This document shows positions 1 through 32,000 of a DNA stretch of 32,000 bases, piece by piece (position 1 is the first letter of the stretch; each line of letters starts with the position of its first letter). The notes beneath the pieces are model-generated. The model searched no databases. It saw nothing but the letters and a program-made list of their open reading frames with translations, and was not told the origin of the DNA. Source of the stretch: an uncultured Chloroflexia bacterium (GTDB taxonomy: Bacteria > Chloroflexota > Anaerolineae > Anaerolineales > Anaerolineaceae); NCBI GenBank assembly GCA_963704755.1, contig OY969938.1:4230001-4262000 (forward strand). Reading direction: 5' to 3'. Made by a program: the position numbers and the translations under genes.

Positions 1-367
1 TCATGTGGTGTTTTAATTTATTCAACTCAGGAGGTCGGTCACTGGTTGAAATGGGATTGTTCATTCCGAACTCTTTTCCTGATCCTCGCCATCTTTGACC
101 GGTAATACCCAAATGACCGAGTTCGACGTTTACGGCCACGAAGCCGGTCTTTAGAATAAGTCTCTCACCGGAAGGATCGAAAATACTTGCATCGGTAACG
201 GCCAGAAAATGGCTGGTCTCGTCCAACTCGTCTTTCAAGCGGTCTTCCGGGCGGATATGGATCTTTCCGTGGATCTGGTTGGTGGCCGTCTGAATGACCA
301 CATCGTTGGGCTGTTTCGAAACGACCTGGGTGAAGATCTTGCCTTTTTCTTCGAAGTTCGCAAACAT
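1..367 (-). CDS. Small hypothetical protein, 3' end outside the window
   Basis: Minus-strand ATG at 367, 19 nt after the response-regulator stop. The frame stays open to position 1 with no stop, about 122 codons (MFANFEEKGKIFTQVVSKQPNDVVIQTATNQIHGKIHIRPEDRLKDELDE...). It is absent from the ORF track because it runs off the edge. No domain recognised. Confidence 0.4.
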   Translation of the reverse strand, partial: MFANFEEKGKIFTQVVSKQPNDVVIQTATNQIHGKIHIRPEDRLKDELDETSHFLAVTDASIFDPSGERLILKTGFVAVNVELGHLGITGQRWRGSGKEFGMNNPISTSDRPPELNKLKHHM

Positions 368-385
368 TATTCTCGCAATCCTTTC

Positions 386-1093
386 CTACGCGTTTGCCTC
401 GGCGTCCATGGCCGGCATAAGATAACCCAGACCCGAGCGGGTGACGATATGCTCGGGGTTGTGCGGGTCATCCTCCAGTTTCTGGCGCAGACGGGCGATC
501 GATACCCATAAAATCTCTTTGTCGTCGCGGTAGGAATCGCCCCAGACGGCGGTCAAGAGTTCTTCAGCAGTCAGGATTCTACCAGCGTGTTGGGCAAACT
601 GGATCAACAGGCGATATTCAGTAGCCGAAAGATAAATTTGATGGTCTTCTTTCCACACCTCGGCGCGGGCAAAGTCGATACGCAAATTCCGGTGGACAAA
701 GAAGCGTTTGTGCATGCCGGTTTCGTTTTGTTTGGAGCGGCGCAGCACGGCCCGCACCCGGGCAACCAGTTCGGTGGCCGAAAATGGTTTCAACACGTAA
801 TCATCGGCGCCGACGTTCAGCCCACGCACCCGGTCCTGCTCTTCACCGCGGGCGGTGAGCATGATGATGGGCACGTCAGAAAACTGGCGAATGCGCTCAC
901 AGGTAGTGAAGCCATCCAAATGGGGCATGGCGACATCCAGGATGACCAGATCGGGGAGTTTGGATGAAGTCATTTCCAAGGCTTCTTCACCATCCCTGGC
1001 CGCGAACACTTCATATCCCTCGGATTCGAGGTTGACTTTTAACAGATGCCTGTAAAGTTGTTCGTCATCTACCACCAGGATTTTTGAAGTCAT
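386..1093 (-). CDS. OmpR-family two-component response regulator (receiver + winged-helix DNA-binding domain)
   Basis: 235 aa. Receiver motifs VVDDE, phospho-acceptor context LVILDV and LKPF. C-terminal winged helix (LSATEYRLLIQFAQHAGRILTAEELLTAVWG...ARLRQKLE). Confidence 0.93.
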   Translation of the reverse strand: MTSKILVVDDEQLYRHLLKVNLESEGYEVFAARDGEEALEMTSSKLPDLVILDVAMPHLDGFTTCERIRQFSDVPIIMLTARGEEQDRVRGLNVGADDYVLKPFSATELVARVRAVLRRSKQNETGMHKRFFVHRNLRIDFARAEVWKEDHQIYLSATEYRLLIQFAQHAGRILTAEELLTAVWGDSYRDDKEILWVSIARLRQKLEDDPHNPEHIVTRSGLGYLMPAMDAEANA

Positions 1094-1128
1094 TGGAATT
1101 ACCCTCCTTGTCCTTTGGGAACACCTCG

Positions 1129-2334
1129 TCAGGGTTGGTCAGGAAGAAATATCTTAAAGGTGGTCCCCTGGCCCGCACTGGATTCGATTTCTATGCCGCC
1201 ATTGTGCGCCTGGATAATCTGCTTGCAGATAAAAAGCCCTAAACCGGACCCGTGCACGCTGGGACTCTGATCGGGTACACGGAAAAAGCGGTTAAACACA
1301 TGCTTCAGGTATTTTTCGGGGATACCAGGGCCTTCGTCGTGGACTTCGATTGCAACGCCTGCGGACGTTTCTTTAATTGTAATGTAAATCGGTGAACCGG
1401 GAGCATATTTCACAGCATTGCTGATCAGATTATCTAACACCTGGGCAATCCGGCGCGGGTCGCCCTGGATGGTCTTGATAGGTGTGGTCACATTGGCATT
1501 GATCTGCGCGTCCGGGTGGTGCAGGCGGGCGCGCAGAAGCAAATCGTTCATCAGGGCGTCCAGGCGGACGGCCTCGAAATTCATCACGATCTGGCCAGAC
1601 TGGAGCTTGGCCGAGTCGAGCAGGTTGGCGATCAGGTCTTGCAGCCGGTCGGTCTCCTGGTCGATGATGGTGAGGAATTCGCGCTGGATCTCGGCATCCC
1701 AGTTGGTGTCGTTGCGCAGTAAAGTGGTGGTGTAGCCTTTGATGAAGCCGAGCGGGTTGCGCAGTTCATGGGACACGGTCGAGATAAAGTCTTCCTGCAT
1801 CTGAAAGGTGCGGAACTGGAATTCCAGGTTGTCTCGCTCCTGCTTGATCCGTTCTTTATAAATTTGCAGGGAGAGCAGCCGGGTGATGTACTCGGCAATA
1901 CCGGTATCATTGGCGGTGAAGACCGGGCCACCGAAACGGATGAAGGTGATCGCGCCCAGCACCTCGTGAGGAGTCATAATTGGAATCCCCAGGATGAATG
2001 GGTTTTGCAGGCGGTTCTTCTGGTCTTCCGCATCAGGCTCGACCAGGATGGTGCGCTTTTCCTCGACCACCTGGTTGCCTAAAATCTCACCCCAGGCCAC
2101 ATCTGCCTCGGCAGATTTTCCTCGCCCGGTGGCCTTGGCGAAAGCCACGTCCAGGTTCATGGTCATCGGGTCAATCAGGTTGATGACCATATTATCGAAC
2201 AAGAAATACTTGCGGAAGGATTTAACTAGCCCATTCATGGCCGTCCGCCACGAATCGGATTTCCAAAACTGGGTACTGATATCGTAAAGCATAGCTGGAG
2301 AAACTGGTTCGGCTTTGACTACCCTGTCATTCAT
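1129..2334 (-). CDS. Soluble sensor histidine kinase with GAF-like N-terminal domain
   Basis: Track ORF 1129..2481 trimmed to the ATG at 2334 (MNDRVVKAEP). That start follows a GAAAGGGGG SD and lies 16 nt after the upstream stop at 2351. H-box FISTVSHELRNPL, N-box LISNAVKY, G1 DEGPGI, G2 GSGLGL. No TM segment. Confidence 0.85.
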   Translation of the reverse strand: MNDRVVKAEPVSPAMLYDISTQFWKSDSWRTAMNGLVKSFRKYFLFDNMVINLIDPMTMNLDVAFAKATGRGKSAEADVAWGEILGNQVVEEKRTILVEPDAEDQKNRLQNPFILGIPIMTPHEVLGAITFIRFGGPVFTANDTGIAEYITRLLSLQIYKERIKQERDNLEFQFRTFQMQEDFISTVSHELRNPLGFIKGYTTTLLRNDTNWDAEIQREFLTIIDQETDRLQDLIANLLDSAKLQSGQIVMNFEAVRLDALMNDLLLRARLHHPDAQINANVTTPIKTIQGDPRRIAQVLDNLISNAVKYAPGSPIYITIKETSAGVAIEVHDEGPGIPEKYLKHVFNRFFRVPDQSPSVHGSGLGLFICKQIIQAHNGGIEIESSAGQGTTFKIFLPDQP

Positions 2335-2350
2335 ACGGAACCCCCTTTCA

Positions 2351-3382
2351 TTACGTGGGCTTCTTGTTAAGCTGGAACGAGAACGAACTGCCTTTACCAA
2401 GATCAGATTCGACTTCGAAATGAGAGCCGTGGGCTTCGATAATTTTCTGGGCCAGCGAAAGCCCCAGCCCGGTGCCGCCATATTTGCGGGTGGATGAGCC
2501 GTCCAACTGGTGGAAGGGCTCGAACAACTCGATGACGCGGTGGGCCGGTATGCCGATACCCGAATCGATCACCTGGACGAAAACTTGCCGGTCGTCCTGG
2601 CTGATATGTAAAATGATTTTCCCGCCGATAGGCGAAAATTTGATGGCATTATCCAGCAACTGGTGAATGACCCAGCCGATTTTTTCGCGATCGGCGGGCA
2701 CCAGAATTGGGGCGCTATCCACCTGGGTGGACAGGGTCAACTGGCGCTCCTGGGCTTTAGTGAGCAATTGGCCGGCCGCCTCGCTGCAGACCGCTACCAG
2801 GTCGATCTGCTCGATCTTGAGCGGGATGCGATTGCGCTCGGAGGTGGAGAACAGGATCAGGTCTTCGATCAGCCGCTCCAGCCGGTCGGTGGCCTTTTGC
2901 ATGGTGAGCAAGGCCGATTGCTGCGAATCGGTGATTGGGCCGATATCTTGGGAAAGCAGCAGCTCCTGGTAGCCTTTCAAATGGGTCAAAGGGGTGCGCA
3001 GTTCGTGGGAGATATTGGCGACGAAATTGGCCTTGAGCTGGTTGAGCTCGGAAAGTTTCTGCAGAGCGGTCTCCAGCTCGGCCGTGCGCTCTTTGACTCG
3101 CTGTTCGAGCTGGTGGTTGGTGGTTTCCAGGGCATTGCGCAATTGCAACACGTATTCGGTTATGGCCCGGTCCAGGTCAGCCTGGCTGATCCTGTTCAGA
3201 TCGATCAGCACTTGCCCTAGAAGCGGCACTTCTGCCTGGCTGTTGCGCAGGGCATCTTGAGCTTGCAGCGCCGTCTGTAAATCTTGCGGCGAAATCAACT
3301 TGATTTCCACCAGGTAATCCCCCAGGCGCGGGACCAGGATTTCAGGCGTCAGGTGGGTGTAGCCGTTCTGAAGATCATCCAT
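2351..3382 (-). CDS. Soluble histidine kinase with N-terminal T2SS-E N-terminal (MshEN-like) repeat domain
   Basis: 343 aa. H-box FVANISHELRTPL, N-box LLDNAIKFS, DSGIGI, GTGLGLS. Coiled-coil linker. The N-terminus reads RLGDYLVEIKLISPQDLQTALQAQ followed by LLGQVLIDLNRISQADLDRAI. No TM segment. The start overlaps the upstream amidohydrolase stop by 8 nt. Confidence 0.85.
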   Translation of the reverse strand: MDDLQNGYTHLTPEILVPRLGDYLVEIKLISPQDLQTALQAQDALRNSQAEVPLLGQVLIDLNRISQADLDRAITEYVLQLRNALETTNHQLEQRVKERTAELETALQKLSELNQLKANFVANISHELRTPLTHLKGYQELLLSQDIGPITDSQQSALLTMQKATDRLERLIEDLILFSTSERNRIPLKIEQIDLVAVCSEAAGQLLTKAQERQLTLSTQVDSAPILVPADREKIGWVIHQLLDNAIKFSPIGGKIILHISQDDRQVFVQVIDSGIGIPAHRVIELFEPFHQLDGSSTRKYGGTGLGLSLAQKIIEAHGSHFEVESDLGKGSSFSFQLNKKPT

Positions 3383-4967
3383 CGTTTCCCCCTTCCCAAA
3401 CCCATTGGCCGGCCACCATGGTTCTGGATGGCTGCAGCCGGTATAGGTCCTGCGGGTCGCTGCCGAAAGGATCGTCGGGTAACACGATCAAATCGGCAAA
3501 GTAACCGGGCGCCAGCCGGCCCTGGCAGTTTTCCCAACCCGCGGCGTAGGCCGCCTGGGTGGTAAAAGCGGCCAGGGCGCTGGCCAATGAAAGGCGCTGC
3601 TGGGGATACCAGCCGTCGGCCGAGGGACTGCCATCCTGGCGACGACGAGTGACTGCGGCGTGCAGCCCCCAGAAGGGATTAGGCGATTCAACCGGGGCGT
3701 CCGAGCCGAACACCAATCGGGCTCCCGAAGATAATAAATCGGCATAGGCATAAGCGTAGCGCGAACGGCCGCCCCAAAAACGACCGGCGATGAGCATATC
3801 GGAGGTGGCATGGATGGGCTGGACCGAGGCGATGATATCCAGGGCGGCCAGCTTGCCCAGGTCTTCCGGGTCGAGGAGCTGAACGTGCTCGATGCGGTGG
3901 CGGGCAGGCGCCAGACCTTGCTGGCGCTCGTATCTGCGCAAACGGCGGTAGCCCTCCAGGACTTCGTGGTTGGCCCGGTCGCCGATGGCGTGAATGGCCA
4001 GGCTCAGCCCGGATTGGACGGCTTGTTTGCCGGCCTCGAAGACCTGCCGTGAATCCAGCGTCAGGATCCCATTGGAGTAGCTGTCTTCGTAAGGAGCGAG
4101 CATAGCGGCCGTCTGGGGCCCCAGGGCGCCATCGGAAAAACCCTTGAGCGACCCGATCCGTAAAAAGTCACTGCCGTAACCGCTGTGCAGCCCAACCGTG
4201 ATTACCTCCTCCAGGTCGTCCAGGGGCAGGCTCTTGAGCACGCGCAGCTTGAGTTCGCCAGCCTGGTCGAGCTGCTGCAAGGCGGCAAAACAGGTGCGCC
4301 GGTCGAAATCGTGCACACCGGTGAGGCCCATTTGCCAGAGGAGCGGCTGGGCATCGCGGATGCCGGCATAGATGCCGGCCACAGTGCGGGCGGGAAGAAT
4401 ATGTTCGACCGGAGCCATGGCAGCTTCGAACAAAATGCCATCCGGCCGGCCTTGCTCGTCGCGGCCAATCTGCCCTTTGTCAGGGTCGGGTGTTTGAGCG
4501 GTAATTCCGGCCTGGTCCAGGACGGCTGAATTGACCCAGCAGATGTGCAACGATTTGGCCGTCAGATAGACCGGGTTGTGGGGGGCGATCTCGTCCAGCA
4601 TGGCTGCGGTGCCAAAGCCATCCGGCCATAAGTTCTGGTTCCAGCCGTGGCCGAGGATCCAGGCCCCGGCCGGGCTGGCGGCGACTCGCTCCGCAACCCT
4701 GCGGAGACATTCCGCCCGCGTTTTCGTCTCGCAATCCACATACTGCAGGCTGGCGGCGTAATTTTCCAGGTGCAGGTGGGCGTCGATCAGGCCGGGCCAG
4801 ACCGTTTGGCCTTTTAAATCGATGCACTGGCCGGAAGAATCGGCCAGGTTAGTGATTTGATCGTTGCCGCCAACAGCCAGGATGTGCCCATCTCGGATGG
4901 CTAGTGCCTCAGCCGCCGGTAATTCCTCCCAGAGGGTACGAATTTTGGCGTTGTACAGAATGAGCAT
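3375..4967 (-). CDS. Amidohydrolase-3 family metal-dependent hydrolase (YtcJ-like)
   Basis: 530 aa. N-terminal ...AIRDGHILAVG...DLKGQTVWPGLIDAHLHL metal-binding HxH motif and a long TIM-barrel-type body. Starts 2 nt after the parB stop. Confidence 0.88.
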   Translation of the reverse strand: MLILYNAKIRTLWEELPAAEALAIRDGHILAVGGNDQITNLADSSGQCIDLKGQTVWPGLIDAHLHLENYAASLQYVDCETKTRAECLRRVAERVAASPAGAWILGHGWNQNLWPDGFGTAAMLDEIAPHNPVYLTAKSLHICWVNSAVLDQAGITAQTPDPDKGQIGRDEQGRPDGILFEAAMAPVEHILPARTVAGIYAGIRDAQPLLWQMGLTGVHDFDRRTCFAALQQLDQAGELKLRVLKSLPLDDLEEVITVGLHSGYGSDFLRIGSLKGFSDGALGPQTAAMLAPYEDSYSNGILTLDSRQVFEAGKQAVQSGLSLAIHAIGDRANHEVLEGYRRLRRYERQQGLAPARHRIEHVQLLDPEDLGKLAALDIIASVQPIHATSDMLIAGRFWGGRSRYAYAYADLLSSGARLVFGSDAPVESPNPFWGLHAAVTRRRQDGSPSADGWYPQQRLSLASALAAFTTQAAYAAGWENCQGRLAPGYFADLIVLPDDPFGSDPQDLYRLQPSRTMVAGQWVWEGGNDG

Positions 4968-4969
4968 GG

Positions 4970-5824
4970 CTAATCCTGGATCAAGCGGTCGATCAAAGCA
5001 TCCAATTCCTCGTCAGAATAATAGTGGATCACCAGACGGCCGCCTTTTTTCCCATGGTGAAGGGTTACGCGGGTACCCAGGTGGTCGCGCAACCGTTCTT
5101 CCAATTCTTGCCATTCCGGCTGCGGCTGTTCAGGGGTGGCGTGTGGGGGGCGCTCACCGGAATATTTGCGGGCCAATTCTTCGGTCTGGCGTACACTCAA
5201 TCCGCGTTCGAGGATGGCTTGCAAGATGGCCAATTGGGCCTGAGTTGAAGGCAATTGAAGCAGGGCGCGGGCATGGCCTTCACTGATCTTCCCATTGGCC
5301 AGGGCGGTACGGACGGTTTCGGGCAATTTGAGCAGGCGCAAGGTGTTGGTGACGCTCACCCGGCTTTTGCCTACCCTGGCGGAGATTTCTTCGTGAGAGA
5401 GCCCGAATTCCTCACTCAGTTTCAAATAGGCTTCGGCCGTCTCCAACGAGGCCAGGTCGGCACGCTGTACATTTTCGATCAGGGCCAGTTCCAGGCGCTG
5501 CTGATCGCTGGCCAGGCGAACCAGGGCCGGAACGGTCTCCAGCCCGGCCAGCCGGGCAGCGCGAAGGCGGCGTTCACCGGCGATGAGGGTGTAGTCATCG
5601 CTGTTCCCTTCGCGGGTGACCACCAGTGGCTGTAAAATGCCATGCTCGCGGATGGAAGCGGCCAGCTCGGCCAGCGCTTCTTCATCCATGCCCAGGCGGG
5701 GCTGGAGCGGGTTGGCGGTGATGTTGTCCACAGGGATATTCAAGATGCTCCCATCCAGGTCAGTGTCCTGGCTTGCAGGGATTAACGCATCCAGACCTTT
5801 TCCCAATCCGCTTTTACGTGCCAT
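4970..5824 (-). CDS. parB: Chromosome partitioning protein ParB/Spo0J
   Basis: 284 aa. GLGKGLDALIP N-terminus, ParB box LQPLVV..., GERRLRAARLAG motif, HTH region (SHEEISARVGKSRVSVTNTLRLL). Confidence 0.93.
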   Translation of the reverse strand: MARKSGLGKGLDALIPASQDTDLDGSILNIPVDNITANPLQPRLGMDEEALAELAASIREHGILQPLVVTREGNSDDYTLIAGERRLRAARLAGLETVPALVRLASDQQRLELALIENVQRADLASLETAEAYLKLSEEFGLSHEEISARVGKSRVSVTNTLRLLKLPETVRTALANGKISEGHARALLQLPSTQAQLAILQAILERGLSVRQTEELARKYSGERPPHATPEQPQPEWQELEERLRDHLGTRVTLHHGKKGGRLVIHYYSDEELDALIDRLIQD

Positions 5825-5835
5825 GTTTTACCGCC

Positions 5836-6627
5836 TTATTTTACAAAATCCGGGATGTGAATACCATCCCCCTCTAACATTTCCCGGGCAAGGCTGGCAT
5901 ACGCCTGTGCTGCCGAGGATTCAGGTGCATAGATCGAAACAGGGATACCGTAGGAAGGTGATTCGGCCAGGCGTACGCTGCGGGGAATGACCGATTGAAA
6001 TACCTGGTCGGGGAAATATTTGCGCACTTCACTGACGACGTCCAGGGCCAGGCGGGTGCGCCCATCGAACATGGTCAGCACGACCCCCCGGACGGCCAGT
6101 TCAGGAAACAGGGAGGTGCGTACGCGGTTGATGGTCTGGGTAAGCTGGCCCAGGCCTTCGAGCGCCAGGTATTCGCACTGCACCGGGATGACCACGCCGC
6201 TGCGGGCGGCAATCAAGCCGTTGATGGTCAGCAGGCTCAAGGAGGGCGGGCAGTCGATTAAAATGTAATCGTAATGGTTGATCGCCGGGGTAAGGGCGTC
6301 GTAGAGCCGTTTTTCGCGATCGGCCAGCTCGATCAATTCGATTTCGGCGCCGGCCAGGGCCGGTGAAGCCGGCAGAATGGACATTTTAAAGCGCGGGTTG
6401 TGCAAAATATGCGGGCCGATGGCCTTGTTTCCGAGCAGTACTTCGTAAGTGCCGTTCTTTACCGTGCGTTTGTCGATGCCCAAAGAGGAAGTTGCGTTGG
6501 CTTGTGGGTCGAGATCGACCAGAAGGACACGCTGTCCGTAATAGCCCAGGTAGGCTCCCAGCGAAATGGCTGAGGTAGTCTTGCCGACTCCACCTTTCTG
6601 GTTGACGAACGTGTAAATCTTGGTCAT
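5836..6627 (-). CDS. parA: ParA/Soj partitioning ATPase
   Basis: 263 aa. Deviant Walker A NQKGGVGKTT, ...LLVDLDPQANAT..., ...ILIDCPPSL.... Confidence 0.95.
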   Translation of the reverse strand: MTKIYTFVNQKGGVGKTTSAISLGAYLGYYGQRVLLVDLDPQANATSSLGIDKRTVKNGTYEVLLGNKAIGPHILHNPRFKMSILPASPALAGAEIELIELADREKRLYDALTPAINHYDYILIDCPPSLSLLTINGLIAARSGVVIPVQCEYLALEGLGQLTQTINRVRTSLFPELAVRGVVLTMFDGRTRLALDVVSEVRKYFPDQVFQSVIPRSVRLAESPSYGIPVSIYAPESSAAQAYASLAREMLEGDGIHIPDFVK

Positions 6628-6636
6628 GTTGATTCC

Positions 6637-7488
6637 TCAGGGCAGAATTTGGACCATGCAGGCGTTGATTTCTTCCGGGGTAGGAATTCCGGCCAGCCCT
6701 TTGCGCGAAACAGAGGTCGAGGCAAGCTGGGTGGCAAAACGGGTCGCTTCCCAAGGGTCACGGGTTTGCTGAAGACGGGTGAAGAAGCAGGCCGCAAAAA
6801 TATCCCCGGCCCCGGTGGGGTCCACTTCCGGGACGCGCGGAGCGCGGAAAGTACGTAAATCGCCGTTCCAATAAAGGCGGGCGCCGTTCGAGCCCTCGGT
6901 GACGGCCAGCACATGGACCGAGGCGGCCATTTCATCGATGATCTCTTCGCTGCCGCGTACATCTTCGACGCTGATCACGGCGGCATCGGACCCTTCCAGG
7001 ACGTAACCCGCTTCAGGCCAATCTGTGTAATGCACCAGGCCTTCGCTGTTGTGGGTTCGCAGCCAACCCTGGGGAGTAACCCCAATAAAGGATTGCTCGA
7101 AATTGCGGGTGAGCTTTGGATCGACTTCCTGCATTACCGGCCCGAGGTGAATGATCGGCGTTTCGCGCCAGGCATCGGGCACGTTGGCCAGGGTGAGCTG
7201 GGGAGCGGTGTGAAAAACGTGCTGGATGCGACCCTGGGGAGTCTGTGTGTTCTGGAAAGTGGTGGTGGTCTCGGAAATCGAGGCTATGACCGGGATGTCT
7301 TGCAAGATCGAAAGGTTCAGGTCCGGCTCGTGCGCTGTGACGATGCCGACGCGCAAGCCCAAAGCCTGGGCAGTCAGAGCCGAATAGGCGGCTGTCCCCC
7401 CCACGACATAGCCGTCTGCGACCAGGTCTTTGGTCACATGCCCAATTACCAGATAATCAACAGGTTCTAATGGAGGAAAATTACGCAT
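6637..7488 (-). CDS. PfkB-family carbohydrate/nucleoside kinase
   Basis: 283 aa. C-terminal PfkB signature DPTGAGDIFAACFF and N-terminal DYLVIGHVTKD. Ends 9 nt upstream of the parA start. Confidence 0.82.
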   Translation of the reverse strand: MRNFPPLEPVDYLVIGHVTKDLVADGYVVGGTAAYSALTAQALGLRVGIVTAHEPDLNLSILQDIPVIASISETTTTFQNTQTPQGRIQHVFHTAPQLTLANVPDAWRETPIIHLGPVMQEVDPKLTRNFEQSFIGVTPQGWLRTHNSEGLVHYTDWPEAGYVLEGSDAAVISVEDVRGSEEIIDEMAASVHVLAVTEGSNGARLYWNGDLRTFRAPRVPEVDPTGAGDIFAACFFTRLQQTRDPWEATRFATQLASTSVSRKGLAGIPTPEEINACMVQILP

Positions 7489-7543
7489 AGATTAATTATA
7501 ACCCCGGGGTGGTGCGGGTATTCCTTTTTAATGAACTTCACCA

Positions 7544-8149
7544 TTAATATAAAGGGTCGTCCGGTAATGCGCCAGGATCTTCGCCTTCGTCCGCGAAAAA
7601 ATCGTCGCCGGCACCTTGTTCGGATGGCGGCTCGGATTCCAGGTCCACCTCGGGGCTCTGGCGGGGCAGGTTCTGCAGGGCCTCGTCCATGGAGAGGCTC
7701 TCCTTACGCATGCCGGGAGTGGGGGTTCCGCAATACGGGCACAGGTCCCAGGCCAGTTCCATCAACTTGCCGCAATGCTGGCAGGCTTTCTTCAAGCGAG
7801 TGTGGCAGTTGGGGCAGACCTGCCATTCTGGCAGAATCCGGCGGCTGCATCCCGGGCATTGGGGTACATCCTCGATGGTCTGCAGCAGGGCTTCTTCTTC
7901 CAGGGCGTGCTGAAAATCATCCTCGACGGTATGGGCCGGACGGAGGATAAAGTAGATCAGCAGCCCGGGCAGAAACAACACTGCCACCACCAGCGCAGCC
8001 AGGATACGCAACAGTGGATCGCGGGTGCGTTTGCGGATATCGCGGAAGGTCCAGATAATCAGGCTCGCCCATAAGGCAACCAAAAAAGCTGCCCCATAAC
8101 CGGCGGCAATCAATGTGAGGTTGCTAATCAGGGGTGAATTTAGGATCAT
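7544..8149 (-). CDS. Membrane-anchored double zinc-ribbon protein
   Basis: Track ORF 7544..8344 trimmed to the ATG at 8149 (MILNSPLISNL...), because the upstream part merely translates the octamer repeat array (ASLPYSLV repeats). Two TM helices, then four CxxC pairs (CPGC...CPNC, CQHC...CPYC) and an acidic tail. Confidence 0.7.
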   Translation of the reverse strand: MILNSPLISNLTLIAAGYGAAFLVALWASLIIWTFRDIRKRTRDPLLRILAALVVAVLFLPGLLIYFILRPAHTVEDDFQHALEEEALLQTIEDVPQCPGCSRRILPEWQVCPNCHTRLKKACQHCGKLMELAWDLCPYCGTPTPGMRKESLSMDEALQNLPRQSPEVDLESEPPSEQGAGDDFFADEGEDPGALPDDPLY

Positions 8150-8180
8150 GGAGGCTTCCGACCTGGAAATTATAGCATGG

Positions 8181-8408
8181 ATGAGGGAAAGGGAATGAGG
8201 GAATAGGAAAGAGTAATGAGGCGATGAGGCAACGAGGCTATAAGGCGATGAGGCAACGAGGCTATAAGGCAATGAGGCAACGAGGCTATAAGGCAATGAG
8301 GCAACGAGGCTATAAGGCAACGAGGCTATAAGGCAATGAGGCAAAGAGGCTATAAGGCAACGAGGCTATAAGGCAATGAGGCAATGAGGCAATAAGGGAA
8401 GAGGAAAA
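8181..8408. repeat. 8-bp-period tandem repeat array (units GCAATGAG / GCAACGAG / GCTATAAG; 24-bp superunit), about 26 units
   Basis: Read directly from the sequence: ...gcgatgag gcaacgag gctataag gcaatgag gcaacgag gctataag.... Lies immediately 5' of the minus-strand gene starting at 8149. Confidence 0.95.
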
Positions 8409-8417
8409 AGCCAGATT

Positions 8418-8454
8418 CCTCCCCTAAAATCCGCACTTGGGATTTTGGGGGAGG
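8418..8454. repeat. REP-like hairpin (15-bp stem)
   Basis: CCTCCCCTAAAATCC gcacttg GGATTTTGGGGGAGG. The only non-Watson-Crick pair is one U-G position. Confidence 0.7.
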
Positions 8455-8736
8455 TTAGGAGGAGGCAAAAAGCGCTGGTTTTACCAGCCCATTAGGTTGC
8501 AAGTCCGGCGCTTTGCCCTCACCCCCCGGCCCCCAGAACGGGGGAAGGGGAGCTTGATTTTCCTGTTCTCTTATACTATTCACTAATCACTTCTCAATTT
8601 TCGCTTGCCGCATTCGCGAGAATCATATAGTATTTCTTGATAACCCATCAGCCTGATGAGGAAATACCTCATATCGAGAATTTATTGCACAGGCTGGTAC
8701 AGTTTCGTAAGAGGGAATTCATTTCCAGGAGGGGAC

Positions 8737-9471
8737 ATGGGTGCTCGCAACGGCAGAGAAACGCGCGAACAAAACAGCAACAGCTACCGCATCACCGACC
8801 TGGCCGCGGGGGACCGGCCGCGCGAGCGGTTGGCCGAAGTGGGGCCGGGTGCGCTGACCAACGCCGAGCTGCTGGCGATTTTACTGCGGGTGGGGGTGCA
8901 GGGTGAAAACGCGGTCCAATTGGGCCACCGCCTGCTGGCCGAGTTCGGCGGGCTGGCCGGGCTGCACCGGGCTTCGCTGGAGGAGGTCTGCGATCAGCAC
9001 GGGATAGGCATGGCCAAGGCATCCCAAATCAAGGCGGCCATCGAACTGGGCCGGCGCCTGGCGGCCTCCTCGCCGGAAGAGCGGCCGGCTATTCACAATC
9101 CCAAGGACGCAGCCGACCTGGTGATGTACGAGATGATGGCTTTTACCCAGGAAAACCTGTGGGTCATCTTGACCGATACGCGTAACCGGGTGATCTCCAT
9201 CGAGAAGATCTACAAGGGCTCGCTAAATTCGTCGATGGTGCGGGTGGGTGAGCTGTTCAAGGCGGCCGTCCAGCGCAGCGCCGCCTCGATCGTGTTGGTG
9301 CACAATCACCCCAGCGGTGACCCGACCCCCAGCCCGGAAGATGTGGCCCTTACCAGGGCGGCCATCCAGGCCGGCAAGCTCCTCGATGTGGAAGTGCTGG
9401 ACCACCTGGTGATCGGGGCGGGCAAGTTCGTCTCACTGAAAGAGCGCGGGTTGGGGTTTAGCGCCAGTTGA
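8737..9471 (+). CDS. radC: RadC-like JAB/MPN domain protein
   Basis: Track ORF trimmed to the ATG at 8737, preceded by GGAGGGG. Contains RPRERL...[14 protein letters not shown] (HhH-like N-terminus) and the JAMM motif [14 protein letters not shown]. Confidence 0.9.
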
Positions 9472-9517
9472 TCCAATGAACTACTAAAACCACCGGCTTT
9501 CTCGAGGGTGTCGTAAA

Positions 9518-9571
9518 GGTTTTATCGCAATCAAAACCGGCCCATGAGCCGGTTTTGATTACGATAAAACC
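9518..9571. terminator. Long hairpin (24-bp stem, 1 mismatch, 6-nt loop) between convergent genes; candidate bidirectional terminator or palindromic element
   Basis: GGTTTTATCGCAATCAAAACCGGC ccatga GCCGGTTTTGATTACGATAAAACC, 47 nt after the radC stop. No clean U-tract. Confidence 0.45.
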
Positions 9572-9587
9572 AAATATTTAGGTATTG

Positions 9588-9618
9588 CGGCTGTCCCCAA
9601 GATTTTTGGGGACAGCCG
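9588..9618. terminator. Hairpin (13-bp stem) downstream of the MFS gene stop
   Basis: CGGCTGTCCCCAA gattt TTGGGGACAGCCG, 15 nt from the MFS stop at 9633. No U-tract on either strand. Confidence 0.4.
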
Positions 9619-9632
9619 TGCGAGACCCATAT

Positions 9633-10925
9633 TTATTTGGGCTGGCCATCGATCAATTGATCGACCAGGGGTTGGCTAACCTTCGGGAGGATGAGGTAAA
9701 GCCCCAGCCCGAGCAGCATCACCCCGGCCAGAACAAAGGGGATGATCGGGCTCAAGTGCAGCAGGCCGCCGGTCAGCGCCTGAGAGAGCGGGGTTAAGCC
9801 CAGGCTGGCCAGCAGGAGCATGCTCATGAAACGTCCGAGCATTTCTTTGGGCGTATTGCGCTGCAAACCGGTAATCAACGAAATACCGATGTAGCCGTTC
9901 AAAATACCCAGCAGGAACAGGTCAACCGCGGCCAACCAGGTCACAGAAATCCAACCCAGGGCGATCAGGCCGCCTCCGAAGGCGAGGAACATGGTCACCA
10001 TTAAGACGCGCAGGATGTTCTTGGAAAAGTGAGGTAGAGCGCCCGAGAGGATGACGCCGATTAAATTTCCGCCGGCAAACCCGGAGAGGATGATCCCATA
10101 AGCCGCCGCGCCTTCGGGAAAACGGGTGTCGGCCAGGAAGGGGATGCCGACCACTACCGGCCCGCCGAAGCACAGGTTAGCGATGGCGATAATGATAAAC
10201 ATCAAGCGCAGGACAGGGTCTTTGAGCATGAATTTGATCCCGTCACCGATCGATTGGATCACGTTCAACCCGGCCGCATTGGCGTGCGATTCGACTTCCG
10301 TACCACCGGAGCGCATTTTCCAAAGGGTAAAAACGGATACGAGGAAGGTCAGCGCATCGATCGCGACGGCCACGCCGACGCCGGCCACTTCATTCCCAAA
10401 GGCAGCGATGATCACACCTGCCAGGGCCGGTCCTACGAACCCGATCAACTGGGTGCTGCCCTCGGTGATAGAATTGCCGGCCTGTAAATCTTTTTCCGGA
10501 ATGATACGCGGGACGATAGACATAGACGCCGGTCCGAACACACCGCCCACGATACCGACCAGCAGGGCATATCCGTAAATCATCCAAATTTGCAAGGTAT
10601 TGGTGAAGATTTGCACTGCAAATAGGGTGGTGAAAAGCAGGCGGATCAGATCCGCGGTGAGCATGACCTTACGAGGCGAGAACCGGTCGGTGATGGCGCC
10701 GCCGACCATGGTGAAGATCGCGCGCGGGATGCCCCCGATGGCCAGAACCGTTCCGAGCGCCAATGGATCACCGGTCAGTTTCAAGACCAACCAGGCGGCA
10801 GCGATATTGTGGAACTGGTCGCCGAGCATGGAGGTGGCCTGGCCTACCCATAAAAGCATAAAATCACGCACCTGCAAAACGGAGCGCATGGGGTTAACCG
10901 AAGGTTGAATCGTCTCTATTTCCAT
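9633..10925 (-). CDS. MFS transporter (12-TM type)
   Basis: 430 aa and hydrophobic throughout. Typical N-terminal FMLLWVGQATSMLGDQ and the loop motif GGAITDRFSPRKVM (MFS motif A-like). Confidence 0.88.
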   Translation of the reverse strand: MEIETIQPSVNPMRSVLQVRDFMLLWVGQATSMLGDQFHNIAAAWLVLKLTGDPLALGTVLAIGGIPRAIFTMVGGAITDRFSPRKVMLTADLIRLLFTTLFAVQIFTNTLQIWMIYGYALLVGIVGGVFGPASMSIVPRIIPEKDLQAGNSITEGSTQLIGFVGPALAGVIIAAFGNEVAGVGVAVAIDALTFLVSVFTLWKMRSGGTEVESHANAAGLNVIQSIGDGIKFMLKDPVLRLMFIIIAIANLCFGGPVVVGIPFLADTRFPEGAAAYGIILSGFAGGNLIGVILSGALPHFSKNILRVLMVTMFLAFGGGLIALGWISVTWLAAVDLFLLGILNGYIGISLITGLQRNTPKEMLGRFMSMLLLASLGLTPLSQALTGGLLHLSPIIPFVLAGVMLLGLGLYLILPKVSQPLVDQLIDGQPK

Positions 10926-11026
10926 TTCCTCTTGTCCTTGTGTGGAATTCTATCTCATCTTAAATCGGATGGAGATAAATATCCCCCTGCTTTCAGTGGG
11001 TGAGGGGCTGGTCAAGTGGATAGGAA

Positions 11027-11083
11027 ATGGGGAGTGTATGTATTTTTTTGCGTGCAAAGCATGCAAAAAAATACATACACTCC
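11027..11083. repeat. Near-perfect palindrome: 23-bp perfect arms, extendable to about 27 bp with an AAA loop
   Basis: GGGGAGTGTATGTATTTTTTTGC gtgcaaagcat GCAAAAAAATACATACACTCCCC. Sits in the divergent region between the MFS start (10925) and the tRNA promoter (11133). Confidence 0.9.
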
Positions 11084-11132
11084 CCCATGTTTCTTTAAGC
11101 GGAAGTGCTTTTCGACACCTTCCCGGATTTCG

Positions 11133-11161
11133 TTGACAAAACATACTGTTCATAGTAAACT
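11133..11161 (+). promoter_or_regulatory. Sigma-70-type promoter for the tRNA gene
   Basis: TTGACA (11133-11138), 17-nt spacer, TAAACT (11156-11161). The tRNA 5' end is 11 nt downstream. Confidence 0.55.
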
Positions 11162-11171
11162 ATCGTCCGCT

Positions 11172-11243
11172 GGCAAGGTAGCTCAGTGGTAGAGCAGGGG
11201 ACTCATAAGCCCTTGGTCGTGGGTTCAACTCCCACCCTTGCCA
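11172..11243 (+). tRNA. tRNA with CAT anticodon (elongator Met, or lysidine-dependent Ile2)
   Basis: Cloverleaf folded by hand:
- acceptor GGCAAGG/CCTTGCC
- D arm GCTC-AGTGGTA-GAGC
- anticodon arm GGGGA-CTCATAA-GCCCT, with an A31-G39 mismatch
- variable loop TGGTC
- T arm GTGGG-TTCAACT-CCCAC
- discriminator A
The G1-C72 pair excludes an initiator. 3' CC is encoded, then T. Confidence 0.85.
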
Positions 11244-11331
11244 CCTGTAAGTTGGTTTTTGGGGGAAAATGAAGGTTGATCCATCCAGTTGCCCGATACG
11301 TACGTGGGGAAGGGTTGATTCGAATAACCTG

Positions 11332-12267
11332 ATGAACCGTACCGAACGCCTGACTGCCATCCTGCTCCTGTTACAGGAGAAGCCGCGCACAGCCGGCGAA
11401 ATCGCGCGCCGGTTCGAGATTTCCCGGCGGACGGTGCTGCGTGACATCCAGGCCCTGAGCGAGATGGGCGTGCCGCTGATCGCCCGCGAAGGCCCGGGTG
11501 GGGGGTATTCGCTGCCGGAATTGTACACCCTCGAGCCGCTGGCGTTGAGCTCCAACGAGGCTTTTCTGCTGCTGCTGGCGTTGAACGGCATCAATCAATT
11601 GGCGGACGCGCCTTTCGCGGACGAGCGCACCAGCCTGGCCGCCAAGCTGCGCGCCCTGCTGCCACCGGCCCAGATCCCGGACCTGGAGAACTTGCTGGAT
11701 AAGGTCGGCCTGCCGGTCCCGCGCCGCGAGCGGCGTTCGCCCTACCTGGACGCACTCGTCCAGGCGCTGCAAGAGGAGCGCTGGGTGTTGATCACCTACC
11801 AGAGCGCCGAGCGGGTCAGCCAGGTGCACATCCGCCCGCGGAATATTTTCAGCCAGTACGGCTACTGGTACTGCCAGGCCTTCATTCACGAGAAGCAGGC
11901 CGAGGGCACCTACCGGGTCGACCGGATCCTGAGCCTGGCGCCGGTCGAGGTGGAGTTTACCGCCGGCCAGTCCGCCGAGCCTTTGCCGTACGATCACCCC
12001 TCACACCCGCAGATCCGCGCCGAGCTGACTCCGCGCGGCGCGATGCTGGTGGAGGTGGAGCCGCACATCGCCGGCAGCCTGCAGCCCAAGCCGGACGGCG
12101 GCGCCTGGCTGGCGCTGCGCTGCCCGCCCTCCGAGCTGGATTATTTCGCCCGTTACTTTGCCGGCTTCGGGAGCGAGATCCGCGTGCTGGCGCCGTCCGA
12201 ACTGCGCGAAAAAATGGGCCATATCGGCCGGTTTCTGGCTAAGAATTATCCGCCTGAAAAACGGTGA
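11332..12267 (+). CDS. HTH-WYL domain transcriptional regulator (YafY/PafBC/BrxR-like architecture)
   Basis: Track ORF trimmed to the ATG at 11332 (MNRTERLTAILLLLQEKPRTAGEIARRFEISRRTVLRDIQAL, an HTH_11-like region). WYL-type core GYWYCQAFIHEKQAEGTYRVDRI and a C-terminal WCX-like extension. Confidence 0.82.
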   Translation: MNRTERLTAILLLLQEKPRTAGEIARRFEISRRTVLRDIQALSEMGVPLIAREGPGGGYSLPELYTLEPLALSSNEAFLLLLALNGINQLADAPFADERTSLAAKLRALLPPAQIPDLENLLDKVGLPVPRRERRSPYLDALVQALQEERWVLITYQSAERVSQVHIRPRNIFSQYGYWYCQAFIHEKQAEGTYRVDRILSLAPVEVEFTAGQSAEPLPYDHPSHPQIRAELTPRGAMLVEVEPHIAGSLQPKPDGGAWLALRCPPSELDYFARYFAGFGSEIRVLAPSELREKMGHIGRFLAKNYPPEKR

Positions 12268-12379
12268 CAGGACGGTGTCACCATCCGGCCGCTATACTGG
12301 TAAGAAAAGGTGGCGGCTTGGCGTGCATACCCGTGTGCCAGTCAACCCGGCCGGCCCCTGAAAAACCAGAGAGGTTCCC

Positions 12380-13249
12380 ATGACTGTTTATGATTTCGAA
12401 AAAGCTCGTGAATTTGTATATATCAACGCCCGACTGTTGGAAAGGCAGTTGTTTGCGGCCCTGTATGAAGGCGGCCCGGTAGAGCCGGTCCAGGCTGCCT
12501 TGCGCGCTTACCAGAACGCGGACGGCAGCTTCGGCAACGCGCTCGAATCGGACGTGCGCTGCCCGGGAGGCCAGCCCCTGGCGGTAGAGAAGGCTTTTAT
12601 CATTCTGGATCTGGTGGACGGGTTCGACGACCCAATGGTGCTGCGGGTCTGTGACTGGCTGGACTCGGTCAGCACGGCCGAGGGCGGGGTGCCTTTTGCC
12701 CTGCCGTCGTTGCAGGGCTACCCTCATTCGCCCTGGATGGACGCCAGCGCGACCGCGGCCCAGCTCAACCCCACCGCCTCTATTTGCGCCTTGCTGCTCA
12801 AGCACGGGGTGGATCATCCCTGGGTGGCGCGGGCGGCGGACTTTTGCTGGCAGGACATCCCCGCGCAGCAATCGGATTTCTACCACGACCTCATGCCGGT
12901 GATCGCCTTTCTGGAGCATACCCCGGACAAGCGCGAGCAGGCTGCCGCCGAACTGGCGCGCATCCGTGAGCGGGTCGCCCGGCCGGGCGTGGTCACCCTG
13001 GACCCCCAGGCAGCCGGCTACGTGCAGTTCCCCCTGGATTGGGCTCCCCGGCCGGACAGCTTCCTGCGGCCGATCTTCGATGGCGCCACGATTCGCGTTC
13101 ACCTGGAGGCCCTGGCCGGCAAGCAGCAGGCCGACGGCGGTTGGCCGATCAACTGGCAGGCGCTCGGCCCCGGTCCCGAAGCCGAGTGGCGCGGCTGGGT
13201 CACCATCGACACGCTGGCCAAACTCAAGGCATATGGGGAGATGGATTGA
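12380..13249 (+). CDS. Prenyltransferase/squalene-oxidase-repeat (alpha/alpha toroid) protein
   Basis: 289 aa. Two QxxDGxF/W repeats (YQNADGSFGN, KQQADGGWPINW). GAGAGG SD upstream. Host-like GC. Confidence 0.55.
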   Translation: MTVYDFEKAREFVYINARLLERQLFAALYEGGPVEPVQAALRAYQNADGSFGNALESDVRCPGGQPLAVEKAFIILDLVDGFDDPMVLRVCDWLDSVSTAEGGVPFALPSLQGYPHSPWMDASATAAQLNPTASICALLLKHGVDHPWVARAADFCWQDIPAQQSDFYHDLMPVIAFLEHTPDKREQAAAELARIRERVARPGVVTLDPQAAGYVQFPLDWAPRPDSFLRPIFDGATIRVHLEALAGKQQADGGWPINWQALGPGPEAEWRGWVTIDTLAKLKAYGEMD

Positions 13250-13274
13250 GATTCTTTCCGGTGTAGGGATAGTG

Positions 13275-13290
13275 GTTGCGGGCCCGCAAC
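13275..13290. other. Perfect 16-bp palindrome downstream of the 12380..13249 gene
   Basis: GTTGCGGGCCCGCAAC, 26 nt after the stop. Could be a short terminator stem or a protein-binding site. No U-tract. Confidence 0.35.
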
Positions 13291-13456
13291 TACCTTCGCT
13301 GCAACGGGTTGGGATTAAGAGGGGGTTCAGCACTGGCGGGCAAAACGGCCGGCGTAGGGTGCGTGGAGGGCTGAAATCCGCGAGGCTGCGGGATCACCTG
13401 GAGACGGGTCTGCATGGGCGTGCCCATAACGCATCTATGTGGCGTCGGGTCAGCGA

Positions 13457-13494
13457 TGAAGAGCGGGCTTGGTCTGGAGACCGGCCCGAACAAT
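13457..13494. repeat. Dispersed REP-like element, family A (copy 1)
   Basis: TGAAGAGCGGGCTTGGTCTGGAGACCGGCCCGAACAAT matches 26001-26038 at 36 of 38 positions. Contains an imperfect GGGC..GGTCT/AGACC..GCCC hairpin. Sits exactly at the GC-rich to AT-rich transition. Confidence 0.85.
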
Positions 13495-13507
13495 GAGATG
13501 ATACTAA

Positions 13508-14092
13508 TTATGCAAGAATCAAGCCAATAACTTGAAAGATGATTCCGAACACTTCCAAGGTACTTTCCAATTCGAACTTTATTTTTAAATAGGTTATCAA
13601 CCTGTAAGGAAGCATCATCATCCAAAAAACTGGAAAAACAAATCCATATATGACCATTTGAATAAATCCAATGAATATAAATGCAATAAAATTTATAAGG
13701 CAAAAAATGACCAATGAAATTGTAAAAATTGTTGAATAAATCGGATTTTTTCCCCAGACAATATATCCTAAAAATAATACAGTAATTACTAAATAGGAAA
13801 TTCTTCCAGTTAAACGAAACCTATCAAGTGAATTTATATATATGTTTGAAGAAAATTCATCGGCTTTTGAGAGAAATTTTGTACCGCGAATTTCCTCTTC
13901 CCAGTTAGTCAACCTTTTTTCTCCAATAATACCTATTCCTGTCAAAATTATTCCGAATATTGTAATGACCTTCCCAATTAAATGCACATTAAGAACAAAT
14001 GGAGGTAGGGCAAAAAAAGGGAAAGATAAAATGCATAAACCACATATTGCAACAAAAGCCAATGAATATAAAAGTTTTTGCGCTTTTTTCAT
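13508..14092 (-). CDS. Multi-pass (about 5-6 TM) membrane protein, unknown function, low-GC
   Basis: 194 aa. Hydrophobic segments LLYSLAFVAICGLCILSFPFFAL, IGKVITIFGIILTGIGIIG, ISYLVITVLFLGYIVWG, a long IFTISLVIFCLINFIAFIFIGFIQMVIYGFVF block and VFGIIFQVIGLILA, plus a charged loop of about 45 aa. No obvious SD. AT-rich codon usage unlike the host. Confidence 0.6.
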   Translation of the reverse strand: MKKAQKLLYSLAFVAICGLCILSFPFFALPPFVLNVHLIGKVITIFGIILTGIGIIGEKRLTNWEEEIRGTKFLSKADEFSSNIYINSLDRFRLTGRISYLVITVLFLGYIVWGKNPIYSTIFTISLVIFCLINFIAFIFIGFIQMVIYGFVFPVFWMMMLPYRLITYLKIKFELESTLEVFGIIFQVIGLILA

Positions 14093-14259
14093 GTTTCACA
14101 AACCATTGTCACGAAAAATTTAATAAATTATAGAACAAATTTTTTCATACAATAACTGTAAATTGGCTATTTAGATTGTATATCAACTTTGTAATTAAAT
14201 ATCGTTTTTCGTTCAATTATTAAATAATTCGTAATAGTGAATGAATTTCTAGTGGTCTG

Positions 14260-14940
14260 TCAAAGATGAATCTCAGGATAGAGGTGTTTAAGCTTGATGC
14301 GGGCATCGGCAGAGGTGAAGCGCCAATCGACCTTGACTAACTGGGCATTGCGGTCGGTTTGCCAGGCTGCCACTTCGCATTCTAAAGTAGCTTTATCAGA
14401 AATACGACGAGAAAGGCACTGGCGGATCAAGACCCCCAACTCAATTTCGGCCATGTCCAGCCAACTGCCATGTTTAGGGGTGTAATGGAATTCGAAGCGA
14501 TTAATAAGCCGTCGCGCTTCATCTGGCTCGAAGGTTTCATAAAAAGAAATCGGCGAGTGCGTGTTCAAGTTGTCCATGACGATCACAATAACCTCGGCTT
14601 GAGGGTAAAGATCATCCGCGAGTTTCCGCATTGCAATGGCCCAATCCCTTCGGGTACGTTGGTCTGTGACTTTGACATATCGCTTGCCTGCCAAAGGTTC
14701 AAAGAACATAAACAAGTCAGCTACTCCCTCTCGGCGATATTCATAGTCTACCCGTTGTGGGTGGCCTGGTTGCATGGAAAGCGGTTCCTGTATATGGGCT
14801 AACAATTGCTTGCTGGTTTCATCCATACACACCTGCGGCCGATTGGGATCATAGGGCCGCGTATAGACTTCCAAAACGTCTTCCATATTGCAGACGAACG
14901 CCGCACTGGCCTGGGGTGGAATGCAGTATTCTTCTTTCAA
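14260..14940 (-). CDS. IS630 transposase, DDE catalytic part (-1 frame)
   Basis: Reading the -1 frame across CAAAAAAAC gives KNELKPWLKEEYCIPP, the typical IS630 junction. Followed by DETS, the VMDNLNTHS (DDE D) and EIE motifs. The track's initial M is a TTG. Confidence 0.8.
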   Translation of the reverse strand: MKEEYCIPPQASAAFVCNMEDVLEVYTRPYDPNRPQVCMDETSKQLLAHIQEPLSMQPGHPQRVDYEYRREGVADLFMFFEPLAGKRYVKVTDQRTRRDWAIAMRKLADDLYPQAEVIVIVMDNLNTHSPISFYETFEPDEARRLINRFEFHYTPKHGSWLDMAEIELGVLIRQCLSRRISDKATLECEVAAWQTDRNAQLVKVDWRFTSADARIKLKHLYPEIHL

Positions 14941-15395
14941 CCAAGGTTTAAGTTCGTTTTTTTGAGCGTGGTGCGAATGGTCTCATGGGAAACGCTCTCG
15001 ACGATCTCCAGTTTTATAAATCGTTCTTGTAAAAGGCGCAGTGTCCAGCGCTCATATCCTTCGGGTACATCACTGCACGCCAGGGCAATCAAATGGGCTT
15101 CAGCATTTCCATCCAGACGATGGGCGTATTCTCGCTCTGGCTTCTTCCGATTGAGAGCTTGCTCTAAACCGCCTTCTGCATATGCCTTGCGAACGGTGGT
15201 AACGGTCACCGAATTTACATCGAGTGCCTTACAAATGGCCTCGTAGGTCCAATTCGGCCCTCCTTCACTACAATCCGATTTGAGTAAAATCCTGGCTCGG
15301 GTTATTTTTCGGGCTGACGCTTCGCCCGATGACATTAATTTTTCAAGGTTCGAACGTTCTTCTGAGCCGAGCTTAACAAAGTATTTTTGGTACAT
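14937..15395 (-). CDS. IS630 transposase, N-terminal HTH part (upstream frame)
   Basis: 152 aa. SGEASARKITRARILLKSD and VTVTTVRKAYAEGG HTH-like segments. Ends ...TLKKTNLNLG* just after an A7 run. Confidence 0.8.
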   Translation of the reverse strand: MYQKYFVKLGSEERSNLEKLMSSGEASARKITRARILLKSDCSEGGPNWTYEAICKALDVNSVTVTTVRKAYAEGGLEQALNRKKPEREYAHRLDGNAEAHLIALACSDVPEGYERWTLRLLQERFIKLEIVESVSHETIRTTLKKTNLNLG

Positions 15396-15723
15396 TTTCT
15401 TGTCCTTGAGTGGGTTTTTCGTTCAAGTTACAAGATTCATGCCTACCTTGAGGTTTAGCTTTGACAAACCACTAGTTTAAAGGAATTAAGCGAATTAGTT
15501 TTTGTTCATGGCTTGCACAAAAGGTTCAGAAAGAAGTTATAGATTGACCCTGAAAATGGAATTATCGAAATAATGAGAAGATGTCTATGAACAATAAAAA
15601 ATAAAAAGATTATTGATCAAAATTGATTTATAATATTGACGAGTGGGAAATAGAAAATTGCGAATTTACGAATACCAAAATGACAAAACTACTATAGTAG
15701 ATTTAGAAAGGTAATGAAGAGAT

Positions 15724-16194
15724 ATGACAACAATTACATTACCTGAAACCCCAAAGAGTTATGAGTTCGAAGAATTCATGTCTGCGTTTTTCCAATCCTC
15801 AATGTATTTTGTTGAGAAAAACCTCATTCTAAAAGAAGAAGAAGAAATTCTTGAACTTGATGCAGTTATTACAGATTATAGGGAAACTCCTCCTATTTTA
15901 CAAATTGTTGAGATGAAATCAGGTGATTGGGGTTTCTCTGATATTTTTAAACTCAAAGGTTGGATGTCTTATTTGAATTTGCCATTTGCAACATTAATTA
16001 CAAAAAAGGAAAGAGAAAACCCCGATTTTTTTGATAGGATTGCTAGAGAGGTTTCAATTAACTTGATTCAAATTTCTGATCTAAACAAAACTCAAAATAT
16101 ACTTTCCACAAAATTCCCAATAGATATAATTGATGAAAATGATACAGAACATTGGAGATTCTCGTATTGGGTAGAACGAATTTTGTTAAAATAG
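15724..16194 (+). CDS. Hypothetical protein with Mrr-cat-like PD-(D/E)xK nuclease motif set
   Basis: 156 aa, low GC. YEFEEFMSAFF helix, then ILELD(46)AVITDY, then PPILQIVE(63)MK(65)SG, then FKLKGWMSYLNLPFATLITKK. This order matches the restriction-endonuclease (Mrr_cat) core FE...D...(E/Q)xK...G...lit. Purine-rich GAAAGG/GAAGAG upstream of the ATG. Confidence 0.6.
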   Translation: MTTITLPETPKSYEFEEFMSAFFQSSMYFVEKNLILKEEEEILELDAVITDYRETPPILQIVEMKSGDWGFSDIFKLKGWMSYLNLPFATLITKKERENPDFFDRIAREVSINLIQISDLNKTQNILSTKFPIDIIDENDTEHWRFSYWVERILLK

Positions 16195-16225
16195 ATTAAA
16201 GGCGAGAAAAAAAAGTATACAAAAT

Positions 16226-17023
16226 ATGAAAGGCTACAAATTTATGGATGAATATTATCAAAGCATTAATAGCGGAATTTTCTTTACGAAAAATATTGGT
16301 GAAAGGGTAAAGACTTTATATGAAGCATTCCAAGAACATCCGCATTTATCGGCTAAATTTGGTCATGAATTAATTGGCGATGATTTTGAGCAAGATCACA
16401 GAATTCTACCTCGAACCATTTTTGAGGAAACCTATTATGATTGCCGGTATACTGATGTTCAAATATCAACTTATATCGAACATAAAGCAAGATTGGCGAT
16501 TTTAAAAAACTTGATTGATTATAAGATTTTTAAAGATATAGGTGATAAAGAAAAGACTGATAAGTATTACAAAATTTTGGGAATAGAAATTTCGATACTC
16601 GATTTCTTACCTTCCTCGTTTTCAATAAGTTTGGATGAAATTTCAGACCATCGTTATTTTCGGAAGTACCCATTTTTTTGGCAATTTTTTTTGTGGGTTT
16701 TTGGGGGATTTATTTTAAATGATTATGAAGAGATGGAATATTCGATTTTATCTGCTAAAACCGGTATACCTGTTAATGAAATACCAAATGCTTTTAAGTT
16801 TTATGAATCACTTTTTCCTATTGAAGGTGGATGGTTAGTTGATTTACCCAACACAAATATCAAAGGCTTAAAAATGTTTTCTGTTCCTTTTCGGGGTATT
16901 GGAGCTAATTATAGAAGAATTCATTATGGAGAAGGGTCCTTTAAAAATTTGCACCTAACAGGATCGCATACTTATGATGACTTAATAAAATGGAATAATC
17001 TGGTAGTCGATGTATTTAAATAG
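16226..17023 (+). CDS. Hypothetical protein, no recognisable domain; central hydrophobic/aromatic segment
   Basis: 265 aa. Starts 31 nt after the previous stop in a different frame. Same low-GC codon usage. Hydrophobic segment YPFFWQFFLWVFGGFIL at aa 149-164. An alternative start at 16244 (MDEYYQ) is possible. Confidence 0.6.
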   Translation: MKGYKFMDEYYQSINSGIFFTKNIGERVKTLYEAFQEHPHLSAKFGHELIGDDFEQDHRILPRTIFEETYYDCRYTDVQISTYIEHKARLAILKNLIDYKIFKDIGDKEKTDKYYKILGIEISILDFLPSSFSISLDEISDHRYFRKYPFFWQFFLWVFGGFILNDYEEMEYSILSAKTGIPVNEIPNAFKFYESLFPIEGGWLVDLPNTNIKGLKMFSVPFRGIGANYRRIHYGEGSFKNLHLTGSHTYDDLIKWNNLVVDVFK

Positions 17024-17188
17024 CGAAAACAAATCCCTTGAAAAATGATTTGAACTTAAAGTTTTTCTCCTATTTGGACCAATTAAATTGTTTTACAATA
17101 TAAATTCACCTCGTACACAAGGTGTCTTGAAAACATCTCTATGTTCATTCTAATTTTCTAAATCAAAGATGCTTATGTATGCTTGTCG

Positions 17189-17230
17189 CGAGATTGACTG
17201 TCCAAAAGCAAGCCTCGCAACGACATTAAT
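17189..17230. repeat. Dispersed repeat, family B (copy 1)
   Basis: GAGATTG...CAAAAG...CCTCGCAACGACATTAAT. The last 18 nt (17213-17230) are identical to 27524-27541. Marks the AT-rich to GC-rich transition, 11 nt from the stop of the 17241..17963 gene. Confidence 0.8.
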
Positions 17231-17240
17231 GTGAGCCCGG

Positions 17241-17963
17241 CTAAGCCCGGCTGATGGCTATGGCGCCGGCGTTGCCGGACATGAAATAATTCAGGGCGGC
17301 GGCGGTGACCTGGTTGGAGGTGCTGCGGGCGGGGTCGTTGATGGTGAAGAGGCCGGTGGCGGCGTTGTAGGAGCTCACTTCGATGATGTGGGCGGTGGCG
17401 TTGCCGGGCGCAGATTGGTCGTCCGAGCCGCGGTCGCCGGTCCAGGGCGGGGGATATTTGCCGGCAAAGGTGCCGCTGGCGATCACGCTGGCGCCCCGGC
17501 CCAGCGCCTGGATGATGCTGGTCGAGTTGGCGCCAATCGCGCTGCTGGATGCGCCTGCCGCGGCGGCTCCGCGGGCCAGGTCGCTGAAATCGGTGTAGGT
17601 GTTGTGTTCGGCATCCGAGCGGCGCCCACTGGAGTCGACGCCGTCTTTGGCGCTGCTGTTGGCCATCGAGAGGCGCGCCAGGTCCACCGCTTCGCCGTCG
17701 TTGCTGCCGGCGGTCTCACCGGCCACGCCCAGGCCTAACTGGTGCAAGGCCATCACCAGCGAAGTCGGACCGCAGTCCGCGTTGCTGCCGTCGCCGCCCA
17801 CCTGGAGTTCGGCGTCGAACTGGTTGATGTGGGTGGTTTTTTTGGCGTTCAAAACGTTGGCAGCGCCGAACGAGGAAGTAGAGGCCCCATCCGGGCCGGA
17901 CTGATAATCACTGACCACCTGCTGGGAAAGCAGTTGTTCGCCCACCGAGGCGAGCAGGGGCAT
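17241..17963 (-). CDS. C39-like / papain-fold cysteine peptidase domain protein
   Basis: 240 aa, GC-rich. Candidate catalytic Cys context NADCGPTSLVMALHQLG and downstream His context TAHIIEVSSYN, followed by NDP. Ala/Gly/Ser-rich linker. No signal peptide at this start. Confidence 0.55.
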   Translation of the reverse strand: MPLLASVGEQLLSQQVVSDYQSGPDGASTSSFGAANVLNAKKTTHINQFDAELQVGGDGSNADCGPTSLVMALHQLGLGVAGETAGSNDGEAVDLARLSMANSSAKDGVDSSGRRSDAEHNTYTDFSDLARGAAAAGASSSAIGANSTSIIQALGRGASVIASGTFAGKYPPPWTGDRGSDDQSAPGNATAHIIEVSSYNAATGLFTINDPARSTSNQVTAAALNYFMSGNAGAIAISRA

Positions 17964-18209
17964 CAGCAGGCTGCTCGAAATTGAGCGAGCTGCCGTCCGC
18001 GCTGCCGGAGGACATCAGGCTCAGCAGCAGCAGGCTGCTGAAATCTTGTATTATTCCATTGGTATCTGTTGAAAAGGTGTTGGGGCTGCTTTGTTGGTTG
18101 GATTGTACCTGAGACAGCAACAGAGGTATCAGAAGATCACCGCTCATATTGTGATTATACGGGCCGGCAGCGGGGTTGTCTGTAAAGATTCCCTTAAAGT
18201 TGGGGGGTA

Positions 18210-18383
18210 GCGGATGAGGGAAGAGGCAAAAAGGCAATGAGGCAAAAAGGCAAAAAGGCAATGAGGCAAAAAGGCAATGAGGCAATGAGGCAATGAGGCA
18301 AAAAGGCAACGAGGCAATATGGTAAAGCCAGCTTTCCTCGTTGCCTCATTGCCTCATTACTCATTACCTCATTACTCATTACT
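18210..18383. repeat. Second 8-bp-period array of the same family (GCAATGAG / GCAAAAAG / GCAACGAG), followed by inverted units (CTCGTTGC CTCATTGC CTCATTAC...)
   Basis: Read directly from the sequence. About 13 forward units, a spacer of about 15 nt (gtaaagccagctttc), then 5-6 reverse-complement or degenerate units. This gives a large imperfect palindrome. Confidence 0.95.
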
Positions 18384-18426
18384 TATCCCTAATCTCCATT
18401 CTCCTCGCCAGAATGATTTTACATAA

Positions 18427-18456
18427 TTGACAAATATGGTTATACTTCAATAAATA
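18427..18456 (+). promoter_or_regulatory. Possible sigma-70 promoter upstream of the small ORF
   Basis: TTGACA (18427-18432), then ATAAAT at 17 nt or TAAATA at 18 nt. About 140 nt upstream of the ATG at 18596. Confidence 0.3.
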
Positions 18457-18595
18457 ATTTGTTAGAGCTTTTGTTGTTTCTAAATATTTTGTTGACCATT
18501 CAGATAGGTTCGCAGGTACTATAACTTCAAAAGGAGGTGGAAAACCTCCCGGCTGTTCGTCTCTCGAATTAGAAATGGAAATTTAAAGGAGGATT

Positions 18596-18802
18596 ATGTT
18601 GGAAAAAGGGATTTATAAAATAAATCATCCCGGCGATCCGTTGCACGATGACCGTGTTGTGATCAGAGAAGCCAGCAAGAAATATGGCTATTTTTTTGAC
18701 AAAAATGGAAAATACAGGGCCTATTTGTGGGAGTACCTTGTTTTAGTACAGGCCGGTTCCAAAGCCAGAAAAAATATCGAAGTCGACTACGTCAGCAAAT
18801 AA
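18596..18802 (+). CDS. Small hypothetical protein (68 aa), low-GC
   Basis: Strong SD (AAAGGAGGATT) directly before the ATG. Followed by a hairpin and T7 tract. No domain recognised. Confidence 0.5.
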   Translation: MLEKGIYKINHPGDPLHDDRVVIREASKKYGYFFDKNGKYRAYLWEYLVLVQAGSKARKNIEVDYVSK

Positions 18803-18838
18803 TTTTTTGGCGGTTCAAAATATACCATCGAAAAATAC

Positions 18839-18901
18839 CCCGAAGTTTAGGTGTTCAGGAGGCCCCCAACCCCCAAACACCTGATTTCGGGAACTTTTTT
18901 C
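18839..18901 (+). terminator. Candidate Rho-independent terminator
   Basis: CCCGAAGTTTAGGTGTT ... AACACCTGATTTCGGG (6 + 7 bp stem with an internal loop and a large C-rich loop), followed by aacTTTTTTT. Confidence 0.4.
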
Positions 18902-19072
18902 GCAAACCGGTTCTTCGCTCCACCATTCCTTTACTCATATAGAGGTTCTTTGGGAATTACCGGGATAGTTTGTATCTATGAGGTTATTCGTGCGCTTCGT
19001 GCACAAATAACCCCATAGATAACTTCTTCCACGGTAGATCCCAGTGACCTTTCCCCGGTTTAGTAGACATAG

Positions 19073-19930
19073 TTAAAGGGTGAGGTTTTCGAAATCAACG
19101 GGGCTGAGGTAGCCCAAAGTAGAGTGTAGTCGTTGGCGATTGTACCAAACCTCCAGGTATTCAAAAATGGTCGTGCGAGCCAAGGTACGGGTAAGAAATG
19201 GACCCGTAACGCATTCGGTTTTCAGAGTGCCAAAGAAACTCTCCATGACCGCATTGTCGTAACAGTTGCCAGCCCCGCTCATACTCAGTTGGGCCAGAGC
19301 TTCGGTCAAGCAGGAGCGGTAGGCAGCGCTGGTGTACTGGCTGCCCTGATCGGAGTGGTGCAGCAGGCCAGCCGGTGGATGACGTCCCAGGAGGGCCATA
19401 CGCAAAGCTGTTTCTACCAAGGCGGTGTCCATCTTCTGGCTCATCGACCACCCAATCACTTTGCGGGAGAACAAGTCCAAGACCACGGCCAGATACAACC
19501 AGCCTTCTCCGGTCTCGATGTAGGTAAAATCACTGACCCATTTCTGGTTGGGGGCAGAGGCGGAGAAGTCCTGGTTCAGCCGGTTGGGGGCAGGAATCGC
19601 CCCTGGCTGGCGGTGGGTGGTCACTGGACGGTACTTGCGCCTTGCAAGGGCTGCGATCCCATGCAAACGCATCAGGCGTGCCACCCGATTATGCCCACAC
19701 ACTACCCCTTTTCGCCGCAGAACCACGTACACACGCGGGCTGCCATATGTTTTCCGGCTGCGCTCATGCTCTGCTGTAATCAGCTCCAGCAGAGCCTGGT
19801 TGGCTTGTTCCCGCGTGCTGGGCGTTCGTTTCCGCCAGGCGTAATACCCACTGCGCTTCACACTCAGCATCCGGCACATCCGCTTGATCTGAAATTGCTC
19901 TTCGTGGGCAGCCATAAACGTGTACTTCAT
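19073..19930 (-). CDS. IS3 transposase OrfB (DDE integrase core), expressed as an OrfAB fusion by -1 frameshift
   Basis: 285 aa. rve-type motifs (WVSDFTYI, HSDQGSQYTS, YDNAVMESFFGTLKTE). -1 frame relative to orfA. Slippery A7 at 19960-19966. Confidence 0.9.
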   Translation of the reverse strand: MKYTFMAAHEEQFQIKRMCRMLSVKRSGYYAWRKRTPSTREQANQALLELITAEHERSRKTYGSPRVYVVLRRKGVVCGHNRVARLMRLHGIAALARRKYRPVTTHRQPGAIPAPNRLNQDFSASAPNQKWVSDFTYIETGEGWLYLAVVLDLFSRKVIGWSMSQKMDTALVETALRMALLGRHPPAGLLHHSDQGSQYTSAAYRSCLTEALAQLSMSGAGNCYDNAVMESFFGTLKTECVTGPFLTRTLARTTIFEYLEVWYNRQRLHSTLGYLSPVDFENLTL

Positions 19931-20235
19931 CCGCCTTTCCGGGAGAAAATGTTGACTACTTTTTTTAGGATCTCTCGCTCTTCGGCTATCTCCTTCAGCT
20001 CCCGTTGCAAACGCACAATCTCCCTTTTGGCCGCTTCTAAATCACTCGGTACCAGCTTCGGCTCCTGGTTCTCTGGCAACACCACCTCGTATCGATCCCG
20101 CCACTTTAGCAACATCCCTGGCGTTATCCCCAGTTCCCGCTCAAGCTGTCCTGCACTCTTCCCGCTGCTTTTCAGCAGCTCTAACGCTTCCCGCTTGAAC
20201 TCATCGGTGTATTCTCGATATTTCTTGTCACTCAT
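19927..20235 (-). CDS. IS3 transposase OrfA (HTH)
   Basis: ATG at 20235 preceded by GGAGGAAGG. MSDKKYREYTDEFKREALELL...GITPGMLLKWRDRY, then a leucine-zipper-like region and ...EILKKVVNIFSRKGG*. Confidence 0.9.
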   Translation of the reverse strand: MSDKKYREYTDEFKREALELLKSSGKSAGQLERELGITPGMLLKWRDRYEVVLPENQEPKLVPSDLEAAKREIVRLQRELKEIAEEREILKKVVNIFSRKGG

Positions 20236-20476
20236 GACCTTCCTCCGTTCCCTTTTACTGTACATCTCTCACCCTTCATTCGTGTCTACTGATTCGGGGA
20301 AAGGTCACAGAGACCCCATATAGAATACCAAATCCACCAAAAATGTGTGGATATAATAGATGTTGTTTGCATTTTCCGGCAATCCTGAATATTTGGGCTG
20401 AATTGCCGGATTTTGCGACTCTTTTTCCGCCACAGTGCGTTTGAATTTATGAGAACAGCACAAAGGGCCATGCGTA

Positions 20477-21040
20477 TTGATCCAATCCAAGACCATTCCT
20501 CTTCTGATCGTTCGTGCTCAACAAGGTAATGTAGATGCCGCCGGGCAGCTCTATGAGCGCCATTACCAGAGCATCTATCGTTACCTGGCTTATCGAACGG
20601 GCGATCTGCACGCAGCCGAAGACTTGACAGCTGACGTGTTCTTGAAGATGGTCCAGGCTCTGCCGGATTATCAGCTTACGCGGGCCGCGTTTCGGACCTG
20701 GCTGTTCCAGATTGCTCGCAACCTGGCCATTGATCATTTCCGGCGCAACCATTCCCACCCGGTCGAAGAGATCCAGGATGGGATGCCGGCCGGCGACGAT
20801 CTCCCGGAAGTACAGGCAGACCGGCGCATGAGCAGCCGGGAACTGACGGTGGCCCTGGCAAAGTTGAGCGATGAGCAGCGCGACGTGTTGTTGATGCGAT
20901 TCGTGGAAGGGATGCCGATCGCCGATGTGGCGGTCGCCCTGCATAAGAGCATCGACTCGGTCAAGGGCATGCAGCGCCGGGCCCTGATCGCACTGCGTGA
21001 ACTGCTGGAACCCCTGGAGGAAAAAGATGGAGCAAATTGA
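20477..21040 (+). CDS. ECF-type RNA polymerase sigma-70 family factor
   Basis: 187 aa (TTG start in the track). Region 2 (YRYLAYRTGDLHAAEDLTADVFLKM...FRTWLFQIARNLAIDHFRR) and region 4 (LSDEQRDVLLMRFVEGMPIADVAVALHKSIDSVKGMQRRAL). Confidence 0.88.
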   Translation: MIQSKTIPLLIVRAQQGNVDAAGQLYERHYQSIYRYLAYRTGDLHAAEDLTADVFLKMVQALPDYQLTRAAFRTWLFQIARNLAIDHFRRNHSHPVEEIQDGMPAGDDLPEVQADRRMSSRELTVALAKLSDEQRDVLLMRFVEGMPIADVAVALHKSIDSVKGMQRRALIALRELLEPLEEKDGAN

Positions 21041-22961
21041 CGACCTTTTAGAACACAACTTGCAGCGGCTGGACCATGGGGAGTCCCTCGAACAAATCCT
21101 GGCCGGCCTGCCGCCGGATCAGGTTGAACTGGCGCCATTGTTAAAAATAGCTGTCCGCACACGTAACGCCGATCACCCGCAAATGAACCCCTTGCTGGCC
21201 AGGTCGCAGCGCACACGCCTGGTCGGAGCGACTCATAACGGCAATAAAGGTAAGGTCAAGGCCCGCCTGACTTTGCCGGTGATTTTGACCGGAGTGAGTA
21301 CCATTGCGCTGGCGCTGGTGCTGGGGTTGGTGCTGCTCTTTGCGGTGCCGGCCAATGCCCATGCAGCCACACTGGCTAACATCCAGGGGGTGGTGGAGGT
21401 GGCGCCTTCGGCGGACAACCTCAATTGGAGCGTGGCACAGGATGGCCAGCAGGTCACTCAAGGCGAGGTAGTACGCACCCGCATGGCGTCGAGCGTTACC
21501 CTGGTCTATTTCGACGGCAGCAAGACCCAGGTTGGGTCCGAATCCAGCCTGGAGATTGCCCAGCTATCCGGCGGCCCCGGCTCGGCGCTGCGTTTGGAGC
21601 TGCGCCAGCTTTACGGAGCCAGCAGCCATGATGTGGTCAAGCTGCATGGGTCCGAACCGTTCTACCGGGTGTTGACCCCGGCCGGAACGGCAGTGGTCCA
21701 CGGGACGTCGTTTAGTGTGGATGTGGATTCGGCCGGCGGCGTGTATTATGCCGTCAATCATGGGCGAGTGGCCGTCAGCCAGGGCCAGGCGACCGTGTAC
21801 CTGACGGCCGGCCAGGCAACCCTGGTAAAGCCGCAGGGCAATCCCGAATCGCCCTCTTATGAATTTGCCGTGCAAGGCCAGATCGAATCGATCAGCGGCG
21901 AGAATTGGGTGGTAGCCTCCCTGCCCGTGCAGGTGAGCGCCGACCTGGCAAACGGGTTTGCCGTGAACGATTTCGTGGCCATCCGCGGAACGATCGTCGC
22001 TGGCGTGTACGTGGCCGACATGGTGACGTATGCGCAGGACGAAAGCACGTCGATGTCCTTCACCGGAACGATCAATTCGATCAGCGCTACCCAATGGGTG
22101 GTCGGTGGAACGACCGTGCTGGTGGACAGCGGCACCACCATCGACCCTGACCTGCAAGTCAACGACCCGGTCAGAGTAACCTTCAGCATCCAGGCAGACG
22201 GGTCTTACCTGGCCAGCGCGATCCAGCGTCTGGAAGTGACCCCCGAGCCGACGCCTACCGATGCCGCAACCGAGACTGAAACCTCGGCAGCGACGGAGAG
22301 CGAAACGCCGGCGGGGACTTTAACCGAAACACCCGGTCCGGGTGAAACGGCTACCGAGACAATGGCCGTTACCCCAACCGAGGAAATGAGTGAGACACCC
22401 TCTGAGGTGCCGACCGAAATGCTGACCGAGACGCCGGGGGTAACCCTCACGCCCGAGCCGACCCGCGAGGGCAAACGCGCCGGCTGTGATTTCAACGGCT
22501 GGATGCACCCGGACGGGTCTCGCCTGGCGGATCGCTGGAAGGTGCCGTACCAGGAGATCATGGGCTGGTACTGCCGCGGCTACGGCTTCGGCGAGGTAGA
22601 CCTGGCTTATGAGCTGGCCCATCGCAGCGGCCGGCCGGTGCAGGATATCTTTGCCCTGTGCGCTTCGGGCAAGGGCTGGGGTGAGATCAGCAAGGAAGTC
22701 GATGCCCAGCAGGTTTTCAACCCTACCGATCCGTCGCACAGCAGCCAGAACGATCCATCCCAATCCGGGCAGGGTCCGGCTAACAATAATAACAACCATC
22801 AGAATGACAATTCGCATAATGGCGGCCAGAGCGGAGGCAGCAATAATGGCGAACAGCATGGGAATGGCGGTGGAAATAACGGCGGAGGCAACAACGGCGA
22901 TCACAACGGCGATCACAACGGCGGCGGTAATGGCGGCCACGGAGATGGTGGTGAACATTAA
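21027..22961 (+). CDS. Single-pass anti-sigma-like protein with a FecR domain, two beta-rich repeat modules, a T/E/P linker, a Cys-containing C-terminal domain and an N/G/H-rich tail
   Basis: Trimmed to the ATG at 21027 (after GGAGGAAAAAG), overlapping the sigma stop by 14 nt. TM helix LPVILTGVSTIALALVLGLVLLFAV. FecR-like region (...VRTRMASSVTLVYFDGSKTQVGSESSLEI...GTAVVHGTSFSV). Two similar modules (G.IESISGENWVVASLPVQV and GTINSISATQWVVGGTTVLV). Confidence 0.8.
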   Translation: MEQIDDLLEHNLQRLDHGESLEQILAGLPPDQVELAPLLKIAVRTRNADHPQMNPLLARSQRTRLVGATHNGNKGKVKARLTLPVILTGVSTIALALVLGLVLLFAVPANAHAATLANIQGVVEVAPSADNLNWSVAQDGQQVTQGEVVRTRMASSVTLVYFDGSKTQVGSESSLEIAQLSGGPGSALRLELRQLYGASSHDVVKLHGSEPFYRVLTPAGTAVVHGTSFSVDVDSAGGVYYAVNHGRVAVSQGQATVYLTAGQATLVKPQGNPESPSYEFAVQGQIESISGENWVVASLPVQVSADLANGFAVNDFVAIRGTIVAGVYVADMVTYAQDESTSMSFTGTINSISATQWVVGGTTVLVDSGTTIDPDLQVNDPVRVTFSIQADGSYLASAIQRLEVTPEPTPTDAATETETSAATESETPAGTLTETPGPGETATETMAVTPTEEMSETPSEVPTEMLTETPGVTLTPEPTREGKRAGCDFNGWMHPDGSRLADRWKVPYQEIMGWYCRGYGFGEVDLAYELAHRSGRPVQDIFALCASGKGWGEISKEVDAQQVFNPTDPSHSSQNDPSQSGQGPANNNNNHQNDNSHNGGQSGGSNNGEQHGNGGGNNGGGNNGDHNGDHNGGGNGGHGDGGEH

Positions 22962-22988
22962 CCACGCCTGAAAAAATTCATCCAGAAG

Positions 22989-23018
22989 GCCACCCGGATC
23001 TAACCGGGTGGCTTTTTT
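22989..23018 (+). terminator. Rho-independent terminator
   Basis: GCCACCCGG atctaa CCGGGTGGC followed by TTTTTT, 28 nt after the stop at 22961. Confidence 0.85.
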
Positions 23019-23266
23019 ACTAAAATTAAAGGTTCTCGGTTAGATCGGATTATTTTAAAAATTAGCCTCCTCACTTTCAGGAGATCAAGATTATACTTAG
23101 GGTCTATCCTAAAATATGGTTAAAAGTTCGTTGGGATAGGTCTTTGCAAGGAGAAAAACCGCTGAGGCAGTCAAGGGCGGTGACAGGTTTTTACCTTCCC
23201 TAGTCATTGTTGTACCTATATTGATATTTAATATGAATCAGATTATCAGCCGGAGGTACGTCCGTA

Positions 23267-23833
23267 ATGGAAAATAGCGTAGCCAGATATCGGTTGGGTG
23301 ATTTGCTGACGAAGATCATCCTGACGGTTGTGTTCTTTGGTGGGTTTGCTCTGTTTGTCGTGGGGGGACTGGTTTACGGACCCGGTTTGGAAATGTTCAA
23401 GATCAGCGCCTTGGACCTGGTGATGCTGTCTCTGGCGACTATGCGGTTGGGGCGCATGGTGGCGTTCGACCATATCGCCGAACCGCTGCGGGTGCCGTTT
23501 GCCAAGACAGTCCCGGATCGAAATGGCGCCGGCAGTGTGACGGTGCCCAAAGGACAGGGTGCGATCCGCTCGATCGGCCAGCTCATCACCTGCCCGATTT
23601 GTGTGGGTACCTGGGTCGCGGCCGTCCTGGTTTATTTGCTGTACTTTTTCCCCGGGCCGACCCAAGTCTTTGTGACCATGACCGCCGTGATCGGCGCAGC
23701 CGAGCTGTTACATTCTGCCACTGAGGCGTTATGCTGGGTGGGGATCAACTCGCGTGTGATGGCCGGTGAGCAGATCCTGGCGCACCAGAAAGATGGCGCC
23801 GAAAAGGGCGATCCGGATATCGGAATGTCCTGA
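23267..23833 (+). CDS. DUF1360-like integral membrane protein
   Basis: 188 aa. GGAGG SD. LSLATMRLGRMVAFDHIAEPLR...GQLITCPICVGTWVAAVL pattern resembles DUF1360. About 4 TM helices. Confidence 0.6.
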   Translation: MENSVARYRLGDLLTKIILTVVFFGGFALFVVGGLVYGPGLEMFKISALDLVMLSLATMRLGRMVAFDHIAEPLRVPFAKTVPDRNGAGSVTVPKGQGAIRSIGQLITCPICVGTWVAAVLVYLLYFFPGPTQVFVTMTAVIGAAELLHSATEALCWVGINSRVMAGEQILAHQKDGAEKGDPDIGMS

Positions 23834-23865
23834 TCGATTGGCCAGGCCGGCAGGATGCGGGTGAT

Positions 23866-24648
23866 CTAGTAAATATGGCGGATCGAATCGCGCAGGGGTT
23901 TGAGGTTCTGCGGCGCGGCAAATAGAAGTTCACCGGGTAATTTTTGCCCGTCGGTGTGATTGGCGGGGATCAGGCAATCACCGTTCAGGAATTCGACCGA
24001 AATGCCGGCATGCTGCAGGATTGGCAGCATCCCGGCAATATCCCACAGATTGACCTGGCGGGTGAACGTGCCAACCGCGGAGCCAAGGGCGGTATAACAC
24101 AGGTTGGCTGCCGTGGACCCAACCGAACGTGTGCGCGGGTAGCTGGTTTTGAAGTGCAGATGGAAATTGGAAGGCACGGCCAGAAAAGACAGCGGGTCAT
24201 TGTAAGCGGTGGTCACCGGGCCGGATATGGGCAGGTCATTGAGAAAGGCACCGTAATCCTGGCCGCCCCAATAGAAATCGTTGCATTTGGGCATGTAGAA
24301 AAAGCCCAGGCTGGGCTCGCCCTCGACCAAAAGGCCCAACAGAATCCCCCAGGTGGGCAGGCCGTTTAGGTAGGCGCGGGTGCCATCGATTGGATCGAGC
24401 ACCCAAACCCGGTCGGTCGCAGAACCAATAATCCCTGTTTCCTCAGAAATAATCTGGTCACCGGGGAAGTTTTGATGGATCCAACCGATGACCTTATCTT
24501 CGATGGCCATTTCGACATCTGTGGCGGGTGAGTGGTCGGACTTGAGATGAACGGAAACGTTGGCGCGTCCTTTGAGGGCGATATCGCCGGCTTCCAAAAT
24601 GACATTTTTAAGGGACTGGAAGGTTTCGACGGGGATTGTGGTGTTCAT
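23866..24648 (-). CDS. Inositol monophosphatase family protein
   Basis: 260 aa. IISEE metal site and the signature WVLDPIDGTRAY. C-terminal WDIAG motif. Confidence 0.88.
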   Translation of the reverse strand: MNTTIPVETFQSLKNVILEAGDIALKGRANVSVHLKSDHSPATDVEMAIEDKVIGWIHQNFPGDQIISEETGIIGSATDRVWVLDPIDGTRAYLNGLPTWGILLGLLVEGEPSLGFFYMPKCNDFYWGGQDYGAFLNDLPISGPVTTAYNDPLSFLAVPSNFHLHFKTSYPRTRSVGSTAANLCYTALGSAVGTFTRQVNLWDIAGMLPILQHAGISVEFLNGDCLIPANHTDGQKLPGELLFAAPQNLKPLRDSIRHIY

Positions 24649-24833
24649 GGAATGATTTTACTCTCGATTTGGCCGGTGAGCGGGTAATTTTATTGGTTTA
24701 CTTGCACGTTTTGTGCCGGTTAGCCGGCCAATTCAGAGAATCCCCCAACCCCCTTGGGAGGGGGGCAAGAAACGGCGAGCCATATGGCCATGTCGAGGTT
24801 ATAACGGAGCGCTGAAGCGCACCCTACGACTGA

Positions 24834-24889
24834 AACACTGTAACACTGTAGCACTGCAAAACCAAATCACTGTAACACCATCTCACTTG
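24834..24889. repeat. Third 8-bp-period tandem array with a different unit (AACACTGT), 7 units
   Basis: aacactgt aacactgt agcactgc aaaaccaa atcactgt aacaccat ctcacttg. Lies in the divergent IMPase/ppk2 intergenic region. Confidence 0.85.
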
Positions 24890-24906
24890 ACCTCTAAAGC
24901 CCAGGC

Positions 24907-24935
24907 TTGAAATAAAGCTCCCATTCTTCTATACT
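24907..24935 (+). promoter_or_regulatory. Sigma-70-type promoter for ppk2
   Basis: TTGAAA (24907-24912), 17-nt spacer, TATACT (24930-24935). 66 nt upstream of the ATG at 25002. Confidence 0.45.
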
Positions 24936-25001
24936 GACAGTGTCGGTAATGGGGGAGTAAAAATCAGGCATTCTGTTCTGCAGGCAGAAAGTGAGTGGAT
25001 T

Positions 25002-25889
25002 ATGGCGCAGAAGAAAGAGGGCAAGGGCAAAAATTCGGCCAAAAAGGATGCGAAACCGGTCGACAACGGTAAGAACGGCCTGGCAGTCGCGGAGAACGAG
25101 GAACAGACACGCGGAAAGCTATCCAGCAAAGCTTATGAGGAAGAGCTGGCCAGGTTACAGATCGAGCTGGTCAAGCTGCAGGAATGGATCAAGTTCAAAG
25201 GGCTCAAGCTGGTGGTGATCTTCGAGGGCCGCGATGCGGCCGGGAAGGGCGGTGTGATCAAGCGCATCACCGAAAGCCTGAACCCGCGTTACTGCCGGGT
25301 GACCGCCCTGGGGGTACCGACCGAGCGCGAGAAGACCCAGTGGTATTTCCAGCGTTACACCCCGTATTTGCCGGCCGGCGGCGAGATGGTGCTGTTCGAC
25401 CGGAGCTGGTACAACCGGGCCGGGGTCGAGCGGGTGATGGGCTTTTGCAGCGAAGAAGAATACCAGGAGTTCCTGCGTTCTTGCCCGGAATTCGAACGGA
25501 TGCTGATCCGCTCCGGCATAATCCTGATCAAGTACTGGTTCTCGGTCAGCGATGAGGAACAGGAGCGCCGTTTCCAGGACCGCATCGAAAACCCGACCAA
25601 GCGCTGGAAGCTGAGCCCAATGGACTTGCAGTCCCGTTCACGCTGGATGGAGTACTCCAAGGCCAAAGACGAGATGTTCAAGTATACCGATACGAAGCAG
25701 TCGCCCTGGTATGTGGTCAACGCCGACGACAAAAAACGGGCCAGGTTGAACTGCATTGCCCACCTGCTCAGCCTGATTCCGTATGAGGACCTGACGCCGG
25801 ATCCCATCGTGTTACCGCCGCGCCAGGCGGACACCGGCTACATCCGCCCGCCCATCTCCGACCAGACCTTTGTGCCGGAGAAGTATTGA
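25002..25889 (+). CDS. ppk2: Polyphosphate kinase 2 (PPK2)
   Basis: 295 aa. Walker A-like FEGRDAAGKGG, ...FDRSWYNR..., lid region. Lys-rich N-terminal extension. Confidence 0.9.
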   Translation: MAQKKEGKGKNSAKKDAKPVDNGKNGLAVAENEEQTRGKLSSKAYEEELARLQIELVKLQEWIKFKGLKLVVIFEGRDAAGKGGVIKRITESLNPRYCRVTALGVPTEREKTQWYFQRYTPYLPAGGEMVLFDRSWYNRAGVERVMGFCSEEEYQEFLRSCPEFERMLIRSGIILIKYWFSVSDEEQERRFQDRIENPTKRWKLSPMDLQSRSRWMEYSKAKDEMFKYTDTKQSPWYVVNADDKKRARLNCIAHLLSLIPYEDLTPDPIVLPPRQADTGYIRPPISDQTFVPEKY

Positions 25890-26000
25890 CAGAAGAATTA
25901 TTGCCACGGATGGGCACGGATAGACATAGATGGGGATTTAATTTCTATAAATTCTGGATTTAATAATCCGGCTTTCTAAGCCGGGCTTGTGCGCCAATGT

Positions 26001-26038
26001 TGAAGAGCGGGCTCGGTCAGGAGACCGGCCCGAACAAT
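26001..26038. repeat. Dispersed REP-like element, family A (copy 2)
   Basis: TGAAGAGCGGGCTCGGTCAGGAGACCGGCCCGAACAAT, 36 of 38 identical to 13457-13494. Confidence 0.85.
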
Positions 26039-26235
26039 CACGAAGCCGGTTATCCGGATTAGACAACTCGTTCATAACATCCCTTGCTTTTGTATAACAT
26101 GTGCCTGTGCCCAGGTTTTGATACTGCCTCTCACTCTTACGCTCGAGGGAACTAATTGCCAGAATCCTTCGTCTATGTCGATGATGACGGATAACGTCAG
26201 TATGGATGGCCCGTAAGGGCCACGGAGGAGAAACT

Positions 26236-27444
26236 ATGCGTAAGAGTTACATTTTTATCATCGGTATTGTTGCCGGATTGGCAATTTTGTTAGGCGCTTG
26301 CAGTGCGTTGTTTGCGCATGCCGGCGGCCAGGATCAGCAAAGCGCCCAGGGGACCGCGGTCATGGAAACCGTCTCGGCGGTTCTGACCCAACAGGCTTTC
26401 GAAACCCTGGTCGGCCAGGCGACTCAACTGGCTACCTCACCTCAATCAACCCCGCTGCCGACCCAGAATCCGGTCCAGGTGGCCACGGTGGTGGTTACGG
26501 CTACGCCCCTGCCGCCAACCGCCACGCCCTTTATTCCCACGCCAACCGCGACGACCAAACCGCTGCCTTGCAACGCCGCGGCCTACGTCAAAGACGTCAC
26601 CATCCCGGATGGGACCAATCTGGCTGCCGGGCAGGCGTTTACCAAGACCTGGCGACTGCAAAATGCCGGCACCTGCACCTGGTCGAGTGATTACCAACTG
26701 GTCTTCGTCGATGGCACGGCCATGAGCGGCCCGGCCAGTGTGTCGCTGGGCAGCAGCGTTAAACCGGGTGGAACGATCGATGTTTCCGTCAACCTGGTCG
26801 CTCCTGGTACGGAGGGCAGTTATCAGGGCAACTGGATCCTGCGCGACAGCAACGGGACCCGGTTCGGCCTGGGCAAGAATGCCGACCAATCCTTCTGGGT
26901 AAAAATCGACGTAACCGGCTTCCAGAGCGACAATGTACCTTCTTCGATTTATCCCTATGACTTCGTTGCCTCGATCTGCCAGGCGGATTGGAAGAGCAAT
27001 GCCGGTACGGTCAGCCTGCCGTGCGCCGGGGTGGATCAAGGCAAGCCCCAATGGGTGGCGATCGAGATGAACCCGGTCTTTGAGGGCGGCCATCAGGATA
27101 ACGAGCGCACTTTGTGGATGCATTTGCAAGACAAGAATGATTGGATGCAGGGCTTCTACCCGGCCACGACCATTCAGAGCGGCGATAAGTTTATGGCATA
27201 TGTCGGCTGCCTGGAGGCTAACAAGAACTGCGATGCGACCTTCAGCCTGGACGCGATTGTGGATGGCGGCGCAAGCCAAAACCTGGGCAAGTGGGATGAG
27301 GTTTATGACGGCAAATACACCAAGATCAACCTGGATTTGAGCCAGTTCGCCGGCAAGCATGTCGAGTTTATCCTGGGCGTGACCAACAAGAATGCTTCCG
27401 GTGAGCTGGATGTGTTCTGGTTTGTCCCCTCGGTGCAGCACTAG
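26236..27444 (+). CDS. Putative lipoprotein with an NBR1-type Ig-like domain
   Basis: Trimmed to the ATG at 26236 (after GGAGGAG). Signal and lipobox-like IVAGLAILLGAC. Pro/Thr linker. NBR1-Ig-like segment (DVTIPDGTNLAAGQAFTKTWRLQNAGTCTW...GSYQGNWILRDSNGTRFG). C-terminal domain unknown. Confidence 0.7.
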   Translation: MRKSYIFIIGIVAGLAILLGACSALFAHAGGQDQQSAQGTAVMETVSAVLTQQAFETLVGQATQLATSPQSTPLPTQNPVQVATVVVTATPLPPTATPFIPTPTATTKPLPCNAAAYVKDVTIPDGTNLAAGQAFTKTWRLQNAGTCTWSSDYQLVFVDGTAMSGPASVSLGSSVKPGGTIDVSVNLVAPGTEGSYQGNWILRDSNGTRFGLGKNADQSFWVKIDVTGFQSDNVPSSIYPYDFVASICQADWKSNAGTVSLPCAGVDQGKPQWVAIEMNPVFEGGHQDNERTLWMHLQDKNDWMQGFYPATTIQSGDKFMAYVGCLEANKNCDATFSLDAIVDGGASQNLGKWDEVYDGKYTKINLDLSQFAGKHVEFILGVTNKNASGELDVFWFVPSVQH

Positions 27445-27468
27445 CCTGGTACGGCGAGCGGCTCTTGC

Positions 27469-27541
27469 GAAGTAATCTCCCCGCTAGCCAGCGGGGAGAT
27501 TGCTTCGTCGGCAAAAGTCGCCTCCTCGCAACGACATTAAT
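27469..27541. repeat. Dispersed repeat, family B (copy 2), including a 17-bp-stem hairpin
   Basis: GAAGTAATCTCCCCGCT agcc AGCGGGGAGATTGCTTC, then ...CAAAAG...CCTCGCAACGACATTAAT. 25 nt after the stop at 27444. May also act as a terminator. Confidence 0.8.
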
Positions 27542-27583
27542 CAGGCTATATCTCGTCCGCGAGGCCCTGCCAATAGGGATTGG

Positions 27584-27639
27584 TCGATTCGATCGAATCG
27601 ATTTTCTTTTGGCGGGAACCGCCTTTGATTTGTTTTTTT
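27584..27639 (+). terminator. Tandem candidate terminators between convergent genes
   Basis: Perfect 18-bp palindrome TCGATTCGATCGAATCGA followed by TTTTCTTTT. Then GGCGG gaa CCGCC followed by TTTGATTTGTTTTTTT. Confidence 0.45.
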
Positions 27640-27642
27640 CGC

Positions 27643-29463
27643 TTATGCCGTGGCCAGGTCGCTGAAGGGATCCAGGGTCTGTTCCATTTGCTGGCGAAAC
27701 TGGCGGGTATAGAGCTGGTAATACTTGCCCCGCAAGCGCAGCAATTCGGCGTGGGTGCCCATTTCGACAACCTTGCCGGCTTCGATGACCAGGATGCGGT
27801 CAGCGTTTTTGATTGTCGACAGGCGATGGGCGATGATAAAACTGGTCCGGCCAGACATCATGGTCTCCATGCCACGCTGGATCAGCGCTTCGGTAAGGGT
27901 ATCCACCGAACTGGTGGCTTCGTCCATGATGAAAACCTCCGGCTTGGCCAGGACAGCCCGCGCCAGGCTGATCAACTGCTTTTGCCCGACCGAAAGCAAA
28001 TTGCCGCCTTCACCGACTTCTTCATCGTAACCCTTGCTGAACTTGCTGATAAAATCATTGGCGCCGGCCAGTTTTGCTGCCTGTTCGATTTCCTCGTCGC
28101 TGGCCTCCAGCCGGCCATAGCGGATGTTCTGGCGGATGGTCCCGGAGAAGAGGTGCGGCGTTTGCAAGACCATCCCAATCCGCGACTGGATCGCTTGCAG
28201 TGAAAAGGAAGTGTAATCCTGCCCGCCGATCTTGATGTGGCCTTGTTTCGGCTCGTAGAAGCGGCAGATCAGGTTGACGATGGTAGATTTCCCGCCGCCG
28301 GTTGGGCCGACCAGGGCAATTGTCTCACCTCGCTTGACTTTGAAGGTGAAATCTTGCAAGACGGGCTTGCCGTCGCCGTCATCGTAGAAAAAAGTGACGT
28401 TTTCGAAGTCGATATCGCCCTGGATGGTGCCGGGGTCGATCGCACCGGGGCGGTCCACGATATCGGGGACCGAATCGGTCAGCGAGAAAATCCGCTCGGC
28501 GGAAGCGATGGCGTGCTGCATGTCGGCGAACACGCGCGCCAGGTCCTGGATTGGCCACAACATCGAGGTCACATAGGTGACGAAGGCCTGGATGTCCCCG
28601 ATGGTCAAATTGCCAACCTGGGCTTGCAGGCCGCCGTACCAGACGATACTGCCCAGGGCGAAGGCCGAAATGATCTGGACGGCGGGCAGGAACAATGCGC
28701 TCAACCAGGCGGCCCGGTAACTGGCCCTGTACATGTCGTGGGTGATCAGGCTGAACTCGTCCAGGTTGGCATCTTCACGGCCGAGCGCTTTGACCACCCG
28801 CACCCCGGTGATATTTTCATTGAAGGATCCGGTGATCTTCGAGTTGTATTTGCGTACGTTGCGAAACTGTCCCAGGATGCGTTTGCGGAACTCGTAGGCC
28901 ACGTAGAATAGCACCGGCAAAACTGCCAGGACGATCAAAGCCAGGCGCCAGTTGATGAACAGCATAAAGCCCATCGAGGTGAGAATGTTCATGAAGCCCC
29001 AGGCAACGTCCACCATGCCCCAGGTCACCAGGTCGGCCACCCGTTCGGAATCTGAGGTGACGCGCGACATGATCCAGCCCACCGGTGTACGGCTAAAGTA
29101 AGCCAGCGAGAGGGCTTGCAGGTGGTTGAACATCTTCTGGCGCAGATCGTAGCGCACGCGTTCACCCAGGACCCCGGCCAGGTAGATGAAGCCGAATACA
29201 CAGGTGGCCTGTATGACGGTCAACCCGGCATAGCCGGCCAGCAGGTGATACAGTACGCTCTTGTTGTGAGCCAGGATACCATTATCGACGATCAATTTGC
29301 TCAGGTAAGTGAAGATCGCATCCATCGAGGAAACGGCGATAATGGTGGCCAGGAAACCGATCACCCACTTGAGATGGGGGCGGATCAGGCCCAGAATGCG
29401 ACGAAAAGTTTGTCCGCTAAAACGGGTCTGGAAATCTTCTTCTTCGTGATAATTAAGAGACAC
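27643..29463 (-). CDS. ABC exporter, fused permease/ATPase half-transporter (MdlB-like)
   Basis: 606 aa. 6-TM N-terminal domain. Walker A GPTGGGKST, signature LSVGQKQ, Walker B VFIMDEATS, H-loop IIAHR. Confidence 0.92.
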   Translation of the reverse strand: MSLNYHEEEDFQTRFSGQTFRRILGLIRPHLKWVIGFLATIIAVSSMDAIFTYLSKLIVDNGILAHNKSVLYHLLAGYAGLTVIQATCVFGFIYLAGVLGERVRYDLRQKMFNHLQALSLAYFSRTPVGWIMSRVTSDSERVADLVTWGMVDVAWGFMNILTSMGFMLFINWRLALIVLAVLPVLFYVAYEFRKRILGQFRNVRKYNSKITGSFNENITGVRVVKALGREDANLDEFSLITHDMYRASYRAAWLSALFLPAVQIISAFALGSIVWYGGLQAQVGNLTIGDIQAFVTYVTSMLWPIQDLARVFADMQHAIASAERIFSLTDSVPDIVDRPGAIDPGTIQGDIDFENVTFFYDDGDGKPVLQDFTFKVKRGETIALVGPTGGGKSTIVNLICRFYEPKQGHIKIGGQDYTSFSLQAIQSRIGMVLQTPHLFSGTIRQNIRYGRLEASDEEIEQAAKLAGANDFISKFSKGYDEEVGEGGNLLSVGQKQLISLARAVLAKPEVFIMDEATSSVDTLTEALIQRGMETMMSGRTSFIIAHRLSTIKNADRILVIEAGKVVEMGTHAELLRLRGKYYQLYTRQFRQQMEQTLDPFSDLATA

Positions 29464-31267
29464 TGGCGATCTCCTTGTCTAATTCATTATCAATGCGTGT
29501 CTGGATCTCGTAAATCTGGCGGTAGATGCCATCGACGTGGACCAGGTCATCGTGTTTGCCGGTCTGGACGATACGGCCCTTATCCATCACCAGGATCAGG
29601 TCGGCGTTCATGATGCTCTGGATGCGGTGGGCGATGATAAAGGTCGTGCGATCTTTCATCAGGTTTTGCAGAGCTTCGCGGATCTCGGCTTCCGTCTCGG
29701 TATCCACCGACGAGGTCGAATCATCCAGGATCAAGATACGTGGGTCTTTCAGCAAGGTGCGGGCAATAGCCACACGCTGCTTTTGCCCGCCGGAAAGCGT
29801 CACGCCCCGTTCCCCGACCATGGTATCGTAGCCTCTGCCGAAGGACTGGATAACTTCGTGGATCGAGGCTGCGCGAGCGGCAGCTTCGATCTCCTCCTGC
29901 GTGACCTGGCGGCCTACCCCATAGGTGATGTTTTCACGAATGGAGCGGGAAAACAGGAAAGGCTCCTGTTCGACGATACCTATCTGGCTGCGCAGGAAAC
30001 GACGCGGATAACGGTTCAGCTCAACTCCATCCAGCAGGATAGAGCCGGAGGTGTAGTCGTAGAAACGTGGCAGCAGGTTAACCAGGGTGGTCTTGCCGGA
30101 GCCGGTCGACCCGAGCAGGGCGATCGACTGGCCCGGTTCGCATTGAAAGGTAATCTCTTCCAGGGCAACGTTACCCTCGTGATAGGTGAAGCCAACCCGA
30201 TCGAAGGCGATTTTCCCATGGACGTTCACATTGGGCAGCATATCCCCTTGGTCCAGGGGTTCACGCTCCTCTTTGATGATATCGAGTACCCGGGAAAAAG
30301 AAACCATACCGGTGGACATTTGCACAATCAGCCGGCCCAGGTTGCGCATGGGAAAAATGATCCAAACCACCAGGCCGACGTAGGCCAGGTAGGTTCCGAT
30401 GGTGATATCGCCGTTGATCGTCATCAGGGCCGCGACCAGGAACCCGACCAGAACCTGGGCATTACAGATCGTGTCGGTGACCGGCCAGAAAGTGGACTGC
30501 ATACGCGTCAGGCGTTTGCCGCGCAGGAACTTCTCCCAGTTGTCTTTGTCGAACTTGTCGATCTCGTACTCCTGGCGGGCAAAGGCTTTCACCACGCGGA
30601 TTCCGGAGAGGTTCTCTTGCAGGGTTGTGGAAAGAATCGCGTCTTGTTTCTGGTAATCCTCATAAGCATGGTAGATGCGGCGGAAAAAAAGCAGCGATAC
30701 CACCAGCAAGAAGGGAACCACCAGAATACTGACCCAGGCCAGGGTGGGCTTCAGGCTGTAAATGGCAAAGAAGTTAACAATGAAAAGCATAACGATGCGG
30801 CCGATGCCTATGGCCTGGTCCGCATAGAAGCGGCGAATCGTATCGACATCGGAGGTGGAGCGCTGGATGAGCTCACCGGTCTCGATACTGGAATGATAGG
30901 TAAAGCTGAGGTGCTGGATATGATCGAACAGGTAATTACGTAAGCGCCGGACCACACCTTCAGCGGTCTGGGCAGCCAGGCGGCCACTGGAAAAGGAAAA
31001 AGTGCCTTCGATGGCAGCCAGAAAGACAAACCCTAACCCAATCAAGGGTAACGAAATCGAACGATCCCCTGCGCCCAGGTATTGGTCGATAAAATAGCGC
31101 AGCAGCATAAAGGTTCCGGTCTTGGCTACGGCTGAGACGGCCAGGCTAAGCGTGGCGCCCAGGTATTTAAGCCGAAAACCGGCCATGAACCCCCATAAGC
31201 CTTTCAACCGGTTGGCGTTGAGGGCATTTTTTAAATCGAAATTCAGAACAGCGCTTGAGATAGACAA
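29453..31267 (-). CDS. ABC exporter, fused permease/ATPase half-transporter (MdlA-like partner)
   Basis: Track ORF 29453..31450 trimmed to the TTG at 31267, which lies 6 nt after GGAGGAA and gives 605 aa, matching the partner's length. Walker A GSTGSGKTT, LSGGQKQR, ILILDDSTS, IIAHR. Its stop overlaps the partner's start by 11 nt. Confidence 0.85.
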   Translation of the reverse strand: MSISSAVLNFDLKNALNANRLKGLWGFMAGFRLKYLGATLSLAVSAVAKTGTFMLLRYFIDQYLGAGDRSISLPLIGLGFVFLAAIEGTFSFSSGRLAAQTAEGVVRRLRNYLFDHIQHLSFTYHSSIETGELIQRSTSDVDTIRRFYADQAIGIGRIVMLFIVNFFAIYSLKPTLAWVSILVVPFLLVVSLLFFRRIYHAYEDYQKQDAILSTTLQENLSGIRVVKAFARQEYEIDKFDKDNWEKFLRGKRLTRMQSTFWPVTDTICNAQVLVGFLVAALMTINGDITIGTYLAYVGLVVWIIFPMRNLGRLIVQMSTGMVSFSRVLDIIKEEREPLDQGDMLPNVNVHGKIAFDRVGFTYHEGNVALEEITFQCEPGQSIALLGSTGSGKTTLVNLLPRFYDYTSGSILLDGVELNRYPRRFLRSQIGIVEQEPFLFSRSIRENITYGVGRQVTQEEIEAAARAASIHEVIQSFGRGYDTMVGERGVTLSGGQKQRVAIARTLLKDPRILILDDSTSSVDTETEAEIREALQNLMKDRTTFIIAHRIQSIMNADLILVMDKGRIVQTGKHDDLVHVDGIYRQIYEIQTRIDNELDKEIASVS

Positions 31268-31574
31268 GGGAGATTCCTCCAAAAAGGCAGGTCGTGCAGG
31301 TTGAATAAAAGCCGGTGGAATGATGACGGGCGATCCATCATACCACAACCATTTCGACAAAGCCGGCAGGCAGCATAGCGCTCCTGTCCAGCGATCGCTC
31401 GGGGCTGAAAAGACTTTTGGGAAACGATAGGACCTTGTTCCCCGAGACAAAAACGGGCGAAGAAGGCACCCAAATCAGTGAATTTTCAGTTTATGGGCGA
31501 GGGACGAAGGATTTTTATAGGTTCCTCATCGGATGTCCTCGAATTATTTGTCGCGCGAAGGAAAGGATTGTAAA

Positions 31575-32000
31575 TTAGCCGGCCAGGCCGTCTGGCGCCG
31601 GCTGGCAATTTGGGCAGATAAAGCCGCTGGTGCTGCCAGTTTTAATTTTGATGATGGGTGTGCTGCAAACCGGGCAAGGCTGGTTTTCTTTATAGCCGAT
31701 CAAGATGTCGTCCATTGTAAAATGTCCGTTCTGTCCGTGTAAATCGACTTCGTAAAAGGCGCCGCTCTTCTCCAGGCTGGGACGCAGCCCCTTCTGGATC
31801 GCATCGGCCAGACGGTCGACTTCGTCACCCGAGAGAGAGTCCAGTTTCCGGTCGGGGTGCAGTCTGGCTAAAAAAAGGATGTCGTGGATGTAGGCATTCC
31901 CGATACCGGCAATCTTACTCTGGTCCAACAGGAATTGTTTAACCCGCGAGCGCTGGCCTTTGACCAGGGTGCGAAAGGCTTCCTTGCTCAGGTCGATCGC
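31575..32000 (-). CDS. mutM: Formamidopyrimidine-DNA glycosylase / Nei family (C-terminal part; N-terminus outside the window)
   Basis: H2TH motif IAGIGNAYIHDILFLARLHP and C-terminal zinc finger CPVCSTPI...FICPNCQ. The frame stays open to position 32000. Confidence 0.8.
   Translation of the reverse strand, partial: AIDLSKEAFRTLVKGQRSRVKQFLLDQSKIAGIGNAYIHDILFLARLHPDRKLDSLSGDEVDRLADAIQKGLRPSLEKSGAFYEVDLHGQNGHFTMDDILIGYKENQPCPVCSTPIIKIKTGSTSGFICPNCQPAPDGLAG

Follow-up and report, generated by a model that had tools for sequence, protein, structure and literature searches.

The low-G+C segment at positions 15724-17023 of the window (the whole 32,000-nt stretch of contig OY969938.1 that we analysed) raises the question of whether its two short open reading frames encode a two-component defence module, as proposed in a preliminary description of this DNA, or whether they arose in some other way. 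We consider it likely that this segment is one horizontally acquired, frameshifted gene for a Mrr_cat-type nuclease of about 432 aa. The window copy is probably dead, because one extra base splits the gene. The features on which this reading turns are the following.

15724-17023, + strand: interrupted nuclease gene, about 432 aa with a 1-nt insertion, probably a pseudogene
15724-16194, + strand: ORF1, 156 aa
16189-16195, + strand: frameshift site AAA-T-AGA, where the extra T16192 creates TAG and moves the frame by +1
16226-17023, + strand: ORF2, 265 aa, after a 31-nt gap from ORF1

A probable single gene, split by one base

A word-indexed search found 194 homologues of ORF2, and among the 120 listed, nearly all are single proteins of 420-460 aa that span all of ORF2 and whose first ~165 residues match ORF1. 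The segment that connects the two parts in these proteins is still encoded in the window, in the ORF2 frame upstream of the ORF2 ATG. When a full-length relative (P0007) was aligned to the window by tblastn, its residues 1-166 fell on 15724-16218 and its residues 158-433 on 16193-17020 in the next frame, with the two segments overlapping at residues 158-166. At the break, the window reads ...WVERILLK* and then RLKARKKSIQNMKGYKFMDEYY in the next frame; relatives read WVERNLLKRLNHKKKSHPxKKCFxALExYY at the same place. In a structural model of P0007, the break falls within a 27-residue helix (139-165) in a block with pLDDT of 88-96. Thus, the preliminary description was right about two co-oriented ORFs and the 31 nt between them, but these are halves of one gene in different frames rather than two genes.

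Deletion of T16192 yields a 432-aa ORF whose junction aligns with the family without gaps. This frame-corrected protein keeps all 40 invariant residues of the family and 68 of the 75 near-invariant ones, which together make 94% of the conserved residues; among the intact members listed, the least conserved keep 80-91%. With every invariant residue intact, the window copy is either a pseudogene formed very recently or the product of a base-calling error. The annotation of 15724-17023 should read frameshifted pseudogene, that is, a broken or mis-sequenced copy and not a two-component system.

Genomic setting

15724-17023 lies in a compositionally distinct islet, which is listed here with its other contents and, for context only, three nearby features.

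13498-17229, no strand: low-G+C islet, about 2.5 kb without the insertion sequence, with sharp G+C steps at both ends
13508-14092, - strand: 194-aa membrane ORF, the other islet gene, with about five hydrophobic spans by hydropathy
14252-15472, - strand: IS630-family insertion sequence within the islet, with DDE_3 and HTH_32/HTH_29 ORFs
11172-11245, + strand: tRNA-Met (context only)
11269-12267, + strand: HTH-WYL-WCX regulator (context only)
19073-20265, - strand: IS3-family element with HTH_Tnp_1 orfA and rve orfB (context only)

The G+C content is 0.28-0.33 across 15601-17100 and 0.55-0.72 in the flanks, so that the AT-rich cassette of the preliminary description is confirmed, but its uniform flanks of about 70% are not. 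The low G+C relative to the flanks and the position among mobile elements also agree with its view of the cassette as foreign DNA. Read in 40-nt steps, the G+C content changes abruptly at both edges: at 13500 it is halved, from 0.60 to 0.30, and at 17230 it climbs from 0.45 to 0.70. The IS630 element that interrupts the islet has a G+C content of 0.50, lies 250 nt upstream of the nuclease gene, and carries the terminal inverted repeats GTGGTyTGTCAAAG with TA on either side; plasmid matches to it were sought and none were found. The 194-aa ORF had no family match in domain and profile searches, and no homologue of it stands beside a nuclease-family gene in the family loci compared. We propose that the nuclease gene arrived by horizontal transfer on the 2.5-kb AT-rich islet and that IS630 inserted into the islet afterwards. 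The extra T at 16192 puts the second half of the gene out of frame from midway along the connecting helix, leaving ORFs of 156 and 265 aa. The nuclease activity of the window copy has most likely been lost.

The surroundings are otherwise as first described, with the IS630 copy upstream of ORF1 and the tRNA-Met and WYL regulator further upstream, all of which we located. The larger ORFs from 8.6 to 23 kb in the window yielded no methyltransferase, helicase, or ATPase, as had been stated, and the lack of a cognate methyltransferase in this range bears out the view that the locus is not a classical restriction-modification (R-M) system. We also considered the tRNA-Met as an integration site and rejected it, since neither the tRNA nor its 3' end is repeated over 14 nt or more anywhere else in the window. 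A second copy of the nuclease gene was likewise sought in the window, and only a 21-nt inverted match (15915-15935 with 18868-18888) was found, which we attribute to chance because tblastn with five relatives finds nothing there.

The N-terminal nuclease domain

15724-16128, + strand: PD-(D/E)xK (Mrr_cat-like) nuclease domain, assigned from invariant motifs, relatives' Mrr_cat scores, a model, and Foldseek
15859-15861 (D46), 15910-15912 (E63), and 15916-15918 (K65), + strand: candidate catalytic residues, together with E16, all in invariant columns

By its conserved motifs and the modelled structure of a relative, ORF1 is a predicted PD-(D/E)xK nuclease domain of the Mrr_cat type with the predicted catalytic residues in place. 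E16, D46, E63, and K65 of the window (E16, D47, E64, and K66 in P0007 numbering) are invariant in 40 relatives. In the AF2 model of P0007 (pLDDT 92.1, pTM 0.92), these columns lie on helix 13-25 and on strands 43-52 and 59-66 of a nuclease core arranged as alpha-beta-beta-beta-alpha-beta. Three members (P0059, P0067, and P0118) score 25.6-28.9 bits against Mrr_cat (PF04471) over positions 2-111 of the 115 in the profile, for which the gathering cut-off is 21 bits, and matches at E<=0.01 occur in 7 of 40 members. Neither the window ORF1 nor the frame-corrected 432-aa protein matches Mrr_cat even at E<=1, and the assignment for the window therefore rests on homology to the matching members, the invariant motifs, and the relative's model. 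The nuclease claim for ORF1 made in the preliminary description is upheld by the invariance of the residues that it had picked out (D46, E63, and K65), the relatives that pass the Mrr_cat cut-off, and the agreement of the modelled fold.

Foldseek with the P0007 model returned EcoT38I, AF1548, VC1899, Can2, and MspJI with a probability of 1.0. The E-values are only about 1e-2 for the first four, and the model is that of a relative and not of the window protein. These matches belong to the N-terminal domain, since they vanish when the C-terminal part is searched alone. At the sequence level, the family profile matched only one PDB entry, a spurious polyhedrin (E 0.25).

The C-terminal domain

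16193-17020, + strand: C-terminal, mainly helical domain of about 275 aa, model pLDDT 91.4, no structural neighbour detected

All 27 invariant columns of the C-terminal part are kept in the window. Searches of its ~270 aa against Pfam, NCBIfam, PADLOC, and PHROG gave no match. Fold searches with the model of the domain gave best E-values of 1.6 in the PDB and 1.9 in BFVD. No CARF or SAVED structure rose above noise, the only related entry being Csm6 at E 3.4 and a probability of 0.03. As modelled, the domain apparently represents a new fold. The segment YPFFWQFFLWVFGGFIL was considered as a membrane span or anchor and rejected, with a maximum 19-residue hydropathy of 1.39, below the transmembrane level; it is a confidently modelled element of the globular domain.

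Size, spread, and mobility of the family

The family is large, cross-domain, and horizontally mobile, and it travels as a bare ORF. An exhaustive profile search found 604 clusters at 50% identity, 284 of them at E<=1e-30, and in nearly all of the clusters listed, the match covers profile positions 3-437 and the protein is 425-460 aa long, with no recurrent break at the window's position among them. Members occur in Bacteria and Archaea, and a protein from the metagenome-assembled genome (MAG) of an Asgard archaeon (Hodarchaeales) is 80% identical to one from a Bacteroidia MAG, which points to transfer between the two domains. Nucleotide similarity between phyla stops about 40 nt before and about 30 nt after the ORF, and at 51 of 54 loci the gene is poorer in G+C than its flanks. 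Loss of the gene appears to be common, since around 10 of the 54 genomic copies look disrupted or partial. Intact copies are found in cultured strains such as Dyadobacter linearis CECT 9623, Dyadobacter luticola T17, Chitinophaga silvisoli, and Minicystis rosea DSM 24000, as well as in several cultured Streptomyces, and Streptomyces gardneri NBRC 12865 has an intact homologue.

The neighbourhoods of these genes are diverse. Some loci lie near IS elements, type I R-M systems, Schlafen/AlbA_2 ATPases, or an integrase island, and many relatives sit between housekeeping genes (for instance, two OTCase genes, ispG, or an AP endonuclease beside Fe-ADH). Recognisable defence genes adjoin only a minority of relatives. 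An all-vs-all BLAST of ORFs within 7 kb found no conserved partner gene, only clade-specific synteny and transposases, and DNA methyltransferase models were matched by only 3-5 of 128 flanking genes (34 loci), which belong to type I systems of their own. In one Streptomyces sub-clade, a ResIII/DEAD helicase with HA domains is encoded immediately upstream of the nuclease gene and in the same orientation. A phage origin was considered and rejected, given that relatives occur in only 1 of 2.9 million viral contigs and that there is no PHROG match.

Comparison with known nucleases

The catalytic fold and the D...ExK motif are shared with the Mrr/Mrr_cat (PF04471) type IV enzymes, and both Mrr and the family gene are solitary and lack a cognate methyltransferase. 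The domain order is reversed: in the family the nuclease is N-terminal, a position taken in Mrr by a winged-helix DNA-binding domain. Moreover, the window copy falls under the Mrr_cat threshold, and the partner domain of the family has no Pfam or PDB relative. EcoT38I (7e8r/7edb) and MspJI (4f0p) are among the best matches to the nuclease domain (probability 0.94-1.0, 144-160 aligned columns), with E-values of only about 1e-2 to 2e-1 and identities of 12-16%, but their recognition domains have no counterpart in the family. The best nuclease superpositions were with Can2, Card1, and VC1899 (7bdv, 8bao, and 1xmx; rmsd 3.2-4.9 A over 133-141 columns), which, like the family, join a PD-(D/E)xK effector to a sensor or regulatory domain in one polypeptide. 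In contrast to Can2 and Card1, the family has a C-terminal domain with no CARF or SAVED match, and the flanking genes that we examined included none related to CRISPR or cyclic oligonucleotides. The Shedu report describes a stand-alone nuclease of the PD-(D/E)xK type to which a distinct regulatory domain is fused (10.1101/2023.08.10.552793). The likeness of the family to Shedu, a single-protein immune nuclease with variable sensor domains, is a functional analogy only, and no PADLOC Shedu model appears among the weak matches to the family or to the window ORFs.

Defence or another function

A defence role for the family is plausible; it is not established, because only a minority of relatives adjoin recognisable defence genes. 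Intact members of the family probably work as DNA endonucleases by themselves, and the C-terminal domain would provide target recognition or restrain the nuclease, as in solitary type IV-like enzymes or single-protein immune nucleases. A bolder reading, possible but less likely than not, is that the intact family represents an immune or selfish endonuclease of a single protein that has not been described before, with a new-fold C-terminal domain that senses or selects the target, hopping as a naked ORF of ~1.4 kb between Bacteria and Archaea; the window copy would then be a freshly inactivated one. PADLOC-DB v2 gave no match for ORF1 or ORF2 at E<=1, the outcome expected in the preliminary description if the proteins were undescribed, and 40 relatives gave only scattered weak matches (the best to PDC-S02, at 1.7e-4 in two members). 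The word undescribed holds, since neither part matches PADLOC or NCBIfam and the C-terminal part does not match Pfam; a literature search on Mrr_cat in defence yielded nothing on an architecture with an N-terminal nuclease and a C-terminal helical domain. If the family restricts phages or plasmids, it would constitute a new single-gene system with a new recognition fold.

It is also possible, if rather doubtful, that the family is non-immune, that is, a selfish or otherwise non-defensive solitary nuclease such as a free-standing mobile endonuclease or an enzyme that processes DNA. Movement as a bare ORF, with similarity gone some 30-40 nt beyond the gene, would fit such a role, as would the single copies between housekeeping genes in several genomes, the absence of a conserved partner or methyltransferase, and the lack of a PADLOC match. 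However, the loci share no common insertion target, some copies lie within integrase, R-M, or Schlafen islands, and only that single viral contig carries a relative. Moreover, patchy spread, frequent inactivation, and compositional mismatch are equally typical of defence genes.

The nature of the split

Within the single-gene reading, the lesion might not exist in the organism. T16192 would then be a mistake of assembly or base calling, in sequence that is AT-rich and of low complexity, with the gene intact and the 432-aa nuclease made, which we regard as unlikely. The 40 invariant and most near-invariant residues are kept with no second lesion, the site lies within the A-rich stretch TTAAAATAGATTAAA, and the length of the source contig, 4.87 Mb, suggests assembly from long reads, in which single-base indels are a common fault. 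On the other hand, the extra base is a T within an A run and changes no homopolymer length, the frequency of disrupted or partial copies in other organisms makes a genuine loss unremarkable, and the IS630 element already inserted upstream fits a decaying islet. Phase variation through homopolymer slippage was rejected for the same site, given that a T was put into the A run and the length of the run is unchanged.

It is very improbable that ORF1 and ORF2 form a working two-component module produced by gene fission, in which a small nuclease would be partnered by a distinct sensor or specificity subunit. Every invariant residue is retained across both halves, ATGs at 16226 and 16244 could restart translation, the public annotation includes a 259-aa protein starting at 16244 (P0006), and a metagenomic relative (L001) likewise reads as 162 + 258 aa, so that both fragments could in principle be made and associate. 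Yet the break lies inside the domain-linking helix (139-165), and a restart at 16226 would drop the residues equivalent to 158-169. The split in L001 is an in-frame TAA at another codon, that in L029 is a TAA in the WVER motif, and that in L055 is a frameshift upstream of WVER; these are independent lesions at other positions and not an inherited architecture. Among the best 150 of the 604 cluster representatives, there are no clean pairs of N-only and C-only proteins at the window's break. ORF1 as read in the window is missing from the protein collection, and the other short ORF1-type matches are truncated (an IS insertion cuts L003 short, and two more lie on contigs of ~1 kb). The design of a small nuclease with a separate sensor subunit put forward in the preliminary description is thus at odds with the relatives (604 clusters), in which one polypeptide carries both parts joined by a long, confidently modelled helix. 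The pair of co-occurring separate genes that it had suggested looking for did not emerge, the relatives being single ORFs with few split copies and differing lesions.

In prfB-type frameshifting, the ribosome shifts by +1 when the stop codon in its A site is decoded slowly. Regulated synthesis of the full-length nuclease by programmed +1 frameshifting of this kind at AAA-TAG-A is extremely improbable: the zero-frame stop coincides with the point of the shift, beyond which the +1 frame is in perfect family register, but no relative examined shares the shift or conserves a prfB-like site, intact relatives use a single frame, the sequence just upstream has no Shine-Dalgarno-like stimulator, and any T placed before AGA yields TAG automatically.

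A single gene split by a frameshift

Two reading frames in the low-GC part of the window had been read in a preliminary description as a two-gene cassette, a nuclease with a separate sensor subunit, and their positions, 31 nt apart, were given correctly:

15724-16194, plus strand, ORF1, 156 aa
16226-17023, plus strand, ORF2, 265 aa, in another frame than ORF1

Neither ORF matched Pfam, PADLOC, NCBIfam or PHROGs. The two-gene reading fell on the architecture of the homologues. A search with ORF1 found only five proteins (102-186 aa), and one with ORF2 found 194, nearly all of the 120 listed being 420-460 aa long and spanning the whole of ORF2. Over their first ~165 residues, these long proteins show clear homology to ORF1, with LPxLPKGKEFEEY, ELD, EVKSGxWGFxDLFK and WRFSYWVER common to both. 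The relatives being long single proteins, the gene architecture is settled: ORF1 and ORF2 belong to one gene, interrupted by a lone +1-nt lesion, and the cassette is a frameshift artefact.

The junction itself can be read directly. ORF1 ends in ...WRFSYWVERILLK*, the ORF2 frame is open from 16190 and reads RLKARKKSIQNMKGYKFMDEYY before and across its ATG, and the same stretch in relatives is WVERNLLKRLNHKKKSHPxKKCFxALExYY. With tblastn, residues 1-166 of the full-length relative P0007 align to 15724-16218 and residues 158-433 to 16193-17020 in the next frame. Deletion of T16192 (TTGTTAAAA-T-AGATTAAAG) gives a 432-aa ORF that aligns without gaps across the junction and keeps 40/40 invariant and 68/75 near-invariant family columns (94%, against 80-91% in the least conserved intact members listed). 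Given that all conserved residues survive, the frameshift either arose very recently or is an error of sequencing, and we would grant the latter a real chance, though one well short of even.

When 1.84 billion representatives were searched exhaustively with a profile, 604 clusters reached E<=1e-3, of which 284 reached E<=1e-30. Nearly all of the 150 listed of the 604 are 425-460 aa long and cover profile positions 3-437, and the shorter entries among them have scattered ends, none at the window's break. The short ORF1-type matches are fragments or damaged copies; for instance, L001 has an in-frame TAA in place of a Lys codon (HKK*SLKNKK), and a DDE_5 transposase gene truncates L003. In the unbiased genomic loci, a TAA interrupts the WVER motif of L029, and L055 has a frameshift upstream of that motif. 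The splits in these copies arose as separate lesions at different codons and were not inherited.

A nuclease-type domain joined to an unassigned domain

A confident AlphaFold2 model of P0007, built from a 40-sequence alignment (pLDDT 92.1, pTM 0.92), has in residues 1-135 an alpha-beta-beta-beta-alpha-beta core. In P0007 numbering, its first helix bears the invariant E16, strand 2 bears D47, and strand 3 bears both E64 and K66. The window equivalents are E16, D46, E63 and K65, the last three of which the preliminary description had named correctly. Three relatives pass the Mrr_cat gathering score (25.6-28.9 bits, cut-off 21) and 7/40 family members match at E<=0.01; the Pfam profile search found no Mrr_cat match in the window copy. 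Foldseek against the PDB aligned the P0007 model to EcoT38I, AF1548, VC1899, Can2 and MspJI with probability 0.94-1.0 over 133-161 columns, but with E-values of only ~1e-2 to 2e-1, and these matches belong to the N-terminal domain, since they were lost when the C-terminal part was searched alone. Fold, invariant motif and the Mrr_cat scores of relatives bear out the nuclease call: the N-terminal domain is nuclease-type, with an invariant catalytic motif.

A connecting helix of 27 residues (139-165 of the P0007 model; block pLDDT 88-96), bearing WRFSYWVER and a Lys-rich stretch, continues into the C-terminal domain. The window frameshift falls mid-way along this helix, and a translation restart at 16226 would lose ~12 of its residues. 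That the two ORFs work as a two-subunit derivative is very improbable and draws support from no relative; programmed +1 frameshifting at AAA-TAG-A, equally unsupported by relatives, is even harder to credit.

The C-terminal part, modelled directly on the window sequence (16193-17020; pLDDT 91.4), consists largely of helices, together with two small hairpins. Among its conserved motifs are SAKCGNE, IEHRARLAILKNAIDY, YPxFWQWFxWxFGGFIL and PVPFxGIGANYRR. Neither the PDB (best E 1.6) nor BFVD (best E 1.9) offers a structural neighbour for it, and it has no sequence-family match. Its aromatic segment was considered as a membrane span and rejected. The family thus varies the theme of solitary PD-(D/E)xK nucleases by a novel partner domain, and it is as yet uncharacterised.

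Distribution, neighbourhoods and possible role

Among GTDB species representatives, the gene occurs at 54 loci. Its bacterial hosts include Zixibacteria, Hydrogenedentes, Caldisericales, Patescibacteria, Acidobacteriota, Verrucomicrobia, Chloroflexi, Bacteroidota (Dyadobacter, Chitinophaga), Myxococcota, ~14 Streptomyces and Mariprofundus, and its archaeal hosts include Methanobacteriota, Methanosarcinales and Thermococcaceae. A Hodarchaeales MAG protein is 80% identical to one from a Bacteroidia MAG, a figure subject to MAG binning error. In 51/54 loci the gene has a lower G+C than its flanks, often by 0.15-0.20, ~10/54 copies appear disrupted or partial, and 2.9 million viral contigs yielded one relative only. 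The distribution is horizontal and patchy, with many damaged copies. Between loci of different phyla, nucleotide similarity reaches no further than ~40 nt before the ORF and ~30 nt past it; what is transferred is in essence the gene alone.

No conserved partner gene was found. The 128 flanking genes taken from 34 diverse loci comprise 3-5 with matches to type I R-M methyltransferase models, 3-4 for Schlafen/AlbA_2-HATPase_c_4 proteins, several IS66 or rve transposases and a miscellaneous remainder. Individual settings include:

L059, 6838-10375, family gene alone, flanked by two ornithine/aspartate carbamoyltransferase (OTCase) paralogues
L060, family gene flanked by ispG and by an unknown gene, with tRNA synthetases nearby
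L005, L008 and L015 (methanogens), family gene between AP endonuclease and Fe-ADH
L061 (3179-12412) and L062, family gene inside an integrase, excisionase (HTH_17) and HTH_3 island

The first two are bare-ORF insertions into housekeeping neighbourhoods. In the L061/L062 island, which may be of defence type, the gene lies next to those for a 628-aa EMARD_N protein and for a 950-aa protein that lacks annotation. In a Streptomyces sub-clade (L034 391-2835, L035, L037, L038), a ~800-aa ResIII/DEAD helicase with four HA (helicase-associated) domains precedes the co-oriented family gene by ~100-400 nt (gap ~1.6 kb in L040), and the two could form a clade-specific helicase-nuclease pair.

The intact protein probably acts by itself as a DNA endonuclease, with recognition or control perhaps supplied by the C-terminal domain; solitary type IV enzymes and single-protein immune nucleases such as Shedu or Can2 are built in this way. 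A defence role, plausible rather than demonstrated, would agree with the mismatch in composition, with transfer between domains, with how often copies are inactivated and with the island setting of some loci. Many housekeeping neighbourhoods and mobility as a bare ORF allow equally that the gene is selfish or has another role. The family merits modest follow-up in cultured hosts with intact copies.

The islet and its surroundings

The low-GC DNA is one islet (13498-17229) whose composition changes sharply at either end; in 300-nt windows, G+C is 0.27-0.35 at 13501-14400 and 0.28-0.33 at 15601-17100, against 0.55-0.72 around it. An IS630-family element (G+C 0.50) breaks it up, and without this the islet is ~2.5 kb with two divergent genes, the ORF1/ORF2 region and a 194-aa ORF. 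The tRNA, WYL regulator and mobile DNA of the preliminary description are real; together with the 194-aa ORF, they map as follows:

11172-11245, tRNA-Met
11269-12267, HTH-WYL-WCX regulator
13508-14092, minus strand, 194-aa ORF with ~five hydrophobic spans, sharing the islet with the nuclease gene
14252-15472, minus strand, IS630-family element, terminal repeats GTGGTyTGTCAAAG, TA on each side
19073-20265, IS3-family element

The 194-aa ORF has no match in Pfam, NCBIfam or PHROG and was not found beside the family gene at other loci. The locus itself is unremarkable: a foreign gene in decay next to an IS.

Within the IS630 element, the HTH and DDE_3 ORFs overlap near 14937-14962, directly downstream of an A7 run (minus strand CTCAAAAAAACG) throughout which the -1 frame, read by eye, is open; the arrangement resembles a programmed -1 frameshift, from which the fused transposase would result. 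A Peptidase_C39_2-like ORF (17241-17963, minus strand, 240 aa, G+C ~0.67) borders the islet directly on its right. Arrays of one 8-nt unit (AGGCAATG / AGGCAAAA / AGGCAACG) occur at two places 10 kb apart (8190-8404 and 18221-18383), both within strongly purine-skewed, apparently non-coding stretches; the second is followed directly by its own inverted complement (18336-18383), giving a long imperfect hairpin. Past it, a further lower-GC stretch (18301-19070, 0.36-0.46) reaches the IS3 element. Just downstream of the first array lies a RadC-like JAB-domain protein (8656-9471, UPF0758_N and RadC); mobile elements often carry RadC genes.
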